Assembly: GCA_965219455.1 (NCBI GenBank)
Contig: OZ244744.1
Span: 608,001-672,000, forward strand
Length of the DNA: 64,000 bases
Direction: 5' to 3'
Source of the DNA: Candidatus Latescibacterota bacterium
GTDB lineage: Bacteria > Latescibacterota > UBA2968 > GCA-2709665
Shown here: in pieces, positions 1 through 64,000 of the stretch
How the letters are laid out: the number at the start of each line of letters is the position of its first letter
Position numbering within the stretch: position 1 is the stretch's first letter
Translations under genes and position numbers: made by a program
Notes under the pieces: model-generated
Database searches by the model: none
What the model was told of the DNA's origin: nothing
What the model saw: only the letters and a program-made list of their open reading frames with translations

Positions 1-65
1 GCCTGAGCGAGGCGACCTGGGCAAGGTCGGCGAGTGATGGCAACGCTGCGAGACGGGATGAATCG

Positions 66-103
66 GCCTGCCTGTGCGTGCTGTCTCACGCACGCAGACA
101 GGC
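66..103. repeat. Imperfect palindromic REP-like element
   Basis: gcctgcctgtgcgtg-ctgtct-cacgcacgcagacaggc forms an imperfect hairpin upstream of pfk. Confidence 0.45.
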
Positions 104-110
104 GGATGAT

Positions 111-138
111 TGGTGACATATTTCTGGGACGGGACACT
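111..138 (-). repeat. Half copy of MITE family A
   Basis: The reverse complement agtgtcccgtcccagaaatatgtcacca matches 43681-43708 at 26/28 nt. Confidence 0.7.
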
Positions 139-154
139 GGCGCGGAGCGCACCT

Positions 155-1192
155 ATGGCGATCAGGCGTGTTGGCATTTTAACCGGCGGCGGCGATTGCC
201 CCGGGCTGAATGCGGTAATACGTGCGGTTACGCGGAAGGGGATAGACGCGTACGGATACGAGATCGTGGGCGTTCTGCTGGGTTGGAGGGGTATGCTCGA
301 GTCGGTTTCCACGCCGCTGGACCTGAATGCGGTCTCGGGTATTCTGCCCAGAGGAGGGACTATTCTGGGCACGTCCAGGACCAACCCGTATAAAGAGCCC
401 AACGGCAGCAACATGGTGAAACAGAATTTTGTGAAGATGGGGCTGGATGCGCTGATTGCCGTTGGCGGAGACGACACGGTCGGCGTGGCCAGCAGGCTGT
501 ACGAAGACGGTCTAAACGTAATTGGCGTGCCAAAAACCATCGATAACGACCTGGACGGCACGGACCAGACCTTCGGCTTCGATACGGCAATCAATATTGT
601 CACGGAGGCCATCGACAGGTTGCATACCACCGCCGAGTCCCACAATCGCGTGATGGTCGTAGAGGTGATGGGACGCCACGCGGGATGGATTGCCGTCGAG
701 GCCGGCATTGCAGGCGGCGCGGACATGGTCCTGATTCCCGAAAAGCCGGTCGAACTGGAGATGGTCTGCGCCTCCATCCAGAAACGCCACGACCGCGGAA
801 AAACCTTCAGTATCGTGGTGGTTGCCGAGGGCGCCAAGTTGTCCGATGAATCCCACGTCCTTCAGTCCGAGGAACGCGATGCCTTCGGCCACGTCCGTCT
901 GGGCGGGATTGGAATCGTCCTTGGCGAAGAAATTGAAAGACGAACGGGGTTTGAAACCCGGGTGACCGTGCTGGGCCACATCCAGCGCGGAGGCAACCCC
1001 ACTGCGTTCGATCGGGTCCTGGGTACCCGCTTCGGCATTGCTGCAATCGACCTGGCGCACGCCGGAGATTTCGGAAATATGGTGGCGCTCCGGGGTACGG
1101 ATATCGTCCCGGTGCCGCTGAAAGAAGCGGTATCGAAGCTGCGCACCGTGGATATGAACCTGTACGATATCGCCAGGGTCTTTTTCGGCTGA
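155..1192 (+). CDS. pfkA: 6-phosphofructokinase, group III, probably PPi-dependent
   Basis: Motifs GILTGGGDCPGLNAVIR, GGTILGTSR, GGDDT, PKTIDND, EVMGRHAGW and LGHIQRGG. Start set at ATG 155 (MAIRRVG). Confidence 0.95.
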   Translation: MAIRRVGILTGGGDCPGLNAVIRAVTRKGIDAYGYEIVGVLLGWRGMLESVSTPLDLNAVSGILPRGGTILGTSRTNPYKEPNGSNMVKQNFVKMGLDALIAVGGDDTVGVASRLYEDGLNVIGVPKTIDNDLDGTDQTFGFDTAINIVTEAIDRLHTTAESHNRVMVVEVMGRHAGWIAVEAGIAGGADMVLIPEKPVELEMVCASIQKRHDRGKTFSIVVVAEGAKLSDESHVLQSEERDAFGHVRLGGIGIVLGEEIERRTGFETRVTVLGHIQRGGNPTAFDRVLGTRFGIAAIDLAHAGDFGNMVALRGTDIVPVPLKEAVSKLRTVDMNLYDIARVFFG

Positions 1193-1241
1193 CCGAGACA
1201 TTCAGCGGTGACGGGTTTTAAATTGACCTGGAGGTAGACAA

Positions 1242-2255
1242 ATGGCGATCAAGGTGGCCATTAACGGATTCGGGCGAATAGGCCGGCTGGTATTCCGGGC
1301 GGCGATGCGCAGAGCCCGCATCGACGTGGTGGCGGTGAACGACCTGACCGACGCCGGTACGCTGGGACATCTGCTGAAGTACGACTCGATACACGGAAGA
1401 TATCCAGGTCATATCGAAATCAGGGAAAAATCGCTGGCCGTGAACGGCAACGAGGTCATCGTGCTGGCGGAACGCGACCCGGTGATGCTGCCGTGGCGGT
1501 CTCTCGGGGTGGACGTGGTGATCGAGTCCACCGGGTTCTTCACGGATAAAGACAGCGCCGGCAAACATCTCGACGCGGGTGCCGGGCAGGTGATCATCTC
1601 GGCTCCGGCCAGGGGCGACGTGCCTACGGTGGTGATGGGCATTAACCATGAGACATTGAACCCGCACGACAGGGTGATTTCCAATGCTTCCTGTACCACC
1701 AACTGTCTGGCCCCTATGGTGAGCGTGTTGCAGGAGGCGTTCGGCGTCGAGAAGGGGCTGATGACAACCATTCACGCCTATACCGGCGACCAGCGTATGA
1801 TCGATGCGCCGCACTCGGATCTGCGCAGGGCGAGGTCCGCAGCCGTGTCCATGATCCCGACAACAACCGGCGCGGCCAGCGCCGTCGGCAAGGTGATTCC
1901 CGAGTTGAACGGCAACCTGGACGGGATGGCCGTGCGCGTTCCCACGCCTGACGGTTCCTATACGGATTTTGTGGCCATGTTGCGGAGCCCGGCTACCACA
2001 GAGTCGGTCAACGACGCATTCAAGGCGGCTTCCGATGGCCGTCTGAAGGGAATTCTGGAGTATTCGGACGAGCCCCTTGTCTCAGCGGATATAATCGGCA
2101 ACCCCCACTCCTGTGTCTTCGATTCGGAAATGACAACGGTCATGGGCGGGAATATGGTAAAGGTGTGCGGTTGGTACGATAACGAATGGGCGTATTCCTG
2201 CCGGTGCGTGGATCTCGTCGAGGCGTTGGACAAAGCCCGACGGGCGGACAGGTAG
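1242..2255 (+). CDS. gap: Type I glyceraldehyde-3-phosphate dehydrogenase
   Basis: INGFGRIGR, catalytic SNASCTTNCLAP and WYDNEW; SD ggaggt upstream. Confidence 0.98.
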   Translation: MAIKVAINGFGRIGRLVFRAAMRRARIDVVAVNDLTDAGTLGHLLKYDSIHGRYPGHIEIREKSLAVNGNEVIVLAERDPVMLPWRSLGVDVVIESTGFFTDKDSAGKHLDAGAGQVIISAPARGDVPTVVMGINHETLNPHDRVISNASCTTNCLAPMVSVLQEAFGVEKGLMTTIHAYTGDQRMIDAPHSDLRRARSAAVSMIPTTTGAASAVGKVIPELNGNLDGMAVRVPTPDGSYTDFVAMLRSPATTESVNDAFKAASDGRLKGILEYSDEPLVSADIIGNPHSCVFDSEMTTVMGGNMVKVCGWYDNEWAYSCRCVDLVEALDKARRADR

Positions 2256-2551
2256 GCTTCCAACGGGAGACGGCCGCCCGACGTCGGGCGAGCCCTGGAC
2301 TCGCTCAAAAAATGCATATAAGTAGGCCGCTTTCGGACGAACGTACCGATAAGCGGGAATACGGGAGCCAGACCACGCGGGATGCGAGCGCGTGAAGGCT
2401 CCCTATCTTATGGCATCCGGAAGGGAAAATCGCGCTGGTGGAATGGGATGCGGTTTTGGAGAAAGCGATAGACGCTTTCAAGTTGCCCTCGTGGAGAGAT
2501 GAAACGATTCCGGTGAAGTCCGACCGGAGGGCGGCCCGAGGTACTCGGATT

Positions 2552-3745
2552 ATAGCTAAACTTTCGATTACGGATCTGGAGCTTGCCGGACGGCGGGTGC
2601 TGGTACGGGTGGATTTCAACGTGCCGCTCCAGAACGGTGAGATTGGGGACGACACGCGGATCCGGGCCGCTGTGCCCACGGTCCGATACATCCTGGAGCG
2701 GGGAGGCGTTCCGATTCTGATGTCGCACCTCGGAAGGCCCAACGGACGCGCCACACCCGAGCTTTCGTTAAAGCCCGCGGCTGAACGCCTGGGCGAACTG
2801 CTGGGGCGCGAGGTCGTGATGGCGCCGGATTGCGTGGGTCCGGAGGTGGAAGCGCTTGCAAAACGCACGGATGGCGTGGTATTGCTGGAGAATTTGAGGT
2901 TTCACGCGGCGGAAGAGGCGAACGATCCCGAATTCGCCCGCCAACTCTGTGAATTGGGTTCGGCCTTTGTGAACGATGCATTCGGAACGGCTCACCGGGC
3001 GCATGCATCCACGGAAGGAGTCACCCATCACTTCGTGGACTGCGCGGCGGGGTTCCTGATGCAGCGGGAACTGGAATCTCTGGAAAAAGCATTGTCGGCG
3101 CCTGCGAGGCCGTTCGTTGCGGTCATGGGAGGCGCGAAGATTTCGGGAAAGATCGACGTCATCCAGCATCTGCTGTCCGTCGTTGATACGCTCCTTATTG
3201 GCGGCGGTATGGCGTACACGTTCTTCAAGGCGATGGGATTGGAGATCGGGCGGTCCCTGCTGGAGGTGGACCGCGTAGGGATGGCTGAAATCCTCCTGCA
3301 GCGCGCCGCTGCCTCAGAGGTCCGGTTGCTGCTGCCTACCGACTGCGTGGTTGCGGCCGAGGCGCGCACGGGCGCGGCGTCTCAGGTTGTGCCACGTGAC
3401 GGAATGCCGGCGGATCTGGAGGGGTTCGATATCGGGCCCGATACGCGGGAGAAATTCTCGGAAGAGATCCTGAACGCCGGATCCGTGGTGTGGAATGGGC
3501 CGATGGGCGTGTCGGAGATTCCTACCTTTGCCCCTGGCACGCTGGCGGTGGCGACCGCCGTTGCGGAGGCTTCGTCGCGTGGCGCCAATACCCTCGCGGG
3601 CGGCGGAGAAACGGTAGCGGCGTTGACGACATGCGGTCTTGCGGACCGGTTGGGGCATGTTTCCACGGGCGGCGGGGCCTTCCTGGAATACCTGGAGGGT
3701 GGCGTATTGCCGGGCGTGGCTGCGTTGTCTGAGCGTCAGACGTAA
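2552..3745 (+). CDS. pgk: Phosphoglycerate kinase (probable ATA start at 2552; ORF track start 2438)
   Basis: RVDFNVP, SHLGRP, LLENLRF, NDAFGTAHRAHAS and HVSTGGGA. PGK-like sequence begins at (I)AKLSITDL, preceded by GAGGT. Confidence 0.95.
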   Translation: MAKLSITDLELAGRRVLVRVDFNVPLQNGEIGDDTRIRAAVPTVRYILERGGVPILMSHLGRPNGRATPELSLKPAAERLGELLGREVVMAPDCVGPEVEALAKRTDGVVLLENLRFHAAEEANDPEFARQLCELGSAFVNDAFGTAHRAHASTEGVTHHFVDCAAGFLMQRELESLEKALSAPARPFVAVMGGAKISGKIDVIQHLLSVVDTLLIGGGMAYTFFKAMGLEIGRSLLEVDRVGMAEILLQRAAASEVRLLLPTDCVVAAEARTGAASQVVPRDGMPADLEGFDIGPDTREKFSEEILNAGSVVWNGPMGVSEIPTFAPGTLAVATAVAEASSRGANTLAGGGETVAALTTCGLADRLGHVSTGGGAFLEYLEGGVLPGVAALSERQT

Positions 3746-3785
3746 AACACCCGATGCGAGTCAGTATTTCTGTGCGGAGATGGAG

Positions 3786-4556
3786 ATGCGCGTACCCATT
3801 GTGGCGGGCAATTGGAAAATGCACAAGACGTCGGACGACGCGGAGGACCTTGCGCGGGGGGTTGTGGATGCCGTGAAAGGTAACGTAAACGTAGAGGTCG
3901 TGGTTTGTCCCGCCTTTACGGTTCTCGAGCGCGTACACAGAGGGTTGACAGGCAGTTCTGTAAAGTTGGGCGGGCAGAATCTGCACTGGGAGGGTGAAGG
4001 GGCGTTTACCGGGGAGATTTCGGCAGGGATGCTGTTGACATGCGGATGTGAGTACGTTATATTAGGGCACTCTGAACGGCGCACCTACTTCGGCGAAACG
4101 GATACAACTGTAAATCAGCGGCTTAGGGCTGCACTGGGCGCCGGGTTGAAGCCAATCGTCTGTGTGGGTGAAACCATCGACGAGCGACAATCCGGGGCAA
4201 CCGAACGGGTGGTGCGGCGGCAGGTAACGGCGGCTTTCGGTCATGTACAGGCCCCGGATGCCGCCGGTTGTGTGGTCGCCTACGAACCCGTGTGGGCCAT
4301 CGGAACGGGGCTGACAGCCACGCCCGAACAGGCCGAATCCGTTCATACTTCGATTCGCGGGGTATTGCGGGGTCTCTACAACAACAACGTCGCGCAGGCG
4401 GTGCGCATCCAATATGGGGGATCCGTCAAGCCGGAGAATGCCCCCGATCTGTTTTCCCGGCCCGATATCGACGGTGGATTGATCGGCGGGGCTTCGCTGG
4501 AGCCCGGTGCGTTCGCGGCCATCGTAAAAGCGGCGAATTGGCCCGATCTGGTTTAG
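3786..4556 (+). CDS. tpiA: Triosephosphate isomerase
   Basis: AGNWKM, GHSERR, AYEPVWAIGTG, YGGSVK and DGGLIGGASL. Confidence 0.98.
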   Translation: MRVPIVAGNWKMHKTSDDAEDLARGVVDAVKGNVNVEVVVCPAFTVLERVHRGLTGSSVKLGGQNLHWEGEGAFTGEISAGMLLTCGCEYVILGHSERRTYFGETDTTVNQRLRAALGAGLKPIVCVGETIDERQSGATERVVRRQVTAAFGHVQAPDAAGCVVAYEPVWAIGTGLTATPEQAESVHTSIRGVLRGLYNNNVAQAVRIQYGGSVKPENAPDLFSRPDIDGGLIGGASLEPGAFAAIVKAANWPDLV

Positions 4557-4564
4557 GATTCAAT

Positions 4565-4960
4565 ATGGCAACCTTTCTTCTGATCGTACATGTTCTGATC
4601 TGCCTGGTTTTGATCATTATCATCCTCTTGCAGGCCAGCAAGGGGGGTGGGCTGTCCACCGCGTTTGGCGGGGGCGGCGGCGGAAGCGCAATGTTCGGCG
4701 GGGCGGGCGCCGCGACCTTTCTCAGCAGGGTCACGACGGTTCTTGCGGTGGCATTTTTCCTGACCTGTATCAGCCTCTGGTATGCGTCCAGGGGTGACAG
4801 TACGGCGCCGGATACCGCAGCCGAGCGGGCGCTTCTGGAACAGCCCGCGCCGCTCCGGAGCACGCCTGCAGGCCTGCCTCAGCCGCTGAATCAGAGGGGA
4901 CAGGGAACGGCAACCGAACGTACCACGCCGGCAACGTCGCCGGCCGACTCAGGACGGTAA
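4565..4960 (+). CDS. secG: Preprotein translocase subunit SecG
   Basis: Two TM helices flanking LLQASKGGGLSTAFGGGG; conserved tpiA-secG-tRNA-Leu order. Confidence 0.93.
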   Translation: MATFLLIVHVLICLVLIIIILLQASKGGGLSTAFGGGGGGSAMFGGAGAATFLSRVTTVLAVAFFLTCISLWYASRGDSTAPDTAAERALLEQPAPLRSTPAGLPQPLNQRGQGTATERTTPATSPADSGR

Positions 4961-5068
4961 CGATTCCCGCCGACCCGCGAGACCTCACGAGTTGAATGAG
5001 AGCGGGTGTCGGCCAATCGGCCTGAATCAGGTTCTCCGAAGGGTCCGGCAGAGGGTTGGTTCTCTTTT

Positions 5069-5155
5069 GCCGAAGTGGTGGAAATGGTAGACACGCTGTG
5101 TTGAGGGCGCAGTGGGCGCATGCCCGTCCGAGTTCGAATCTCGGCTTCGGCACCA
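5069..5155 (+). tRNA. tRNA-Leu(GAG)
   Basis: Acceptor stem GCCGAAG/CTTCGGC, anticodon arm ctgtg-ttGAGgg-cgcag, long variable arm, TTCGAAT, encoded CCA. Confidence 0.96.
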
Positions 5156-5163
5156 TAAAAAAC

Positions 5164-5197
5164 AAAGGGTTACGCCAACAAGGCGTAACCTTTTTTT
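5164..5197 (+). terminator. Rho-independent terminator
   Basis: Stem ggttacgcc-aacaa-ggcgtaacc followed by T7. Confidence 0.85.
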
Positions 5198-5290
5198 CTG
5201 CACTTTCGCGTGCGCGAACTCCCCGGTCGTTCGGCCGTCCCCTCCACGTCTCACTCCCCCACACCGCTACGGCTCGCGCCGCTTCGCAGG

Positions 5291-6424
5291 CTACCAGTTC
5301 GTGAACGATCCGTCTTCCCGATGAAGGCGGGGGCCGTGCCCCCACCGGAACGGATATTTTCCGGCTGCGGCTTCGTTGAATTCAACCCCCAGCCCGGGGC
5401 GGTCGGGCGCAATCAGGTAACCCGAATCGTACGGCGCCTGTACGGGAAACAGGTCCTCCATGACGGTGCGGCCAACCAGACCGCCTTCCTGCACGGCAAA
5501 GTTGTCCGTGGCAACGTCCAGGTGGAGGCAGGCGGCAGCCGAAACCGGTCCAAGCGGGTTGTGGGGCACGATTTTGATGTAGTGGGTCTCGCACCAGTTG
5601 GCCACCTTGCGAGCCTCGGTGAGACCGCCCACAATACAGAGGTCGATGCGCGCATAGTCGGCCAGTTCTTCTTCAATGAGCTGGCGGAATTCCCACTTGG
5701 TAGCGTAGTGTTCCCCCACGGCGAGCGGACAGTTCACGTGGTCGCGCACCAGTCGGTAGGTTTGAGGGTTTTCACACCTGAGCGGGTCTTCGATGAAGAA
5801 AGGATCGTACGGTTCCAGCTTGCGGCCCAGTCGGATGGTGTCGGGCGGGTCCAGCCGGGTGTGAACGTCGATGCAGATTTCGATTTCCGGGCCAACGGCC
5901 TCGCGAGCCGCGACGAAATGCGCAACGGAGTCCCGAACGGCCGTTGAGGGCTCCAGGACGCCGTCACGATCGAGGACGGACATGCGGAGATATTTCCACC
6001 CTTCGGAGACCCGGTCCTTCGCTGAACGGGCCGTTTCTTCAGGGGTCCCGCCCCCGATGCCGGTATAACAGACCACGCGGTCCCGGAGCCTGCCGCCCAG
6101 GAGCATATAAACCGGCTGGCCCAGGGCCTTGCCCTTGATGTCCCACAGGGCGATATCGATCGCGCTCTGTGCGGCCATTTGAATTCGCCCGCCGGGGAAG
6201 AAGTCGCCCCTGAAAAGGATCTGCCATATGTATTCTATGTTGAGGGGATCCCGGCCGATAAGGTCGGAGGTCATGTGCCGGATGGCGCCAACGCCTGCCT
6301 GCTCTTTCCACGTGATGCCGAATTCACCCACGCCGTAGATGCCTTCGTCGGTTTCAATCTTGACAAAGAGGTAGTTTCGGGAACCGTAGAAGACCGGAAA
6401 GGTTTTGACCTCTGTTATTTTCAT
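5291..6424 (-). CDS. Mandelate racemase/muconate lactonizing enzyme family, galactonate dehydratase-like
   Basis: MKITEVKTF, SAIDIALWDIKGK, DVHTR, FIEDP, AVGE, PHNPLGPV and PGLGVE. Confidence 0.88.
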   Translation of the reverse strand: MKITEVKTFPVFYGSRNYLFVKIETDEGIYGVGEFGITWKEQAGVGAIRHMTSDLIGRDPLNIEYIWQILFRGDFFPGGRIQMAAQSAIDIALWDIKGKALGQPVYMLLGGRLRDRVVCYTGIGGGTPEETARSAKDRVSEGWKYLRMSVLDRDGVLEPSTAVRDSVAHFVAAREAVGPEIEICIDVHTRLDPPDTIRLGRKLEPYDPFFIEDPLRCENPQTYRLVRDHVNCPLAVGEHYATKWEFRQLIEEELADYARIDLCIVGGLTEARKVANWCETHYIKIVPHNPLGPVSAAACLHLDVATDNFAVQEGGLVGRTVMEDLFPVQAPYDSGYLIAPDRPGLGVEFNEAAAGKYPFRWGHGPRLHREDGSFTNW

Positions 6425-6451
6425 CAGAGCCTCGCTTTCTCGCGAATCTGG

Positions 6452-6521
6452 AAGCTGCTTTAAAATCCCCCGGTGAGTTCCCGAGCTCGAGCGAAAACCG
6501 CTGGGTATTTTAAGACAGCTT
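6452..6521. mobile_element. Putative ~70-bp MITE (family C)
   Basis: Terminal inverted repeats aagctgctttaaaat and attttaagacagctt (13/15) around a palindromic interior. Confidence 0.5.
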
Positions 6522-6528
6522 TTAGTCG

Positions 6529-8151
6529 TCACGCCTGATCGGGATACAACCAGGGCACCTGCCGGATGAGGCTATCGCGTTGTTCCTGCATCACGACTTC
6601 GATAACGGTCGGTCCCTCGAGGCCGATTACGTCGGCGAATACGGCGGGGAAACGGTCGGGTTCTTCCACGCGAACGCCGCGGGCGCCCATGGAACGGGCG
6701 AGGTCGGCGATGCGTGGCGTCTGCATATCCGTGTCGATGGTTCGGCCGTTGAATGCCTTGGCCTGGGCGCCCCGGATCGCGCTCAGGCTGCCGTCGTTAA
6801 TGACCACGCAGATGACTTCGATCCCGTGTTCGGCGGCGGTAGCCAGTTCGAAAGCGGTCATCTGAAAGCCGCCGTCGCCGCAGAAGGCCGCCACCTGCCG
6901 GTGCGGTTGGGCGATTTTCGCGCCTATGGCCGCAGGCGCCGCAAAACCGAGGGTGACCGAATGGCAGGGATACATAAAGCAGCGGGGATGGTCCACGGGG
7001 AATTCGTCGAAGGACCTGTAACCGATGGAGGTCACGTCCACGGACACGACGGCGTCTGGTTCGAGGCTGTCTCTCATCGCGGACATGATCGGCAACGGGC
7101 GACGCGACCGGGCGATTTCACGTCGTGATCGATCCAGCGCGTCGTTCCAGGTGTTGACCGGCTTTCCGGTCCCGTTCAGCACGTCCAGGAGCGCGGGTAG
7201 AGACTGCTTCAGGTCCCCTGACGCACCCGCGTCAATGGGAATTTCTCGACCGAGTTCGGCCGGGTCCGGATCGATTTGCACGCGCGCGGACGGCATTTCC
7301 ATGGTCCAGCCGGAGGTGTCGATCTGGGTGAATCGGCAGCCCACGGCGATCAACCCGTCGGCCCGTTGAAGGATGTGTTTAGCCAGCCCGGCGCGGCAGT
7401 GGCCGGCGGACAGCGGGTGGGAGTCGGGGAAGACACCCTTGCCGAGCCGGCTGAAGAGCACGGGCGCGTTGAGGGCTTCGGAAAATGCCCGAAGTTCAGA
7501 GGCCGCGTTCGCGTCGGCCGTATTGCCGCCGGTGAGGATGGCCGGCCGCTCCATGCGAGCGATGACTTCGGCGACGCGACGGAGGTCCGCCGGGTCCGGC
7601 GCGTGCCGGTAACCGTCCACGTACGCGGGGACGTCGGCTTCGCCCTCGGCGGCGGCAACGTCCACGGGCAGTTCGATCACGGCCGGCCCGGGCCTGGGCG
7701 CGCGTAACGCGGCGAAGGCGCCCACGACGGCCTCGGGGATGTCCTCCAGGCGTTCCGGGCGGGCGAAGAACCGGGTGATCGGCGCAAAGAAGGCGGCCTG
7801 GTCAAGGCCGTGGAAGCACTTGCTCCGGTCTCGCCCGTTGAAGGCTACTTCGGTACCGCCCGTGATCAGCAGCACCGGGACGCAGTCCGTGTGGGCGTCG
7901 ACGATCCCGGTGGAAGCGTTCGTGGCGCCCGGGCCCGGGACGGTGAGTGCAACCCCCACTTCGCCCGACGCGCGGGCATATCCGTTGGCGATCAGCGTTG
8001 CGCCCTGTTCGTTTCGGATGAGATAATGGTCGATACCTCCGGCCCGTAACAGAGCGTCGTAAATGTCGATATTCTGATTGCCGGGCATGCCGACGATACA
8101 CCGGATGTTCTGGGCCTTGAGGCTTTGAATCAGAATGTCGGCGCCTGTCAT
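6529..8151 (-). CDS. Thiamine pyrophosphate-dependent enzyme (acetolactate synthase-like)
   Basis: MTGADILI, RNEQGA, GPGATN and the TPP motif GDGGF...NDG. Confidence 0.88.
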   Translation of the reverse strand: MTGADILIQSLKAQNIRCIVGMPGNQNIDIYDALLRAGGIDHYLIRNEQGATLIANGYARASGEVGVALTVPGPGATNASTGIVDAHTDCVPVLLITGGTEVAFNGRDRSKCFHGLDQAAFFAPITRFFARPERLEDIPEAVVGAFAALRAPRPGPAVIELPVDVAAAEGEADVPAYVDGYRHAPDPADLRRVAEVIARMERPAILTGGNTADANAASELRAFSEALNAPVLFSRLGKGVFPDSHPLSAGHCRAGLAKHILQRADGLIAVGCRFTQIDTSGWTMEMPSARVQIDPDPAELGREIPIDAGASGDLKQSLPALLDVLNGTGKPVNTWNDALDRSRREIARSRRPLPIMSAMRDSLEPDAVVSVDVTSIGYRSFDEFPVDHPRCFMYPCHSVTLGFAAPAAIGAKIAQPHRQVAAFCGDGGFQMTAFELATAAEHGIEVICVVINDGSLSAIRGAQAKAFNGRTIDTDMQTPRIADLARSMGARGVRVEEPDRFPAVFADVIGLEGPTVIEVVMQEQRDSLIRQVPWLYPDQA

Positions 8152-8244
8152 GAGACGTCCTCCAATACCCGTTTTGTTGTGAATCCCGGATACCGTATAT
8201 TGAAGCCGCGGGGAACTGTCCACAGATTCGGATTGGGGAAAGAT

Positions 8245-9018
8245 ATGATTTTCTTGCGCCGATGGTTAGGAAAAAAATTGCCAGCCGGTTATTGGCTGCT
8301 GGCAGGCGCGCTTGCAGCCGCGGCGGCAGCCTGCGGGTCCGACGATCCGGCGGGGTCCGGCGAGGAGGGCATGCCACAGTCGCCGGGTATCTATCGCAGG
8401 GTGCTGCTGCCCGGTTCCCAGCGGTATACCATCTCCATACCGGCCGGATACGACACCCGGCAGCCGACGCCGCTGATTCTGTCACTGCACTTCGGCGGAG
8501 CGGTGACGCCATTTTACGGAGGCCAGATGCTGGAGATTCTGGTCCTGCCGGCGCTGGCGGAATTGGGAGCGATTTTCGTGGCGCCCGACGCCACGTCGGG
8601 GGGTTGGAACAACGCGGAAAGCGAGAAAAACGTGCTGGATCTGGTCCGTGCCATCAAGGCCAACTACGCGATTGACGAAGCCAGGACGCTTGTGACGGGT
8701 TTCAGCATGGGCGGGCGGGGCGCCTGGTATATGGCGGCGCGACATCCGGATCTGTTCCGGGCCGCCATTCCGATCTCGGCGCGGCCGGAGGAGAACGCCG
8801 CCGACGTCGACTGGCGGATTCCCCTGCTCGTGATCCACAGTGTGGCGGATGAGGTGATCGCGTTCGAACCAGTGGAAACGACGGTGCGGGCGCTGATTGA
8901 CAAAGGCGTTCGAATCGAGATGATTGTAGTACAGGGTCTGACGCACTTCCAGACCGATCTATTTGTTGCGCCGTTGAAGGCGGCCCTGCCCTGGATCCGT
9001 GAGGCCTGGGCAGAGTAG
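8245..9018 (+). CDS. Secreted or lipoprotein alpha/beta hydrolase
   Basis: Signal peptide ending AAAC, LSLHFGG, nucleophile GFSMGG, HSVADEVI. Confidence 0.75.
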   Translation: MIFLRRWLGKKLPAGYWLLAGALAAAAAACGSDDPAGSGEEGMPQSPGIYRRVLLPGSQRYTISIPAGYDTRQPTPLILSLHFGGAVTPFYGGQMLEILVLPALAELGAIFVAPDATSGGWNNAESEKNVLDLVRAIKANYAIDEARTLVTGFSMGGRGAWYMAARHPDLFRAAIPISARPEENAADVDWRIPLLVIHSVADEVIAFEPVETTVRALIDKGVRIEMIVVQGLTHFQTDLFVAPLKAALPWIREAWAE

Positions 9019-9128
9019 TGTTTTGTCCGGTGCGGCGCGTTCTCTGCATACATGCCGGATTTCTCGAACGCGAAATCTCTGTGCCGGTCCATCGGGATCG
9101 GCTGAAAACGACGGAAGAGGCGCCCGAA

Positions 9129-9965
9129 TTGACCTGGTTGCTGCTCGCGATTCTACTCGATTTCGGCTTTGTCCAGATCTGCAAATTCTCCCAGCGCCGC
9201 GGCTATTACGCGCCCGCCGTCGTATCTGCAAACTATCTCACGCTCTGCGCGGTCCTTGCCGTTTATCTGCTGGCCACGGGTCGGTTCACGTTTTCGGCAG
9301 CCGCTCTGCAGACCGGTCTGATTACCGGCGCGGTATTCATCGGTTCAATGTCATTGATGATGCGCGTCCTGGAAATCGCATCCGTCGGGGCCGTGTTGAC
9401 GGCTTTTCGTATTTCCATTGCGGTGCCCGTTGCCCTGGGAATCTGGCTCTGGCAGGAACCGGTTGTACCCTCTCAATTCGGAGGCATCATACTTGCCTTT
9501 CCCGCGCTGCTGATGATGACCTCGGGCGCGAGGGGGAGCGCCCACGCGACCGGCGCTAAAACCTTCGGCCTGCTGTTCGCGGTTTTTCTCGCCCAGGGCC
9601 TGAGTCACTCCTGCCTGCGTTCGGTTCACTATGCAGGACTCGACGGCGAATTCGTCCAGATCCTGATGGTGATGGGCGCCACCGCGGGCACGATCGGTTT
9701 CACCTTCGTTGCGGGAAGAATGCGTCGCCCCAGGCGGGCCGAACTCGCTATGGGAATGGGCCTCGGCACGTACAACGCAATGGCGCTTTGCGTCATCATG
9801 GTTGCCCTCAGTCGACTGCCCGGCACGCTTTTCTTCCCCGCTTCGGGTTGCAGCGTGATTCTGCTCGACAATCTGAGCGCCCATTTCTTCTGGAAGGAAC
9901 GTCTCAACCGCGTCGCCGCCGCCGGTGTCGGGCTGGCCATACTGGCCGTTGCGCTGGTGATTTAG
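9129..9965 (+). CDS. DMT/EamA-family transporter
   Basis: About 10 hydrophobic helices in two repeats ending LWQE and FWKE. Start inferred at TTG 9129 (ORF track 9018). Confidence 0.75.
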   Translation: MTWLLLAILLDFGFVQICKFSQRRGYYAPAVVSANYLTLCAVLAVYLLATGRFTFSAAALQTGLITGAVFIGSMSLMMRVLEIASVGAVLTAFRISIAVPVALGIWLWQEPVVPSQFGGIILAFPALLMMTSGARGSAHATGAKTFGLLFAVFLAQGLSHSCLRSVHYAGLDGEFVQILMVMGATAGTIGFTFVAGRMRRPRRAELAMGMGLGTYNAMALCVIMVALSRLPGTLFFPASGCSVILLDNLSAHFFWKERLNRVAAAGVGLAILAVALVI

Positions 9966-10036
9966 CAGAGGCCCGGATGCGTTTTGGCACGACGCAGGCA
10001 GGTTCGAGGTCGGATGGCGTGGCGCAAGTGCAGATT

Positions 10037-10750
10037 TCAGCAGCAACCTTTGGCTTCCGCCCCCCCATTGGGGTGGCACCGTATGAATTCGTAGAAAAGG
10101 GCGCCGGCAAGTGCACCCAGCACGGGCCCGGCGGCATAGGCCGAAAAATGTTGCCAGTTACCTGAAACAAGTGCCGGGCCCAGGCTGCGGGCGGGATTCA
10201 TGGACGCGCCGCATATCGGGCCGGCAAACATGGCTTCGAACCAGACCGTGCCTCCGATGGCGAGGCCGGCCGCCTGGCCCGTGGCCCGGTAGTCCGTGGC
10301 AACCGCCATAATGACAACCATCAGCAGGAAGGCGAGCAGGAACTCCCAGACGAAGGCGGTGGTCCACGCGCCGTCGAGGGGCTGGGTGACACCCAGATCG
10401 AGGCTGTCGCCAGGTAGCCTGGCTTTCAGGACGGGGGAAAGCGTGAAGAGGTGAATGCTGCTGGCGAGGACAGCGCCCAGGCATTGGGCGGCAATGTACG
10501 GGACAATCTCCCGTTTGGGAAAGTGCCTGGTGAATGAGAACGCGATCGTAACGGCAGGATTGAAGTGCGCGCCGGAGACGTGGCCGGTAGCGTAAACCAT
10601 CGTCATCACGATAAGCCCGAATGAGGTGGCGATGCCCACGTGGGAGACGGCGCCGCCGCTGATCTGATTGACGGCAATGGCGCCGCAGCCGCCCAGTACA
10701 ATGGCGAAGGCGCCGACAAATTCCGCGCCGCATTTCCGCAACAGATTCAT
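10037..10750 (-). CDS. MIP-family channel (NIP-like aquaporin/aquaglyceroporin)
   Basis: AEFVG, SGAHFNPAVT and GASMNPARSLGP; C-terminal Cys-Cys. Confidence 0.92.
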   Translation of the reverse strand: MNLLRKCGAEFVGAFAIVLGGCGAIAVNQISGGAVSHVGIATSFGLIVMTMVYATGHVSGAHFNPAVTIAFSFTRHFPKREIVPYIAAQCLGAVLASSIHLFTLSPVLKARLPGDSLDLGVTQPLDGAWTTAFVWEFLLAFLLMVVIMAVATDYRATGQAAGLAIGGTVWFEAMFAGPICGASMNPARSLGPALVSGNWQHFSAYAAGPVLGALAGALFYEFIRCHPNGGAEAKGCC

Positions 10751-10793
10751 GGTGTCTGCCTCCGTGTGACGTTGAACGGAGTCGTTCCTACGC

Positions 10794-10896
10794 CCTGCCC
10801 TAAGCCGCTCCCTGAGCCTGTCGAAGGGTCGGCGAAGGGTGGCGACAGCGTGGGCATTTCGACAAGCTCAATGACCACGCTTCGGCAAGCCCAGCG
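10794..10896. repeat. TTCGAC-type REP-like repeat cluster including a nested doublet
   Basis: ccctgagcctgtcgaaggg, tgggcatttcgacaagctca and ttcggcaagcccag; related to 16655-16791 in inverted orientation. Confidence 0.75.
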
Positions 10897-11073
10897 CTGC
10901 AGATGAGAACAAGCGTATGTGATCCCTACGCTTCTTGCATATTACCGGGAGCACTTTATAGTTGACGTCAAATGCCTCTGCAGGGCAGGCAGAAATGTCG
11001 ACTATTTGTCGGCGCAGGCTCAAGATATCGAATTCGCGGACTGGAATCCAGAAGGAAAATCCGGGAGAAAATC

Positions 11074-11808
11074 ATGGTCCTGAAGCGGTTGCTGGTCTTT
11101 CAACATCTGGACGTGGAACATCCCGGCCTCTTTCGCGAATTCTTCGCCGAAGACGGGATCCGGTGGGACGTCGTGGAACTGGATGAGGGCGAGCGCATCC
11201 CGGATCCGGACGCCTACGACGCCCTCTGGGTGATGGGCGGGCCCATGGACGTCTGGGAAGAGGATGTATATCCGTGGTTGATCGAGGAGAAAGCCGCCAT
11301 TCGGTACGCGGTGGTGGAGAGAATGATGCCGTTTGTGGGCATCTGCCTCGGCCACCAGTTGCTGGCGGCGGCCCTCGGAGGTACCGTAGGCCCGAACGAC
11401 AGTCCCGAGGTGGGGGTGATGGATATTTCCCTCACGACCCCTGGCACGGAAAGTGGTTTCTTCCGGGGTTTCCCCTCGACGTTGCCGTGCCTGCAATGGC
11501 ATAGCTCGGCGGTGACGTCGGTTCCGGATGAACTGGAGGTCCTCGCATCGTCGGAGTTGTGCGCGGTTCAGGCGATGCGTATGGGAGATCACGCGATCAC
11601 CGCCCAGTTTCATATCGAGATTACGGAGGATACCATCGAAGAGTGGGGCGCCGTGCCGGCGTACCACAGAGCCCTGGTGGATACGCTGGGAGAAGATGCG
11701 ATGGCGGACTTCGAACGGGCTGTCGTAGGGAAGCTGGATGTCTTCAGGGGATACGCAAGACGGTTTTACGAGAATTGGAAGGAAAAGGCCATAAAATGCA
11801 ATCCTTAA
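11074..11808 (+). CDS. Type 1 glutamine amidotransferase
   Basis: FQHLDVEHPG, MGGPM, nucleophile GICLGHQL, QWH and QFHIE. Confidence 0.9.
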   Translation: MVLKRLLVFQHLDVEHPGLFREFFAEDGIRWDVVELDEGERIPDPDAYDALWVMGGPMDVWEEDVYPWLIEEKAAIRYAVVERMMPFVGICLGHQLLAAALGGTVGPNDSPEVGVMDISLTTPGTESGFFRGFPSTLPCLQWHSSAVTSVPDELEVLASSELCAVQAMRMGDHAITAQFHIEITEDTIEEWGAVPAYHRALVDTLGEDAMADFERAVVGKLDVFRGYARRFYENWKEKAIKCNP

Positions 11809-11892
11809 GGACTTTCTGTGGTCCACATTCTGATCCGACGCCCGACTTCGGCTCGGGAAGCCTACACTGGAGGCCGGAACGGTGAATCGCGT

Positions 11893-13470
11893 ATGAGTCA
11901 GCCGGCGCATCCAAACTTCCTATTCATCACGACCGACCAGCAACGCTGGGACGCTGTCGGGATTCACAATCCTGTTCTGCGGACACCGTGCATGGATCGG
12001 CTGGCCCGTGAGGGCGTTCAGTTCAGCCGCATGTATCCGACCAATGCCATATGTATGCCCTCCCGGGCGAGCATGATTACAGGGAGGAGCCAGCGGGGCC
12101 ATCAGGTATTCAACCACGATGTAAACCTGAGCGAGGCCATACCGGTACTGGGCGATTCGCTGCGAGAATCGGGATATGAGACCGCCCTGATCGGCAAGGC
12201 GCATTTCAGGACGGCGGACCTGGAGGACGTGTTGCCCGACCATCCGCCGGACGGAGCGCCTGTGAATCCTGAAAACGATCTCTGGTACGGTCCTTACTAC
12301 GGATTCAACTACGCGGAGTTGCACACGGGCCATGCCTACCCTGCGGGGCATTGGCGCGTATGGCTGGAACAGAACCATCCGGAAGGGTTGATGCTTTGGA
12401 GAAAGGACCATGCCCTTGCGCCCCCCACCGGCGCCTATATGTCGTGGAAGAACGCGCTGCCCGCGGCGTGGCACTATACGCACTGGACCGGTCAGCGCAC
12501 ATTAAACTGGCTGCGGAACCGGGATCCGAGTCAACCGTTCTTCCTTTGGATGTCGTTTGCGGATCCTCATCAGCCCTTCGCGCCTCCACGACCGTATTGC
12601 GATATGTACAGTCCTTCGGACATGCCGGATCCGGTCCCGCCGGAAGACGTACAAAACAAACCGCCGCATTACGGATGGGCCCGTTGCGGAAAGCGCTATG
12701 GAGGGTACAATACGCTGACCGGATGGGATGGCTCGCATTACGGCGAGATCGTGGCGCACTATTATGGATTGACGACGTTTATCGACGATGCCATGGACAA
12801 CGTATTTGAAGAGTTGAATCGGCAGGGTCTGTGGGAGCAGACGCATGTGGTGTTCACCTCGGACCACGGGGAAGGGTTGAAGGACCACGGCATTGCAGCC
12901 AAACCGATGATGTCGTATGAAAGCGTAAACCGTGTGCCGTTCTTCTGGCGGCAACCGTCGGGGGAAAAGAGGCGGGTGTACGATGGCGTCATGACGCAGC
13001 TGGACCTGACGCCGACGTTCCTGGACCTGGCGGGCGCCGAGCCCCTCCCTGGCATGGAAGGACGGTCCTTCGCGGGGGTGCTTCGAGGCGAGGTCCATCG
13101 GCATCGTGAGGCCGTAATTGTGGAGCGGATTTCCGTACTGGCGGAGGGGGCGATGAAGGTGAAGATGCTGGTGACCGAAGACTGGAAACTACTCCACTAT
13201 GGGTCTTCGCCATACGGTGAACTTTACGACGTCCGAAACGATCCCGAGGATTTGAATAATCTGTGGGAGGATCCTGCGTACGCCGAAGTGAAACAGCAGT
13301 TGATCGAGCGCCTGCTGGCAACGCTGATCGACGATGAACTGGGAGACCCAGCATTGATCCTGCCGGCTCGCGCGCCTGGAGGTTCGTTGAGAGACCGTCG
13401 CCTGATGGAACCGCAGCCGGTTGTCAGGGCGGATCTGGATGAGCGGCTGCGGGGGATTATTGAAGGGTAA
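11893..13470 (+). CDS. Sulfatase (formylglycine-dependent, Cys type)
   Basis: PNFLFITTDQQR, CMPSRAS (CxPxR), GKAH, SDHGE and ELYD...DPE. Confidence 0.93.
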   Translation: MSQPAHPNFLFITTDQQRWDAVGIHNPVLRTPCMDRLAREGVQFSRMYPTNAICMPSRASMITGRSQRGHQVFNHDVNLSEAIPVLGDSLRESGYETALIGKAHFRTADLEDVLPDHPPDGAPVNPENDLWYGPYYGFNYAELHTGHAYPAGHWRVWLEQNHPEGLMLWRKDHALAPPTGAYMSWKNALPAAWHYTHWTGQRTLNWLRNRDPSQPFFLWMSFADPHQPFAPPRPYCDMYSPSDMPDPVPPEDVQNKPPHYGWARCGKRYGGYNTLTGWDGSHYGEIVAHYYGLTTFIDDAMDNVFEELNRQGLWEQTHVVFTSDHGEGLKDHGIAAKPMMSYESVNRVPFFWRQPSGEKRRVYDGVMTQLDLTPTFLDLAGAEPLPGMEGRSFAGVLRGEVHRHREAVIVERISVLAEGAMKVKMLVTEDWKLLHYGSSPYGELYDVRNDPEDLNNLWEDPAYAEVKQQLIERLLATLIDDELGDPALILPARAPGGSLRDRRLMEPQPVVRADLDERLRGIIEG

Positions 13471-13536
13471 AGCGATCGCGGTTTGTGCCGGCCGGACGCG
13501 ACGAGGACGGGAGACGGGCCCCACCGTAGCGTCCCA

Positions 13537-15408
13537 TTACGAAATTTCCCAGCTGTAAAGATGCGAGTCGCTGGTGAAATAGATACGGCCGTCCAGAAAG
13601 TCACCCCCGTTGCTGACGGGCACCGGTGACGGGGCGCACAGGTCGATCGCGAACGTGCCGCTTTCGATGCGGGCGATGCCTTTTTCGAATAGAATGTAGA
13701 CGGTATCGTCAGGCGCCGTCACGAAGACGCGCGGCCCCTGCTGATGCGCCGTTGGTCCGAATGCCCTTTCCGTTTCTTCCTGATGAACGACTTCGCGTCT
13801 GTCGGGACAAAAGACGAAAAATCGCACCTGGTCAACGAAACCGTAAACAAGACCGTCGTGCCCGTTGCACAGGTCCGTGTATTCCTGCGCCCCGGGGAAT
13901 AGAACCTCACGCCACGCCACCTTTCCGTCGGCCATGTCGAAAATGTAGAGTTCGGCTTCGACAGCCTTCTGCTCTCCGCCGGTTCCCGGACTGGTTGTCG
14001 TGCCGCCCAGCAGCTTCCCGCCCGGCAGAGCGGCCAGGCTTGCCGTTGAGTGATCCGGCAACAGGTCGTTATGTTCCAGAAGGGTCCCGGTTCGCCTGTC
14101 GCAATTCCAGATGAGCAGGCCGCCGCCCGTATAGCCGTAGCCAGGGGTACCGGCCACCACCAGCGTTTTGCCGTCGGGATGGACGAGCAGCTTGTGCGGG
14201 CGATGCAGGGTGGGCGTACAGATCCGGTGGAAGAAGGGATTCGAGGCGGGGTTCTCCTTTTCCGTAGTCACCCAGGGTTTGGATGGATCCCATTCCAGGA
14301 GGGAGCCGCTGCCGTACCCGCCCACGAAGAAGCGGTCTCCCTGGCGGCCCACGGTATTCCATTGGCCGAAGCTCTCCCTCTCGATCCAGGTGTCGGTTTC
14401 GGGTTGATAGCTGAAAGTGCGCCTCGGGAAAAACGTGCCCCCGCAGATGCTCCCGTCCGGCGCGGCAGCGACGCCCATGATGTGTGCGCCCTCGCTCGCG
14501 TAGTCGAACGACACGTCCGGCGATTGCACGCCATCCGGGCCCTCCACGGATAACACGCGATCGACGAGACAGCATTTCAGAAGTGTGCTCCCGTCGGGGA
14601 AGTTTGGATGGACGTGGCCGGCATCTCCTGCAATATAGGGCTTTTCTCGCCTTTTCCGCCTGGGTACCGCCTTGCGTTCACCCCGGTGGAGTTCGTACCA
14701 CGATTCCGCGTCCGGGTTGTCCCCGGGCCATGGGGTTCCGGTCGGTGGAAGCGCGTAGACGCTACCGTTGAGGTCCCGGTAAACGGACGCGCTTCCTCGG
14801 GAACGTTCGTGCTCCGCCAGCAGCGGCGCCGCGTTTTCACGTTCCCTGTCAAACGCAATGATCTGGCACAGGGTCGTGCCGATGCCGAAGTAAATCCAGC
14901 CGGCGTCGTCCGCGGCAAGGGTGGTGGGATACTGGCGCCAGTTCTGGTCGTACAGGTGCCCGTAGTCCCGGAAGTCTCCGCTATCCGGATCGTAGGACGC
15001 GAGCCCGCTATCCGGATAGGTGGAAGACCAGATCACTCCCGTGTCGTCTTCGGTCAATCCCATCGCCATGCGGGGGGCGGTTTCGTGGCAAAACGTGTAG
15101 CCCAGCGCATTGACGTCGAACTCCACGAAGTAGCCGTTGAAGTGGGTGTAGAACCGATTCCGGCTCGAAAGGAGCGAGGCATACGGGCAATCGCCTCCGG
15201 GCGGAAAGGGCACGGGGAACTCCCGGCTTTCGCCGGTCGCGGCATCGATGACCAGCAGCGCGTACCCGCCCCGATGGTCGAACAGCCAGACGAGAACCAC
15301 GTTCCGGCCGTCGCCGTCCGCGGCGGCAACGGTACCCCTGGGGTGGCTGCTGGTGGTGGCGGGGCCGTGATGGCGGAAATTGTGGGCGAGCACCCGGGTT
15401 GATCTCAT
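13537..15408 (-). CDS. Uncharacterised beta-propeller repeat protein
   Basis: Repeated blade-like motifs (DDTGVIWSSTYP, DDAGWIYFG, APDGSICGGT, HDGLVYG, DGRIYF). Confidence 0.65.
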   Translation of the reverse strand: MRSTRVLAHNFRHHGPATTSSHPRGTVAAADGDGRNVVLVWLFDHRGGYALLVIDAATGESREFPVPFPPGGDCPYASLLSSRNRFYTHFNGYFVEFDVNALGYTFCHETAPRMAMGLTEDDTGVIWSSTYPDSGLASYDPDSGDFRDYGHLYDQNWRQYPTTLAADDAGWIYFGIGTTLCQIIAFDRERENAAPLLAEHERSRGSASVYRDLNGSVYALPPTGTPWPGDNPDAESWYELHRGERKAVPRRKRREKPYIAGDAGHVHPNFPDGSTLLKCCLVDRVLSVEGPDGVQSPDVSFDYASEGAHIMGVAAAPDGSICGGTFFPRRTFSYQPETDTWIERESFGQWNTVGRQGDRFFVGGYGSGSLLEWDPSKPWVTTEKENPASNPFFHRICTPTLHRPHKLLVHPDGKTLVVAGTPGYGYTGGGLLIWNCDRRTGTLLEHNDLLPDHSTASLAALPGGKLLGGTTTSPGTGGEQKAVEAELYIFDMADGKVAWREVLFPGAQEYTDLCNGHDGLVYGFVDQVRFFVFCPDRREVVHQEETERAFGPTAHQQGPRVFVTAPDDTVYILFEKGIARIESGTFAIDLCAPSPVPVSNGGDFLDGRIYFTSDSHLYSWEIS

Positions 15409-15613
15409 CCCTTTGCCTCTTCTTCCTGATCTGGTGTGTGTCGTGCGTTGACGGAAAGATGTCCGTACTCCAACACCTGCCGAATGGCCTGCATCGGTAT
15501 CATGCGTTTGCAGCAAATGAATGTCAATCGAAATGCGGAAGTCCGTTGTATGAAACGAACCGCATGGGCGGATGGTCCGCCTATTGCAAGCCCTTACAAG
15601 GGGAGGTCTTCAA

Positions 15614-16402
15614 ATGAACATGGGATTGACGGACAAGGTGGCGGTCGTCGGGGGCGCAAGCCGTGGCCTGGGGAGAGGTTGCGCGATGGCGCTTGCCCGG
15701 GAGGGGGCGCGGGTCGCCATTTGTGCGAGGAACGAGAGCCGCCTGGAAGCAGCGGCCGCCGAGATCAGGGCGGCGACCGGATCGCACGTGCTAACCGTTG
15801 CCGGGGATCTCTCCGCTGAGGAGACCGTGGATCGACTGACGCGGAAGACCGTGGAGACGTTCGGCGGTATCGATATTGTCGTGAACAATTCCGGAGGCCC
15901 GCCCGCCGCTCCGTTTGCTCAAGTGACGGAAGCAATGTGGCGGGAGTACACGGATCTGATCCTGAATTACGTGCTCCGGATGTGCAGGCGGGTCGTCCCG
16001 CTGATGCAGGCGCGGGGAGGCGGGAGGATAATCAACCTGTGCGCATTCGCGGTCAAGCAGCCTGCCGGAAATACGGTGTCTAATGTGTTGCGGACGGCGG
16101 TTGTGGGCGCGGCGAAGACCCTCGCAAACGAATATGCGCGCGATCGGATTCTCATAAACAACGTGTGCACGGGGTTTATCGACACCGAGCTTCTGAGGGA
16201 GGAGTTCGAGGAAGCCGCCAGGGCGAATGGAACTTCGGTTCAGGACGAGATGCGGCCGTTGGCAGAAGAAGTCCCGCTGGGCCGCCTGGGAACGGTGCAG
16301 GAACTGTCCGATTACGTTGTATTCCTGGCATCGGACCGTTCGAGCTATATTACGGGCACGTCGCTGCAGGTGGACGGGGGTCTTGTCAAGTCGCTTCTGT
16401 AA
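15614..16402 (+). CDS. SDR-family oxidoreductase (3-oxoacyl-ACP reductase-like)
   Basis: GASRGLG, NNSGGP, GRIIN, PLGRLG and YITGTSLQVDGG; SD ggaggt. Confidence 0.9.
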   Translation: MNMGLTDKVAVVGGASRGLGRGCAMALAREGARVAICARNESRLEAAAAEIRAATGSHVLTVAGDLSAEETVDRLTRKTVETFGGIDIVVNNSGGPPAAPFAQVTEAMWREYTDLILNYVLRMCRRVVPLMQARGGGRIINLCAFAVKQPAGNTVSNVLRTAVVGAAKTLANEYARDRILINNVCTGFIDTELLREEFEEAARANGTSVQDEMRPLAEEVPLGRLGTVQELSDYVVFLASDRSSYITGTSLQVDGGLVKSLL

Positions 16403-16654
16403 CCGGATCCGCGGGGTACATGCGGCATATTCGCGGCTGCCTACGGGAATGCCGTCAGAAACCTGGATGCGGGTAGAACACGGACCCCCGTACCGTGACT
16501 GTAGTAGTCGTCTCTCTCGGATAGCGCACCGAACTACAAAAATGTCAAGACAAATTTGCAGTTGGATGCAAAATTGTCAACGTCCTGATCCTCGAATTCG
16601 CCCCTTACTTCCGGTTAGAGACAGCGTGTGCGCATCGTCGAAACGAGCTTGTTT

Positions 16655-16791
16655 AAGCGAACTTGTCGAAGCGTGTTCATTGCGTGTCGGGCTTGTCGAA
16701 ATGCCCACCATTCGTTACCTGTTCGCTCTTCACAGTCCTTTGCGACCCTTCGACAGCCCTTCGACAAGCTCAGGGCAAGGCTCAGGGCAGG
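16655..16791. repeat. TTCGAC-type REP-like repeat cluster including a nested doublet
   Basis: gaacttgtcgaagc, gggcttgtcgaaatgccca and cccttcgacagcccttcgacaagctcagggcaaggctcagggcagg. Confidence 0.75.
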
Positions 16792-16855
16792 AATAGGGGC
16801 CCTTGCTCAGGGCGTCGACTCAATGCCGTGGGGTACCTGCGACGGGAAGGCCGTT

Positions 16856-19800
16856 TCAGTCATCTGCGGTACGGGGTGAGAGGTCGGTCTCCGCGGCCGG
16901 CAGGCGGCCGAACAACCGGGCGACGGCGTGCCTCACGTCTTCCAGGATGGCGTAAGTGACGGGAACCAGAATCAGGATAACGGCGGTACCAAAGATGACG
17001 CCGAAGCCCAGAGAGGTCGCCATAGGGATGAGGAACTGGGCCTGCAGGCTGGTCTCAAAGAGCAGCGGTGAAAGGCCGCCGAAGGTCGTGAGAGACGTGA
17101 GGATGATGGGCCGGAAGCGGGCCACGCCGGCTTCGCGGATGGCTTCTTCCAGGCTGTTTCCCGCCGCGCGACGGCGGTTGATGAAGTCCACGAGGACGAG
17201 GCTGTCGTTGATGACCACGCCGGACAGTGCGACCAGACCGAATAGCGATAGAATGGTGAGGTCCAGGCCCATTATGATATGGCCCCAAATGGCGCCCACA
17301 AACCCGAAGGGGATAACGGCCATGATAATGAACGGCTGGAGATAGGATCGGAAAGGGATCGCGAGCAGGCCGAAGATGACAATGAGGGCGACGCCGAAGC
17401 TTCGCGATAGGCCGGAGACGGTTTCCTGCTGCTCCCGCTGCTCGCCTTCGAGGCTGTAGCGTACGCGGGGGTGGTCCGCCACAATGGCCGGGAGCACCTG
17501 CGACGTGACGTCGCCCAGAATCTCATTGGCATTGGCTCTGTTCCGGTCGACATCGGCCGTTACGTTTACAATTCGCTGGCGGTCGGTGCGATTGATGGCG
17601 GCGTAGCCCCTGCCGAGTTCGGTCCGGGCGGCAACGGAGAAGGGCACTTCGGCGCCTTCCGGCGTCCGGATGCGCATGGTCTCCAGGTTATTCAACGACC
17701 GCCGCTCGCTCTCGGGATAGCGTACCATCACCCGAACGTCGTCCCTTCCCCTCTGGATGCGCTGCGCTTCTTCGCCGTAGAACGCCTGGCGCACCTGCCG
17801 AGCCAGGTCGGACATGGTGAGGCCAAGCAGGCGCGCCTCTTCGGTCAGCGCGAGTTTAACCTCCTTCTTGCCCGGACGAAACGAGTCGGCAATGTCCAGC
17901 ACGCCCGGGTACTCCGCGAGTTTGCTCTTTAACTTTTCCGCCGCGGCCCGGAGTTCGGCGTAGTCAGGGCCGGTAAGCTGGATGTTGATGGGATCGCCCG
18001 CGGAAAAGAGGGACGAGGTGAACGTCAGTTCCGTTGCATCGGAAATGGGTCCGGTAAGTTCGCGCCAGCGCCTCGCGATTTCGACGCTGCTGACGGTTCG
18101 CTCCTCGGCGGGCGTGAGTTCAACGTTGACCTCGCCCAGGTGCGCACCGGAGTAAGCGGCATTCCCACCCTGAAACCGGCGCTGCGCCGTCCTGAGGGGC
18201 TGATCCCCCACAACAGCCCACATATGCATGAAGATTTTCTGATCGCTTTCAGATTCCAGTTCGCGCTGAAGCCGAATGGCGGACGATTCAAGGCGGCTGA
18301 CGGCCCGCGCGGTCGTCTCGGCGGGTGTTCCCTGCGGCATCGTCAGGTTCGCCGCCACGTTGTCTGCCGGGACCTGGGGGAAGAACAGGAATTGAATCCA
18401 GCCGCCGACAATGAGTCCGGCCGTCAGTGTCAGCGCGGCCACACCCACTGACGCGCTGAGGTAACGCCACTCCAGGCAGCGTTCGAGCAGCGGGCGGTAA
18501 ACCCGATGGATGAGCCCTTCCACGCGAGTTGAAAAACCGTCTCGAAACGCCCTCAACAACCGGCCGATAGGGCCGGTTGTTTTTTTTCTGCCACGCAGCC
18601 TGACGTGCGCCAGGTGGGCGGGAAGAATGAACAGGGATTCCACCAGTGAAAACACCAGGGTAAGGATGACGATCTCGGGGATCAGTCTCATGATCTTGCC
18701 GGTGTTGCCCGGAACCATCAACAGGGGCGAAAACGCGGCAATGGAGGTCAACACGGCAAAGGTGACCGGCACGGCGACTTCCTGGGCGCCGGCGATGGCG
18801 CCGCGCAGGCCGTGTTCGCCCTGCTGAAACCGCCGGTAGATGTTTTCGCCGACGACGATTGCGTCGTCGACAACGATGCCCAGCACCACGATGAATGCAA
18901 ACAGCGAGATCACATTGATGGACGCGCCGATGGACGGCATCACCCAGATGGCGCCAAGGAAGGAGATGGGAATCCCCAGGGCGATCCAGAAGGCCAGGCG
19001 AAGCCTCAGAAACATGGCCAGGATGAAGAGGACCAGGATGAAACCGCCCCGCCCGTTCTTCAGCATCAGGTTCAGCCGGCCCTCCAGAATCCTGGAGAAA
19101 TCGGCGTAGACGGTCAGGGAAATGCCCTCGGGCATGCGGGATTCCGCCGATTTGACGTATTCCTTGACATTTCGGGAGATTTCAAGCGCATCCTGGTCGC
19201 CCACCCGAAAGACCTGTACAATCACACCGGGTTCCAGGTCGAAACGTCCGGTTAGATCCGCGTCCGCAAATCCGTCCACAACCCTGGCAACGTCGCCCAC
19301 GGTGAGCACGGTCCCGTCAGGCCGGGTGCGCAGGACGATGTTTTCAAAGGCCGGCCCCCGGTAGGCCTGCCCTTTTGCCCGCAACAGGATTTCGCCGCCT
19401 TCCGTTTTGATGGCGCCGCCCGGCAGGTCCAGCGAGGAGCGGCGTACGGCCCGGACGACTTCGTCAATGGTCAGGCTGAATCGCCTCAGCGCGGATTCGG
19501 AGACTTCGATGGAAACCTCGTACGGGCGCGCGCCGCTGAGTACCGCCAGGGTAATTCCGGGTATGGCCGTGATCTCGTCGCGCACCTGCTCACCCAGGTA
19601 TTTGAGCGTGGCTTCGTCGGCGTTGCCGGAAACGGCCACGTTGATCACCTGGCGACGCAACACGACTTCCTGGATGACGGGTTGTTCGGTTTCGTCGGGA
19701 AACGTGTCGATCCCGTCAACGGCGGACTTGACATCTTCCAGCAACTTGCGGGCATCCGCGCCGGGCTTGAGTTCGATGTTGACGCTGCCCCGATTTTCGG

Positions 19801-20056
19801 AAGCGGTGGAACGAATGCGTTTGATGCCTTCCAGACTCTGCACCGCCTCCTCGATCCGCACACAGACGCCTTCTTCCACTTCCTCCGGCGCCGCACCGCG
19901 ATAAACGACTGAAACCGAGATGACGTCGGACGAGAATTCCGGAAAATGCTCGACTTCGAGGCTGGAAATCGTGAGTATGCCGCTGGCCAGGATAATAACC
20001 ATGAGCAGATTCGCGGCGACGCTGTTTTCGGCGAACCAGGCGATTGCGCGATTCAT
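16856..20056 (-). CDS. RND efflux transporter permease (AcrB/AcrD/AcrF family)
   Basis: 1066 aa; NSVAANLLM, GIVVDDAIVVGEN, GVVINDSLVLVD and RFRPIILTSLTT. Confidence 0.95.
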   Translation of the reverse strand: MNRAIAWFAENSVAANLLMVIILASGILTISSLEVEHFPEFSSDVISVSVVYRGAAPEEVEEGVCVRIEEAVQSLEGIKRIRSTASENRGSVNIELKPGADARKLLEDVKSAVDGIDTFPDETEQPVIQEVVLRRQVINVAVSGNADEATLKYLGEQVRDEITAIPGITLAVLSGARPYEVSIEVSESALRRFSLTIDEVVRAVRRSSLDLPGGAIKTEGGEILLRAKGQAYRGPAFENIVLRTRPDGTVLTVGDVARVVDGFADADLTGRFDLEPGVIVQVFRVGDQDALEISRNVKEYVKSAESRMPEGISLTVYADFSRILEGRLNLMLKNGRGGFILVLFILAMFLRLRLAFWIALGIPISFLGAIWVMPSIGASINVISLFAFIVVLGIVVDDAIVVGENIYRRFQQGEHGLRGAIAGAQEVAVPVTFAVLTSIAAFSPLLMVPGNTGKIMRLIPEIVILTLVFSLVESLFILPAHLAHVRLRGRKKTTGPIGRLLRAFRDGFSTRVEGLIHRVYRPLLERCLEWRYLSASVGVAALTLTAGLIVGGWIQFLFFPQVPADNVAANLTMPQGTPAETTARAVSRLESSAIRLQRELESESDQKIFMHMWAVVGDQPLRTAQRRFQGGNAAYSGAHLGEVNVELTPAEERTVSSVEIARRWRELTGPISDATELTFTSSLFSAGDPINIQLTGPDYAELRAAAEKLKSKLAEYPGVLDIADSFRPGKKEVKLALTEEARLLGLTMSDLARQVRQAFYGEEAQRIQRGRDDVRVMVRYPESERRSLNNLETMRIRTPEGAEVPFSVAARTELGRGYAAINRTDRQRIVNVTADVDRNRANANEILGDVTSQVLPAIVADHPRVRYSLEGEQREQQETVSGLSRSFGVALIVIFGLLAIPFRSYLQPFIIMAVIPFGFVGAIWGHIIMGLDLTILSLFGLVALSGVVINDSLVLVDFINRRRAAGNSLEEAIREAGVARFRPIILTSLTTFGGLSPLLFETSLQAQFLIPMATSLGFGVIFGTAVILILVPVTYAILEDVRHAVARLFGRLPAAETDLSPRTADD

Positions 20057-21306
20057 CCGGCACCTCCATCAGGCGGGGTCACGGCCTGGCTCTTTTCCGA
20101 GAGGATCCGGACCTGCATACCCTCCACAACGGCATCCAGAGTGGATATACAGACACGTTCCCCTCCGGCGAGGCCGGAACGGACGAGGGCGCTTTCGGCT
20201 TCCAGTCTCAGCAGATTGACGCGACGGTAGCGCAATCGGTTGTCCTCGTCGATGACAAGGACCTGATCGGAGCCTCTGATGGCAGCGCGGGGAACAACCG
20301 TGATGTTCCGAGCGACACGCCCCAGGATTTCAACCTCGACAAACAGCCCGGCGTAAAGCGGCGCACGGCCCCCATCATCTCCCCGATCGTACGGTGCATC
20401 GACGCGGGCGACAAGATTGACCATTCGCGTACGGGCGTCGATTTCCCCTTCGATACGTACGATTTCGCCGTGCCACGTGTGCGGGGCCCCGGCGAAATCC
20501 GCATGAACCAGGACTTTCGGTCGGGAAGCGGGTTCGAGTTCGTTGCGAGCATTATAGACCAGGTCCAGATAGGCGAGTTGTTCGTGCGGCACCGGCAGGC
20601 GGATCTCGGCGTAGTCGACGGCGTAGATACGGGCGACGGGAGCGCCGGGGTTGACGTACTGGCCCAGGTCCACGATCTTGGAGAGCACGCGGCCTTCGTA
20701 AGGCGCGCGGATTCGGGTTCGTTCGAACGCGAGGCGGGCCTGTTCCTGGGATGCCCTCGCGGCCCGGAGGGCGGCGCGGGCATCGGCCAACTGGGGTTTT
20801 CTAAGGGCCAGGTCCGTGGCTTCGCCATTACCCAGGCGCTGCCATTCCTGCCTCGCCAGGTCGGCTTCTTCCTCCTCCCTCGCAAGTCGTACCTGGGCTT
20901 GAGCGACCACGGCCCGCGCGCGGTCGACCGCGAGTTCGTAGTCGCGCGGATCGACTGTAAGCAGTATGTCTCCAGTTTTGAAGAAACCTCCGTTGGCGAA
21001 AGCGGGAGAGACCGAGATGATCTGACCGGCAACCTGGGACACCAGGCTGGTCCTGGTGCGCGGCGTGACAATGCCCTGCGCCTCGATCTGAAGTTGAATG
21101 TCTCGGGTTTCGACCGTCATCGCCCGTACCAGCGGGAGCGGTACTTTCGGGGGCGCCACCACGACTTCGGACCGCGCGCTGATGAGGACGTAGGCGCTCA
21201 ACCCTCCGAATGCAATTACCGCCACGGGCAGCAACGCTTTCGGATGCCGCCGAATCCAGCCGGAAAGACCGCGTCTGTCCGGATTCCTGCTTTGCAACGG
21301 TCTCAT
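20053..21306 (-). CDS. RND periplasmic adaptor (membrane fusion protein)
   Basis: N-terminal TM, lipoyl halves (QVAGQI...GDILL; IRAPYEG), coiled hairpin; ATGA overlap with the permease gene. Confidence 0.93.
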   Translation of the reverse strand: MRPLQSRNPDRRGLSGWIRRHPKALLPVAVIAFGGLSAYVLISARSEVVVAPPKVPLPLVRAMTVETRDIQLQIEAQGIVTPRTRTSLVSQVAGQIISVSPAFANGGFFKTGDILLTVDPRDYELAVDRARAVVAQAQVRLAREEEEADLARQEWQRLGNGEATDLALRKPQLADARAALRAARASQEQARLAFERTRIRAPYEGRVLSKIVDLGQYVNPGAPVARIYAVDYAEIRLPVPHEQLAYLDLVYNARNELEPASRPKVLVHADFAGAPHTWHGEIVRIEGEIDARTRMVNLVARVDAPYDRGDDGGRAPLYAGLFVEVEILGRVARNITVVPRAAIRGSDQVLVIDEDNRLRYRRVNLLRLEAESALVRSGLAGGERVCISTLDAVVEGMQVRILSEKSQAVTPPDGGAG

Positions 21307-21309
21307 ATT

Positions 21310-22752
21310 CTAGAGTCCTTCCGTTTGCGTGATAGACGTTGTTGAAACCATTCTGTCGGGACCGGTAAAGCCCCCGCCCAGGGCGAGGTGCAGGTTGACC
21401 CGGTTCTCGAGGCGCTGCCGACGTACTGTGATAAGCTGGCTTTCGGACGCGTAAGCCCCGCGCTGGGCGTCGAGCATCGTGTTGAGGTCCACGAGCCCGC
21501 TCGCGTACCGGTCTTCCGCGAGGCGGCGCGCGGCCAACGCCTGTTCCGTGGCGGTTTCCAGCGCGGCCTGTCTCTTGGCCAGGAGGACCTCGGCTGCAAG
21601 CGCGTTTTCCACTTCCGCATAGGCGGCCAGGACGCTATGAACGTATAGCGCCAGCGCCTGTTCGGATTGTGAGGCCGCCTGCTGGATGCCGCCGCGGATT
21701 CGTCCGCCCTGGAAGAGGGGTTGCAGGATGTTGCCCGCCAGGTTCCACACGCTGAAGTCGCCGTCGAGCAGATTTTCCAGTTCCTTGCTCGAGGTACCGG
21801 CGGACCCCGTCAGGCTGATTCGGGGAAAGAGCGCCCTTTTTGCCTGCGTGTAACGGGCGTAGGAAGCCGCCAGCCCGCGTTCGGCCGCCACGAGGTCCGG
21901 ACGGCGGGAGACGAGGTCAGCGGGGAGGCCGGCGGGAACGGCTTCGGGTAGTGCGGGCAGGGCAATGCCGGGGTTCAGGGCAGCGGCGGGATATCGGCCC
22001 ATGAGGACTTCGAGTTGGCGGCGGGTCGCGCCGTAGACGAGCCGGTGTTGTTGTAGGACGGCCTCGGCGCCGGCCAGGTTCGACAGCGCGCGGCGGAGGT
22101 CCAGGGCGTGCCTCAGACCGCGCCTGTAGCGTTCGCGCACGACCTCACTGGAGGTCCGGAAGTTTTCGACGGTGGCCTCCGACAGTTCAACCTGCCTGTG
22201 GCCCTCCACGGCGGCAAACCAGGTCTTGGCGGTCTGTCCCGCCAGCGAGAGTCGGGCGCCCGCGTAATCGGCGCGCGCGGCTTGCATATCGGCCAGTGCC
22301 GCGGACGCCCCGGCTCCCAGACGACCCCAGAGATCGAGTTCCCAGGAGATATCGAGCGATAAGCCGACGCTGTTTGACGTAGAGGTCAGAACGCCGTTTC
22401 CGGATCCAGGGATAGGCAGGCCGATGAAATTCTGTTTGCGGCGTGCCCCGCCGGTGCGGCCTGCCGCATCGGGATATAGAGGGGCGCCCGCGATTCTGGC
22501 GCGCGCGGCGGCGGCGCCAACCCGGGCGGCGGCGGCCTGAAGGTTGAGGTTGTGCGCGAGCGCTTCGGCGACCAGGCGGGTCAGGGTTTCGTCATTGAAC
22601 GCGCGCCACCAGAGGGTGTCCGTCTCTGCGGCGCCGGGCTGCCCGGCAGACCAGCGCTCCGGTACCGTCACGTTGAGGTCGGGTGGGTTCACCTTTGGCG
22701 CAGCGGCGCAGGCCACCAGCAGCAGGGCGAGAATGGGAAGTACACGTCTCAA
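21310..22752 (-). CDS. Outer-membrane efflux lipoprotein (NodT/OprM family)
   Basis: Lipobox LLVAC, WWRAFND, SWELDLWG, RRPDL. TTG start overlapping the TetR stop codon is inferred. Confidence 0.92.
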   Translation of the reverse strand: MRRVLPILALLLVACAAAPKVNPPDLNVTVPERWSAGQPGAAETDTLWWRAFNDETLTRLVAEALAHNLNLQAAAARVGAAAARARIAGAPLYPDAAGRTGGARRKQNFIGLPIPGSGNGVLTSTSNSVGLSLDISWELDLWGRLGAGASAALADMQAARADYAGARLSLAGQTAKTWFAAVEGHRQVELSEATVENFRTSSEVVRERYRRGLRHALDLRRALSNLAGAEAVLQQHRLVYGATRRQLEVLMGRYPAAALNPGIALPALPEAVPAGLPADLVSRRPDLVAAERGLAASYARYTQAKRALFPRISLTGSAGTSSKELENLLDGDFSVWNLAGNILQPLFQGGRIRGGIQQAASQSEQALALYVHSVLAAYAEVENALAAEVLLAKRQAALETATEQALAARRLAEDRYASGLVDLNTMLDAQRGAYASESQLITVRRQRLENRVNLHLALGGGFTGPDRMVSTTSITQTEGL

Positions 22753-23393
22753 GATGTGTCTCCGTTGGGGGCAGCGGCCCGGAGGCCGGCCGAGAGGAAC
22801 GCGACGAGGCGTTTGATGTTGTTTTCGGTGTCGGACGGATCGCACAGGCCGCCGGTTCTTCGCGGAATGATATGCCTCCCCATCAGCGGCATGCTGATGC
22901 CGCCGACCATGAAGAAGAACCTCCAGAGCAGGTCGGTCTGGGACAGGTGGGGCAGGCTGCGAGAAAGAGTCGACGTATATCGCAGGAAGACTTCGGCGAA
23001 CTGTTCGGTGATCCTATAGGCCAGGTCTCCCGGTTCGGAGTAGAGCCTTCCGATGAGCAGCATGAAGTTCTCGCCGCCGCCCGCGAGGTCGTATGCCAGC
23101 CGCATCACGGGTGCAACGAAGGCGTTTACGGTGGCTTCGATGGTGGGCGCGCCACCCGCGGCCGCCACTTCCGCGTCGAGAAGGCGGCAGCGTTCCCGGT
23201 TGAGCGGTTCGAGCCTTCGGGCGAAAACGGCTTCGATCAGCGCATCTTTGGAGCCGAAGTGGTAGTGGACGGAGGCCAGGTTTGCGGACGCCTCTGAAGT
23301 AATGGCCCTCAGGGAGGTGGCGCCGATTCCGTGTTCGGCAAAGAGTTGCTCGGCGGCGTCGAGCAACCGGTTGTGGGTGTCGGATTGATTCAT
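22749..23393 (-). CDS. TetR/AcrR-family regulator (PsrA-like)
   Basis: RLLDAAEQLFAEHG..TSLRAIT..ANLASVHYHFGSKDAL and LNRER. Confidence 0.92.
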   Translation of the reverse strand: MNQSDTHNRLLDAAEQLFAEHGIGATSLRAITSEASANLASVHYHFGSKDALIEAVFARRLEPLNRERCRLLDAEVAAAGGAPTIEATVNAFVAPVMRLAYDLAGGGENFMLLIGRLYSEPGDLAYRITEQFAEVFLRYTSTLSRSLPHLSQTDLLWRFFFMVGGISMPLMGRHIIPRRTGGLCDPSDTENNIKRLVAFLSAGLRAAAPNGDTS

Positions 23394-23414
23394 TCAGAAT
23401 TCTAATGGCAAAAT

Positions 23415-23475
23415 TCAAACAAACGTATGATTAAAACGAACGTTTTAATTTACCCATTCCTGAAACACATGTCAA
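23415..23475 (-). promoter_or_regulatory. Sigma70 promoter with tandem TetR operators
   Basis: Minus-strand TTGACA (23475-23470), 17 nt, TAAATT (23452-23447); palindrome ttaaaacg-aa-cgttttaa and adjacent tcaaacaaacgtatga. Confidence 0.75.
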
Positions 23476-23603
23476 GCAAAACAGCCGACGTTTTCAAGAA
23501 AACCGACATTGCTTCACAAACCCCCGGGTTCCGCACCTGGGTGACTGTCATTGATCCGGACCGCGCAGCCTGATGGTCCAGTTGAGAATTATTAATTTTT
23601 TAA

Positions 23604-23633
23604 TTGACAAAAAATGGAATTTCCATATATTTT
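23604..23633 (+). promoter_or_regulatory. Sigma70 promoter for blaI with a palindrome in the spacer
   Basis: TTGACA (23604), TATATT (23626) and the inverted repeat atggaa-t-ttccat (23614-23626). Confidence 0.6.
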
Positions 23634-23812
23634 ATATTAAGGAATTAATCGCGCCACCCACGTTTAAACGAACCGCCCCGCTGGGGCAGCGTGGATCGCC
23701 CCCGCCTCGTGTTCTGACCCGGAAACAGATTGCCGAAATTCGGTCGCCGTTCAGACGCAGACGAGACCGACAACCGGCACCGGCAAAAAACGTCGTTACA
23801 GGAGTGGACTGT

Positions 23813-24190
23813 ATGGCAAGGCCGAAGTCACCCACGCTAACGGAAGCCGAACTCAGGCTGATGGACGTGCTTTGGAAAAAGGAGGCGGCCACTGTAAGCG
23901 ACGTGGTCGCGGCGCTACCCGGCAAAGAGCCGCTCGCTTATAGCACGGTGCTGACAACGCTCAGGATTCTCGAACGGAAAGGCTACCTGTCCCACGAAAA
24001 GGAGGGCAGGGCCTATGTCTACCAGCCGGTGGTTGGCCGCGAGGAAGCCAGAAGAAGCGTGGTTCGGTACATGATGAGCCGGTTTTTCAACAATTCGCCG
24101 GAGATGCTGGTGCTGAACATTCTGGAGAATGAAGCGGTCGACGCCGACGTTCTCGAGCGCATGAGACAAATGGTGGACGACAGCAGGTAG
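23813..24190 (+). CDS. BlaI/MecI/CopY-family repressor
   Basis: LTEAELRLMDVLW, LAYSTVLTTLRILERKG and EGRAYVY; SD aggag. Confidence 0.93.
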   Translation: MARPKSPTLTEAELRLMDVLWKKEAATVSDVVAALPGKEPLAYSTVLTTLRILERKGYLSHEKEGRAYVYQPVVGREEARRSVVRYMMSRFFNNSPEMLVLNILENEAVDADVLERMRQMVDDSR

Positions 24191-24200
24191 AAGGGAATCT

Positions 24201-26348
24201 ATGTTGGCGGCCTACGAAATATTCGATGCCGTTTCCCGGGTGATGGTGTCCTCCGCGCTCGACGGTCTCTGGCAGGGCCTGGTCGTGACGCTTGCGGTCG
24301 CGTGCCTGTTGGGAGTCGCGCGGTGGCTGAACGCACGTACCAGGTACGTGATCTGGACGGCCACGTTGCTGGTGGTATTCGCGCTGTCCTGGTCCGACGT
24401 CGGGAACCCGCCCAATCGTACGGGTGCCACGCGGATGTGGTTCAAGGCCGCGGAGACGAAAGACCCGGAGATGCCTGATTCCCGGAAGCTGAGCGGGGCG
24501 GACGCCTTTGAATCGGCGCCGGGCGCTGATCAGCCGAGGGACAGGGAACACGTGGAGTCGGCGTTTACGCCGGAACTGCCGGGGCGGTGGCCGGCGCTGA
24601 TATTCGGGGTGTGGATGCTGGTCGCACTGGCGCTATCGGCCAAACTCTTTCTGGGCCTTTGGCACCTCCGGCGCCTGAAACGGAGCGCAAGGCCCCTTCC
24701 CGCCCGATATCAGCACAGATTGCGCCATTTGCTCCGCGCAAACAAGACGCGGCGCTGGGTGCGCCTTTGCAGTTCCACGCGAGTACGCACGGCTGCGGCG
24801 ACGGGTCTGTTCAAACCCGTGATTCTGATTCCGGAGTCCATGCCGGACCGGCTGACGGAGGCTGAATTCGATCAGGTGGTCCTGCACGAACTGGCGCACT
24901 TGCACCGGCTGGACGACTGGACCAAACTGTTCCATGCGCTCGTGGGCTGCTTTCTGTTCTTCCATCCGGCCGTATGGTGGATTGCTCGACAGATGGACCT
25001 GGAACGCGAGGTCGCGTGTGACGATATGGTTGTGGGCATTACCGGAAGAGCCAGGGGATATGCGGCCTGCCTCACCCGCCTGACGGAGATGGCGGCGTCG
25101 CCGGTCGGATCGACACTGGGCATTGGCGCCGCCGGAGATCGGAAGCAGGTCGTCAGGCGGATATCACGGCTGTTGAATGCCAGACGGGGCCACGAACGCC
25201 GCCTCTCCCGCACAGGTCTGCTGTTGGCTTCGGTTTTGATTCTGGTGGCATTGACACAGTGCGGCGGGGTCGGGCCCACGGTTGAGGTGCCGGGCCGGTC
25301 CGAAGCCTTCGTAAAGCTGGCGGCCATTAAGGATCGGCTGCTTTCGTTCCTGCGGCTGGATGGGTTGCCTCCCGGTTCCGGTCGCATCGACATGGTCACG
25401 GTAATTGCAGATTCCACGGTGAGCCGGACTTTGCAGGGAACGCTCCGCGACGTCATCGAGCGTGTAATCCTGACGCCCAGGAAGGAGCGCCTTTACCATG
25501 TCTCTTTCACACACGCCGGAGATTTCAGCATGCTGCGACGGAAGAATATCGTGATCGCCGCGCCGCTGGATGGAGACCACGAAGCGGGCGGTCTGGTACG
25601 CTCCCTTGTGCCGCGGGCGCGTCGGGAGGCTATCCGGAACGGAGCGCCGCCGGTGGTCATCCGGCGGGACGTGTGGGCCGACGACCAGGTCGTGGTTCTG
25701 GTTACGGGCAAGGATCGTGACGCGTTGAGAGCCAATATGATGACGGAGGCGGATCGGATTTACGGCGCTATCGATACGAAGCGCGATGAATGGGTCGCCG
25801 AGTCTCTCTTCCGATTTGGCGAAAGAGAGAGGCTTGCATCGGAACTGGCGGACCGGTTCGGATGGCGTGTGCGCATTCCTTTCGGATTCAATTTCATCGA
25901 TACCCATGCCGATAGCGGGTTCGTGGTGCTCACGCGAACGCACGCGCGCGTGACACAGTGGATGTTTGTCTACCGTGAGGATGGCGTCAGCCCGGATCGT
26001 TTGACAGAGGCGTGGTGCATTCGGAAGCGGAACGAGATCGCCGCCCGGTTCTTTGACAACGACTTCGTGGATCAGACAGGCCTGAAGGTAAGTCAGCGGG
26101 AGTTGGGGAGCCGGCTGGCGGTGCATCTTGAAGGCGTTTGGCAGAACAATCTTGCGTGGAAGGGCGGGCCCTTCAGAAGCTACGTGCTGGTGGACGAGAA
26201 GACAGATCGGCTCTATTTCGTGGACTTTGGGGTTTACGGCCCGAATCGAAGAAAAGAAACCTATCTGCGTCAGTTGGACGTTGTGGCCAGGACGTTTGAA
26301 ACGGGGCCATTTTACGAGGACCGGCTCGCGACGTCCGATCGCCCCTGA
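24201..26348 (+). CDS. M56 (BlaR1-like) metallopeptidase fused to a DUF4837-like periplasmic domain
   Basis: GLFKPVILIP, HELAH, HPAVWW and EREVACDD. The C-terminal half (VIADS, DVWADDQ, GVW...GGPFRSY, KETYLRQL) resembles DUF4837 from recall. Confidence 0.85.
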   Translation: MLAAYEIFDAVSRVMVSSALDGLWQGLVVTLAVACLLGVARWLNARTRYVIWTATLLVVFALSWSDVGNPPNRTGATRMWFKAAETKDPEMPDSRKLSGADAFESAPGADQPRDREHVESAFTPELPGRWPALIFGVWMLVALALSAKLFLGLWHLRRLKRSARPLPARYQHRLRHLLRANKTRRWVRLCSSTRVRTAAATGLFKPVILIPESMPDRLTEAEFDQVVLHELAHLHRLDDWTKLFHALVGCFLFFHPAVWWIARQMDLEREVACDDMVVGITGRARGYAACLTRLTEMAASPVGSTLGIGAAGDRKQVVRRISRLLNARRGHERRLSRTGLLLASVLILVALTQCGGVGPTVEVPGRSEAFVKLAAIKDRLLSFLRLDGLPPGSGRIDMVTVIADSTVSRTLQGTLRDVIERVILTPRKERLYHVSFTHAGDFSMLRRKNIVIAAPLDGDHEAGGLVRSLVPRARREAIRNGAPPVVIRRDVWADDQVVVLVTGKDRDALRANMMTEADRIYGAIDTKRDEWVAESLFRFGERERLASELADRFGWRVRIPFGFNFIDTHADSGFVVLTRTHARVTQWMFVYREDGVSPDRLTEAWCIRKRNEIAARFFDNDFVDQTGLKVSQRELGSRLAVHLEGVWQNNLAWKGGPFRSYVLVDEKTDRLYFVDFGVYGPNRRKETYLRQLDVVARTFETGPFYEDRLATSDRP

Positions 26349-26428
26349 AACCTTCCGCACCCGGCGATCGTCCGTACATTCCCCTACACCCGTGGGCAAA
26401 GGGTAACCGCACGCGGTTGAGGAAAACA

Positions 26429-27022
26429 ATGAGACGAGAGAAAGCGTTTCCGCTGAAGCGCATCAATGCCGTTATCGCGATTTTGGTTCTCGGCCATATG
26501 TTCTACATCTATTCAACCTTTCCTTGAAAGATCCCTGTGTCCGTGGGTGCGGACGGAGAGACAGTTGCCACACTGGAGGAGAGAGCTCCGAATTTTGCCC
26601 TCCGTGACATAGAGGGTGATTCCGTACAACTCAGTGATTTTGAAGGTAAGACCATTCTGATTGATTTCTGGGCGACGTGGTGCGGGCCGTGTGTTGATTC
26701 ACTGCCACACCTGAATCAGGCGCACCTGTCAGAGAATGGTCTCGACCTGGTGGTCCTGGCCGTAAACGTTGAAACCCCGAACATCGCGCGCCGGTTTGTG
26801 CAGGAGCGGGATTACACCTTCATTTCCCTGGTTGATGAGGACAACAGGGTCAGGAAGCAGTACGGCGTCGATGCCATCCCGACGACATTTCTTGTAGATA
26901 AGTTCGGTGTGTTGAGAGATAGGATAGTTGGAGGGTCCTACGTATCCCTGAAACTGGCTCTCTGGGGCGAGAAGTTCAGGCGCTTGTTAGATATTCGAGG
27001 AGAGCCGAGGATCGGAATTTAA
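26429..27022 (+). CDS. TlpA-family disulfide reductase with N-terminal anchor and in-frame TGA at 26525 (candidate Sec, or nonsense mutation)
   Basis: APNFAL, DFWATWCGPC and AIPTTFLVD. ATG 26429 (SD gagga) is in the same frame and encodes a TM helix before the TGA. Confidence 0.85.
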
Positions 27023-27061
27023 CCTATAGTGAATCACGCCCCGTCTGAAAGGAGCCTGACG

Positions 27062-27703
27062 ATGATACGCCATAAATTCCCCGCTGTAGACCTGAAGTTG
27101 GCATACCCGAAGGTGATGGCGCGGTGTGTGGGTATTTCCTTCCTGCTTCTTCTGGTCCTCGCGCTGGTGTTTCCCTCGTTCGACATGGACACCTCTGCGC
27201 GGATTCGCCCGACCGAGGTGTTAACCGTCGAGCGGATTCCGGAAACCCGGCAGATGCGCCGCCCGGAACCCAAACGCCCCGCCGTGCCCGTCGAAACAGA
27301 CAGCGACGATGTACCGGAAGACGTGACCATTGAGTCTACGGAACTGGATTTCGATCGAATACCCGTGGATCTGCCGGAACCGGCGCGCCACGAGACCGCG
27401 CCCGTTGAGGAGGAAGTCCTGGAATTCTGGCGGGTTGAGCGGCAACCCGTACTGGTCCGTCGCGCAATGCCGGATTACCCGGAAATGGCGAAGAGGGCCG
27501 GGCTGGAAGGGGTGGTGTTCGTGGCGTTTACGGTAGGCGCCGACGGAAGCGTCGGAGACGTGCGGGTGGTGCGCGGACCGGAAATCTTCAGACAGGCGGC
27601 AGTCGAGGCGGTTTCGCAATTTACATTCGAACCCGCCGTGCAGAACGACCGGTCCGTCGCCGTGAAGATGACGATGCCCATCCGGTTTCGGCTGAGCGAT
27701 TGA
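27062..27703 (+). CDS. tonB: Energy transducer TonB
   Basis: N-terminal TM, Pro/Glu-rich linker, PDYPEMAKRAGLEGVV and FEPA..MPIRF. Confidence 0.88.
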   Translation: MIRHKFPAVDLKLAYPKVMARCVGISFLLLLVLALVFPSFDMDTSARIRPTEVLTVERIPETRQMRRPEPKRPAVPVETDSDDVPEDVTIESTELDFDRIPVDLPEPARHETAPVEEEVLEFWRVERQPVLVRRAMPDYPEMAKRAGLEGVVFVAFTVGADGSVGDVRVVRGPEIFRQAAVEAVSQFTFEPAVQNDRSVAVKMTMPIRFRLSD

Positions 27704-27717
27704 GCGCTGCGGTCGCG

Positions 27718-28905
27718 TCAGAGGTCTCTCGGATCCACCGTGAGGAGTTCCATGTGCTCTTTGTTGACCGAGTAGGCGACGATCAGCCTGTCCTTCTCCA
27801 CCATGGCGCACGGATACTGGTGTCCGTGGGCTTTCAGGGCGCCCGGAAAGGCGATGGTGGTGGGTTCGTCAATGAGGAAGTACTGCCTTTCGAATTTCGC
27901 GCCGTCCGTTGATAGGGATATCATCAGCGGCACCCGGTTCAACAGGTCGGCAATGGCGTTGTTAATAAGGAAGTAACGCCCGTCCGCCAGGCGCCCCACG
28001 CTTACGCGGGACTTCGAGTCGGGAATATTCGAGAGCATGGGCGGGGTCCAGCTTCTGCCGCCATCCTCGCTGAGCGCCACGCGCAACCGCATTTCGTCCG
28101 TCTCGTTCCGGTGAAACATGAAGATCGCGCCGTCGTCCGTTTGATACCACGACGCTTCTCCGTACGGAAACCGCCCGGAATCCATCCCTCGCGAGCCGTC
28201 GCAGGGGATCTCCACGATCTCCGGGGGCTCCAGGGGATTCTCGCCAGGCCACAGAAACACGATCGGTTTTCCCAATCGGGATCCCGCGCACAACAGCCTG
28301 CCCTCCCGCGTCAACCTGGGCGCCTCGAACCAGAAGCAGTCCTCGGCGACGTCCCGTTCCGTCCAGTTCTCACCGTCGGCGGAAATAACGAGCCCTATTC
28401 TGCAGGTGGTCCTGCTCTCCTCGTTGGCGCTCATTCCCGGTTTCGGGGCAGCCCCTCCGCCGGTTTTCGTCTGTACGAATACGACGAGACGGTCTTCGTA
28501 TCCCATAATCCCACCGGTATTGCGCCACAGTCTACGTGAGACGTCGCCGGGCGCCACACAGGCCGGCCTTGACCACGATGAGAGATCCTCGCTTCGGGTG
28601 ATCAGCGTCCGCTGCCCCGGCGCCTCTTCATGCACGGCGCCGTTCGAAAAAACGTACCAGTACCGGTTTCGCCATCTGCAGATACCAGCCTGGTGATTGT
28701 AGGTGCCAAACGCCCTCGAGCCCGTCGCCACCCGGACGCGCCGCATCGGCGCATGGTCGAACCAGGCCGGCCATTCCTGTCCATCCGGCCGGGTACACCC
28801 CGCCCTCTTGAACTGCGACGTGACCAGATTGTCCCTCACCCTCTGCCTGAGGTCGGGTGTTAGCATAGAAATTCGCGTTTCCGTGTAGACGTCCGGAACG
28901 GGCAC
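27718..28905 (-). CDS. Sialidase/BNR-repeat protein
   Basis: Asp boxes SEDLSSW, SADGENW, SEDGGRSW, STDGAKF; HQYP. Confidence 0.75.
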   Translation of the reverse strand: MPVPDVYTETRISMLTPDLRQRVRDNLVTSQFKRAGCTRPDGQEWPAWFDHAPMRRVRVATGSRAFGTYNHQAGICRWRNRYWYVFSNGAVHEEAPGQRTLITRSEDLSSWSRPACVAPGDVSRRLWRNTGGIMGYEDRLVVFVQTKTGGGAAPKPGMSANEESRTTCRIGLVISADGENWTERDVAEDCFWFEAPRLTREGRLLCAGSRLGKPIVFLWPGENPLEPPEIVEIPCDGSRGMDSGRFPYGEASWYQTDDGAIFMFHRNETDEMRLRVALSEDGGRSWTPPMLSNIPDSKSRVSVGRLADGRYFLINNAIADLLNRVPLMISLSTDGAKFERQYFLIDEPTTIAFPGALKAHGHQYPCAMVEKDRLIVAYSVNKEHMELLTVDPRDL

Positions 28906-28955
28906 GAGTAGTCTCCTGTCTGTAGATCCGGCCCCGAAATGGAAGCGGCCGGCGT

Positions 28956-30539
28956 TCAGTCGACGACGTTGACGACGACCTCGACTTCGTCCACGGTGAT
29001 CTCCCGGCTTTCCGCGCTGTTTTTCGGTACCAGCCCGATGCCCAGGGTATTGTCCCCGTAGACTCCCGGCGGCGACGTCAGGTTCACGCGCAGTTCGGTA
29101 TGGGGCGGCAGCGGCCTACCCTCCCAGGCCGGTCGACCCTGTGGATGCCAGATGGACCTGATTGTGTCTACCGGGATTTCCCGGCCGTTCAGAGTTACTG
29201 CAATCTCATCCTCGGGGCTCTTGCCGAGGGCTCTGAAGATCAGCCAGGCTCCCGGAGGTTTGCCCGCCCGGTTGAAACTGCCGGTGTACACGCCGCGCTC
29301 GTCCACGGACTGATCGGTTTTTTCCGGTAGATACTCGCAGACCCGGAACGGAAACACCGCGCTCGGACTGGATCCGCTCAGGGTTGCGCGGTGATGGGGA
29401 ATGCCGATGCTGCGGTAACCCTTCGGGTGGAGTTCATGAGGCCAGAGCGGCAGGAAGAGATAGTGTCTGTCTCCGGCGGCAACCGCATCGGGGTTCTTGA
29501 GGGTATTGAAATACCCCAGGGCCTTCGGGTACATGTCCGCGGGACCGGGGTAGCTCTTGCTGCGGAGTTGCCCCCACATATAGACATCGTAGTTGTGCGT
29601 GGATACACCGTCGGCGCCGGCTTCGTAGAAGTTGCGGACGGCGGCGCGGTAGTTGTCCAGCGTCATGATCCCGCAGTTGCCGGGCACGTCGGCCTGAATG
29701 GCTGGATATAGATAACAGCTGTCGGCGGCGCGGACAATCCCGGCGAATTGCTCGACCTTCATATTGAAATTGGTGTAATGGTAGTCGGTGGGCGCCACGT
29801 AGTCGACCAGCCCCTCCCCGACCCAGGTGGCAACGTCGAAGCCAAAATGCCGGCATTCCTCCAGGGTGGTGGGCACCCTTATCCCCATCAGAAGGCGCCG
29901 GCCTCTTTTTTCGCCGTTCCTGTCGAGCATTGCGCGGATGCGCCGCAGGAATTCGGACATCAAAGGATGACGGCGCGCGGCCGTCGAGGGCGGAAAACAG
30001 TACCCGTGGCGGACGAAATTGAGTTCGATTCCGTCCACGTCGAATCGCTCGGGGACCTCCTGTATAATCGAAAAAACCCAGTCCCGCACCTCCGGCAGTG
30101 AGTAGTCGACGCCGTGTCCGAGGTCCTTCAGGATCCAGTCGGGATGGGCTTCGAAAAAGGGCTTGTTGATCCCGTGGCGATCGTTCATCCGGAAACCCGC
30201 CAGCAGTTCAATACCCTGGTTTCGCGCTTCGTCAACGAATATATCCAGCGGCATCACGCCGCCGTCCATCATCGCGTCGAACCGCGCGAATGCGGGCGAT
30301 TTCCAGTTCGGGCACCGGCGACTGCGGTAGTAAGCGATCAGGCCGTCGAAATACACTTCCGGAACATACGTGTCCGCGCCTCCGGCAGCCACGTTGCGTA
30401 TCCACTTCCTCAGATGATCGGGCTCGGCCGGATCGCCGAACAGCCAGGTCCCCTGGCCGAAATGCGAGCCCATGTCGCTGGTGTGAATCAGGCGGCGGCC
30501 CCTGGGGAAGCCCGTATCCGGTTCAGGAATCTGCGCCAT
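28956..30539 (-). CDS. Glycoside hydrolase-like family 10 (TIM-barrel) protein
   Basis: GFRMND.H, HPDW, DYSLPEVR, FDVDGIELNFVRH and W..EGLVD. Confidence 0.7.
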   Translation of the reverse strand: MAQIPEPDTGFPRGRRLIHTSDMGSHFGQGTWLFGDPAEPDHLRKWIRNVAAGGADTYVPEVYFDGLIAYYRSRRCPNWKSPAFARFDAMMDGGVMPLDIFVDEARNQGIELLAGFRMNDRHGINKPFFEAHPDWILKDLGHGVDYSLPEVRDWVFSIIQEVPERFDVDGIELNFVRHGYCFPPSTAARRHPLMSEFLRRIRAMLDRNGEKRGRRLLMGIRVPTTLEECRHFGFDVATWVGEGLVDYVAPTDYHYTNFNMKVEQFAGIVRAADSCYLYPAIQADVPGNCGIMTLDNYRAAVRNFYEAGADGVSTHNYDVYMWGQLRSKSYPGPADMYPKALGYFNTLKNPDAVAAGDRHYLFLPLWPHELHPKGYRSIGIPHHRATLSGSSPSAVFPFRVCEYLPEKTDQSVDERGVYTGSFNRAGKPPGAWLIFRALGKSPEDEIAVTLNGREIPVDTIRSIWHPQGRPAWEGRPLPPHTELRVNLTSPPGVYGDNTLGIGLVPKNSAESREITVDEVEVVVNVVD

Positions 30540-30599
30540 GGCGGCCCTATCCCGTGTAATTTGGATTGAACGCTTGTTTCCACAATGCGAAAGTCGAAG

Positions 30600-30628
30600 T
30601 TGACTTATTTTCTTAACGCACTTATAGT
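30600..30628 (+). promoter_or_regulatory. Sigma70 promoter upstream of the HNH gene
   Basis: TTGACT-17 nt-TATAGT. Confidence 0.55.
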
Positions 30629-30701
30629 CAATGTGTTATTCATATTTTCGGTTGTTTGAACGTGGATTGGCCAGGTGCGGGTTAACCTCGGGCACGGACA
30701 C

Positions 30702-31226
30702 ATGGGAAGCGGCGTTCCGGTTTTCTCTAATCAGTTGCAACTGCGTTTTCCGGATGCTCAGCGGGCGTATGAGGGACAGAAGATCGCGGTCCGCTGCGAA
30801 CAGTGCGGGAACCCGTTCGGCGTCCCGCACTGGTTTGCCCGCGGGAAGGTGCGGCTTCACTTCTGCGGCAAAGCCTGCCTCGACGCGTGGACGTCGGTAC
30901 TTCCGGAAGTCGGGAACCGTCTGGTTTTGAGGGGACGCCCGGAATACAGGGGTGGAAACTGGAAGGTGCAGACTGCGCTGGCGAGAGAACGCGACGGCTT
31001 TCGCTGCAGGAATTGCGGGGTTACCGAAGAGACGCTGGGCAGGCAACTGGACGTGCATCACAAAACGCCCGTCCGGCTTTTTGCTTCGGCCGCGGCCGCC
31101 AACCGGCTGGACAATCTGATCTCGGTCTGCGCGTCGTGCCACAAACGCCTGGAAGACAGGATGGGCGACGAACTTCCTCTCTTCCACGCTGTGAGGCATC
31201 CCGGTCAGCGGCCGGATCGCGGATGA
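30702..31226 (+). CDS. HNH endonuclease with N-terminal zinc finger
   Basis: CEQC...FCGKAC; ERDGFRCRNCG...LDVHH...NLISVCASCH. Start is ATG 30702 or GTG 30675. Confidence 0.85.
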   Translation: MGSGVPVFSNQLQLRFPDAQRAYEGQKIAVRCEQCGNPFGVPHWFARGKVRLHFCGKACLDAWTSVLPEVGNRLVLRGRPEYRGGNWKVQTALARERDGFRCRNCGVTEETLGRQLDVHHKTPVRLFASAAAANRLDNLISVCASCHKRLEDRMGDELPLFHAVRHPGQRPDRG

Positions 31227-31249
31227 CGCGCAAACTTGGACATACAGCG

Positions 31250-32482
31250 CTAAACCGCGTTCTTCTCTCCGAACAGGCGTTCACAGACCTTGGCGGCGCG
31301 TTCCTGATAACCGTCGGGGACAAAGACGTAGAGTTTCCAGAGCCGTTCGTACTGGTCCTCCACCGCCTTCACGTCGAACGGCGGACTGTCGAGCGGTTCG
31401 TTCAGGCGACGGACGCCGTCTTTGGTTTTCGTGAAGACCCTGGCCTCCTTGATGGAGGAAATGTCCGGGCAGTACAGGATAACCTGGTCGGGTTCGACGA
31501 CGATGGCGTCGGCGATTTCGCGTTCGACGCGCTGCCTGGATTCCACGGACCTGTTGTAGGAGGCGATCAGTTCATCCCGGGCGCGCCTTCCGATTTCGCC
31601 GGTGGACAGCACGTATGCGCGCTTCAGCAGATTGCGGTAGACCACACCCCGGACCAGACGATCGATAGGTTCATCCTTCCTCGCGGTGAGGGACCGAAGA
31701 AGGGCGCCGTCCGTAAGATGGTAGATATCCTCCTGCCGCAGGCCCTGCTGGACGGCCAGTTCCACGGCTTTGGCAATCATGGCGCCGGATGCGATCTTCG
31801 CGTGGTGAAAATAGACGCGTTCGGTCAGGAAATAGCGCAGCCGCAGGAGATGGAGCAGTTCCGTCCGGGTGCTGAGTTTCTCCAGGTTGATGGCGAGCTT
31901 GTTGTCGGCAACCGTGAAGGTGCTTAGAATGCGGTCGTCGTAATCGTGTTTCAATCCCGCGAAATAGGCGTCGCGGCGAAGGTAGTCGAGCAGGTCCGCA
32001 TCGACGGTGCTCGTAACGATCTGCCGCATCCAGGGCGGATCGAAACTGCGCTGTGTGAGGAGGGCGACCACCTGTTCTCTCTGGCCGGATGCGTCCAGAG
32101 CATTCGACAGTTCATCCTGGGAGAGCGCGTGTCCGATCCGTTCCGCGGTATCGTGGCGCGGAAACAGCTTGCGTTCGTCTTCAAAGGTATGGCCAAAGGG
32201 AAAATGAGACACGTCGTGTACGAGGGCGGCCAGAACCACAGCGGTTTCCTGTTCGGGGCTCACGCTGGTTCCGGAGTCTCTGAGAACACCTACAATGTGC
32301 CTCGCCATTGCGGCGGTACCCAGGGAGTGTTCGAACCGTGTATGCGTGCAGCCCGGGTACACGAGATAGGCCGTGCCGGTCTGCCGGATGCCTCGCAGGC
32401 GCTGGAATTGCCGGGTGTCCATCACACGGCGCTCCACTTCGTCGAAGCGAAGGTCGCCGTGTACCGGATCTCGAATGATCAT
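31250..32482 (-). CDS. HD-domain phosphohydrolase (SAMHD1/YwfO-like)
   Basis: IRDPVHG, FQRLRGIRQ, HTRFEHSLG, HDVSHFPFGH, DADLLDYLRRD and VYFHH. Confidence 0.9.
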   Translation of the reverse strand: MIIRDPVHGDLRFDEVERRVMDTRQFQRLRGIRQTGTAYLVYPGCTHTRFEHSLGTAAMARHIVGVLRDSGTSVSPEQETAVVLAALVHDVSHFPFGHTFEDERKLFPRHDTAERIGHALSQDELSNALDASGQREQVVALLTQRSFDPPWMRQIVTSTVDADLLDYLRRDAYFAGLKHDYDDRILSTFTVADNKLAINLEKLSTRTELLHLLRLRYFLTERVYFHHAKIASGAMIAKAVELAVQQGLRQEDIYHLTDGALLRSLTARKDEPIDRLVRGVVYRNLLKRAYVLSTGEIGRRARDELIASYNRSVESRQRVEREIADAIVVEPDQVILYCPDISSIKEARVFTKTKDGVRRLNEPLDSPPFDVKAVEDQYERLWKLYVFVPDGYQERAAKVCERLFGEKNAV

Positions 32483-32737
32483 GTACCGAACTCTCAATTA
32501 CGGAACGGGACCGTAGCCGCCCTCCTCCCCTACCCTGCCCCCGCGGCAATGCGCTTACCTGCCAGCCGTTCAAAGTTAACAAATCGGCCGGCACGTAGCA
32601 ATGGAAACGCATCATGCCAAACGGGCTGCCTGAAGTGGAATCGGGCAGCCCGCCAGATATCAAAAACACTTATTGACACCGGACGACCCGTGCGGCGAAC
32701 CGACCGATTCGCCGCGCCGGTCGTCCGATGACTTGGC

Positions 32738-33292
32738 TCAGAAGTAGAATTTAAGCCCGGCAAAGAGGCGATCGATATCGGTTGTGTTGCCGTCCGTAAA
32801 GATGAAGTCCCGCTTGTAGTTCAGCCCAACGCGAATCCGATCGTTGAGAATGATGTCGATGCCCGCGCCGGGGGCCACGCCGAAGTTGCTTTCGCCCTCG
32901 GCAGGCTTGTAGAGTCCTGCATGCGCGGAGAAATAATAGACAAAGGGATCGGCGTTGTAATCGAAGCGGGAGCCCAGGCTGTAAATGGACAGTTTTTTAT
33001 CCGAAAGATAGGTGTAACCACCCTCTATTGCAAGCCAGCCGTCCCGCTCGTAACCCAGGTTCAGGCTGTATAGCAGGCCGGTGCGGCTGTCGTCCACGTT
33101 TCTGTCGAAGATCCCGGAGCCGAACGCCGGGCTGATGTAAAATCGGCCTTTGGGGCCGCCGAACGGATAGCCGCCGCGGCCCACTTCACTGCCTTCGGGT
33201 CCATCGGTTCGGCCGGGCTCCCCTGCGTCCAACGGCATACAGAGCATTGCCGCGCAGATGGTGAAGATCAGGGTGAGGCTTGCGGTTTTCAT
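32738..33292 (-). CDS. Small outer-membrane beta-barrel protein
   Basis: Signal peptide, alternating strands, terminal AGLKFYF. Confidence 0.75.
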   Translation of the reverse strand: MKTASLTLIFTICAAMLCMPLDAGEPGRTDGPEGSEVGRGGYPFGGPKGRFYISPAFGSGIFDRNVDDSRTGLLYSLNLGYERDGWLAIEGGYTYLSDKKLSIYSLGSRFDYNADPFVYYFSAHAGLYKPAEGESNFGVAPGAGIDIILNDRIRVGLNYKRDFIFTDGNTTDIDRLFAGLKFYF

Positions 33293-33343
33293 GGCGAGTT
33301 TCCTTTCTGATTAGAGTGGGGTTACCGGCCGTCTGGCTGTCGA

Positions 33344-33940
33344 TCAGAATCCGATGTGGCGTTTCTTGTAGGCCTTCCGGATCTCCTTCTCGTCGGTCCA
33401 AGCGATTTCGGAGGTCAGCAGATTGGTCAGTTGGAACGTGGCCTTATAATAGATCAGTTTGTCCTTGCCCACCTGCTGGACGTTGGCCGTAAGGGTTCCG
33501 GTCAGCAGATACTCCGCGCCGGTCTGGTTGCCAGGACCGCTGGCCTGGTCCGGATCCACGTAGCCGGACTGTTGATACTCGTACTCCTCGGCGATGTCCC
33601 GGCGGTTTACCACGTCGGCGAACCGAAATCTGCCGTTCTGGATGAGCTGTGTGCGGACCTTGTTGGATAGCATGGTCATATCTATATGTTCTGACGTACG
33701 GTTGCGCATTTTTCCAATCATGACAACCGGCGTGCCGTTTCTCCCGCTAATGTTGCTCCCGGCCATGGACTGGATCATTTTCTTCGCGATGAGTTGCATG
33801 TCGTTTTCGCTGAATCGGTCATCCAACAGCGCAACGGCGTTCGGATCCTCGTAGCTGCCCTTTGTGAATGCTCTGGGTCCCGCGCAGCTGACGGCGAACG
33901 CGAGAACGACGGCGAGGGTGATGCAGATCCCTGGTTTCAT
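33344..33940 (-). CDS. lpoB: Penicillin-binding protein activator LpoB-like lipoprotein
   Basis: Lipobox AVSC, NRTSEHID, GAEYLLTG and W..EKEIRK. Confidence 0.82.
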   Translation of the reverse strand: MKPGICITLAVVLAFAVSCAGPRAFTKGSYEDPNAVALLDDRFSENDMQLIAKKMIQSMAGSNISGRNGTPVVMIGKMRNRTSEHIDMTMLSNKVRTQLIQNGRFRFADVVNRRDIAEEYEYQQSGYVDPDQASGPGNQTGAEYLLTGTLTANVQQVGKDKLIYYKATFQLTNLLTSEIAWTDEKEIRKAYKKRHIGF

Positions 33941-34024
33941 GGCGGTTCTCCTTCTGGTGTGATGGATGGTGCGGTTCGGTGGCTATGCCGTTCCACGTGT
34001 TACTCGCGACCAGCGGTTGCGAGT

Positions 34025-34825
34025 TCAATTCCATTCGCATTGGAAGTGGGCGCCCGCCATGTGCCACTTGTACGGCAACAGGACGTCCTGGCGATAGCGC
34101 ACCTGGAGCCGGCAGTCCTGCAAGGGCGAACTCGCGGGATAGTCGAAGGAAAATTCCCGGATTCCGGCGCGGTCGGCGTCGGGAATATCGGACGAATGGA
34201 AGATATCCGGCCTGGTCGAGGTGAAGACCTGCATCGTTTTGGACCCGTACGTCTTCAGAGGCACCCGGTCCGCGAACGTGATGCGCCGAACCTGCTTGGG
34301 CAGGAGGGGATCGCTGAGATCCACCCGCTCGTCGCGGCGCCAGTTCCCCGCCAGTACGGCGCCCAGGTCCGCGGTGAAGATGCGTTCGGTGGGGCCGTCC
34401 GGTATAATGACGTAGAGATACCGCTTGCGGGCTTCCCGCGACCGGCCGGCGAATTCGAGCTGAATGGCAAGGCTCAGCGCGCGGTTGGGAGGCAGCGCAT
34501 GGAGCGAGATCGCCTGAATGACCTTCTTCGAAACGCCTGCCTTTTTGAGTTCGATCAGCGCGTTGGCCGAAGCGTTACCCGCAAACCGGCGCTCGCGAAC
34601 CATCCGGCTGATCGCTTCGTCACCAAAGTCGTTCCTGCTGAGATTGATGACGTCTTCCAGGGTGAGGGGAAGCTGGTCGGAGCGTTCGTAGATGGGCGGC
34701 AGGTTCCTGCCGTCCCACGTCACGATGTTGATAACGGCGCCCCGGGTGGGGACGTCGGCCGCCCACCCCCCCTGGCTCCACCCCGCGAGGGCCAGGGTCA
34801 AACAGATCCAGAACTGTCGCTTCAT
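34025..34825 (-). CDS. Secreted hypothetical protein
   Basis: Signal peptide, SD aggagg, LTLEDVINLS...LIELKKAGVS helical motif. Confidence 0.75.
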   Translation of the reverse strand: MKRQFWICLTLALAGWSQGGWAADVPTRGAVINIVTWDGRNLPPIYERSDQLPLTLEDVINLSRNDFGDEAISRMVRERRFAGNASANALIELKKAGVSKKVIQAISLHALPPNRALSLAIQLEFAGRSREARKRYLYVIIPDGPTERIFTADLGAVLAGNWRRDERVDLSDPLLPKQVRRITFADRVPLKTYGSKTMQVFTSTRPDIFHSSDIPDADRAGIREFSFDYPASSPLQDCRLQVRYRQDVLLPYKWHMAGAHFQCEWN

Positions 34826-34851
34826 GGTGTTCCTCCTTTCGGTTGTTGTGT

Positions 34852-36216
34852 CTATTTATACGTTCGGTAGTTCACGAAGGTCCGGGTTCCCGGCCGGATG
34901 TGTATATCCGAAATGGTTCCGGCTTCGATGACGCGCCCCCGGCTGTCGAGGGATTCCAGCGTAAGGGTGTGAGTACCGGCGGGTAGCGTGAGCCTGCCGA
35001 TCTGCACGTTGTGCGGCAGCGAGACCCAGCTTCGGGTATCGGCCGCCTCGGTTGCGGCGGAGAGCAAATTGACGAAGAAGCCGAGGACTTTGTTTTTCTC
35101 TTCTGCCTTGACTGAAGCGGCGTATTTGACCAGACCTCGCGCGACCGTACGCGCGAGCATCACGGGTTGTTTGTCCTGATACGTCTGCCACGCGATGGCC
35201 GAAAGGTCGTCCGCCAGGGTGGTCGTGGTCTGACGTCCGGCGGCGATGACCCTGATGGTCTGTGTACGTGGCGCGACGTCCTCGTACGCCGGCAGGGCCA
35301 CGCGCAGCCAGTATTTGACTTTTGATTTGCCCGCATAGTGGGGTTTGAAGTGGCGGTGCGCGATTTTTCGAGAGATACCTTCGAGCCGGCCCTTTTTTCT
35401 TGTTTTAACGTCGTCTGCGTAAATCGGCAGGTTGATGTCCTCCTGGACTTTGTGGGGCACGAAACCGATTTCCGAGAAGAGGATCAGTTCGCCGCCGGCG
35501 GGTGAGCGCCAGTCTGCGGAGGCGGCCCCTTCGCCGGGGTCCTCGGTATAGCCCAAAGCTTGCTCGACGCGCCTTAGGTCTTTCCGGAGGGCCGCGGGCG
35601 CCTTCAGGCCAAAGGCCTTTTTATACGTCTCATAGGCATCCAGTGCGTTCCGATAGGACACGTACGCATCGTTGAGTTCGCCGGTGGCTTCGTAAATGAG
35701 ACCGGTCATGTAGTGAATGAATGCATCGTTCCGGTACGTGGCGTCGTAGTCGGCCCGGGCGGCGTAGCGCTCCAGTTTCAGGTTGGCCTTGCGGCACTCC
35801 ACCAGAGCCTCTTCCGGCTCGCCGAGATACCAGTAGTTGAGTGCTCTGTAATAGTTGACGAATGCGAGTTCGAATTCCTCGCCGCGATAGGCGCGTACCA
35901 AGTCGTTGGTGACCAGCGAGGCCGCCTCTCGGGACAACGAACGCGTGAAGAGCCGAGCCGAGTGCCGTTCGGCGTTTTCAAAATAGCGGTTGGATGCGCG
36001 GTATTCGCCCCTGTAGTGCGCGATAAGGCCGTTCTCCATAAGATAGAGCAGGCGCGCGGGGCCGTTCCGGGCCCTCCCCAGGCTTTGCAGCGCGGTTTCG
36101 TAGTGTCCACCGGCCAGGCTGCTCCTGAAGGTGGCGGCATTGTGGGTGTACGTTGCGCAACCGGTGAGGAAAACGCAGAGAAGCAGGCCGGATCGCAATT
36201 TGAGCAGGTTATTCAT
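34852..36216 (-). CDS. COG3014-like TPR lipoprotein
   Basis: Lipobox LTGC, LLYLMENG, YRGEEFE, NYYRALNY and ADTRSWVSLP; adjacent to lpoB. Confidence 0.8.
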   Translation of the reverse strand: MNNLLKLRSGLLLCVFLTGCATYTHNAATFRSSLAGGHYETALQSLGRARNGPARLLYLMENGLIAHYRGEYRASNRYFENAERHSARLFTRSLSREAASLVTNDLVRAYRGEEFELAFVNYYRALNYWYLGEPEEALVECRKANLKLERYAARADYDATYRNDAFIHYMTGLIYEATGELNDAYVSYRNALDAYETYKKAFGLKAPAALRKDLRRVEQALGYTEDPGEGAASADWRSPAGGELILFSEIGFVPHKVQEDINLPIYADDVKTRKKGRLEGISRKIAHRHFKPHYAGKSKVKYWLRVALPAYEDVAPRTQTIRVIAAGRQTTTTLADDLSAIAWQTYQDKQPVMLARTVARGLVKYAASVKAEEKNKVLGFFVNLLSAATEAADTRSWVSLPHNVQIGRLTLPAGTHTLTLESLDSRGRVIEAGTISDIHIRPGTRTFVNYRTYK

Positions 36217-36303
36217 GGAGGCTCCATAAACCCAGCTGGTTAAGAAGCTTCGCAAAAGAACATACTATCGCTTTGTGTGGTCACTGTTGCACCAGAGCAT
36301 ATA

Positions 36304-36319
36304 TGCAATCTGCGTGCCA
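36304..36319 (-). promoter_or_regulatory. Sigma54 (-24/-12) promoter
   Basis: Minus strand TGGCAC-GCAGA-TTGCA matches TGGCAC-N5-TTGCW exactly, about 90 nt before the COG3014 start. Confidence 0.72.
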
Positions 36320-36359
36320 AATCCACAAGATGTTTATAAACAATTAGATATGTGTTTAC

Positions 36360-36468
36360 GTCGGGGGGCCAACCTGTCGTGTTTCGTCCACACTTGTGAA
36401 TACGGACGACAATTGGGAGCCCCGAAAAACGAGTCACGACGAGGGCAACCACAAGGGTTGCCCCTACA
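36360..36468. repeat. GTAG-type REP pair
   Basis: 36442-36468 reads tGTAGgggcaacccttgtggttgccct on the minus strand; a degenerate inverted partner lies at 36360-36389. Confidence 0.65.
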
Positions 36469-36680
36469 AACGCAACGACTGCACGTAATACGGCGATATC
36501 AGTATCACGGACGTCAGGGGTGTGGGAAATACGATCGCACGAGTGGCGAATCCGTAGGGAAGGATCCGTTCGGACCCGACTGCCGGATTGCCAGGGAGCG
36601 TGGAACGGATTGGAAGGAAAAGAAAAAGACGACCGATCCGGGTCGCCTTTTAACGTGGCAGCGCAGGGATGAAGAGGCGT

Positions 36681-37259
36681 TTATCGGCGCTGGCGATAGA
36701 GAGAAGCGTCTATGGCGGCGGCCATGGCCGATTCATCGAGGCAGTTGTTCAGAAACGCGTTGATACGGGCCGCCTCCCGGGCGTGATCCGCCAGGATCTG
36801 TCGGTATCCGGAATAGAGGGTCCGGATGAAGGGTCGTTCGGACAGCAAGGTTTCCGTCTGTTGAAGATGCTTGCGGAAAACCCGCGTTATTTCCTCGTCG
36901 TCCGACCGCCCGCCTGGCTGCACGCCCCTCCGGAGCAGCATCTGCCGCTGCGAGGCGAGGACTTCCTCCATTGCCCGCCGCATGAAGATGATCCGGTAGG
37001 TGTGTGTATCGGGAAGGTACTTCAACAGTTCGGAGATGATCTTGACGGCCTTGCCCCCGGCCTCCGGAAGCCAGCTCTGATCCGTCTTCAGCGCCTTGAC
37101 CTTCTCGTATTCGAAATAACCTTTGAGATTGTCTTCGTCGGCGGTTCTCAGGCCGTCTGTCAGGACGTTGATCCCGCCCGCTTCGAGCATCTGCATCATC
37201 ATCGAGGTGCCCGAGCGGGGCAGCCCGGAGACGACGACGATCGCGTCGGGATCGATCAT
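36681..37259 (-). CDS. Sulfotransferase-family protein
   Basis: PAPS loop VVSGLPRSGTSMMM, NLKGYFE, IFMRR..EVLASQ. Confidence 0.85.
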   Translation of the reverse strand: MIDPDAIVVVSGLPRSGTSMMMQMLEAGGINVLTDGLRTADEDNLKGYFEYEKVKALKTDQSWLPEAGGKAVKIISELLKYLPDTHTYRIIFMRRAMEEVLASQRQMLLRRGVQPGGRSDDEEITRVFRKHLQQTETLLSERPFIRTLYSGYRQILADHAREAARINAFLNNCLDESAMAAAIDASLYRQRR

Positions 37260-37320
37260 GAGATTCGTTCGATCACGCCGGTCGGTGCCGGAATGCAGAG
37301 GTGGGATGGTGACAGAACCC

Positions 37321-37533
37321 TTAAAGATAGCCCAGAGACTTAAGGCGGTCTTCCATCAGCTTCTTTTCTTCCGGGGTATAGGCCGGGCCGGACTCCGTAT
37401 CCGTTTCCTGCGCGCGGAGGGATTCCAGCCGTTCGGATGCCTCGAGGAGCCGATTGTACTCTTCGATGTCCAGCATGACGGCGACGCGGTTACCGGCCTG
37501 GTCCACCACGACACGCGGCTTGTTTCCGCTCAT
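37321..37533 (-). CDS. 70-aa protein with antitoxin-like N-terminus and RLKSLGYL tail
   Basis: ATGA overlap with the upstream gene; VVVDQAGNRVAVMLDIEEYNRLLE; EEKKLMEDRLKSLGYL. Confidence 0.7.
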   Translation of the reverse strand: MSGNKPRVVVDQAGNRVAVMLDIEEYNRLLEASERLESLRAQETDTESGPAYTPEEKKLMEDRLKSLGYL

Positions 37534-38627
37534 TGCAATTTGCCCCTGCCGAGAATGTCCCAGACGGCTTCCACCCGGTCGTTGCGAATGCCGTAGATCT
37601 GGTTGTGCAGAAAAACCGTCATGTCGCTATAGCCGGAAATAAGTTCGATCTTGTCGCCAATTCTCAATGGACGGTCGGTGTTCTTCAGCTCCAGATAGCC
37701 GTGTTCCGCCGAGAGGCCGACAACGTCGATGCCGTCCCGGCCTTTGACCCAGGGCAGGCCGAACTGGGAGGTGGTGGTTTTGCGACCGGCGTCGATATAG
37801 GCCCGGTCCGGGGCGGGGCGGCTGACCACGGTGGCAAGAATTGAAAGGGCGTGATCCAGTCCTCTGACGCCCAGCGCCGTGGCGTAGAACGTGTCCATCA
37901 TGATGCCGCCGCCGGCCTGGATTTCGGTGAGACCCGGGCAGTCCGGCGTGTAGGCCAGCGTTCCGGTCCCACCTGCGCTGACGATCGGGCATTCGATGCC
38001 CGACGCCTCAATGCGCTCCCTCGATACCGCAAGATGGGCGATGGCCTCGACGCAGGCGGCTTCCTTCTGCGTGTCGGGAAGATCCATCGCCTGGCCCTCG
38101 TAGCCCATCAGGCCCGAGAATACCACGCCGGGCGCAACCTGGGCCCGTTGCGCCAGTTCCAGGGCAGGCTTCCCCGGCCCCACCCCGCAACGCCCCATCC
38201 CTATGTCCAGTTCGACAAGGACCCGCACGCTGACACCCACGGCCTGCGCCGCTTCCGAGATCATATTGACGTGGACGGGGTGATCGACGGCCACCATGAC
38301 GTCCGCATGCCGCTGCAGATGGGTCAGGCGGGCCATTTTTCTTTCGCCCACGACCTGGTTGGCAACCAGGATGTCCTTGATACCCGAAGCGGCCATGACT
38401 TCGGCTTCACCGAGTTTGGCGCAGGTGATACCGATGGCTCCCGCGTCGAGCAGTTTGTGCGCAATGGCCGGGGTTTTGTTTCCCTTGGTATGCGGACGCC
38501 AGCGAACGCCGCAGACTTTGCACCGAGCGGCGATTCGGGCGATGTTGTTCTCCAGAAGGTCCAGGTCGAGCATCAGGGCAGGCGTATCCAGGTCCCACTT
38601 TTCAAACCCGACGGGAGAGTAGCTCAT
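37530..38627 (-). CDS. DSD1-family PLP-dependent enzyme (D-threonine aldolase/D-serine deaminase-like)
   Basis: LDTPAL, RPHTK (PLP Lys), GMGRCGV, GYEG, DAGRK and SAEHG. Confidence 0.9.
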   Translation of the reverse strand: MSYSPVGFEKWDLDTPALMLDLDLLENNIARIAARCKVCGVRWRPHTKGNKTPAIAHKLLDAGAIGITCAKLGEAEVMAASGIKDILVANQVVGERKMARLTHLQRHADVMVAVDHPVHVNMISEAAQAVGVSVRVLVELDIGMGRCGVGPGKPALELAQRAQVAPGVVFSGLMGYEGQAMDLPDTQKEAACVEAIAHLAVSRERIEASGIECPIVSAGGTGTLAYTPDCPGLTEIQAGGGIMMDTFYATALGVRGLDHALSILATVVSRPAPDRAYIDAGRKTTTSQFGLPWVKGRDGIDVVGLSAEHGYLELKNTDRPLRIGDKIELISGYSDMTVFLHNQIYGIRNDRVEAVWDILGRGKLQ

Positions 38628-38650
38628 TCAGAGTTCCTTTAAGCGCACGT

Positions 38651-39433
38651 TTATCTTTTTTCCGCGATTTCGGCGAGCGTATCGCCGGTTATTCTGACGG
38701 TGTGGGTATCGACCCGCTCGACGTCGCGGCGGGAGGCCTTTGACGCGGCGCTGGATGCGGCCTGATACTCCGTGACAAAGGTATAGGGACCCGGAACGCT
38801 GTACGGGACGAACTCCCCGATGCGGTCCATCGTACGCTTTGCGCATTCTCGGATGAGGTCCCGGGCCTTTGCGGGAGAGAGCGTGAGCGCCGCGGTACGG
38901 CTGAGCCCCTCCTTGACGACGACGCCTTCGATATTCCCCACGTACTCTCTTGCTTCGTCTATCGCTGCCCGGTCTCCGCTGATAAACGCCGTGGGCACGC
39001 CGGCCTCCCCGGCTCGGGCGATGTTGAACCCGATTTCACCGATGAGCTCTCCGTTCAGCCAGCAGTTGGCAATATCGCGGGAACTCCAGCTGTGGCAAAG
39101 CACGCCCCTGGGCGTGTTTTCCATGGCATGGTGTCCATACAGAAACATGGCTTTGAAGTCGATGCCGAGGTCCCAGGCGGAGACCAGCGGACGGCCGAAC
39201 ATCACCCTGGCTTCGTAGTGGATCAATTCGATGTTGATACCGCCGCTGCCGTGTCCGTCCAGGACGATCACCTGGTCCGCCCCGCCCTCCAGGGCGCCGT
39301 CGACAAGCGCGTTAATTTCGAGAGTGGACAGGTTCTTCGCCTGGTCGTTGTAGCGCGTGTTGTCGTAGGTCTGCGTGTGGAAGTCCACAACGCCAGCGGC
39401 GCCTTCGAGGTCGCACAGGACCATAATATCCAT
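38651..39433 (-). CDS. M55-family D-aminopeptidase (DppA-like)
   Basis: DLEGAAGV, DGHG, GHHA, LCHS, GEIG and SGD. Confidence 0.88.
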   Translation of the reverse strand: MDIMVLCDLEGAAGVVDFHTQTYDNTRYNDQAKNLSTLEINALVDGALEGGADQVIVLDGHGSGGINIELIHYEARVMFGRPLVSAWDLGIDFKAMFLYGHHAMENTPRGVLCHSWSSRDIANCWLNGELIGEIGFNIARAGEAGVPTAFISGDRAAIDEAREYVGNIEGVVVKEGLSRTAALTLSPAKARDLIRECAKRTMDRIGEFVPYSVPGPYTFVTEYQAASSAASKASRRDVERVDTHTVRITGDTLAEIAEKR

Positions 39434-39450
39434 GGGGTTCCTCTCCGGGG

Positions 39451-40599
39451 TCAATCGTCGAAAGCCGACGGTGCGTACAGCCGGCCGCCGGCGATGGTGG
39501 AAACCGGTTGGAGTTTCTGTTCGGCGGAACGGGTCCGATCCCGTGCATCGGTGAAAACGAAGCTGCCCGAATTGAGTTCGAGGATGGCAAGGTCGGCCCT
39601 TGCGCCGGGGCACAAGGTGCCGATTTCGCCAAGCATGCCCATGGCGCGCGCCGGAGCCGCGGTTACTTTCTCGAGGGCCTGATCCAACGAGAGGCCCAAT
39701 ACGAGAAATTTGGAGACGGTGGTGACGAGGTCGTATACGGGCCCGTTCAGATTGTAGACGTGGAGGTCGCTGGAAATGGCGCCTGGGAGAAAGTCCTGGG
39801 ACATCGCCGCCTCGGCAACGTCGAACGCAAAGCTGCCCTGGCCGTGGCCCACGTCGAACAGGATCCCGTTTTGCGCGGCTCTGCGGGCGGCAGGACGGAC
39901 CGCGCCTGAATCGTCCAGAATGCCGGTGTCGCTCTTGTGAAAGCAGTGGGTGACGATATCTCCCGGGCGCAGTTCGTCCATCATGTCTTCGAAAGAGACA
40001 GGGCTGGCATTGGGATGGATCATCAGCGGGAGACCGGTGGCGTCGCAGACCTGGCGTGCCCGTTTCAGGCCTTCTTTACCGTTCTCGCCGACCAGGCTCC
40101 TCGTCATTCGGATCTTGACGCCGACAATGTCGTCTTTGTGTTCTTCACACATCCGTACGGCGCGGCTCACGTCGGCGAACCGGAGATCGGTGAGTTCGCC
40201 GATACCGGGCGACAACAAGCCCTGGGACGAGACGTGCAGGAAGGCCTTGACGCGGGTGGCGCTGGCGTCGATCACGTACTTCTTGAATCCGGGAAACGTG
40301 TCGGCCCCAGAGGAACCGGTGTCATAGACGGTGGTCACGCCCCTGGCCAGGCACGTGGGGTCCGGTTCCACGCCGTAGTGCGACACCCCCCACCAGACGT
40401 GGACGTGCAGATCGATCAGACCGGGCGTCACCAGGTAGCCCGCGGCGTCGATCACGGTCTGCGCCGTCTCCTCGTAGATCTCATCGTCTACTGCGGCAAC
40501 GCGCCCTCCCGCCAAGGCCACGTCCCGGACCGCGTGCAGATCCTGCGCCGGGTCGATCACGGTACCGCCTTTAATGAGCATATCGTACGGTGCGGGCAC
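39451..40599 (-). CDS. Amidohydrolase/deacetylase (dihydroorotase-like, Atu3266/EF_0837 type)
   Basis: PGLIDLHVH, GVKIR, LMIH, THCF, DVGHGQGSF and ISSDLH. Confidence 0.88.
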   Translation of the reverse strand: MPAPYDMLIKGGTVIDPAQDLHAVRDVALAGGRVAAVDDEIYEETAQTVIDAAGYLVTPGLIDLHVHVWWGVSHYGVEPDPTCLARGVTTVYDTGSSGADTFPGFKKYVIDASATRVKAFLHVSSQGLLSPGIGELTDLRFADVSRAVRMCEEHKDDIVGVKIRMTRSLVGENGKEGLKRARQVCDATGLPLMIHPNASPVSFEDMMDELRPGDIVTHCFHKSDTGILDDSGAVRPAARRAAQNGILFDVGHGQGSFAFDVAEAAMSQDFLPGAISSDLHVYNLNGPVYDLVTTVSKFLVLGLSLDQALEKVTAAPARAMGMLGEIGTLCPGARADLAILELNSGSFVFTDARDRTRSAEQKLQPVSTIAGGRLYAPSAFDD

Positions 40600-40740
40600 G
40601 CGGGTTCCTCGACGATGGGCATGGGAAGAGGTCCGGGTTCGGACGGTTGGGGCCGGAAAATAACGAAAAAGCGGAACCACGGCAAATGGAAAGGGGCAAC
40701 CCGACGGGCGCCCCTTGGAGGTGCGATACCGTTTCCGAAT

Positions 40741-41751
40741 CTATGCCATGTGCGGGTTGCTGTCCGCCCACTCGGAGACGGGCGGCAGGATGCCCTCGCC
40801 GATGATCTCGTCCCGCAATCCGGCGAGATGCGCGTAGGAGTCTCTCAACGCCTGCAGGTCTTCCGCCTTGCCCTCCGGCATGCTGCTGGTTACGCCGTCG
40901 GGCGAAAGGGTGGCGGGCATGGCCATCATGATGTTTCTGAACTCGCCGTTGTTTACGTAGGCGCCACAGGGCCAGTCGTAGGGTTCGCCGAACAGTCCGC
41001 GCAACATGAAGACGCTCTGCTGTGCGGGAGACTGGAAGGAGGATCGCCCGCGCAACTGGATGATCCGGGCGCCGCCGCCGGTCACGTGGGACTGGATGCC
41101 GCTCCACGCTTCAGAGGTAAGGCCGATGCCGGCTACGGTTTCGCCCGCCAGGATATCCGCGAGTGGAATGCCGTCGACCGCGGTTCCACCCTTGAATACG
41201 GCCATCGACTCGCCATGACCGCCGTAGGTCTTGCAGCCCGTGACGCGGCCTTGCTGAATCCCGAAATGCTGGGCCAACGCCGTCTGAAGCCGGGTGCTGT
41301 CCAGGGCGGCCAGCGTGGAGACCCGGCCGGCGGGAAGTCCCGAGTGCACCAGGGTGGTGAGACCGGTGATATCCGCGGGGTTGAAGATGATGATAACGAA
41401 TTTGCAGTTCGGACAAGCCTGTTTGATGTCGAGACCGAGTTGTTTCGCAATCAGGCCGTTGTCGCGGGTGAGGTCTTCGCGCGTCATCCCTTCTTTTCTG
41501 GGCGCGCCGCCCGAACTGATCACATAGGCGGCGCCGGAAAGGGCTTCGGCGACGTCCGTCGTCCAGGTGACGTTCGCGCCCGGAAATCCACAGTGGTATA
41601 TTTCCTCGGCGGCCCCTTTCAGGCCCGGTTCGAACGGATCGTACATGGACACCCTGCCAGCGGTTCCCGAGGCCAGCAGGGTCTGTGCGAGATTTGAGCC
41701 GATGGCGCCCGCCGCGCCAAGTACCGCTACTTTTTCGTCCGTCAGATACAT
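40741..41751 (-). CDS. mdh: Malate dehydrogenase
   Basis: GAAGAIG, PRKEGMTREDL, NPAD, LDSTR, GGHGE and RGRSSFQSP. Confidence 0.92.
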   Translation of the reverse strand: MYLTDEKVAVLGAAGAIGSNLAQTLLASGTAGRVSMYDPFEPGLKGAAEEIYHCGFPGANVTWTTDVAEALSGAAYVISSGGAPRKEGMTREDLTRDNGLIAKQLGLDIKQACPNCKFVIIIFNPADITGLTTLVHSGLPAGRVSTLAALDSTRLQTALAQHFGIQQGRVTGCKTYGGHGESMAVFKGGTAVDGIPLADILAGETVAGIGLTSEAWSGIQSHVTGGGARIIQLRGRSSFQSPAQQSVFMLRGLFGEPYDWPCGAYVNNGEFRNIMMAMPATLSPDGVTSSMPEGKAEDLQALRDSYAHLAGLRDEIIGEGILPPVSEWADSNPHMA

Positions 41752-41782
41752 CGGTTGTTGTCTCCCGGCGGCCGGCCCCTGC

Positions 41783-43021
41783 TCACTCGCCGGCCTGGTC
41801 TTGGAGGCTTACGCTCATATTGTACGCCTCTTCCGCTTTCTTTGCGCTCGTCGAGGCAGCATCGTCCATACCGCCCTCCGACTGCACATTAGAAAGCAGG
41901 GCCCACGATCGCGACAACGCCTGCCAGCCCTGCACGCTGGTGGCTTTCAGGCTGACGACCATATTGAGGGCTTCTATGGAATCCTTGTACTTGCCCTGCT
42001 TTTCGTAAATTCGACCCAGCCTGTACCATGCGTCGGAATCCTGAGGATTCGCCTGGACACTTTTGAGGAACAGGTCGACGGCTTCGTCGACCTTACCCAG
42101 GTTTCTGTAACATTCCGCGAGATTGAACAGCGTATCTATATCTTCGGGCCTTTGCGCGACGACCCTTTCCAGGAGTTCGGCCGCCTTTTCGTAATTTTCT
42201 CCCATCAGGGACATCTGCCCGGCCATTATCAACACGTCGAGATTTTCGGGGTCGACGGCCAGGGCTTTGTGAGCGGTTTCGAGAGCGGCCGCCGTGTCGC
42301 CCATATACTGCTGGGCGCGGGCGAGGTCGTTCATATAACCCGCATTGTCGGGCGCCAGATCGTGGGCTTTGGTGAAGCACTGTCTCGCGTCTTCGTAATT
42401 CTTGAGATTCATATATGCCCGGCCCAGATTGACAAACGAGGATGCATCGGTGCTGTCGAGCTCGATCGCTTTCAGATAGGCGTCGATTCCGGCCTGGGCC
42501 TGCCCCATATTCAGGTAGGTCACCCCCAGCGCCTGGTAAGACATAGCCTTCTCCGGCGCCAGTGCAATCGATTTCTGAAGGGATTCGATGGCCGCGCCGT
42601 AGTCTTCGGCGCCGATCGCCCGAACGGCGTTATTGTAGTTCCGGCTCCACCACATGTCCAGGAACGGCTGGATTTTCTTCCCGTACTTTTTCTTCCCTTT
42701 CTTGGTGGCAAGCACCCATTCGAACTCTTTTCTCATTTCGTCCTGCAGGTTCTTCTCGGAATATATCTCGCCCAGCATGTAGTGCGCCTGCGAGTCGTTG
42801 GGGTCGCCCTCGACGACGATCAGCAATTGGGCGAGGGCCTTGTCGAACAGGCGCTGGCTGATGTAAAGTTTGGCGGACCGCTTGGCTATTTTGGCGTCGC
42901 CCTTTGTGATCTTTCTCTTCGCGGCACACGCCTCGTCGGGTGCGGTACCGAGAATGGCCAATACTAGGAGCGCGAGCACAGGAATGCCCGGCCGGCGAAG
43001 GAATCGCATGATGACGTTCAA
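41783..43021 (-). CDS. Secreted tetratricopeptide repeat protein
   Basis: Signal peptide followed by about 9 TPR units (LG..Y...G...A...A...P). Confidence 0.85.
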   Translation of the reverse strand: MNVIMRFLRRPGIPVLALLVLAILGTAPDEACAAKRKITKGDAKIAKRSAKLYISQRLFDKALAQLLIVVEGDPNDSQAHYMLGEIYSEKNLQDEMRKEFEWVLATKKGKKKYGKKIQPFLDMWWSRNYNNAVRAIGAEDYGAAIESLQKSIALAPEKAMSYQALGVTYLNMGQAQAGIDAYLKAIELDSTDASSFVNLGRAYMNLKNYEDARQCFTKAHDLAPDNAGYMNDLARAQQYMGDTAAALETAHKALAVDPENLDVLIMAGQMSLMGENYEKAAELLERVVAQRPEDIDTLFNLAECYRNLGKVDEAVDLFLKSVQANPQDSDAWYRLGRIYEKQGKYKDSIEALNMVVSLKATSVQGWQALSRSWALLSNVQSEGGMDDAASTSAKKAEEAYNMSVSLQDQAGE

Positions 43022-43289
43022 AGCCTTACCCCTTTCTTTTTGGCGACGTGCCGTCGTTCAGCCAACGTCAGCACAAACCTTGATGGAACCTGGGTCAGAA
43101 ACGTCTTGCGGGTTGAGCCGATCAGCGATTGTATCGCTCTTTTTTGTAAGAGTTGCGAATCGGTGCAATATAGGCGGCGACCATACTTCTGTCAAGATCA
43201 AACGCGGAAAACTCCGGTGGCGGGCATTCCACGGACGAAGACCCCGGTATCGCGCCGGTAGGCTTGCGAATTGGCGGCGCACTCACGAT

Positions 43290-43481
43290 CTATGTGTCCC
43301 GGTCTGAAATCAGCACGCCGCCTACCGCCCAGTGGTCGCGGGTCACTTCCTCGATGACCACCATGGTGCCTTCCGGTTTAGCGCCGCAGATGTTCTGCAG
43401 GGCGTCGGTAATGGCCTTGACCAGTTCGCGTTTCTGATCCTTCGTGCGGCCGTCGAGCATTTTGACGTTGACAAAGGGCAT
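43290..43481 (-). CDS. 4-oxalocrotonate tautomerase family protein
   Basis: Catalytic Pro1 (MPFVNVKM), GRTKDQKREL and WAVGG; 63 aa. Confidence 0.92.
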   Translation of the reverse strand: MPFVNVKMLDGRTKDQKRELVKAITDALQNICGAKPEGTMVVIEEVTRDHWAVGGVLISDRDT

Positions 43482-43680
43482 GCCGGCATCCTTTCCGGAA
43501 ACGAAAAACCATGGAATGCAGGGTCGGACCTTGGCGGCCGAAAACAACAGATAAAGTAAGGAATAGCGGCCAGAAATCAAGTTGGAATCGAACGCGCGAC
43601 GCCGGCGGCGGCCACGCTGTGGCCGATAAACCCGGCCCGGTTGTCCGGCCCGGCGAGCGCCCGCGGAAAGAGCGGTCTCA

Positions 43681-43738
43681 AGTGTCCCATCCCGGAAATA
43701 TGTCACCATTCGGCAAGCTATTTCCGGGACAGAACACT
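43681..43738. mobile_element. MITE family A (58 bp)
   Basis: 20-bp TIRs (17/20); further copies at 47590 and 111. Confidence 0.75.
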
Positions 43739-43739
43739 A

Positions 43740-43901
43740 ACAGTCCGTTGATAAAGTCGCTCTGCAGGCGAGGCCGAGTCATTGTGGCCGAAGACAAGGC
43801 GCGCAACCGAGTCGAATCGAGCGATTCGGCGAGGGAGCGCAACGCAGTATTTCGACCGCAAGGGCCGGCCGTAGCCCGGATGGACTTTTTCAACGGGCTG
43901 T
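43740..43901. mobile_element. MITE family B (162 bp)
   Basis: TIRs acagtccgttgataaagtc and gactttttcaacgggctgt (17/19), with TA on both flanks. Confidence 0.78.
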
Positions 43902-44944
43902 TAAGCCAGCGTTTCGTCGATTACGATGACGGTCTTTACGGAGTCTCCGGCTTCGGCCACGGTCTGAAATCCGACGGCGGTCTCTTCCAGGGGAAAACGG
44001 TGAGTGACGAGTTTTTTCGCGGTCACCACCCCGCGGCCAACGAGGCCCAGGGCTTCCACGGTGTCCGGGGGACCGCACGAATAGCTGGTGATAAGGGTGA
44101 TGTCTCTGGAATACAGATCGTAAGGTTCGATCGCCAGCGTCCGGCCGGGTTCGGAAGGGGTGAATAGAAGCACGGTACCGCCCACGCCCACCGAGGAGAA
44201 TCCCGCCTTCATCGCCGTCAGCGTGCCCGGACCGACCACAACCAGGTCGGCCATGTCCCCATCGGTGGCGGCGGCGACGGATTCGGTCAGATCGTCTCGA
44301 GTGACGTCGATGCCGACGTCGGCCCCGAGTTCAAGGGCTTTTCCCAGCCGGTAGGGCACCATGTCCGCCGCAATCACGGTGGACGCGCCGTAGTGCCTGG
44401 CGACCAGGGCAAGAAGCTGCCCCATTATGCCCATGCCGATGATCAGGACGCGGTCTCCCCGTTGCATTCGGGCGCGGCGTTGCAACGCCTGTACCGCGCA
44501 AGCGGTCGGTTCGACGAGAGCGCCGTCTTCGAGGGAAAGCGGGGCCGGAAGTTTCAGGGTATCGGTACTGAGGTTGATGCCGGGCACGCGGACGAATTCG
44601 GCGAGGCCCCCGGGGTCCAGCGCGGAGGCCTTCCAGGTAGGACACATTGAAAAATGCCCCCGGAGGCACAAACGGCAGTTCATGCAGGGGGCATGATGGT
44701 GAACAAAGACGCGCTCACCCGGTGAGAAACCGGTGGCTTCGGAGCCAATGTCGACTATAATCCCGGCGGGTTCGTGCCCGAGAACGATGGGCGCCTTGCG
44801 CCGAACGTACCACGGCAGGGTATCGCTGGTGCAAATGCCGCAAACCGCCATTTTGACCAGGGCGTCTTCAGGTCCGATTTCAGGGATCGGTTCTTTTTCG
44901 ATGCGGATGTCGCCGTAGTCGTACAGACGGGCTACACGCATCAT
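43901..44944 (-). CDS. Zinc-binding dehydrogenase (MDR family)
   Basis: CGICTSD, GHEPAG, CMNCRLC...C and GMGIMG. Confidence 0.9.
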   Translation of the reverse strand: MMRVARLYDYGDIRIEKEPIPEIGPEDALVKMAVCGICTSDTLPWYVRRKAPIVLGHEPAGIIVDIGSEATGFSPGERVFVHHHAPCMNCRLCLRGHFSMCPTWKASALDPGGLAEFVRVPGINLSTDTLKLPAPLSLEDGALVEPTACAVQALQRRARMQRGDRVLIIGMGIMGQLLALVARHYGASTVIAADMVPYRLGKALELGADVGIDVTRDDLTESVAAATDGDMADLVVVGPGTLTAMKAGFSSVGVGGTVLLFTPSEPGRTLAIEPYDLYSRDITLITSYSCGPPDTVEALGLVGRGVVTAKKLVTHRFPLEETAVGFQTVAEAGDSVKTVIVIDETLA

Positions 44945-45999
44945 CCGGCTTTTTCCGGGCTGGGCTCGGAGGGCGGCACGACGGCGAATTTGACGTCGTT
45001 GCCCTTCTTCAGAAGAAGCTCGAAGACGTGTTTCAGGTCGGACAGGGAATAGGTGCCCGAAATCAGGCCGTTGAGGTGAATCTTTCTGTCGACCAGCATG
45101 CTGTAGGCCTTTTTCACAGCGCTTCGGCTGTAGTGGAACACGCCTTTGAGGGTAATCTGATCGTAGTGCAACCTTGCGGTGTCGAAGGTGGCGACGGTTC
45201 CCTTCGGAAGGCCGCCGAACAGGACGATCGTCCCACCCTTGGCGACCAGATCGGGCGTGCTTTCCCAGACGGCGAGTTGGCCGGTGCACTCAATCACCAG
45301 ATCCGCGCCGATGCCGGCGGTCAGTTCCTTGACACGGTCAATCGCGTTTTCCGCATCCACGTCGATAATCTCGTCCGCGCCGAGCGTAGTTGCGAGTCTG
45401 AGCCGGTATTCGCGTTTGCCGGCGACAATGACGCGCTTTGCGCCGAAAGCGCGCACGACAGCCGTATGCATCAATCCGATGGCGCCCGCGCCAATGATGA
45501 GCACCGTGGCATCCGGCCCCATAAGCACCTGGTCCATGCCGTAGACCACGCACGCGAGCGGCTCCAGCATCGCGGCCTCTTCGTAGGAGAGATCCGCGGG
45601 CTTTTTGAACATGTTGTTCCGAACGACGTGAGCCGGCACCCGGACGTATTCCGCGAAGGCGCCGAAAACCATCTCGTCGATGGCGTACCGGCAGAGGTTC
45701 TCCTGCGACTTCATGCAGTACACGCATTCGCCGCAAGGCGCGGTGGGCGCTGTCATCACCTGGTCGCCCGCCTTGAATTTGGTAACTCCCTCGCCGACTT
45801 CGAAGATATCGCCGGAGAACTCATGCCCCAGCGGCGTTGGCGTGGGAATTTTCGGGTGGCCGCGACGGAACGTCTTCAATTCGGTACCGCACGTCAGTGC
45901 CGAACGCACCCGGACGACCACTTCCCCGGGACCCGCGCCGGGGATGTCGACGTCCCGCAATTCAAGGCGACCTGGTTCAAGAAGAAGCGACGAAAGCAT
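44941..45999 (-). CDS. Zinc-binding dehydrogenase (MDR family)
   Basis: TCGTE, GHEFSG, CGECVYC...C and GAGAIG. Confidence 0.9.
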   Translation of the reverse strand: MLSSLLLEPGRLELRDVDIPGAGPGEVVVRVRSALTCGTELKTFRRGHPKIPTPTPLGHEFSGDIFEVGEGVTKFKAGDQVMTAPTAPCGECVYCMKSQENLCRYAIDEMVFGAFAEYVRVPAHVVRNNMFKKPADLSYEEAAMLEPLACVVYGMDQVLMGPDATVLIIGAGAIGLMHTAVVRAFGAKRVIVAGKREYRLRLATTLGADEIIDVDAENAIDRVKELTAGIGADLVIECTGQLAVWESTPDLVAKGGTIVLFGGLPKGTVATFDTARLHYDQITLKGVFHYSRSAVKKAYSMLVDRKIHLNGLISGTYSLSDLKHVFELLLKKGNDVKFAVVPPSEPSPEKAG

Positions 46000-46234
46000 G
46001 GTTCTCGCTCCTTTCCAATAGGTGACGCACCATTTACATTGATATTCTATAATAGAAACTTAAGGGAATTCCAGGCGGTATGCAAGGGTTTCATTTGGAA
46101 AATCGCCAGATATGCTGCCTGGATTCAACGCACGGGAACACAGGAACCAAACGCGTCGGGATGGAGTCGCAAGGATCGGCGTTCGGATACTGGCAACCGT
46201 CCGACGTCGGCCGTCGCGTCCCTTGACCGCAGAT

Positions 46235-47566
46235 TCAGAAGATGGTTATTTCGGGAACGGCTGTGCGGCCGAACGCCGCCTTGCCGCCGTAGGCCCTGAT
46301 CTCGAACGCCGACAGAAAGGTCACAGGAACCGCACCAAGTACCGCGTTGTTTTCCAGGTCCAGGATCGTGAGTCCAAGCACGCCCGTAAATGGATCGACG
46401 ACGGCGACGTATGCGGTCTTGTCGTCCCGCGAGACCCCGAAATTCACGGCTTCCCCTTCGACCCGGATTTCGCTCGTTTTTTTAAGAGTGGCTGAATCTA
46501 CGGTCCAAAAATAGCCCTCTATCACTACGCCGAACCGTTCCGTAGGCGCCAGAAACAACCGCCTAACGGTTGCATAGAGCTTCCGTCCGTCCCTGGAGGC
46601 TTTAAGGTCGTACACGATCGTCGTTGAATCCGGGGCAACCTCCAGCAAGTCGACAACCTCTTTAGTCACCGGGTCAATCGATACGATCTGAACCGACGGA
46701 TCTTCGCCCCCCTGGGTTGTGGAGGTATAGATCCTGTCGCCCTCCGGAGACGCGACGCACCGCCCGTTGCCCCGTCCGTCCAGCCGGATACTGTCCGCTA
46801 GCGCCTGTCCTGGACCGTCGATAACGGAGATCCACGGTCTGGACCGATGTCCTACGTAGATTGCGTCGCCGTCGGGAGAAATGGCGATGCCGCTGGGCTG
46901 CAATGAGAGGGGTATAAGTGCGACGGATTCGGCGTTTTTGATATCGATGACTTCGACCTGTCTGGCTATGTCTTCGGTAACGTAGGCAAGCCGATGGTCC
47001 GGCGAAAGCGCCATGCGGGAGCCGCCTCGCGAGTTCCCGCGGGAGCCCGGCGATTCAGGCGGGTCCCGGAGCGGCAACCGGTAATCGATCTCGCTGGACT
47101 CTGTGAGCGCGTAGAAAGAATCCTGGCCGGCAACGTAGATTCGCCGGTTAAGATATGAGTAAATAACGCCGCGAGGCTGGCTTAGGACGGCCGAGAGGGC
47201 AGGATCGTAAAAATTCGTTTCCGCATCCACCACGTAGACCCTATCTGCTCGAAAGTCCGCGATATAGATGCGCGGCGGGTCAAATGGTTCACGGTCCCCG
47301 TCATCTGCCGGTGGTCCTGAGCCGCCGAATTGCCGGGCGAAAAGGACGAAGTCCTGAAAGTCGACTTCACCGTTGTTGTTGAGGTCCAGCCTGGCGTCGA
47401 AGTCCGCGTCCTGATCCGTCTTCCCGAATCCCCGGGCGAAGGCGATGAAATCCGCGAAGTTGACTTCGCCGTCTCCATTGAAGTCGACCGGCGAGGATTC
47501 CTGTGCGGTGGCGCTACTGCTCAAGAGGAGACAGACACCAAATACGACGAACGCGGCCTTAATCAT
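46235..47566 (-). CDS. Secreted protein with EF-hand/dockerin-like repeats and a YVTN/YncE-type beta-propeller
   Basis: DFNGDGEVNFADF, DLNNNGEVDFQDF; LSPDHRLAYVT and ISPDGDAIYV. Confidence 0.8.
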   Translation of the reverse strand: MIKAAFVVFGVCLLLSSSATAQESSPVDFNGDGEVNFADFIAFARGFGKTDQDADFDARLDLNNNGEVDFQDFVLFARQFGGSGPPADDGDREPFDPPRIYIADFRADRVYVVDAETNFYDPALSAVLSQPRGVIYSYLNRRIYVAGQDSFYALTESSEIDYRLPLRDPPESPGSRGNSRGGSRMALSPDHRLAYVTEDIARQVEVIDIKNAESVALIPLSLQPSGIAISPDGDAIYVGHRSRPWISVIDGPGQALADSIRLDGRGNGRCVASPEGDRIYTSTTQGGEDPSVQIVSIDPVTKEVVDLLEVAPDSTTIVYDLKASRDGRKLYATVRRLFLAPTERFGVVIEGYFWTVDSATLKKTSEIRVEGEAVNFGVSRDDKTAYVAVVDPFTGVLGLTILDLENNAVLGAVPVTFLSAFEIRAYGGKAAFGRTAVPEITIF

Positions 47567-47589
47567 TAAGTTTTCCTCCGCGGAGGGAA

Positions 47590-47662
47590 AGTATCCCGTC
47601 CAAGAAATATGTCACCGTTCGGCAATCTATTTCCGGGTCGGAACACTAAGTCGGAACACTAA
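47590..47662. mobile_element. MITE family A copy with a duplicated right end
   Basis: 50/58 identical to 43681-43738; tandem gtcggaacactaa x2 at 47637-47662. Confidence 0.75.
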
Positions 47663-48456
47663 GCAGGATAGAGCTCGGAACGGTACCGCCGGGTGTAGAA
47701 CCGGGTGGCTTTTTCGATGTCCAGGTCTGCGATGAGAAGGTCTTCCTTGCCATAGGGCATGAACGAGATGAGATTGCCCTGGGGGTCGATGAGGCTGGTG
47801 GCGGAGTTCTGTCCCTTCATGGCCTGGTTGACGCTGGCGAAGTAGATGTTGTTCTCCCCCGCGCGGCACTGCATGGCCTTCTCGTAGAAGGAATCGCCCC
47901 ACTCCCTGCGCTTTTGTCCACCTTCGTCGCTGCCCGTGACCTGGGGCTGAAACACGATCCGCGCGCCACGAACCGTGGGCCACCTCACGGTTTCCGGATA
48001 TCGCCAGCCTTCGTGGCAGATGGTGATTCCAAACCTGACGCCCTTTACGGTGAACACCCGTCGCTGCCCGTCGGGCACGTAGTTCTCCGACTCACCGCCC
48101 GGTGTGATCTGGTTTTTGGTCTGGTAGCCGAGCACCCGGCCGGCCGGTGAGATAACAAAAGCCCGGTTTTCCAGACCGAGTTCGGATTGCCACTCCATTC
48201 CGGCGATGATGGCCACGCCCGTTGTGCGGCAGGCCGCTCGAAGGTCCTGCAGGGCCTGCTCCATGGCGGGTTGGTCCGGGTCGGGCAGATCGAAAGAAGC
48301 GCCCCTGAGACCCGGAAGATAGGCCTCCGGCGTACAGACGATATCGACCTCTTGTTTCTGACATTCGCGCAGAACGGCGATCAGTCTCTCGACGCCTTCG
48401 GGTACCGAGGGCCGCTGCTTGAGCGCGGCCAGGCAGATGCGAAGCGTTTTCGCCAT
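47659..48456 (-). CDS. Carbon-nitrogen hydrolase family protein
   Basis: Catalytic triad motifs TPEAY, TKNQ and ICHEGWRYPE. Confidence 0.9.
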   Translation of the reverse strand: MAKTLRICLAALKQRPSVPEGVERLIAVLRECQKQEVDIVCTPEAYLPGLRGASFDLPDPDQPAMEQALQDLRAACRTTGVAIIAGMEWQSELGLENRAFVISPAGRVLGYQTKNQITPGGESENYVPDGQRRVFTVKGVRFGITICHEGWRYPETVRWPTVRGARIVFQPQVTGSDEGGQKRREWGDSFYEKAMQCRAGENNIYFASVNQAMKGQNSATSLIDPQGNLISFMPYGKEDLLIADLDIEKATRFYTRRYRSELYPA

Positions 48457-48586
48457 CGGGCGAGACCTCGCCTTTTGTGGGATCGTTCGGAAAATCGGGG
48501 ATCGAAGCTTAATCAAAACGTACAGACCCGTTGCGCCAGAAAGATCTATAGATTCAGGGGAATTGTCAACCCAATAGGCGGGAGCT

Positions 48587-50629
48587 TTACGGGCAGGCTG
48601 TCAATAGAAGAGGCGCCGAATGGCCCTTCGCGTGCTCAAGGAGCCGTTCGAGGGAACCGGTCTGAACCGTACCCTCGGCAAGGCGGTAGAGACGGCAAGG
48701 GGCGACCGGCGAAATGGCCGGAAACGTAAGGCCGCCGAGATCCGAAAGTTCGCCGCTGCCGGAGGTAATCAGGGCATGAAAAGAGGCCGGGCCGGTCAGG
48801 GTCCGAATCCTGGTCCCTGGCAGATCGATTCCTCCAGCAACCGGGCGGTCGATCGGCTCGTTAAAAAGCACCGTATTGAGGCACCGGAGTACGTGAAAAG
48901 CGGGACGTGGGTTGCAGGACGTGTCCAGAAGCCCGTGGGCCACGTCCAGGGTACGGTCAAGATCGATGAGGGGTTCGAAGTAGACGCGAGCGCCCGGAAG
49001 CAGGGCGGCGCAAAAGAGGGATTCTGCCGCCCCATTGGCATTCAACACGTCATCGCGGGCGGCGAGGGCCACGGCAAGGTCCACGCCTTTGACGTGGCTG
49101 AGGGCGCCGATGCCCAGGAGATCCTGAGCGGTTTTCCACGGGTCGGTCCCGTCAACACGGCAAAGGACCCGGTCGATGCAGACGTCCCGTCCGGTCATGT
49201 GGAGGTTCAGTTCAGGCAGTTCGCCGGGCAGATATCCGATTCGGGTACGGGGGTGCTGTTTGCCGGGACGGACCTCTCCCGGGAGGATGGGTGAAAGCGT
49301 GAAATGCGTGGAGGCCTCTTTGCCGCAGGCCGCGAGCGCTCGGGTGAGGTCGTCGGACGGCAGCAGGGTTCCGGGTATCCGGACTTCCCATGCGTCCACG
49401 ATATCCGCGTGTCGCCGGACGAACAGCAGAAGTTCCGCCGCGGAGGACACGGGCAGCATCGCCGTGAGCCGCGGACCCTCGTCGCGAAGAACTTTGAGCC
49501 GTTCCCGCTGATTGGAATCTTCGAGATCGGAGGCAGGGAATCGAACGGCGGTGGCGCCGAGTTCCACGGCGGCGAGCAATGGATAGTCGTTTCTCACGCG
49601 CTGCCGGACGATGCTGGGAAATGCGATCGGGATTTCGGTTCGAGGCGCGAGGGGATGCAGAAGGGTAAGGCCGAGGGCGGCGCGGGGAATGCCCGCCGAA
49701 GTCCGGGTGAGCAACCGTTTCGGGGCGCCGGGCGTATCTTCTTCCACGGCAAGCGCACCCCCGGTCCGGATAAAGTGCACGTCGGTCCTGTCGCCAAAAA
49801 CGCGGAACAGATAGAAGCCCAGTTTGGGCGCGTCGTCCCTGCCCTGCTCGGGCGGCGGCGGACCGGTGAACAGGTGGCTGAAGCCGGGGCGCGCGAAGGA
49901 AGTCGACGGCACGTTGAAGATTCGAGTCGACCCGACCCGGTTCAGGAACGCGAAGTGGACGTGCGCGGCGCAGACCGCTTCCACCCTGTACCTGCGGATC
50001 AGGTCGAGAATCCAACCCCGGTCGGGCTGGCCGATGTTGTCGTAGTTGCCCAGGTGCGGTTCGTCCGGACGTTCCAGGAAGGGCGGCAGGTGGAGAAAAA
50101 GAAACAGCCGTTTCCCTCGATGGGATTCGAGGTCGCGCTCCAACCATGCGCCCTGGGATCCGGATTCGGGCAGGCTGGTGTTGAGAATCTGCGAGTTGAT
50201 CACGATAAAGTGCCAGCCGTGGCGGTCGAAGCTGTACCAGGAAGGCCCGAAACGGGCATGATACCGTATCAGGGACTCCGCCGTGACGGGCCGGGTGGGC
50301 ATGGTCGGATCTGGTTTGTCGCCGACGTCGTGGTTGCCGGCGACGTGGAAAACCTCCGCTTCCAGATGCGCCATTTGCTCCCGCGCCTTGTCTATCGCCT
50401 CCTTGTGGCGCCGGGTCTCGGGGTATTCCTGGACCAGGTCGCCCATGTGCACGATGAAGTCCGCGCCCAGAGACGCCGCGAGCTTGAGCGCCGCGTCCGC
50501 TCTGGCGGTCTGCTTGCGGCGGGATTCGAATTCCAGCGCGCGGCCGCCCGGATCGAGCATGTAGTGGGTGTCCGCCAGAACCACGAATTCGAATTCGGCG
50601 GGCGCCATCATGGAACGATCGAGCATCAT
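48587..50629 (-). CDS. Calcineurin-like metallophosphoesterase with a large C-terminal extension
   Basis: DTH, GDLV, GNHD, HLP and AHVH. Confidence 0.82.
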   Translation of the reverse strand: MMLDRSMMAPAEFEFVVLADTHYMLDPGGRALEFESRRKQTARADAALKLAASLGADFIVHMGDLVQEYPETRRHKEAIDKAREQMAHLEAEVFHVAGNHDVGDKPDPTMPTRPVTAESLIRYHARFGPSWYSFDRHGWHFIVINSQILNTSLPESGSQGAWLERDLESHRGKRLFLFLHLPPFLERPDEPHLGNYDNIGQPDRGWILDLIRRYRVEAVCAAHVHFAFLNRVGSTRIFNVPSTSFARPGFSHLFTGPPPPEQGRDDAPKLGFYLFRVFGDRTDVHFIRTGGALAVEEDTPGAPKRLLTRTSAGIPRAALGLTLLHPLAPRTEIPIAFPSIVRQRVRNDYPLLAAVELGATAVRFPASDLEDSNQRERLKVLRDEGPRLTAMLPVSSAAELLLFVRRHADIVDAWEVRIPGTLLPSDDLTRALAACGKEASTHFTLSPILPGEVRPGKQHPRTRIGYLPGELPELNLHMTGRDVCIDRVLCRVDGTDPWKTAQDLLGIGALSHVKGVDLAVALAARDDVLNANGAAESLFCAALLPGARVYFEPLIDLDRTLDVAHGLLDTSCNPRPAFHVLRCLNTVLFNEPIDRPVAGGIDLPGTRIRTLTGPASFHALITSGSGELSDLGGLTFPAISPVAPCRLYRLAEGTVQTGSLERLLEHAKGHSAPLLLTACP

Positions 50630-50804
50630 AGGGAGATCGGAAAAATGGTGCTATGAATCCTGGATAGACCGATTCGGTCTTGCCGTATTTCGTACGCCTC
50701 GCGTGGACGGCCCAAAGATGGAATCAAACGGAAAAAACACCGACACGTTGCAACGGCAAGACTGGCTGTTAAAGACGATGCCGACTCATCTTTCCTGTAC
50801 CGGT

Positions 50805-52715
50805 TCAGTCCGATATCCGTTTCTCGCCCTTCGCTTCCGTCGCGTCCAGCGTTTCCCATGCTGCAATGCATTCTTCGATCCGGGTCTGGATCCGCTGGCG
50901 TTCCTCCGAGACCGACTGGAGGTGCTGCCAATCCGCCGCCCGGTCGTCAAGCGCAAGTTGTCCGTCCAGGCGTTCGAGTTCCGCCTCGAGGTCCAGGATT
51001 TCTTTTTCGATGGCCTGCAGGCGCCGCTTGCGCCCCTCCTGCGCCCGGCGGTCGGCCCTGTTCCGCTCATACACGGCCTTTTGTGAGGCCTTCTCCGGAG
51101 AGCGTTCGACGGGTCGGTCTTCCACCTCGGCGCGCTGACGTTGCCAGGCGTCGTAATTGCCCTCGATCAGTTCCCATCCGCCATTCCCGAGTACGAGCAA
51201 ACGGTCGACCATCAGATTGAGAAAGTAGCGATCGTGCGAGACGGCGATCATCGTGCCGCCGTAGGTCTTCAGGGCGTCTTCCAGGACATCTCTGGACGGG
51301 ATATCCAGATGATTGGTGGGTTCGTCCAGAACCAGTAGATTGGTTTCGGATCTCATCAATTTGGCCAGCGCCACCCTGCTTTTTTCCCCACCGCTGAGGC
51401 TGCCTGTTTTGCGCTCGACGTCGTCGCCCGAAAAGAGGAAGGCGCCCAGGACGCTTCGGATTTCTCCCACGGAGGCGTCGGGGGTGACCGCCCAGATTTC
51501 GTCCTGCAGCGTTCGGCCGGGGGTGAGTTCGTCCCGGTGCTGGTCGTAATAGCCCACGTTGATGTTCGAGCCGGTCTTGACGATTCCGCCATCGGGCGGG
51601 ACACGTCCGGTGAGCAGTTTGAGCAAGGTGGACTTGCCTGAACCGTTGGGTCCTATAATGCCCAGGCGGTCGCCGCGACGGACGAGCAGGTTCAGATCCC
51701 TGAATAGGACGTTCTCGCCGTAGGCTTTTGAAGTTTTCTCGAGTTCTGCAACCCGGTTCCCTCCCCTCGCGCCGGCCGTAAATCGCAACCTGAATTCCCT
51801 GTCGCTGCCAGGGCGTTCGAGCCTATCCAGTTTTCTCAGGGCTTTTCTGCGGCTCTGGGCCTGTTTTGTTTTCTGCCCGGCGATGTTCCGCCGAATATAG
51901 TCTTCCGTCTGTCGGATATGTTCCTGTTGCCGCTCGAAGGCCTTGTGCCGTCTTGCCAGGCGCTGTTGTTTTTCAGTGGTATAGAAGCTGTAATTGCCAA
52001 CGAACGCGTCCAGCGCGCCGTGTTCCAGTTCAACGATCCGATCGATGGTGCGGTCCAAAAAATACCGGTCGTGGGAGACGACGACGAACGCGCCGTCGAA
52101 TGCGGGCAGGAAACCTTCCAGCCATTCGATGGCCTGGAGGTCCAGGTGGTTGGTGGGTTCATCGAGCAGAAGCAGGTCGGGTTCGCGCGCGAGAAGGCGG
52201 GCAAGGGCGACGCGGTTCTTCTGACCCCCGCTGAGCAGTGAAACGCGGGTTTCGAAATCTGCGCCGGTGAAACCCAGCCCGTACAGGATGGCCTTTGCGC
52301 GGGCTTCAATCTCGTAGCCGTCCCGGGCTTCGTAGGCATGCTGCAGACGTCCATATGCTTCCAGGAGGGCGGGCTGCTCGTGGCTTGCGGTCAATCGATC
52401 TTCTAGTTCGATCAGGCGGCGTTGAAGTTCGAGCACGTCCGAGAACGCTTCCAGCACGGTTTCGAGTACGGCGGATCCATCCTCCAATTCCGGGTCCTGC
52501 GCCAGGTACCCGACGTTCAGATTCCGCCGGGTATGTACCCCACCCCCGTCCGGCCGCAGACGTCCTGTGATCAGGTGAAAAAGCGTCGTCTTTCCACAAC
52601 CGTTTCGGCCAACCAGCCCGATACGGTCGCCCGCTTCAATCTTCCACGTGAGATCGGCCAGCACCGTCTGGGCCCCGTAGGCCTTGTGGACGCTTTCGAG
52701 TTGAACCAGCGGCAT
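50805..52715 (-). CDS. ABC-F family ATPase
   Basis: Two NBDs (GRNGCGKTT, GPNGSGKST), LSGGQK/LSGGEK, DEPTNHLD twice, no TM segments, C-terminal coiled coil. Confidence 0.95.
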   Translation of the reverse strand: MPLVQLESVHKAYGAQTVLADLTWKIEAGDRIGLVGRNGCGKTTLFHLITGRLRPDGGGVHTRRNLNVGYLAQDPELEDGSAVLETVLEAFSDVLELQRRLIELEDRLTASHEQPALLEAYGRLQHAYEARDGYEIEARAKAILYGLGFTGADFETRVSLLSGGQKNRVALARLLAREPDLLLLDEPTNHLDLQAIEWLEGFLPAFDGAFVVVSHDRYFLDRTIDRIVELEHGALDAFVGNYSFYTTEKQQRLARRHKAFERQQEHIRQTEDYIRRNIAGQKTKQAQSRRKALRKLDRLERPGSDREFRLRFTAGARGGNRVAELEKTSKAYGENVLFRDLNLLVRRGDRLGIIGPNGSGKSTLLKLLTGRVPPDGGIVKTGSNINVGYYDQHRDELTPGRTLQDEIWAVTPDASVGEIRSVLGAFLFSGDDVERKTGSLSGGEKSRVALAKLMRSETNLLVLDEPTNHLDIPSRDVLEDALKTYGGTMIAVSHDRYFLNLMVDRLLVLGNGGWELIEGNYDAWQRQRAEVEDRPVERSPEKASQKAVYERNRADRRAQEGRKRRLQAIEKEILDLEAELERLDGQLALDDRAADWQHLQSVSEERQRIQTRIEECIAAWETLDATEAKGEKRISD

Positions 52716-52904
52716 CGTCGTTCAAACCGGTAAACAGGCTGATGGTTCTGATTGTGATGGATCGATTTACCGCATCCGTGGAAGTTCGGGATCGGTACCG
52801 CGATATAAAACGGATGCGGGCAATGCCAATGACGTGTCCCGGGGTGGAGATTCGGGAACGAGGCGGGCAGGAGACGGCGCGGAACGGGACACCAGGAGTG
52901 ACGT

Positions 52905-53720
52905 TCAGGCGACTTCAGGCCTCTGTTCGATGATCTCAACCTGGTCTTCGGGACTGTAGAAGTACGCGCCGGGGCGCCAGTCTCTGCCCAGATCCCCCAG
53001 CAGGCGGCGCTGTCTCGGTGTACATTTCGCCAGAACTTCCGTGCAGTGGCCGTTGAAGTCAAAGGTCCGGAAGCATTGCTGGCTATAACAGTAAATGAGT
53101 GTCTTCCGGGACCGTTTTGAGAGGTTGGGGGAAACGCCATGCCAGACGGCATGTGAAAAGACGGCCGCGTCTCCCGCTTCCGCGCAAAGCTGCACCGCGC
53201 CGGGCGTCTGGGCCGTTATGGCCAGGTCGCCCTCCGGGTAGGGTCGCAGATGGCTGCCGGGGAAGAGTGTGAAGTTGCCGCAGTCGGGTTTCTTGACGTC
53301 GGTGAGAAAGTACTGGATTTTGAGCTGAAGCGGCCAGCTTGTTTCGGTAACGCGAATATGGCGAAGTGCCTGGCCGCCGTCGGTGTGGATAAAACCTTTA
53401 TAGCCAGGATTCGGCGGACGCACAACGGCTTCGGCCATGCTGAGCTGGATATACGGGCCCATCAGTTCCAGAATAATGTCAAACGCGCCGGGATGGTCCA
53501 TAAGATGGATAAAAGCGTCGCCGTCCGGCAATACGTTTCTCCGGTCCAGGCCGGATTTCGGGTCGGCGTCGGCCTTGTTGAGGACAAAATTCCGATGCAG
53601 CCGGTCCACCTCCCGCCTCAGGTTTCCGGTTTCATCGGCTGAGAGGACACCCTTGAGCAGGATATACCCGTCTATCGCCCACTGCTGCTTCTGCTCCTCG
53701 GTCAATTTGCGCCGTTCCAT
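52905..53720 (-). CDS. Phytanoyl-CoA dioxygenase (PhyH) family protein
   Basis: DGYILLKGVL, HTD, PGSH and WHG...R. Confidence 0.88.
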   Translation of the reverse strand: MERRKLTEEQKQQWAIDGYILLKGVLSADETGNLRREVDRLHRNFVLNKADADPKSGLDRRNVLPDGDAFIHLMDHPGAFDIILELMGPYIQLSMAEAVVRPPNPGYKGFIHTDGGQALRHIRVTETSWPLQLKIQYFLTDVKKPDCGNFTLFPGSHLRPYPEGDLAITAQTPGAVQLCAEAGDAAVFSHAVWHGVSPNLSKRSRKTLIYCYSQQCFRTFDFNGHCTEVLAKCTPRQRRLLGDLGRDWRPGAYFYSPEDQVEIIEQRPEVA

Positions 53721-53801
53721 AAAGCGATCTCCAGTAATCGAACCGGACGCCGGAGCCGCCCCGTTCGGGGTTGGGCTTCAGGGCGACCAACCGACGCCGG
53801 A

Positions 53802-54620
53802 TCATGCGCTTGCCGAAAGCGACCGTTCCAGGTTGCAGCGAAGTTCGTTGGCGGCGTGCCGGGCAGCGTCCGCGAAGTCCCGCTCGGAAGAGGCGTAGAG
53901 CACGCTCCTGGACGCGTTGACAAGGAGCCCCCCGCCATTCCCGTCAACGCCGTACCGGATCACGGCGCCGGGGTCGCCCATCTGAGCGCCGACGCCGGGG
54001 ACCAGGATGGGAAGCCCTGGCGCGATGCTCCTGACCATGGCGAGTTCACGAACGTGAGTCGCGCCGACCACGAGGCCGCACGGGCCGGTGGCGGACCATT
54101 CAACCGCTTTTCTTGCAACGTGTTGATAGAAAGGTCCGTCCTGAGTGGAAAGCCGCTGGAAGTCTGCAGAGCCGGGGTTGGACGTCAAACACAGCAGAAA
54201 CGCGCAGCGGTCGCGGTAGTGGAGGAAGGGCGCCACGGCGTCTTTGCCCATCAGGGGGTTCACGGTGACCGCGTCGACGCCAAGCGTATCGTAAGCCATC
54301 TGTGCGTAACGGGCGGCGGAGTTGCCGATGTCCCCGGCTTTGAAATCGAGCAGAACGGGCGTCGCGTCGGGAATGGCGCGGATAACGTCCGCGAGGCTCT
54401 GCCATCCGGCCGCACCCAGCGCGCCGAAGAAGGCGAAGTTGGGTTTGTAGGCGCACACAAGGTCCTGCGTGGCGGAGACGATTTCCCTGAGAAAGGCCGA
54501 GACCGGGTTCGCGGTGCCCGTGAAATGCGCGGGCAGTCGTTTTGGATCGGGATCCAGGCCCACGCAGACCCGGCTGTTCCGGGTGTCGACGGCGTGGTGG
54601 AATTTCTCGAGAAAGCTCAC
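53802..54620 (-). CDS. pyrF: Orotidine-5'-phosphate decarboxylase (subfamily 2)
   Basis: CVGLDP, YKPN, DFKAGDIGNS, TSNPGS, VVGAT and PGVGAQ. Confidence 0.95.
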   Translation of the reverse strand: MSFLEKFHHAVDTRNSRVCVGLDPDPKRLPAHFTGTANPVSAFLREIVSATQDLVCAYKPNFAFFGALGAAGWQSLADVIRAIPDATPVLLDFKAGDIGNSAARYAQMAYDTLGVDAVTVNPLMGKDAVAPFLHYRDRCAFLLCLTSNPGSADFQRLSTQDGPFYQHVARKAVEWSATGPCGLVVGATHVRELAMVRSIAPGLPILVPGVGAQMGDPGAVIRYGVDGNGGGLLVNASRSVLYASSERDFADAARHAANELRCNLERSLSASA

Positions 54621-54650
54621 CCCTCGCTCCTGGAAGGGATTGGTATTCAA

Positions 54651-55058
54651 GCAAGCGGGCCTGTAAGCCGAGTTCTGTCGTCCGGCGCAGTGCGCCCGAC
54701 GGATGGCCATTTATCTGGGACGCCGGTTGCCCGGCGCCTCTACGCAGCCTACCCGAGCGTAATATTGAGACGGGCCGCCTCTTCGCTCCTATTTGGCCTT
54801 GCTCCGGATGGGGTTTACCGTGCCGCTCCCGTCTCCGGGAGCGCGGTGGGCTCTTACCCCACCGTTTCACCCTTGCCCGCAACGAAACCGTAGTTTCGCC
54901 CGCTGGCGGTCTGTTCTCTGTGGCACTTTCCTTCGGGTTGCCCCGCCTGGGAGTTACCCAGCATCCTGCCCTGTGGAGCTCGGACTTTCCTCACCCATAA
55001 CAGCCCGGATGGACTCTTTCAACGGGCTGTTATGGGCGCGGCCATCCGGCCCGCTTAC
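54651..55058 (-). ncRNA. rnpB: RNase P RNA, bacterial type A
   Basis: Minus strand GAGGAAAGTCC, AGTGCCACAG, GGGTGAAACGG, GGTAAACCCC...GAGCAAG and ACAGAACTCGGCTTA; complementary P1 ends. Confidence 0.96.
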
Positions 55059-55090
55059 CTGAATTGTGGAACCGTGAACCGCTCATCGGC

Positions 55091-55513
55091 TCACGATTTG
55101 GGTTTTAAAGCAGTTGATATTCCAAGATTGGCCAGGCGGTCGGCGTGTTGATTCTCCGTACGCAAGACGTGGCGGATCCGGAAGAGGTCAAACGACCCGG
55201 CAATTTCACGGGCGCTTTGATACAACGGCAACAGCTTCTCGTTCTTTACTTTGTATTGGCCGTTCATCTGCCGGACGATCAATTCGCTGTCTGAAATGGC
55301 GTTGACACGCGTCTTACCCAGTTTCCGGACGATCTCCAACCCCTTGATCAGGGCCTTGTATTCCGCAACGTTGTTGGTGGCATTGCCGAGAAAACCGGAA
55401 TATTCCTCAATTACCTCGCCTTCGCATTCAACCCGGACGCCGATGCCGGCAGGGCCGGGGTTTCCCTTTGCCGCACCGTCGACGTAGAGCGTGATGACGC
55501 CCGTGCCGGCCAC
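55091..55513 (-). CDS. rnhA: Ribonuclease HI family protein
   Basis: DGAAKGNPG, TNNVAEY, DSELI and RTENQHADRLAN. Confidence 0.9.
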   Translation of the reverse strand: MAGTGVITLYVDGAAKGNPGPAGIGVRVECEGEVIEEYSGFLGNATNNVAEYKALIKGLEIVRKLGKTRVNAISDSELIVRQMNGQYKVKNEKLLPLYQSAREIAGSFDLFRIRHVLRTENQHADRLANLGISTALKPKS

Positions 55514-55514
55514 G

Positions 55515-56228
55515 TCAGGCTTCTTCCCGCCACACCAGGATCCGGCCGCAGTTCTCGCAGCGAATGATCCGGTCCTGGCGCCTGACTTCCATGCGCCGCT
55601 GTGGCGGTAACTGCCTGAAACAACCGCCGCAGGAACCCTTTCCGATTGGCACCACGGCGACGCCGTCCCTTACCACGCGACGGATGCGGTTGTAGTTGGA
55701 CAGGGCCGGCCTTTCCACCAGTTCTTCCGCAACCGAACGCTGTTTCCGCCAGCCGCTGGCCTCGCCATCCACCAGATCCAGTCGGCTTTGCAGGTCCTGA
55801 ATCTGACCGAGATAATCGGCTTTCAGCGCCTTGTATGCGCTTTCTTCTTCTTCCAGCATTGTCTTCAGGTCATCGTGTTGCTCGATCCCCTCGAGGATGA
55901 TGGTCTCGTTCTCGTCGGCCCGGTTTCCGAGGACTTCGATTTCTATCTGGAGCGCATCGTATTCCCGATTGGTCTTGACTTCGTAGAGACGATCCTGGTG
56001 TTTTTTCAGATCCGCCTGAATGGTCTCCAGTTCACCCTCCAGGTGACGCCGTGTTTTATCCAGATCAATCGCCTGCTGCTTCTTGTCGTCCACCGCCTGT
56101 TTCGCCGTTTCCAGCTTTTTGCGAAGTTCCGCAATTGCTTCAGGGTAATCTGCCTGTACCCTATTGAGTTTATCCAATTCCGTATCGATGCGTTGCAGGT
56201 TCAAAAGCTTAAACAGGCTTTCTTTCAT
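55515..56228 (-). CDS. C4 zinc-ribbon coiled-coil protein (COG1579)
   Basis: LQRID, long coiled coil, CGGC...CENCGRIL. Confidence 0.9.
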   Translation of the reverse strand: MKESLFKLLNLQRIDTELDKLNRVQADYPEAIAELRKKLETAKQAVDDKKQQAIDLDKTRRHLEGELETIQADLKKHQDRLYEVKTNREYDALQIEIEVLGNRADENETIILEGIEQHDDLKTMLEEEESAYKALKADYLGQIQDLQSRLDLVDGEASGWRKQRSVAEELVERPALSNYNRIRRVVRDGVAVVPIGKGSCGGCFRQLPPQRRMEVRRQDRIIRCENCGRILVWREEA

Positions 56229-56340
56229 ACACGATCTCCAAAAAAAGAAGGGCGCATCCGTTTAATGAATGCACCCCGACGATTGCCGGCCGTCCCGCTC
56301 CGCTCGCGAACAGGCCCAGGCCACCTTGCTTTTCGGATCA

Positions 56341-56417
56341 TGGTGGGCGATACTGGACTCGAACCAGTGACCTCTGGTATGTGAAACCAGCGCTCTAACC
56401 AGCTGAGCTAATCGCCC
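56341..56417 (-). tRNA. tRNA-Val(CAC)
   Basis: gggcgattagctcag...ctggt-ttCACat-accag...ggttcgagtcc...cgcccacca. Confidence 0.96.
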
Positions 56418-56603
56418 ACCTGAATTATTCAGACGGCTCACGTAACGCGTGTTCCTTAATTATTGCGCCAGTCGAAATCGTTGTTTAAACGACGGGACAA
56501 CAGTGGTTTTAAGCCTTCTGAATAAACAAAACTCAACTGGAAATGTCAAGCGTATTCCAGTTCGGAACACCACGCCCCTTTCCCCGCATTCGCAATGATT
56601 AAC

Positions 56604-56632
56604 TTGACAGCGAAATAGGATTTCTATAAATT
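56604..56632 (+). promoter_or_regulatory. Sigma70 promoter of tRNA-Glu
   Basis: TTGACA-17 nt-TAAATT, about 20 nt before the tRNA. Confidence 0.65.
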
Positions 56633-56650
56633 TCGGACCTTGATTCGGGT

Positions 56651-56725
56651 GACCCCGTCGTTCAGAGGTTAGGACACCGGGTTTTCATCCCGGCAACGGG
56701 GGTTCGATTCCCCTCGGGGTCACCA
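56651..56725 (+). tRNA. tRNA-Glu(TTC)
   Basis: gaccccg...ccggg-ttTTCat-cccgg...ggttcgattcc...cggggtcacca. Confidence 0.96.
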
Positions 56726-57226
56726 GTTTTATAGAATATTCCAATTAAAAATAACATGTTGCATTCCGAATCAGCCCGCCCTTCCCTTCATCCCGCCTCT
56801 ATTCTCCAGAAACAACCGACACCTGTCTATAGGCGCTTCCGGGTTGTCATGGCGAATCCGCTCCGATACGGCTGCCGATGGCCATACCCAACTTCGTCCT
56901 GACTCACGTCGGGTACCAAAGTGATAAGCCGAATTCGGCTCGACAAATACCAAGAAACTGGCTCGCCCATTCAGGAACGCCTATCTTTCGCCACCTGAGA
57001 ACAATAGGGGCGATCATTGGCGTCGACCGTTGCGCCTTAATTGTGGTGATCTCGCCATTTTGGGCTTCTGAGTTCACGTGAACTCAATACTCCGCAGCCC
57101 CTTGAAGGCCCCTTCCACACATCCTGGATTGTCCAATACCAGTCCCGCGTAGGTTTCAAAGACGACATCTTTGTTGACGAATCAACCAAACCTCGGCTGG
57201 ATCCCGGTCACTGCTCGAGACTCGTA

Positions 57227-59098
57227 ATGATCAATTCAAACCGTGATCGCCATAGAACCACTTGCCTGGCACGGCTACGGACCCGGTTCAACGGCCTCGG
57301 CTACCTGATTGGAATTCTCAGGCGGAACGCGGCATTCGAATCCACGTTGCTCGTTCTGAGTAACGTTGTGTCCGGATTCGCCACACCAGTCATCGTGTGG
57401 GGGATGACGGGGCTTGTCGATGTCGTGAGCGACAGTCCGACTGACGGGTGGCCCGGCGTCCTTCCGTGGCTTGCAGCGTTCTCGGCTGCTCTGCTTATAC
57501 GGAGCGTCAACACGGAAAGCTCCAGGTATCTCGCCTCGGTAATATATCAACGGGTCGGTGGCAGAATCCAACGTGACGTAGCCAGTAAGTCGGTCAGCGT
57601 TCCGCTGAGTGCCTTCGAAAGCCGTGCGTACTATGACAAGCTGGAAACGGGTAAGCGGGCGATTGGCCCACATCTCGTTGACGTCTTGAATGAGCTCGGT
57701 TCTCTGGTATCGACTGCCGTCAGTGTGGCAGGCTTGCTGGTGCTTTTTGTTCACGCCCATTGGGCCCTGGCCGTTGTCCTTTTTGTGACGATGATCGTCA
57801 ATACGATCGTAGGCGCGAGGAACATGGGCCGGTTCGCTAGAGTCAACTACAAGAGTTCGCCGAAACGCCAGGAAATCAACTATTGGGCTGCGCTTCTGTG
57901 CAGCCGCCGCGCTGCCACCGAAGTTCGCGCGTATCAATTGGGCGAATATTTGTTGGGGTTCTGGCGACGCGCCTTTGGCCGTTACGTCGCTGACATCAGG
58001 AATGCTCGCTTTCGGCTGGCCGTTATTCAATTGTTGAGTGCCTGCGCATACGACCTCATCATTTGGACGAACAGTCTGGCGCTCGTGGTCGTGGCTTCGA
58101 GGGGAACCATAAGCGTAGGTACGTTAGTGGCTTTACTCTATGCCACCGGCCGCTTCAGCGAATTGGTGCGTTCGGCTTCGTATGGCATTTCTCAATTGGT
58201 AGAACACCTGATGCAACTGCGACACTTGCGCGAGTTTCTCGCGCTGCCAGACGAAGGTGCGGCGCCCGTTAACAAACTGCGGCCACCTCGCCCCTTGCAT
58301 CACGGAATCCGTTTTCACGGTGTGAGTTTTCGCTATCCGGGTTCGGTCCGCCCTGTCATCACCGATCTCAATATGACACTATCGCCAGGAGACCGGGTCG
58401 CCCTTGTAGGTGAGAATGGCGCGGGCAAGAGCACGATTGTGCGATTGCTGCTCGGATTGTACCAGCCGACGCAAGGCCGGATTACCGTTGACGGCGTCGA
58501 TCTCGCGGAGATGGACCTGGCGGCCTGGCGCCTGATAGCAACGGCTGTATTTCAGGATTTCATGCGTTATCCACTTACGGTTTGTGAAAATATCGGGGTC
58601 GGGCGAATTTCGTTGCTTGAAGATGGAGACCTGGGTGCCGCTGCATCTTCCGAAATCTTAGAAGCAGCACGGAGGAGTGGCGCTCATAGCTTTGTAAAAG
58701 AACTGCCTTTAAGGTTCCGGACCCTATTGAGCAAAGAATTCGACGACGGAGTCGAACTATCAACGGGCCAATGGCAACGATTAGCGATGGCTCGAGCATA
58801 CGTTCGCAAAAACCGCGAAATCGTCGTCCTGGACGAGCCGACGTCGGCATTGGACCCCAAGACAGAGGTGCAAATATATCAGCAGTTCGGATCTGTAGTC
58901 AAAGGACGATGTACCGTCTTTATCTCCCATCGATTGGGATCGGCTCGCCTCGCCAACCGAATCCTTGTCCTGAAGGAAGGTCGCCTTGTGGAGGAGGGAA
59001 CACACCAGGCATTGCTCAAGACCGACGGCGAATACGCCCGGATGTACTACCTTCAGGCGAAATGGTACACCGGGGAAGATGGAGGGAACGTGGGATGA
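57227..59098 (+). CDS. ABC exporter, fused TMD-NBD (peptide/multidrug type)
   Basis: TM domain, GENGAGKST, VFQDF, LSTGQWQR, DEPT and ISHR. Confidence 0.9.
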   Translation: MINSNRDRHRTTCLARLRTRFNGLGYLIGILRRNAAFESTLLVLSNVVSGFATPVIVWGMTGLVDVVSDSPTDGWPGVLPWLAAFSAALLIRSVNTESSRYLASVIYQRVGGRIQRDVASKSVSVPLSAFESRAYYDKLETGKRAIGPHLVDVLNELGSLVSTAVSVAGLLVLFVHAHWALAVVLFVTMIVNTIVGARNMGRFARVNYKSSPKRQEINYWAALLCSRRAATEVRAYQLGEYLLGFWRRAFGRYVADIRNARFRLAVIQLLSACAYDLIIWTNSLALVVVASRGTISVGTLVALLYATGRFSELVRSASYGISQLVEHLMQLRHLREFLALPDEGAAPVNKLRPPRPLHHGIRFHGVSFRYPGSVRPVITDLNMTLSPGDRVALVGENGAGKSTIVRLLLGLYQPTQGRITVDGVDLAEMDLAAWRLIATAVFQDFMRYPLTVCENIGVGRISLLEDGDLGAAASSEILEAARRSGAHSFVKELPLRFRTLLSKEFDDGVELSTGQWQRLAMARAYVRKNREIVVLDEPTSALDPKTEVQIYQQFGSVVKGRCTVFISHRLGSARLANRILVLKEGRLVEEGTHQALLKTDGEYARMYYLQAKWYTGEDGGNVG

Positions 59099-60897
59099 AA
59101 GCGCGTGCAATCGGACCGGAAAGACAGAAACGACAGCGTCTACTTTACTTGCGTCGGCTGATTTGGACATTCTTCGTATTCGACAGCAAGGCCGCAATTA
59201 GCCTTTTGGTACTGAATGGTTCAAGGGGACTATTCGTCACTGCCCACGTATATCTTGTATATCGGTTCATTGAGGCCGCGGCGGGAGTTGTAAGAGGCGA
59301 AATCCAATTTACCAATGCCATCCTGTGGGCCGTAGCCCTTGTCGGGCTGAACCTGCTGCAACACGGCATTAATCTGATCTCCAATACCACAGCCGATCGC
59401 TTTCAGGAGCGTCTCCGTGGCCATATTGAGGAACGATGCTATCGGAAAGTTCAAACGGTTCCCCTGGCGCAACTGGAAACGGCGGCATTCCACGACCAGT
59501 TGCAGCGCGCGCGGCGCGGCATTGAGCGGCGGCTATTCAGCACAATGTCTTTCATGTGGCGAAGCGTTAGCGACGTCGTAGCGCTTGCGTCCCTCCTGTT
59601 TTACCTGGCGAGTTTTCACTGGGCGTTACCGCTGATCCTTGCCGTTGGAACGAGTCCGGGTGTTTTCCTTCGCGAACGCGTCAACAGAGCGCGCTATTTG
59701 ATGGTACGAGACCTAACGCCCGACGAGCGACGGTTTGACGTCTACCACGAAATATTGTCGGGGCGCAACGCAGCGGCCGAAATCCGTATGTTCGGCTTCG
59801 GTGCCTGGCTGGTCGATTGTGCCGATGCATTGTGGAGAAAGCTTTCCGGCAGGCGCCTGCGCCTTGCGAAGAAGGAGGCGGGGCTCGGACTCGTATCGGA
59901 TGGTCTGAACACTGTGACCTATATTGCAGCGGTGATCTTCAGCTTGGGACTCCTCTTCGCAGGTCGAGCCACCATCGGGGCCTATGCCGCCTTTTTCTAT
60001 GCTATCGAACAGCTACAGGCACACTACCGCAGCCTCGTCTGGGGCGCATCGATCATCTACAATGACCTGCGCTATGTACAGGACTATTTCGAGTTTGTCG
60101 ATCGTCCAACGGAAGAATCGCCTAAAAGGTGCCGTATCCCAAGCACGCTGCAGGCCGGGATCGTCCTGCAGGACGTCTCGTTCATTTACCCTGGGAGCGA
60201 TATTCCGGCGCTTTCCAACCTCAATCTCAGCATTCGACCGGGCGAACGCATTGCCGTCGTGGGCGAGAACGGTGCCGGCAAGAGCACCCTGGTCAAGCTG
60301 ATTCTGGGTCTTTTTGATCCGACAAACGGGCGGATTCTGGTAGATGGGATCGATCTCCGGGAAGTCGCTCCAAACGAATGGCTCCGGCGCACGGGTGTGG
60401 TGTTTCAGGATTACAACCGCTATGAACTCACAGTAAGGGAGAATATAGCCTGCGGCTGGATGGAAGGGGAATCAGCAGCGGTTGAAGAGGCGGCCGCGAA
60501 GAGTGGCGCCGACCAGGTGGCGGAAACCCTGACTCGCGGATTGGAAACCCCGCTGGGCAAGACGTATCGACAAGGCACGGAGCTTTCCGTTGGCCAATGG
60601 CAGAAGCTCGCAATCGCCCGGGCATATATGCGCCCGGCGGACATCCTGGTTCTCGACGAGCCAGCCTCCGCACTCGATGCCAGGGCGGAAGCGGATGTAT
60701 ACAGTCACTTCGCCCGGATCGCACAAGAGCGTACTGTACTCCTGATCTCCCATCGCCTCGGCTCCTGCAGGCTTGCAGATCGAATCCTGTTGTTGGGAGA
60801 TGGTCGGTTGGTCGAGGATGGGAGTCATCGGGAGCTTGTAGCCATGAACGGTCAGTACGCTGAACTGTACCGCAATCAGGCTCGATGGTATCGTTAG
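59095..60897 (+). CDS. ABC exporter, fused TMD-NBD (second subunit)
   Basis: ATGA overlap with the previous gene; GENGAGKST, LSVGQWQK, DEPAS and ISHR. Confidence 0.9.
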   Translation: MKARAIGPERQKRQRLLYLRRLIWTFFVFDSKAAISLLVLNGSRGLFVTAHVYLVYRFIEAAAGVVRGEIQFTNAILWAVALVGLNLLQHGINLISNTTADRFQERLRGHIEERCYRKVQTVPLAQLETAAFHDQLQRARRGIERRLFSTMSFMWRSVSDVVALASLLFYLASFHWALPLILAVGTSPGVFLRERVNRARYLMVRDLTPDERRFDVYHEILSGRNAAAEIRMFGFGAWLVDCADALWRKLSGRRLRLAKKEAGLGLVSDGLNTVTYIAAVIFSLGLLFAGRATIGAYAAFFYAIEQLQAHYRSLVWGASIIYNDLRYVQDYFEFVDRPTEESPKRCRIPSTLQAGIVLQDVSFIYPGSDIPALSNLNLSIRPGERIAVVGENGAGKSTLVKLILGLFDPTNGRILVDGIDLREVAPNEWLRRTGVVFQDYNRYELTVRENIACGWMEGESAAVEEAAAKSGADQVAETLTRGLETPLGKTYRQGTELSVGQWQKLAIARAYMRPADILVLDEPASALDARAEADVYSHFARIAQERTVLLISHRLGSCRLADRILLLGDGRLVEDGSHRELVAMNGQYAELYRNQARWYR

Positions 60898-61218
60898 TGG
60901 GACAATTACCTCGCACTGGTATGTTTCGCTGCTTGCCAGGGAAGCCCAACGCCTTGAAGGCCTCCTTCAGAAACGGAACGACCACGGACGCACGGTTGGA
61001 GGAACCAAACTACGAAGAATTGGTCGACGACCGAGGACGGGATGTCACAGACCTGGTCGATGTACGCTAAGGGCAAGAAGACGATGTCTCACACCATGAC
61101 CTACCGTCGCGTGCAATAGACGAACCGTATTGCGACGCATCGCGGTCGCCGTGTCGGATTGGAGCGCCGCGCCCGAAAGGTACGACTTCCGCCGACACGG
61201 CGAAATCCCGATACACCC

Positions 61219-62607
61219 TCAATCCACAATACCGCAGGCCGCGGCCGACAGTTCGTCGTAGTAGTGCACGTAGGTTACTCCGTCGACGACCAGGCGGGCG
61301 GCATGGGGCAGGTCCTCTTCCCAGGTCATCGCCTCGCCCCAATTGTGCGGAGGGGCATCGCGCTTGCCCCAGCGGTTGCCGTTGTAACGGCGGTACAGCA
61401 CCGTGCGTCCCGCCCGGGTGATATAGGCTTCGATTACTTGTCCGCGCTCGGTGGCCTCTTTCTGGTTTCCGATGATTTCGAAGACGCGCAAGCAGGTGAA
61501 ATGCCGCCGGCCGATCTGCACGTCGAACACCCCGGCCCCGGTGATTTGGGCGGCTCCTGCCTGTGTGGCGAAGGCGCCGTCGCCTAGGGGCCGAAGGCCG
61601 CCGCGGTCCTCGACCAGCCGCGGCGTGCTGTCCCAATCCACGTAAAACCCTTCGTCGAGAAACGTCTCCAGTTCCCGTGTTCCGTCGGGGCGCAGCGATT
61701 CCACGGCGATCCACTCCACCTCGTCGTCGGCCAGATGCCCCCAGACTCGGCTCTTCTGTGCGCGGGAAGGCTTTGCGCCAATCATCTCCTCCTCCACTTC
61801 CACCTCGACACAGGGCCGTCCATGGATCACCGCCGGACGGCGTGCGGTCATCCGGACGGTTTCGGAGAGCTTCCAAGGCGCGCCGCCTTCTGTCGGCGGC
61901 TCATACAAACCCCAGGCTGCACTGTCACCCACCTCGGGCTGGATGAACCACCAGGCCATTTCCTTGAAATCGATACGGAACGGCTTCTCGTTGCTCGCCC
62001 GAATGCGTAATTCGGGCATCTGCGTCGGAAAGGCTTGTTTTGGTGTATCCATTTCGGTTCTCCTTTTCGTCGGGGTGATTCCCAGTACGTTCCGGATTCG
62101 GTCGCGGCCGTAAGAGAGGCGGCGCTTGACCGTGCCGTCGGGACAGCGGTGTCGGGCAGCGATTTCGGCAATGCTCAAACCATCGAGGTAAAACGCCCGC
62201 AACGCGGCCCGTTCACGCTCGGGCACATCGTCCATGGCCTTTACGACGGCGTTTGCGGCTTCGCGACGTCGGAATTGCGCGATGCCAAGGCGGTTGACCA
62301 GGGGCGCCAGGGCTTCGCTCCCGACGTACAGCTCCCGGCGCTGGGGCGACCGGAAGTAATCGCGGCAGCGGTTACGTGCCACCTGCAGCAACCATGGACG
62401 CATGTCGCGGGGAGTATCGCGGCGCAGGCCGCGCCAGGCGTGGACCAGGGTTTCCTGCAACACGTCCTGCACCTGTTCGCCGGAACCGATCCGGGAGCGG
62501 ATCAGCCCCGCCATGACGCGCTCGTAGCGTCGGATAAGGGTAACAAATGCGGCCTCGTTGCCCTCCCGCACCAGCTTCGCCAATTGTTGGTCGCCTTGAT
62601 TGGTCAT
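61219..62607 (-). CDS. ECF sigma factor with a ~275-aa C-terminal domain
   Basis: Sigma2 (DVLQETLVHAW, WLLQVARNRCRD) and sigma4 (LSIAEIA...GTVKRRLSYGR), followed by the extension. Confidence 0.9.
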   Translation of the reverse strand: MTNQGDQQLAKLVREGNEAAFVTLIRRYERVMAGLIRSRIGSGEQVQDVLQETLVHAWRGLRRDTPRDMRPWLLQVARNRCRDYFRSPQRRELYVGSEALAPLVNRLGIAQFRRREAANAVVKAMDDVPERERAALRAFYLDGLSIAEIAARHRCPDGTVKRRLSYGRDRIRNVLGITPTKRRTEMDTPKQAFPTQMPELRIRASNEKPFRIDFKEMAWWFIQPEVGDSAAWGLYEPPTEGGAPWKLSETVRMTARRPAVIHGRPCVEVEVEEEMIGAKPSRAQKSRVWGHLADDEVEWIAVESLRPDGTRELETFLDEGFYVDWDSTPRLVEDRGGLRPLGDGAFATQAGAAQITGAGVFDVQIGRRHFTCLRVFEIIGNQKEATERGQVIEAYITRAGRTVLYRRYNGNRWGKRDAPPHNWGEAMTWEEDLPHAARLVVDGVTYVHYYDELSAAACGIVD

Positions 62608-62648
62608 TCGAAAACCGCTGTATTATGTGCTGCACACTTCAAACGCAG

Positions 62649-63470
62649 TCACTCGCATGCCTCCGAGCGAGCAGGTTGGAGAGCAGATTCCGTGATTGTG
62701 TCATGAGCCCGCCCGGAGCAGTCATGATGCACGTACACCGTGTCGTTGATGACGATTCGGCGATTGTCCGGATACTTGACGACCAGGTCATCTTTGCGGA
62801 AAAACCTCCCATCGTATCGTCTAAAGAATACGGTCCGCCCTCCGCGTTCAATGAAGGCTTCTACAAGTTCGCCGCCATTAGGTTCAGAAAGGTCGGCGTC
62901 CAAAACGCGGAGACAACAGAAAGTATTACCGCCGATCATTACATCGTAGGTCCCCTCAACTATCCCTGTACCATTGGCAGTTTTATACGAGCCATCGGGT
63001 TGGCGTCGGTAGCGACCATCATCAACGATTCGACGGCTCATCTTTCCCCCCCAGTTCTCCTCAAACCATTTGTCACCCTCGGTTTCGAAAACCCGTCTTC
63101 CATCCAGTGTCTTGACGACGGAAAGCCACCTGGCCTGCTTTTCGTCCAGCAGTGCGTACATGAGCCCAGGGTTAAAATCCGTCGGCCAATCGTCCCGAGA
63201 CGACCATTCTCTCAATCGGAGTTCGACGCAGTCGACGTCCCGGATCTTTGCAGGCGCAGTGGACACGATCTCCTTTACCCCGGTTAACTCCAACGTGTCG
63301 GATTCATAGGATGCCCAAGAGCATCGTTCCCCCAGTCTCGGGATGGCGAACCACCACTGCAACTCCGGGCAATCGATCTCGTCTATCTTCTCAGAACTCT
63401 TGAGTATTGTAATATCGGGCCTTGTAAGGGGAAACGGATGATTTGCTATCGGATCGTTTTCGAGTATCAT
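62649..63470 (-). CDS. Hypothetical protein, stand-alone homologue of the ECF C-terminal domain
   Basis: Colinear similarity to the ECF extension (ELQWWF, CVE, FCCLRV, EAFIERGGRTVFFRRY, YVH); SD ggag. Confidence 0.82.
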   Translation of the reverse strand: MILENDPIANHPFPLTRPDITILKSSEKIDEIDCPELQWWFAIPRLGERCSWASYESDTLELTGVKEIVSTAPAKIRDVDCVELRLREWSSRDDWPTDFNPGLMYALLDEKQARWLSVVKTLDGRRVFETEGDKWFEENWGGKMSRRIVDDGRYRRQPDGSYKTANGTGIVEGTYDVMIGGNTFCCLRVLDADLSEPNGGELVEAFIERGGRTVFFRRYDGRFFRKDDLVVKYPDNRRIVINDTVYVHHDCSGRAHDTITESALQPARSEACE

Positions 63471-63644
63471 TGAGTTCTCCCCCAGATAACTTGGCGAAAC
63501 ATCAAGTCACTTCACAAGTTGCGAGATTTGTATCTGTGGCATGGCACATAACGTCCATTCGATCGCCTTTCCTCTACCCTGCAAGGCGCACGCCGACGGA
63601 TAAAGGTTCACATTTAAGGACAGATTTCCGACATTACGCGTACT

Positions 63645-63833
63645 TTGGGAAAGTCGGTGTGTGCCTCGAAGCCGGTCACCCCGTTCGACGATTTCGACAG
63701 GCTGTCCAATACGGCGGATTCCCGTATCACGGAACAACAAAAACGCAACCGTCAGCTACTGAAGACGTTGATGGAAGAGAACGGTTTTGTAAATTGCGAC
63801 AAGGAATGGTGGCACTACACGCTTTTAATTTAA
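63645..63833 (+). pseudogene. D-Ala-D-Ala dipeptidase (VanX/DdpX, M15D) C-terminal remnant
   Basis: PFDDF...NRQLLKTLMEENGFVN..KEWWHY. The N-terminal SxHxxGxAxD motif was not found. Confidence 0.75.
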
Positions 63834-63983
63834 CCCAATCCGGATACGTGCTTCAATTTCCGGTTAAAGTGAAAGAATGAGGGAATTCCGTTTACACTTC
63901 GAGCGGGTCGACAGGCGGGACTTGCGCTTCTTCGATGGAAGACCTCGCTGACGTTCGATCGGATTTAACGGAGGAACATCGTC

Positions 63984-64000
63984 ATGGAAAACGTTGCAGG
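63984..64000 (+). CDS. Possible start of a gene running off the window
   Basis: GGAGG followed by ATG GAA AAC; only 5 codons visible. Confidence 0.3.

Follow-up and report, generated by a model that had tools for sequence, protein, structure and literature searches.

The window, a stretch of 64,000 nucleotides that forms part of a single-contig genome of 5.84 Mb, holds a tlpA-like gene flanked by a blaI-like/blaR1-like pair and a TonB_C gene (Table 1). As read from the sequence, an SD-like GAGGA stands 5 nt ahead of ATG 26429, from which 32 sense codons, MRREKAFPLKRINAVIAILVLGHMFYIYSTFP, lead to an in-frame TGA, and past this TGA the same frame continues as KIPVSVGADGE...WCGPC... to a TAA. 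These coordinates agree with those of an earlier sequence-only reading, which had placed the start at ATG 26429 behind the SD gagga, in frame with TGA 26525-26527 and KIPVSVG, and had remarked that the ORF track starts tlpA at 26537 without an anchor; the downstream ORF of the mechanical ORF list does begin with GTG 26537. Inspection of the sequence finds no GGAG, GAGG or AGGA upstream of either GTG 26537 or GTG 26543. Additionally, the upstream 30 codons have a codon-usage log-odds of 0.34 against a median of 0.36 for 30-codon windows of long ORFs, and the values for the remaining five frames are all negative. Elsewhere in the genome TGA serves as an ordinary stop, for example at 26346-26348, where it ends the upstream blaR1-like gene.

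Table 1. Features of the tlpA-like locus and its neighbours (positions in the window).
Feature	Position	Strand	Basis
BlaI-type repressor gene	23573..24190	+	Pfam Penicillinase_R 113 bits
BlaR1-type M56 peptidase with DUF4837, ordinary TGA stop	24201..26348	+	Pfam Peptidase_M56 116 bits, DUF4837 114 bits
SD-like GAGGA	26419..26423	+	read directly
Codons 1-32: basic N-terminus MRREKAFPLKR and one TM helix at about residues 10-30	26429..26524	+	translation, 7/7 orthologues, AlphaFold2
In-frame TGA, proposed Sec33	26525..26527	+	TGA in 7/7 orthologues; runs X5, X7, X10
Codons 34-197: thioredoxin-fold TlpA/redoxin domain behind a flexible linker (34 to about 44)	26528..27019	+	Pfam, AlphaFold2
SECIS-like hairpin: 7-bp stem (two G-U pairs), loop GGGU 26545-26548	26538..26555	+	folds
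WCGPC active site, intact (W84, C85, G86, P87, C88)	26678..26692	+	read directly
True stop TAA	27020..27022	+	read directly
TonB C-terminal domain protein, own membrane helix	27071..27703	+	Pfam TonB_C 78.6 bits

Domain content and predicted structure of the read-through protein

The read-through protein scores 86.9 bits with Pfam AhpC-TSA and 79.6 bits with Redoxin, both above the cut-offs, and it has the thioredoxin fold and the WCxxC motif that are required of a TlpA/ResA-type redoxin (PF08534/PF00578, cd02966). Its best NCBIfam match is ResA with 107.8 bits (cut-off 170), and TlpA gives 69.9 bits (cut-off 230); because both scores lie under the curated cut-offs, the protein is an equivalog of neither. 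NF041054, a Sec-containing family with the motif WAxxUGC, gives 69.3 bits against a cut-off of 300. The active site reads WCGPC in six of the seven orthologues described below and WCGLC in that of genome G009, with W84, C85, G86 and C88 invariant in all seven.

The AlphaFold2 model, built on an 89-row alignment, has a mean pLDDT of 81.9. A helix spans residues 10-30, which, together with the translation, bears out the basic N-terminus and TM helix that the sequence-only reading had described, and a confident thioredoxin fold extends from about residue 45 to 189, with pLDDT above 90 over most of 50-170. For residues 32-40 pLDDT falls below 50, and the model gives no confident placement of residue 33. 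The N-terminal anchor that places the TlpA domain outside the cytoplasm is present only if UGA33 is read through, and without the upstream part the TlpA domain is left devoid of any export signal. A signal peptide, an anchor or a lipobox is present in two short TlpA-like paralogues of the genome and in the majority of the 75 more distant homologues that were aligned. Judged by its basic N-terminus, the protein is probably oriented N-in, and Sec33 would therefore lie at the outer membrane face in a flexible linker, its column being 52 residues upstream of the CGPC site. We also considered a seleno-lipoprotein, in which Sec would be the lipobox +1 residue; this is unlikely, the residues at -3 to -1 (T-F-P) being unlike a lipobox and the hydrophobic stretch being 20 residues long.

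The TGA is conserved in all orthologues and both of its flanks are under purifying selection

Searches with the read-through protein covered 41 related genomes and, in a second step, all 22 genomes of the family. Orthologues over the full length are present in 7 of the 15 genomes of one genus and in none of the 7 genomes from the four other genera of the family. At 73-92% identity, all seven carry TGA at the same column and read ...F-P-TGA-[K/T]-I-P-V-S-V-G-A-D-G..., the first 190 codons aligning without indels, and F31, P32, I35, P36, V37, S38, V39, G40, A41, D42 and G43 are invariant. Within codons 1-32 of the seven orthologues, 10 codons vary synonymously only and 12 conservatively, and the Pro codon just before the TGA is CCT, CCC or CCG, while divergence in the domain amounts to 0.26-0.48 at third positions versus 0.03-0.2 at first and second positions. 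Because divergence is codon-like on both sides of the TGA, both sides are translated in all seven species. Protein similarity runs through the UGA, with purifying selection on either side. The seven sequences contain no frameshifts and no further stops. The terminal stop, on the other hand, differs in kind and place (TAA, TAG or TGA) and is lost in G013, where the gene is fused in frame to the TonB_C gene. GTG codons 37 and 39, which lie 9-15 nt past the TGA and inside the stem of the hairpin described below, are invariant in 7/7 orthologues.

The working rules of Haft and Gwadz include "100% TGA", "similarity through the U" and "at least ten" examples (bioRxiv 10.1101/2022.07.06.499078). The tlpA-like family shows TGA throughout and similarity through the U, and its seven DNA examples, all from one genus, fall under the ten of the last rule. 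In four genomes of the genus (G001, G002, G007 and G011), tonB_C directly follows the blaR1 orthologue with no tlpA-like gene between them, so that the genus is polymorphic for the presence or absence of this gene.

The sequence-only reading had named a nonsense mutation or an assembly error as the alternative to a Sec codon and had proposed a check of the sequence at the TGA. Contigs from runs of three other studies all show TGA at this position. Specifically, a 7,867-nt contig of X5 covers the TGA unchanged, a variant contig of X7 retains it alongside 4 other changes, and a 237-nt contig of X10 (26448-26683), which comes from an RNA library that can contain DNA, carries it as well. An assembly error is excluded, and with 7 species, three runs and purifying selection in agreement, this alternative as a whole is effectively refuted.

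Database proteins start past the TGA, and no Cys form of the column was found

A collection of 5.8 billion proteins contains 15 orthologue-like clusters with 57-80% identity. The more distant orthologues among the database proteins, P0012, P0013, P0014 and P0130, share 61-65% identity. From the 15 top clusters, 11 orthologue proteins were examined, and all of them begin 4-17 residues past the TGA column (MSVGADG, MGADG, MSAGADG), as would be expected of gene callers at a Sec codon; in P0005, P0006 and P0012 the called start corresponds to codon 39. Cys at the Sec column was not found by a whole-protein word search, which returned no homologue with more than 84% coverage. When the N-terminal 45 residues were used for the word search, no match appeared among proteins of 108-345 aa, and the sole match among shorter proteins was the window's own 32-aa peptide.

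An exhaustive profile search over 1.84 billion representatives gave 131,841 matches, of which the best 150 were inspected. Among these best 150, the single-domain orthologue-like proteins P0013, P0130 and P0224 start at profile positions 38-39, P0224 being a TlpA-TonB_C deletion hybrid, and three proteins reach positions before 33; these three (P0164, P0217 and P0249) have several domains, are unrelated, and carry ordinary hydrophobic segments without a Cys at the Sec column. A lipobox Cys of distant lipoproteins that fell into the Sec column of a MAFFT alignment, in which U had been entered as C, was not counted.

A pattern from the seven-sequence alignment (the generic DFWATWC), run against genome contigs, had among the matches listed 80 ordinary TlpA homologues with 29-44% identity and no orthologue. 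The pattern VD[AS]IPTTFLVD, which locally matches 7/7 orthologues and 0/119 other loci, occurs at 4 loci in metagenome contigs, none of them orthologous. A search with P0013 against 168 genomes across the phylum added only a non-orthologous LolA-like fusion in G094. Neither the orthologue nor the protein searches found a sense-codon form at column 33, whether Cys or another residue.

The genome encodes complete Sec machinery

selA (562 bits, cut-off 268), selB (367 bits, cut-off 242) and tRNA-Sec (73.6 bits, gathering score 47) are mutually adjacent in the genome, and selD (360 bits) is itself interrupted by an in-frame TGA, located at the canonical ...TCG-U-AAK site. The check for selA, selB, selC and selD that the sequence-only reading had suggested thus finds all four genes, each above its curated cut-off. 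selB is likewise found in 5/5 other carrier genomes checked, a set that leaves aside G014. Several further TGA-containing genes are present, for example one reading GHN-U-PTC at G000:C1:219192.

A SECIS-like hairpin follows the TGA

The hairpin of the sequence-only reading, at 26539-26554 with a 17-nt spacer and room for extension, is confirmed as GUCCGU-GGGU-GCGGAC. A flanking U-G pair extends it to 7 bp at 26538-26555, and a weak lower stem, which is broken in 2/7 orthologues, reaches 26532-26561. With 17 nt between UGA and loop, the loop occupies nt 21-24 counted from the U of UGA. An alternative register of 5 bp, UCCGU/ACGGA, has an 8-nt loop, GGGUGCGG (GGGUGCAG), that still begins at nt 21 and is intact in all seven orthologues. 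The bacterial SECIS model specifies a loop of 3-9 nt, a stem of 4-16 bp, a G in the first two loop positions, a distance of 16-37 nt from the UGA and an MFE of at most -7.5 kcal/mol (PMC13188914). The TlpA hairpin has a loop of 4 nt, a stem of 7 bp, a G-first loop and a spacing of 17 nt, with an MFE of -13.9 kcal/mol, so that the fit to the general model which had been claimed from the sequence extends to all four of its criteria.

Comparable hairpins stand behind other TGA codons of the genome. The selD hairpin, AGUCC-GGUC-GGACU, has its loop at nt 21-24, as does the barrel-family hairpin described below (GCUCCC-GGGC-GGGAGC), and the fdhA loop, GGUCU, starts from nt 22. From four other selenoprotein genes of the genome we derived a motif with a stem of at least 5 bp and a loop GG[GU][CU] at nt 21 or 22. 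With U admitted at the fourth loop letter by our own choice, all four reference loops having C there, the motif follows 111 of 160,359 TGA trinucleotides (0.07%), and in 13 of these 111 the stem has 7 bp or more; TlpA and all four reference genes are among the 111. When a looser motif was combined with open coding-like frames on either side, 7 sites were left, among which 7-bp stems occur only in TlpA and fdhA. The hairpin behind the TGA is more than chance gives. Its folding-energy z-scores, -1.0 (66 nt), -1.2 (45 nt) and -2.6 (22-nt hairpin), are unremarkable, and the barrel SECIS has a z-score of -0.98, like the 45-66 nt values of TlpA. An Rfam scan of 26000-27500 with E up to 10 reported no SECIS family, which is uninformative because the same scan misses the selD and barrel SECIS. 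A 12-mer, CCGTGGGTGCGG, that is shared with a candidate M20 selenoprotein was given no weight, since by our own estimate about 2 copies would be expected and the genome has 4.

Among the orthologues, the fourth loop letter is U in 6/7 and C in G009, C being the letter of the four reference SECIS. The alignment fold of the seven orthologues contains no compensatory stem change, that is, no pair with both sides changed, and the stem is nearly invariant; in G013, the 7-bp register has a C-A mismatch and only the 5-bp register is intact. The sequence-only reading had held that Cys or a conserved TGA at this column, with a covarying hairpin, would support Sec. Of these, the conserved TGA stands (7/7 orthologues), a Cys at the column was not found, and the nearly invariant hairpin shows no covariation. 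The findings that it had named beforehand as speaking against Sec (a non-Cys residue at the position, a sense codon in reads, a genome without Sec machinery) did not turn up.

A barrel family of the same genus carries Sec directly behind an export signal

A genome scan revealed a second gene, at G000:C1:5700578-5701546, in which a signal peptide reading ...AAHA/QGGVS-TGA-RRPVLPGG... (the slash marks the apparent cleavage site) is followed by an outer-membrane barrel that scores 26 bits with Pfam Phenol_MetA_deg and has no NCBIfam match. Two barrel paralogues, 53% identical to each other, are found in 15/15 genomes of the genus, with exactly one TGA in 30/30 matches, and 0/8 genomes of the neighbouring family have a match; the TGA occupies the same column in 12/12 loci examined. 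Its stem displays a compensatory change from C-G to U-A in four loci (L151, L152, L156 and L157) and a U-G intermediate in L149. The barrel hairpin is a SECIS that has independent support and matches the TlpA hairpin in shape, and the family shows that the genus places Sec directly behind export signals. With its presence in 15/15 genomes, two paralogues and compensatory stem changes, the evidence for the barrel is stronger than that for TlpA.

Like the TlpA-like protein, the barrel has the order export signal, Sec and mature domain, and the SECIS tetraloop of the two, GGGC or GGGU, sits at nt 21-24 and keeps one codon register. From the Sec onwards the two proteins share U-[KR]-x-P-V, and a search for more genes with this pattern finds only these three genes. 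Unlike the TlpA-like protein, the barrel has an unrelated fold, and its signal peptide looks cleavable (AHA/Q) and leaves no anchor.

Discussion

We consider it likely that 26429-27022 is one gene encoding a 197-residue anchored TlpA-like selenoprotein with Sec in its juxtamembrane tether, because the Sec machinery, the conservation of the TGA, the starts of the database proteins, the hairpin, the reality of the TGA and the barrel parallel all point to this reading. Sec at residue 33, as proposed by the sequence-only reading, is supported at the level of sequence comparison by the complete machinery, by TGA in 7/7 orthologues and by a column in which no sense codon was found. Translation can start at ATG 26429 behind its good SD, and codons 1-32 encode a cytoplasmic N-terminus with positive charge, followed by a single membrane helix. 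At UGA33, the hairpin with its G-first loop 17 nt on would recruit SelB and Sec-tRNA(Sec), Sec would be inserted, and a flexible linker would then lead to the thioredoxin-fold domain, which would lie in the periplasm and has a normal WCGPC. Read-through at UGA33 would therefore yield a thiol-disulfide oxidoreductase that is TlpA/ResA-like, has a type II anchor and carries an additional selenol at the outer membrane face. We speculate that Sec33, on its flexible tether, most likely serves as a third chalcogen with redox activity, which might relay electrons through a selenenylsulfide formed either with the cysteines of CGPC or with a partner; the C-terminal GCUG arm of mammalian thioredoxin reductase is a model for such a relay. 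Alternatively, and again speculatively, the early UGA might make synthesis of the protein depend on selenium supply.

Among the other explanations, the UGA could act as a true stop that yields a 32-residue membrane peptide, after which unwinding of the hairpin would allow a restart at GTG 26537 or 26543 and give a cytoplasmic TlpA without an anchor. Such coupling is mechanically plausible, with GTG codons 37 and 39 invariant in 7/7 orthologues at 9-15 nt past the stop and within the stem, and it would also fit the failure to find a Cys homologue and the hairpin's lack of covariation. However, neither GTG has an SD ahead of it, a TlpA domain without export signal is atypical for the family, and the database proteins called from the codon-39 position (P0005, P0006 and P0012) also speak against this explanation. 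Moreover, if the UGA were a plain stop, nothing would keep it from changing to TAA, as happens at the terminal stop, yet TGA stands in 7/7, and the hairpin has the loop letters and the exact spacing of the genome's SECIS elements. We therefore regard termination and reinitiation as unlikely.

UGA is the leakiest stop in bacteria, and it might also be decoded by a near-cognate tRNA for Trp, Cys or Arg, with no Sec involved, the hairpin merely stimulating read-through; the residue lies in a disordered linker, where its identity may matter little. A sense codon would be more efficient, yet it occurs in none of the 7 lineages, and the genome has a full Sec system and several other TGA-containing genes, with a hairpin at this site that matches a SelB-type signal, which leaves near-cognate read-through very improbable. 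That the locus reflects a pseudogene, a nonsense mutation or an error of assembly we consider next to inconceivable. The gene is dispensable, being absent in G001, G002, G007 and G011, and a deletion hybrid exists in P0224, but the same TGA recurs in 7 species and in the contigs of the three runs from other studies, and purifying selection acts on both sides of it without frameshifts or further stops.

The anchored selenoprotein that we favour resembles TlpA, ResA and CcmG(DsbE) in its thioredoxin fold, its WCxxC motif (here WCGPC), its N-terminal anchor and its periplasmic domain, with ResA as the best NCBIfam match, but it lies in a blaI-blaR1-tonB_C setting and not in one of cytochrome maturation. 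To our knowledge, no TlpA/ResA/CcmG(DsbE) member has been described with Sec in the tether, and in a search of the openly readable main text of papers no TlpA with Sec elsewhere than in the motif came up. The catalogue table of a review lists no TlpA-type member with Sec in the tether either; its entries include a ResA-like family with WAxxUGC (NF041054), thiol:disulfide interchange proteins (UxxC), redoxins (UxxC) and Prx-like oxidoreductases (UxxC/UxxU) (PMC13188914). These catalogued families are likewise thioredoxin-fold envelope proteins with SelB/SECIS recoding, and such genes are also present in this genome, the GHN-U-PTC gene among them. They differ in that, according to the review, Sec replaces an active-site Cys (PMC13188914), whereas here the CGPC is intact and Sec would stand beside the membrane, and the sequence-only reading was thus right to call the position unusual. 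In its logic, HgcA comes closest: an N-terminal extension unseen until then came to light when one UGA ahead of the annotated start was read as Sec, and this Sec is located outside the main catalytic domain, as here; HgcA, however, belongs to another family, with a cytoplasmic PCUGP motif, an adjacent Cys and many species (bioRxiv 10.1101/2022.07.06.499078). The anchored TlpA, in contrast, has no neighbouring Cys, a juxtamembrane place and a distribution in one genus. Judged by sequence, the gene product is probably a new variant among thioredoxin-fold selenoproteins, with Sec in a juxtamembrane tether.

The anchored TlpA and the barrel might share a lineage-specific module that puts Sec right behind an export signal, possibly as a portable Sec/SECIS cassette; in both, the U-[KR]-x-P-V stretch is encoded over a SECIS with a GGGY tetraloop. 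No catalytic Cys would be replaced in such a module, which could offer a selenol on a flexible N-terminal tether in the periplasm for a redox relay or for binding of soft metals or selenium, or could make the production of envelope proteins subject to selenium supply. We put this forward tentatively and hold it to be rather doubtful.

Nearly all catalogued bacterial selenoproteins have Sec in place of a catalytic Cys, and prediction pipelines lean on Cys/Sec alignment. The present gene would escape them, having no Cys homologue, Sec outside the redox motif and only 32 codons before the UGA, and gene callers shorten the tlpA-like protein in every database copy seen. The gene would also be a simple test case for an early UGA as a selenium-dependent expression gate. 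If confirmed, it would mean that Sec can be recruited to the juxtamembrane tether of an envelope oxidoreductase, and, alongside the barrel family, it would point to N-terminal Sec residues in exported proteins as an overlooked class.

Absence and variation of tlpA among congeners

In four congeners (G001, G002, G007 and G011), tlpA is missing and blaR1 directly adjoins the tonB_C gene. One database protein, P0224, carries TlpA residues 39-111 fused to a TonB_C protein and looks like a deletion intermediate. In the closest relative, G013 (92% identity), CAA stands in place of the terminal tlpA stop, and the frame continues into the TonB_C gene to give an open frame of 424 codons. If this joint frame is a real fusion, its topology would be odd because the TonB_C part brings its own membrane helix. 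The G009 orthologue (locus L032) differs at codon 87: its active site is WCGLC, whereas the other six orthologues have WCGPC.

Parts of tlpA are spanned by contigs from two RNA-library runs, both labelled 'sponge metagenome'; one covers window positions 26448-26683 with one differing letter, and that from the second run covers 26785-27042 with four. These contigs offer hints of tlpA expression and of habitat, but at low depth (2.2-2.4) and with possible DNA carry-over.

Selenoprotein candidates elsewhere in the genome

Several genes outside the window also contain an in-frame TGA. Two thioredoxin-fold genes are predicted redoxin selenoproteins of the ordinary UxxC type, in which the TGA occupies the active-site position, unlike that of the window tlpA. 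The M20-type candidate reads GDWGHG-TGA-GHNLLGV, and its frame looks coding-like both before and after the TGA; here Sec may replace a metal-ligand Cys of the family motif.

Features identified in the genome (G000) and its congeners
Feature	Location	Strand	Remark
Locus with tlpA orthologue, L028	G013:C1:2992598-2996188	minus	
blaR1-tonB_C without tlpA, L139	G001		
blaR1-tonB_C without tlpA, L141	G002		
blaR1-tonB_C without tlpA, L142	G007		
blaR1-tonB_C without tlpA, L143	G011		
Thioredoxin fold, active-site TGA	G000:C1:219192	plus	GHN-U-PTC; genome scan
M20-type amidohydrolase-like context, in-frame TGA	G000:C1:2286935	minus	genome scan
fdhA	G000:C1:5417399		classic Sec site, CSRA-U-HAP
Thioredoxin fold, active-site TGA	G000:C1:5667874	minus	SPT-U-PVC; genome scan
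Barrel selenoprotein candidate, L145:279-1250	G000:C1:5700578-5701549		Pfam Phenol_MetA_deg

In the outer-membrane barrel protein, the TGA lies between the signal peptide and the mature part (GGVS-U-RRPVLPGG). The family is present in all 15 genomes of the genus with two paralogues each, and every one of the 30 matches contains one TGA. Its SECIS, GCUCCC-GGGC-GGGAGC, has a stem with compensatory C-G to U-A changes. Because the protein matches no NCBIfam model, this seems to be a selenoprotein family absent from catalogues.

Follow-up and report, generated by a model that had tools for sequence, protein, structure and literature searches.

A MITE very probably landed in helix P3 of the RNase P RNA gene (rnpB) of this Candidatus Latescibacterota bacterium, leaving a shrunken remnant that now forms most of P3 in the genome under study, G000. 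The window, that is, the whole stretch of 64,000 nucleotides analysed here, belongs to this metagenome-assembled genome, which consists of one contig of 5.84 Mb and has a contamination estimate of 8.49%. The evidence comprises the homology of the P3 insert to a MITE family, its TA flanks, the presence of both empty and fuller states of the site in relatives, and the hairpins predicted for them.

Results

The rnpB gene of the window and its P3 insert

The rnpB gene (Table 1) has RNase H-like and zinc-ribbon genes upstream, an OMP decarboxylase gene downstream, and two tRNAs nearby. Searched with Rfam/Infernal, it scored 307.7 bits (E 8.6e-100) against RF00010, above the curated gathering score of 100, and covered the full model (1-367 of 367), placing it within this family. 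GAGGAAAGUCC is present after P3, as type A requires (the + strand at 54982-54992 reads ggactttcctc). The two P3 arms, cccataacagcccg (54994-55007) and cgggctgttatggg (55023-55036), are exact reverse complements over 14 bp, and in the Infernal alignment the P3 loop exceeds the family model by about 23 bases. The predicted RNA fold of P3 has an energy of -27.3 kcal/mol, whereas 200 shuffled sequences averaged -9.4 (z = -7.08) and never equalled it.

Positions 55002-55032 are identical at 30 of 31 bases to positions 43873-43903, the right end of a full-length MITE in the same window; 100 dinucleotide shuffles never yielded two matches. The borders TA-ACAG...CTGT-TA enclose both the P3 insert (55000-55030) and the full element (43740-43901). 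In its own orientation the insert reads along the + strand, antisense to rnpB. The original prediction, made from the sequence of the window, had described the gene with its perfect stem beside GAGGAAAGUCC, the MITE match and the TA-acag...ctgt-TA ends; each of these was recovered here, and the comparison with Rfam that it had proposed showed an oversized P3.

Table 1. Positions in the window of rnpB, the parts of its helix P3, and the reference MITE.
Feature	Position	Strand	Basis or remark
rnpB, bacterial type A RNase P RNA, 410 nt	54648..55057	-	RF00010; sole rnpB match in genome
Helix P3: perfect 14-bp stem (55036-55023 pairs with 55007-54994), 15-nt loop 55022-55008	54994..55036	-	
Universal GAGGAAAGUCC, P4 5' strand	54982..54992	-	One base (54993) 3' of P3
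MITE-derived insert, 31 nt: acagcccg (8 nt, left terminus) + 23-nt right end gatggactctttcaacgggctgt	55000..55030	+	Match to 43873-43903, congener alignment
TA left of insert, one copy of duplicated target	54998..54999	.	
TA right of insert, second copy of duplicated target	55031..55032	.	
Full-length MITE, 162 bp, reference copy for the P3 insert	43740..43901	+	Ends acagtccgttgataaagtc / gactttttcaacgggctgt; TA at 43738-43739 and 43902-43903

Since repeats can mislead assemblers and the genome is metagenome-derived, we considered whether an assembler had wrongly joined a repeat to rnpB, or whether the palindrome arose by chance, and regard both as extremely improbable. A contig of public run X1 (record 8, 1402 nt), which may represent the source sample of the window, covers 54967-55200 with 0 differences, so the insert is also seen outside this assembly. 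Related inserts occupy the same position in 13 separately assembled congeners, and the 30/31 match was reproduced in none of the 100 shuffles. Misassembly, which the original prediction had named as grounds for its own rejection, is not indicated. Other X1 joints across P3 (cccaacaggg and cccgataggg) carry short P3s like those of two neighbouring genera, and are co-occurring relatives, not variants of the G000 population. Contigs of the RNA run X15 match rnpB exactly over 54667-54992 and end at the P3 base, leaving 55000-55043 uncovered, most likely owing to a branch in the assembly graph at that point; in RNA run X17, the sole piece over 55001-55032 continues into another MITE copy.

The MITE family

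The genome-wide 31-mer search that had been suggested as a check uncovered an abundant family of TA-flanked inverted repeats. BLAST of the MITE against G000 gave 107 HSPs and 36 loci matched end to end, plus shorter forms, and the family was recognized as a MITE by its many copies and its small element of 161-163 bp without coding capacity. The terminal inverted repeats, acagtccgttgataaagtc and the reverse complement of the right end, acagcccgttgaaaaagtc, agree at 17 of 19 positions by eye, and the termini are conserved across copies. Duplication of the target is evident in G000 from a T at -2 in 60 of 62 left ends and an A at -1 in 61 of 62, with TA following 65 of 74 right ends; the insertion sites show a palindromic preference, Y-TA-R-G (Y at -3 in 48/62, R at +3 in 67/74, G at +4 in 58/74). 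Judged from the sequence, TA flanks combined with inverted ends are the signature of a TA-duplicating MITE. The usual left end of the family is acagTccg, and its repeat is CAGNCCG, often imperfect. Internally deleted derivatives with 54-60 nt between the termini (58-66 bp as matched) and shared junctions are common in G000, which also carries isolated right ends.

The family occurs in all 15 genomes of this genus and in none of 16 genomes of five neighbouring genera. In public genomes its right end was found at more than 112 places, mostly in records labelled as Candidatus Latescibacterota MAGs, and in some that carry other labels. Empty orthologous sites exist at P3, in G001, G011 and the 16 outgroup genomes, and at the site of the reference copy (43738), in 10 of 14 congeners. 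A search for an autonomous partner with the same ends, carried out in G000 alone, found none, and none of the five IS630-type (DDE_3) loci in this genome carries the MITE ends. Five long terminus pairings were rejected as partner; they enclose a DDE_Tnp_1_4 transposase, a dehydrogenase, a group II intron reverse transcriptase, an enolase-type enzyme and a MutL-family protein. ARAGORN lists 54 tRNA/tmRNA genes in G000, and every one of them is more than 200 nt from the nearest MITE match.

Several further observations were made on the family and its host genome. The reference copy at 43740-43901 is 98-99% identical to copies in G003, G007, G011 and G013 and at most 93.5% identical to copies within G000, while the flanking genes are about 80-93% identical among these five genomes; this pattern of identities suggests recent movement of the element between species. 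At one locus (L153, G000:C1:4658350-4660459), a MITE left end is separated from the remainder of the MITE by a group II intron reverse transcriptase (RVT_1 + GIIM), and at another (L151, G000:C1:1641895-1643908) a DDE_Tnp_1_4 transposase lies beside a MITE fragment; both look like mobile elements nested in MITE copies. At G000:C1:5304725 two MITE copies abut with a common TA (..aacgggctgc-TA-ACAG..), the left flank being the right end of the other copy. ARAGORN also listed two 360-nt tmRNA genes in G000, on the same strand and 2.2 kb apart (G000:C1:2870202-2870561 and 2872398-2872757).

P3 in related genomes

P3 length, measured from the P2 strand to GAGGAAAGUCC, varies widely within the genus (Table 2); all 16 outgroup P3s were read, and 6 of the 16 were measured. 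MITE sequence occupies the same P3 TA in 13 of 15 genomes of the genus, compared to none of the 16 outgroups, and the remaining 2 of 15 are empty. Occupation of P3 thus coincides with presence of the MITE family. The empty site anticipated in the original prediction was found in the outgroups, in G001 and in G011, and its refuting case, that of MITE-less relatives with the same P3, did not arise, as the 16 outgroups all have a short P3 and none has the MITE. For the same reason, short outgroup P3s without the MITE, we rejected the reverse possibility that the MITE was born from rnpB.

Table 2. Length and content of helix P3 in the genus and in five neighbouring genera (a slash marks the junction).
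Genomes	P3 length (nt)	P3 content
16 outgroup genomes (five neighbouring genera)	11-13	CCC, 4-5-nt loop, GGG
G001, G011	12	Empty
G002, G004, G006, G007, G008, G010, G014	25	TA-tcagtccg/ctgg-TA, 12-nt scar, 10-bp stem, UCCG loop
G000	44	31-nt form
G005	43	31-nt form
G009	45	31-nt form
G013	68	59-nt element, both ends present
G003	133	123-nt element, interior unlike that of G012
G012	177	Full 166-nt element

Outside P3, rnpB is 93-99.5% identical within the genus. A single hairpin on the CCC/GGG base was predicted for every P3 variant, with energies ranging from about -3 kcal/mol (empty) to -96.5 kcal/mol (G012). The P3 copy of G012 is 93-97% identical to the other end-to-end copies in that genome, and at most 96% identical to copies in G001 and G009. 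The stem of the seven-species clade with the 12-nt scar has 93.3% of its cells paired and one two-sided pair change; because 84 of 500 shuffles match this signal, selection on the new stem is not demonstrated. A 20-nt rnpB 5' strand was also compared with metagenomes; of the 70 loci matched, two proved to be rnpB genes. The first belongs to an unrelated organism, and the second has a 25-nt P3 like that of G007; the other 68 were rejected as chance matches in GC-rich DNA.

The rnpB locus of G010 has an additional feature (L021). A full-length copy of this MITE occupies the interval from an upstream hairpin to the start of rnpB, at about 12 to 180 nt from the 5' end of the gene, and is absent from the sister species G014, so that this locus took a second, separate insertion. 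The upstream copy probably lies in the rnpB promoter or leader.

Origin of the 31-nt insert

We propose that the ancestral P3 was very small, with a 3-bp stem and an apical loop of 4-5 nt, and that a TA in this loop was the entry site of a non-autonomous, TA-duplicating MITE of about 162 bp. As the ends of the element are complementary, the transcript of the insert would fold as a hairpin stacked on the old CCC/GGG stem, lengthening P3 and leaving the P2/P4 core unaffected. In G000 the residue would be 31 nt, made up of 8 nt of one terminus joined to 23 nt of the other, and 11 of the 14 P3 base pairs would be supplied by the insert (8), the TA copies (2) and an a/t flanking pair beside CCC/GGG (1). 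Insertion would have come first and deletion second, and the shortening would most likely have been a deletion between direct repeats of CAGNCCG, one in the left terminus and the other about 30 nt from the right terminus.

A deletion between CAGNCCG repeats yields exactly TA-N-CAGNCCG/GATGG...CTGN-TA, where the slash marks the junction. Of the 73 CAGNNCGGATGG sites in G000, three (rnpB and two unrelated loci) carry the junction TA-N-CAGNNCG/GATGG, which the P3 of G005 has as well. The recombination between two agcccg repeats in the original prediction is plausible, but the repeat is better described as CAGNCCG, often imperfect, than as a fixed agcccg. The left arm reads acagCccg in place of the acagTccg of the family, and could therefore derive wholly from the right subterminal repeat.

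Alternatively, a copy already shortened to 31 nt, comparable to the 59-nt form, could have inserted directly, with no deletion inside rnpB; we consider this unlikely. There are three 31-nt copies with the same junction in G000, of which two, including the one in rnpB, are flanked by TA on both sides, and the third, at 2987397, has TA on its left and CA on its right. Forms of 54-60 nt with common junctions also recur in G000, and short forms recur in G013 too, where the 59-nt form in P3 has three other end-to-end copies (97, 93 and 86% identity), so short forms move or arise repeatedly. However, of one terminal repeat the 31-nt form has just 8 nt left, which a transposase would probably not recognise, and CAGNCCG lies exactly at both breakpoints, which predicts recurrent deletion at this junction. 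The 31-nt form of G009 and the full copy of its close relative G012 have in common a rare TTTATC variant and a tcggg flank, a likeness that favours deletion within P3 itself, at least for that lineage. The MITE-derived interpretation of P3 in the original prediction is supported, with in-situ collapse and insertion of a short copy inseparable under it.

One event or several

We estimated a maximum-likelihood tree from about 3.3 kb of rnpB flanks with P3 removed (21 rows, none dropped). G013 was basal; G012 (full element), G001 (empty) and G009 (collapsed) formed a group with 100/100 support; and G005 (31-nt form) fell within the 12-nt-scar clade, which has 7 other members, as sister of G002 (100/100). 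The history of insertion probably involved several events across the genus, and not one insertion followed by one collapse. Insertion of a MITE at the P3 TA and loss of its interior, as originally predicted, are supported by the forms of 166, 123, 59, 31 and 12 nt in congeners, but the history was probably not the single event that the prediction invoked.

We lean toward recurrent targeting, in which the P3 loop or the rnpB locus was hit repeatedly by insertion or conversion, and the P3 states do not form one decay series. The position of G005 argues for this, because a 12-nt scar cannot regrow to 31 nt and the reverse path needs about five identical parallel deletions. The P3 copy of G012 is 97% identical to its closest copy in the same genome, compared to flanks that are about 80% identical between clades, indicating that the G012 insertion is much younger than the genus. 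The interior of the G003 element differs from that of G012, and the G000 insert is inverted relative to those of G003, G005, G009, G012 and G013, the species with enough sequence left for orientation to be read. The sibling copies of the G013 59-nt form and the further full element about 12 nt upstream of the G010 rnpB are consistent with this reading as well. At a control locus, 43738, the same TA is occupied in G003 (L234, a remnant), and inverted copies are found about 30 nt away in G010 (L241) and G014 (L242). Occupation of common or neighbouring sites may be a habit of this MITE family, as judged from the one control locus examined.

Other evidence weighs against repeated hits. There are 157,485 TA sites in G000 for fewer than 100 copies, and it is very improbable that chance alone would bring the element to the same TA more than once, unless that site is a strong hotspot. 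Target preference was rejected as the cause of such a hotspot, as the occupied P3 sites, a/g/t-TA-t-g, match Y-TA-R-G at +4 and +5 only. The flank TA-t-ggg is common to all occupied P3 sites, which also fits a single ancestral insertion, and G000 and G005 have in common a rare GGACTCTT variant; their likeness despite the inversion would fit a flip of the loop between perfect arms. Recombination between species could also move P3 alleles. The rnpB gene itself is too conserved, at the level of identity given above, for a tree of its own: without P3, the G005 gene is 96.7% identical to that of G002 and 96.5% identical to that of G009, values too close to separate.

Discussion

Probable RNase P function with an enlarged P3

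Each of the 31 genomes has one rnpB, and rnpA is present in all five genomes tested, including G012 and G003. PIN_5, the family that contains the protein-only HARP enzymes, was found in none of five genomes tested. The rest of the rnpB RNA scores normally against the family model. With a sole rnpB, rnpA present and no HARP-type substitute found, the insert would be transcribed within a working RNase P RNA. P3 is directed away from the active site in bacterial holoenzyme structures, which would explain its tolerance of inserts.

Joining these observations, we tentatively offer a broader reading, although we think it somewhat more apt to fail than to hold. One MITE family would have used the apical loop of P3 repeatedly as an insertion site, on at least two and perhaps five or six separate occasions among the 15 species. 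In G012, RNase P would work with a 166-nt transposon hairpin in its catalytic domain, either as an RNA of about 545 nt or, if the hairpin is cut like the intervening sequences of rRNA, as a natural two-piece RNA held by P1-P3. The transposon ends would then have been the raw material for rebuilding a P3 of normal length after an ancestral reduction to 3 bp.

Comparison with known systems

Palindromic repeats in structural RNA genes are already on record. A Rickettsia palindromic element (RPE) lies within the tmRNA gene of R. bellii (PMC1458961). The case is similar to ours in that a short, abundant, palindromic mobile repeat sits inside an essential structural RNA gene without destroying it. 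Unlike the RPE, the element studied here is in P3 of RNase P RNA, belongs to another phylum and has TA-flanked inverted ends, making the RPE a functional analogue only; moreover, a single site here shows, across 15 species, inserts of decreasing size from the full element down to a 12-nt scar.

Other systems resemble P3 in different respects. Repeats within cyanobacterial rnpB were reportedly described by Vioque in 1997, and are said to be tandem heptamers in helix P12. They too are genome-wide repeats tolerated in the RNase P RNA gene, whereas here the insert is a transposon in P3 and not a set of tandem heptamers in P12. The intervening sequences of 23S and 16S rRNA, which are cut out by RNase III to leave a fragmented rRNA, are likewise additional hairpins at helix tips of an essential RNA that vary among close relatives, but the transposon origin of the P3 hairpins is explicit, given the TA duplication and the genomic copies. 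In its terminal inverted repeats, TA flanks, palindromic Y-TA-R, size of about 160 bp, high copy number and internal deletions, the family resembles MITEs of the IS630/Tc1-mariner type; in contrast to these, no transposase with matching ends was found at the five DDE_3 loci in G000, so that the TA target is the sole ground for the superfamily assignment. Our search of the full-text literature, in which subscription journals are mostly not included, found no description of a MITE in rnpB or of a transposon in P3.

Implications for annotation and for RNase P biology

Where a large element occupies P3, Infernal begins rnpB inside the MITE, at 1665-2052 of L144 (G012) and 1501-1865 of L030 (G003), and the true 5' end lies further upstream, by about 190 nt in G012 and about 145 nt in G003. 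This misplacement arises because the MITE right end (..CCCGGAUGGAC..) mimics the 5' strand of P1/P2 (..GCCGGAUGGCC..), a mimicry that could also permit an alternative fold. Covariance-model annotation therefore misplaces the rnpB 5' end in genes with a large element, and such genes will be annotated as truncated or shifted.

The genus provides a natural series of insertions and deletions in the catalytic domain of a universal ribozyme, with P3 lengths of 12, 25, 43-45, 68, 133 and 177 nt in sister species and 93-99.5% identity in the rest of the RNA. This series shows how much length P3 tolerates, and its members are ready-made constructs for tests of P3 length. It also captures a bacterial structural RNA in the course of gaining a transposon-derived expansion, while the donor family is still active in the same genomes.

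Follow-up and report, generated by a model that had tools for sequence, protein, structure and literature searches.

ECF sigma factors that carry extensions form 26 groups, of which 15 are described as unstudied in the section of PMC8999054 that deals with them. In the ECF41 group, represented by SigJ of M. tuberculosis and Ecf41 of B. licheniformis, a SnoaL-like domain is fused to the sigma factor and is supposed to sense a small molecule (passages on ECF41 in PMC8999054 and PMC7826278). ECF42 proteins have an essential TPR extension of ~200 aa, and the domain of their neighboring YCII-related protein is known as a separate protein as well as in fusion with ECF sigma factors (passage on ECF42 in PMC8999054). 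For ECF33 (EcfQ type), the supplementary text of PMC7826278 gives the -35 element TGAACCTTT. Co-transcription of regulator and sigma factor is stated in the same paper to be the rule in ECF systems (PMC7826278).

The gene analyzed in this study encodes a 462-aa protein and lies near the end of the window, that is, the whole 64,000-nucleotide stretch of DNA that was analyzed. Like ECF41 as portrayed in those passages (PMC8999054, PMC7826278), the protein is a soluble ECF sigma factor with no recognizable anti-sigma gene beside it, an enzyme-like fold in its C-terminal extension, and conserved promoters. Unlike in ECF41, the extension is all-beta and ~270 aa long rather than alpha+beta and ~120 aa, and no conserved target gene lies next door. 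The SnoaL family has no match on the 462-aa protein at E<=1, which places it apart from ECF41, ECF56, ECF294, and ECF295 with their SnoaL-like domains of ~120-150 aa. With ECF42 it shares a long C-terminal extension and a domain known both free and ECF-fused (in ECF42, the domain of the partner protein), but here the free neighbor is a paralog of the extension itself and is found in a minority of genomes; no Pfam TPR match and no helical repeats in the model were seen, contrary to what defines ECF42. The -35 element is identical to the one given for ECF33 in the supplementary text, whereas ECF33 proteins come from Proteobacteria, are accompanied at +1 by a zinc-finger anti-sigma factor, and lack an extension, and the -10 element here is CGCCTT. 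Here, an ABC exporter gene in convergent orientation lies downstream of the sigma factor gene, and the protein bears the 270-aa extension. Text searches of the accessible part of the supplement of the ECF classification paper returned no group with such an extension.

The sigma factor, its extension, and the free paralog

The two genes and their domains are as follows.

61219-62607, minus strand: gene for the 462-aa ECF sigma factor, including its C-terminal extension (open reading frame, Pfam sigma2/sigma4, TIGR02937)
62338-62538, minus strand: sigma-70 region 2, residues 24-90 (PF04542, Sigma70_r2, E 4.3e-13)
62092-62250, minus strand: sigma-70 region 4, residues 120-172 (PF08281, Sigma70_r4_2, matched over residues 120-170, E 5.7e-11; PF04545, E 1.3e-9)
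61222-62040, minus strand: C-terminal all-beta domain, residues 190-462 (beta-rich AF2 model, homology to the free protein)
62649-63470, minus strand: free paralog of the domain, 273 aa (open reading frame, homology to the extension, AF2 model)

The 462-aa protein is predicted to be an ECF sigma factor whose C-terminal extension is large and soluble. It contains sigma2 and sigma4 only and matches the ECF superfamily model (NCBIfam TIGR02937, 79.3 bits against a cut-off of 42.9), as do ECF (group 4) sigma factors; the matches are to generic ECF models, and all specific NCBIfam models stay under their cut-offs. Far more than 50 aa follow sigma4: the extension of ~270 aa is conserved in 275 homologs of similar length (144 homologs were found for the free protein) and is retained in representatives at 50% identity down to 24% identity. 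Pfam and NCBIfam searches gave no family match for the extension, Pfam gave nothing significant for the 273-aa protein, and a PDB sequence search with the domain profile returned only a chance-level beta-amylase (E about 1). The initial annotation was right that the extension resembles neither SnoaL nor TPR domains. It was also right that both proteins are free of TM segments, the maximum 19-residue Kyte-Doolittle mean being 0.85 in the 462-aa protein and 0.97 in the 273-aa protein.

The free gene lies on the same strand as the ECF gene, 41 bp apart from it. In a BLASTP comparison, residues 190-449 of the 462-aa protein align with residues 10-249 of the 273-aa protein with 78 of 262 positions identical (30%; E 3e-31 for this single comparison). 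The annotated pairing of a fused sigma factor with a free paralog is borne out by both open reading frames, and every motif pair quoted for it is present in the alignment, by which the free gene is a true homolog of the extension. Among 16 free and 16 fused domains, the two forms make two clades on either side of one branch with 100/100 support. The free clade has its own invariant motifs, DDGRY and DCxGxAHD, which are missing from the fused domains, and it is devoid of an insert specific to the latter. Judged from these sequences, the two clades are old and separate, and the free clade evolves more slowly.

AF2 produced a confident beta-rich model of the free protein (pLDDT 86, pTM 0.86). The extension is likewise beta-rich in the model of the full-length sigma protein, with pLDDT mostly 80-95; the overall pTM is only 0.57, and thus the domain packing is not confidently given. 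When the sigma core (residues 1-185) and the extension (190-462) were modeled as a complex, the prediction scored 0.00, which is no verdict either way. Conservation of the sigma2-sigma4 linker, considered as a sign of linker-extension contact, was dropped, since it is limited to close relatives and is lost across the wider family.

The best structural likenesses of the free-domain model are LolA/LolB/RseB/MucB/ependymin-like open beta-barrels (VIA Z 5-7 over 124-168 residues, rmsd 3.8-5.5 A, a Z range that the structure-comparison tool terms a common arrangement) and the YmcC/DUF3108-like fold (Atlas feature score 0.90 to DUF3108-like clusters). DUF3108 and DUF3108_like (PF11306, PF21347) have no match at E<=1 on either protein. 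Foldseek, proposed in the initial annotation, gave 3fzx as the best match (E 1.9e-3) and nothing at E<=1e-3. Most LolA/LolB/RseB/ependymin-type folds hold hydrophobic or amphipathic ligands, and RseB and MucB act in the sigma-E pathway. The domain described here differs from LolA-type folds in that it has no sequence match to them, is cytoplasmic, and has invariant residues that are mostly charged or aromatic. Among these invariant positions, numbered as in the free protein, are Trp39, Trp40, Tyr55, Arg146, Cys186, Arg188, Arg212, and Arg217. Because the fold matches are within the common-arrangement range, they do not establish ligand binding.

Promoter and the 944-bp block

The elements that determine expression and gene order at the locus are listed below.

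63583-63610, minus strand: ECF-type promoter, consisting of TGAACCTTT (63602-63610), a 13-nt spacer, and CGCCTT (63583-63588); motif common to fused-only loci
62612-63555, minus strand: 944-bp block with the free gene, its ~85-nt leader, and 3' flank; missing at the same place in the same-genus genome G058 (blastn)
63556-63562, minus strand: 7-bp direct repeat TCGAATG, promoter-side copy (7-nt overlap of two blastn HSPs)
62605-62611, minus strand: 7-bp direct repeat, ORF-side copy, containing the present ECF start codon (62605-62607)
60981-60996, minus strand: terminator-like hairpin 3' of the ECF gene, a weak candidate (1 site found against 3.0 expected from shuffles)

The motif TGAACCTTT-N13-CGCCTT precedes the ATG by 38-59 nt in each of the 21 fused-only loci that were examined, and this promoter-bearing set includes genes only 38-43% identical. 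A second fused paralog in the window's genome has a similar promoter site. A conserved promoter before a regulator's own gene is the usual signature of positive autoregulation. In the window, the promoter stands upstream of the free gene and not directly before the sigma ORF.

The operon promoter is the only match above 12 bits in a PWM scan of the 5.84-Mb genome, and a strict regular-expression scan of the same genome added one match, inside an antisense ORF. In 1.28 Mb around 80 other loci, five motif matches were found, each before a sigma-bearing gene and two of them in other phyla. Regulon searches with loosened patterns gave 31 and 69 matches, indistinguishable from chance. The regulon may consist of the operon alone, or its targets may use weaker sites.

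As a pattern scan of the 41-bp gap between the free and ECF genes found no terminator-like site, the free gene very probably shares the transcript and promoter of the sigma factor in the window's genome. One RNA library (X20) contributed a single 227-nt contig (61086-61312, depth 2.2), too little to judge operon transcription, and starts are not readable from contigs. An Rfam search over 57300-64000 found nothing. The idea that free genes are preceded by a conserved leader or a riboswitch was considered and rejected, the leader being common to close relatives only and not across phyla.

Comparison with other genomes of the genus traces the adjacency of the two genes to a 944-bp indel between the promoter and the sigma ORF. 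The block separates the ORF from the promoter and from the old start codon (63556-63558), which lies within the promoter-side repeat and now opens an 18-codon remnant ORF; by this placement the free gene has very probably become the first gene of an autoregulated transcript. The same junction was read in three of four other operon-type loci, and in the fourth (G052) the upstream region is rearranged and carries no motif. The free gene is intact in the operon-type species, at 82-84% protein identity. The block occurs alone elsewhere in G047 (window positions 63560-62631, 83% identity), and its presence is patchy on the genus tree. Positions 62604 and 63556 are also joined in a metagenome contig, although weakly (side 23). 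No terminal inverted repeats were found at the block ends; an 8-nt match noticed by eye is too short to be meaningful. Exact removal of the stretch between the 7-bp repeats would give the same pattern as an insertion.

Distribution of the two forms and their neighbors

The family comprises 556 clusters at 50% identity (E<=1e-3). The 13 matches of odd length that were scanned are ten sigma-factor fragments, two proteins without Pfam domains, and one full 592-aa sigma fusion, consistent with a domain that has just two architectures, the free one and the fusion with an ECF sigma factor. In the phylum of the window, 43 genomes have a match and nine have a free copy; the free copy adjoins the fused gene in five of the 43, all in the window's genus, and in 28 the fused gene is intact while a free copy is missing. 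Among the best 80 loci in named genomes are 75 free forms alone, three operon forms, and two fused forms only. The initial annotation proposed a sensor/effector pair, in which the free domain binds or modifies the ligand sensed by the fused copy, and a survey of co-occurrence. True homology and a probable shared transcript speak for the pair, and co-occurrence was indeed seen in one genus, but a general two-gene system is not supported, given the separate old clades, the prevalence of fused-only genomes and of solitary free forms, and the origin of the adjacency in the 944-bp indel.

In Ca. Poribacteria, no sigma factor accompanies the free form, and its usual neighbor is a PhyH-type dioxygenase. 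One and the same PhyH-like cluster supplies the next same-strand gene in 47 of the best 80 loci, with differing outer flanks; the neighbors were called by a longest-ORF rule, which is crude, so that small ones may be wrong. Most instances of the pairing come from a single phylum, in which PhyH genes are very abundant according to a passage in PMC3909097, and related genomes do not count as independent cases. The poribacterial partner was also considered as a hidden paralog of the domain and rejected (hhalign probability 0.2%). PhyH genes near fused sigma genes, together with the PhyH gene at window positions 52905-53717, were discarded as its orthologs, the identity of 19-24% being at superfamily level only.

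The flanking genes in the window are the following.

63645-63833, plus strand: 62-aa remnant of a vanX-like D-Ala-D-Ala dipeptidase, transcribed away from the operon (PF01427, Peptidase_M15, E 3.7e-11)
57227-59098 and 59095-60897, plus strand: two ABC exporter genes, convergent on the sigma gene

The exporters and the vanX remnant named in the initial annotation are real. The remnant covers only positions 136-184 of the 199 in the profile, and an 80-aa vanX remnant stands at the same place in G058. The exporters lie in a lower-GC stretch beside two tRNA genes. No anti-sigma Pfam domain was found among the neighbors, in agreement with the annotation, and no neighbor is conserved in 18 loci. About 500 bp upstream, a divergent gene encodes a predicted membrane protein of 174 aa that belongs to no family; this protein, or an anti-sigma factor of unrecognised type, could conceivably be the partner of the sigma factor.

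Possible roles of the fused and free domains

The 462-aa protein belongs to a large unnamed ECF family, in which sigma2 and sigma4 are followed by a ~270-aa soluble all-beta domain. We consider it reasonably likely that it is a self-activating sigma factor with a built-in sensor domain, and that a free paralog has been captured in this lineage. The sigma factor would drive its own gene from the conserved promoter, and the fused domain could act in cis as its sensor or regulator, by analogy with ECF41 and ECF42, through contact with the sigma core or control of it. The domain would probably bind a small cytoplasmic molecule, and from its invariant Arg, Trp, Tyr, and Cys residues the ligand may be polar or anionic. 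As for the free form, it could be a stand-alone binding protein or an enzyme for a related molecule, and in Poribacteria its partner is apparently a PhyH-type Fe(II)/2-oxoglutarate dioxygenase. Captured behind the sigma promoter, the free gene would come under the control of the sigma factor, and its product could remove the inducer or buffer it.

It is somewhat unlikely, in our estimate, that the adjacency is a neutral accident, in which a small mobile or recombining block came to lie behind the sigma promoter and the free protein is linked to the sigma factor by domain ancestry only. Most free forms have no sigma factor and most intact fused genes have no free copy, in line with such an accident; the block also has its own leader and an existence apart from the operon in G047, and the neighbors of fused genes differ widely between loci. 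On the other hand, four of five operon-type species in the genus keep the junction and have an intact free gene, an insertion that cuts the sigma gene off from its ribosome-binding site would carry a cost if it were neither tolerated nor of use, and a chance landing beside a paralogous domain is improbable. The free paralog might instead act in trans as an anti-sigma-like or competing module on the sigma core or the fused domain, giving a co-transcribed negative feedback. Its first place in the autoregulated operon of the window's genus, the fold it shares with the fused domain, and the usual co-transcription of regulators with ECF sigma factors (as stated in PMC7826278) are compatible with this role; we regard it as quite unlikely given that most fused genes have no free partner, that the motifs of the free clade and its missing fused-type insert point to a different activity, and that the free form mostly stands beside a dioxygenase and not a sigma factor.

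The location had also been taken as a hint of antibiotic resistance, with a drug-sensing sigma factor, a free partner that modifies the drug, and the exporters and vanX in attendance. Neighbors of family members are often of small-molecule-modifying families (GNAT, APH, ANT(6)-like, glyoxalase/bleomycin-resistance type, and the vanX remnant), in line with such a function. Comparison did not support the hint, and we judge this function very improbable: the exporters are on the other strand and missing from the same place in all four same-genus loci examined (G054, G058, G055, and G052), vanX is a 62-aa fragment, and the neighbors are not conserved across loci, with no promoter motif before the exporters, the vanX remnant, or any other such neighbor.

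The self-activating sigma factor with a captured paralog can be extended to a speculation, itself unlikely to be right in full, that the beta-barrel is a hitherto unrecognized metabolite-handling module of sponge-associated and related bacteria. A small molecule, polar or anionic, would be acted on by the free form together with the PhyH-type dioxygenase, and the ECF fusion would be a one-protein sensor for that class of molecule, while the captured free gene would close the loop, the sigma factor inducing the remover or buffer of its own inducer in place of the missing anti-sigma factor.

No branch of bacterial signaling is understood less well than the ECF factors with built-in sensor domains, and the family described here offers a new extension fold with hundreds of members. 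Orthogonal genetic switches could be built on its promoter, which is very clean, conserved, and apparently private. The PhyH pairing in Poribacteria provides a concrete handle on the ligand of the free form, and one genus constitutes a natural experiment, with genomes that have and genomes that do not have the free paralog under the sigma promoter.

The sigma fusion, its domain and its promoter

The two genes are encoded on the same strand of the window and are separated by 41 bp:

62649-63470, minus strand: free gene, 273 aa
61219-62607, minus strand: sigma-fusion gene, 462 aa

In the 462-aa protein, sigma-70 region 2 occupies residues 24-90 and region 4 residues 120-172; it scores above the cut-off of the generic ECF model TIGR02937 and far under every cut-off of the specific NCBIfam sigma models. 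Its stretch from residue 190 to 449 can be aligned to residues 10-249 of the free protein (30% identity, E 3e-31), and all motif pairs quoted in the initial annotation fall inside this alignment, which confirms what that annotation observed. Neither protein contains a membrane-like segment, in agreement with the same annotation. Profile searches of Pfam, NCBIfam, and PDB sequences gave no match to the shared domain.

Twelve positions are invariant in the joint alignment of free and fused domains: F13, P14, P18, W39, W40, Y55, R146, C186, R188, G211, R212, and R217. The motifs DDGRY and DCxGxAHD occur in the free clade only, and the insert PPHNWGE...EEDLP in the fused clade only. The ligand may be polar or anionic, to judge from three invariant arginines, two tryptophans, and a tyrosine. 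The AlphaFold2 model of the free protein, built on a 46-row alignment, is confident and almost all-beta (pLDDT 86, pTM 0.86). A Foldseek search of this model against the PDB produced no match at E<=1e-3, the best being the YmcC-like protein 3fzx (1.9e-3). The top matches of an independent structure search, including a Thermus protein of unknown function, ependymin-related proteins, LolA/LolB, beta-barrel membrane proteins, and the N-domains of RseB and MucB, have Z scores of 5-7, a range where, by the tool's own warning, similarity may mean just a common arrangement. In the protein atlas, the free protein is placed with unnamed clusters, and with DUF3108-like proteins at 0.90. We treat these matches as a lead to an open beta-barrel similar to carriers of lipids or other ligands, and not as membership. 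The full-length model of the sigma fusion has a pTM of only 0.57 and both of its linkers are of low confidence, therefore no domain docking is derived from it; conservation of the sigma2-sigma4 linker is limited to close relatives.

All 21 fused-only genes inspected, among them three that are just 38-43% identical to the gene in the window, are preceded by a candidate promoter, TGAACCTTT-13 nt-CGCCTT, at a distance of 38-59 nt from the start codon; CGCCCT and GAACTTTT are variants seen at one site each. In the window, the promoter lies 113 nt ahead of the free gene and not directly ahead of the sigma gene. With a weight matrix derived from the fused-only sites, the sole match above 12 bits in the 5.84-Mb genome is window 63578-63613 (32.6 bits), and the strict pattern has one additional match, within an antisense ORF, which is taken as chance. 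The second fused paralogue of this genome (439 aa) has GAACCTTC-N13-CGCCAT right before its start. In 1.28 Mb around the best 80 of 168 named loci, the pattern has five matches, all ahead of sigma-bearing genes, including fused genes of Poribacteria and Brocadiaceae, and never precedes a free-only gene. The -35 element is the same as that described for ECF33 in the supplementary text of PMC7826278, where a conserved ECF-type promoter ahead of a sigma gene is an accepted sign of positive autoregulation. We infer that the sigma fusion itself reads this promoter.

Distribution and ancestry of the free and fused forms

Word-indexed searches identified 275 proteins as long as the sigma fusion and 144 with the length of the free form. 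Named homologues are few, are titled only "RNA polymerase sigma factor" or "hypothetical protein", and come from MAGs labeled Gemmatimonadota, Latescibacteria/Latescibacterota, Poribacteria, and Caldilineaceae. A search of 1.84 billion representatives with a family profile built from 32 domains, both free and fused, retrieved 556 clusters at E<=1e-3 and 379 at E<=1e-10. The Pfam scan covered 25 of 150 listed clusters: 13 deliberately chosen for odd length (10 sigma-factor fragments, two without a match, and one full sigma fusion of 592 aa), nine chosen as full fusions, all with sigma2 and sigma4, and three free-form ones, none with a match. Thus, among the scanned clusters, the domain is seen only alone or after an ECF sigma factor.

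The third copy of the domain in the window's genome belongs to the 439-aa sigma fusion, 35% identical to the first and 4 Mb distant (L049 7766-9085 on G000:C1, about 4.64 Mb), with a GNAT, a metallophosphoesterase, two glyoxalase-type genes, and a Fic gene as neighbors. In G037 (L042 7926-12059), a GNAT acetyltransferase gene sits in the 1.3 kb that separate a pair of fused sigma paralogues, which are 58% and 54% identical to that of the window.

A free-domain profile search of 168 genomes of the phylum matched 43. A free-type copy is present in nine of these. In five genomes, namely that of the window and four more, all among the 15 of the window's genus, it adjoins the fused gene; in three it lies away from that gene, and in one genome, which is 97% complete, it occurs without any fused gene. 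The other 34 comprise 28 with an uninterrupted fused frame of at least 457 aa and no free copy, and six whose matches are fragments, contain stops, or are short and uncertain. In the named-genome collection, 168 stretches encode a relative; the best 80 of them, about 66 from Ca. Poribacteria, include three operon forms, two fused forms (one Poribacteria and one Brocadiaceae MAG), and 75 free genes without a fused gene, around which (<=4 kb) a sigma-core search found just two weak ECF-like matches. The sensor/effector pair of fused and free domains proposed in the initial annotation is therefore not a conserved two-gene system, given that, within the phylum, 28 genomes have an intact fused gene without a free copy and adjacency is limited to one genus. 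In one Poribacteria MAG, an ECF-like sigma gene that is only distantly related (L095 1615-2154, 21% identical) and, next to it, a 206-aa ORF belonging to the domain family are situated about 1.5 kb upstream of the free gene; together they may be a split or divergent fusion.

In a maximum-likelihood tree of 32 domains, a single branch with support 100/100 parts 16 free from 16 fused forms, thus the free neighbor did not arise by recent duplication at this locus. When the window is compared with the operon loci of its genus, the free proteins are 82-84% identical, the sigma cores 83-84%, and the whole sigma fusions only 68-70%; the free protein is thus the more slowly evolving of the two. A genome from another family of the phylum has a free copy with 87% protein and 90% DNA identity, the DNA match being limited to the ORF, which hints at horizontal movement.

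The 944-bp block between promoter and sigma ORF

Block boundaries were defined by alignment to G058, a genome of the same genus without the free gene.

Window segments aligned to G058
64000-63692: vanX-remnant region, 89% identity
63615-63556: promoter, ribosome-binding site, and start codon, 95% identity
62611-61035: sigma ORF, 77% identity

The intervening 944 bp (window 63555-62612) are missing from G058. The flanking alignments share 7 nt in G058, and therefore TCGAATG stands at each end of the block in the window. In the present arrangement, the former start codon (63556-63558) begins an 18-codon remnant ORF, and the sigma ORF begins at the second TCGAATG repeat without an obvious Shine-Dalgarno sequence. 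The same junction is found in three of the four other operon-type genomes; in the fourth, G052, the upstream region is rearranged. One other operon-type genome (G047) carries this same unit of about 940 bp (window 63560-62631, 83% identity) alone on a separate contig. Metagenome contigs from one run connect 62604 to 63556 with 7 ambiguous letters, the block-less form, at a weak junction whose short side has 23 letters; they probably derive from a relative.

In every other lineage the promoter adjoins the ORF, which makes a derived insertion the simplest account of the block. The block is unevenly distributed over the domain tree (yes in the window, no in G058, yes in G055, no in G054), which implies that it was either lost precisely between the 7-bp repeats or inserted more than once. 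Neither inverted repeats at the block nor a recombinase gene at the loci were found. Conservation of the block leader is confined to close relatives; its 14-nt near-palindrome (63535-63548), perfect in the stand-alone copy of G047, may be an operator. Between promoter and vanX remnant, a separate stretch of 76 bp (63616-63691) is absent in G058 and is bypassed by contigs of two metagenome runs (depth 9-11).

Gene neighborhoods and the proposed regulation

Upstream of the two ABC exporter genes (57227-60897, plus strand) lie three RNA genes:

54648-55057, minus strand: RNase P RNA, bacterial class A (307.7 bits)
56341-56417, minus strand: tRNA-Val(CAC)
56651-56725, plus strand: tRNA-Glu(TTC)

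Several long ORFs over 54542-55062 were rejected as protein genes, being the RNase P gene read as protein. The exporter genes form a lower-GC stretch (0.55-0.56) immediately after the tRNAs and may be a small acquired island. A role in antibiotic resistance, hinted at in the initial annotation, has no support and should be dropped: the exporters converge on the sigma gene and are missing at the equivalent position of four loci from the same genus, the vanX-like ORF is just a C-terminal fragment of 62 aa and is fragmentary in G058 as well, and the promoter motif is present at neither.

Neighbors of the fused gene vary among 18 loci of the phylum and include GNAT acetyltransferases, PhyH dioxygenases, glyoxalase-type proteins, AHSA1, periplasmic binding proteins, amidohydrolases, and toxin-antitoxin genes. 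Where the free gene stands apart from the sigma fusion, it adjoins an APH-type kinase (twice), an ANT(6)-like nucleotidyltransferase, a GNAT, and, once, an ECF42-like sigma-TPR gene. For instance, the free paralogue of G060 (L037 6456-10112), a genome without the fused form, is flanked on one strand by genes for an APH-family kinase and an ECF42-like sigma factor with a TPR extension; that of G101 (L035 8056-9905) is just downstream of a same-strand "streptomycin adenylyltransferase" gene (PF04439, E 1e-72).

The standout neighbor in the best 80 of 168 named loci, mostly related poribacterial species, is a PhyH-family protein of about 274 aa (PF05721, 26.9 bits versus a cut-off of 22), found within 4 kb in 50 of the 80 and encoded by the next same-strand gene in 47 (42 upstream, five downstream; gaps 61-583 nt). 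The outer flanks of these pairs vary (TPR giant, MR_MLE, DUF6785, sulfatase, amidohydrolase/Rieske sets). The relatedness of most of these species, the gaps between the two genes, and the unusual abundance of PhyH genes in Poribacteria (PMC3909097) call for caution over this pairing. The substrates of PhyH-family enzymes are diverse, and 2'-O-methyl-nucleoside demethylase activity is described for several of them, one of them poribacterial, in a 2025 paper (PMC12709175). The PhyH-family gene of the window (52905-53717, minus strand), at a distance of 8 kb from the operon, shares just 24% identity with the poribacterial partner and was rejected as its orthologue.

An ECF group with such an extension was found neither in the main text nor in the consulted part of the supplementary text of the re-classification paper, and a literature search on ECF factors, C-terminal extensions, and LolA-like proteins turned up no description; it is possible that the fusion is already classified under a numbered group. 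The anatomy, family, promoter, separate ancestry, and indel are observed. The fused domain would control the sigma factor in cis, similar to ECF41/42, the model for such control by an extension (PMC8999054). The sigma fusion is a real, well-conserved, uncharacterised variant of extension-regulated ECF sigma factors, and the capture of the free paralogue is lineage-specific; the captured gene would now be under sigma control and may feed back on the signal.
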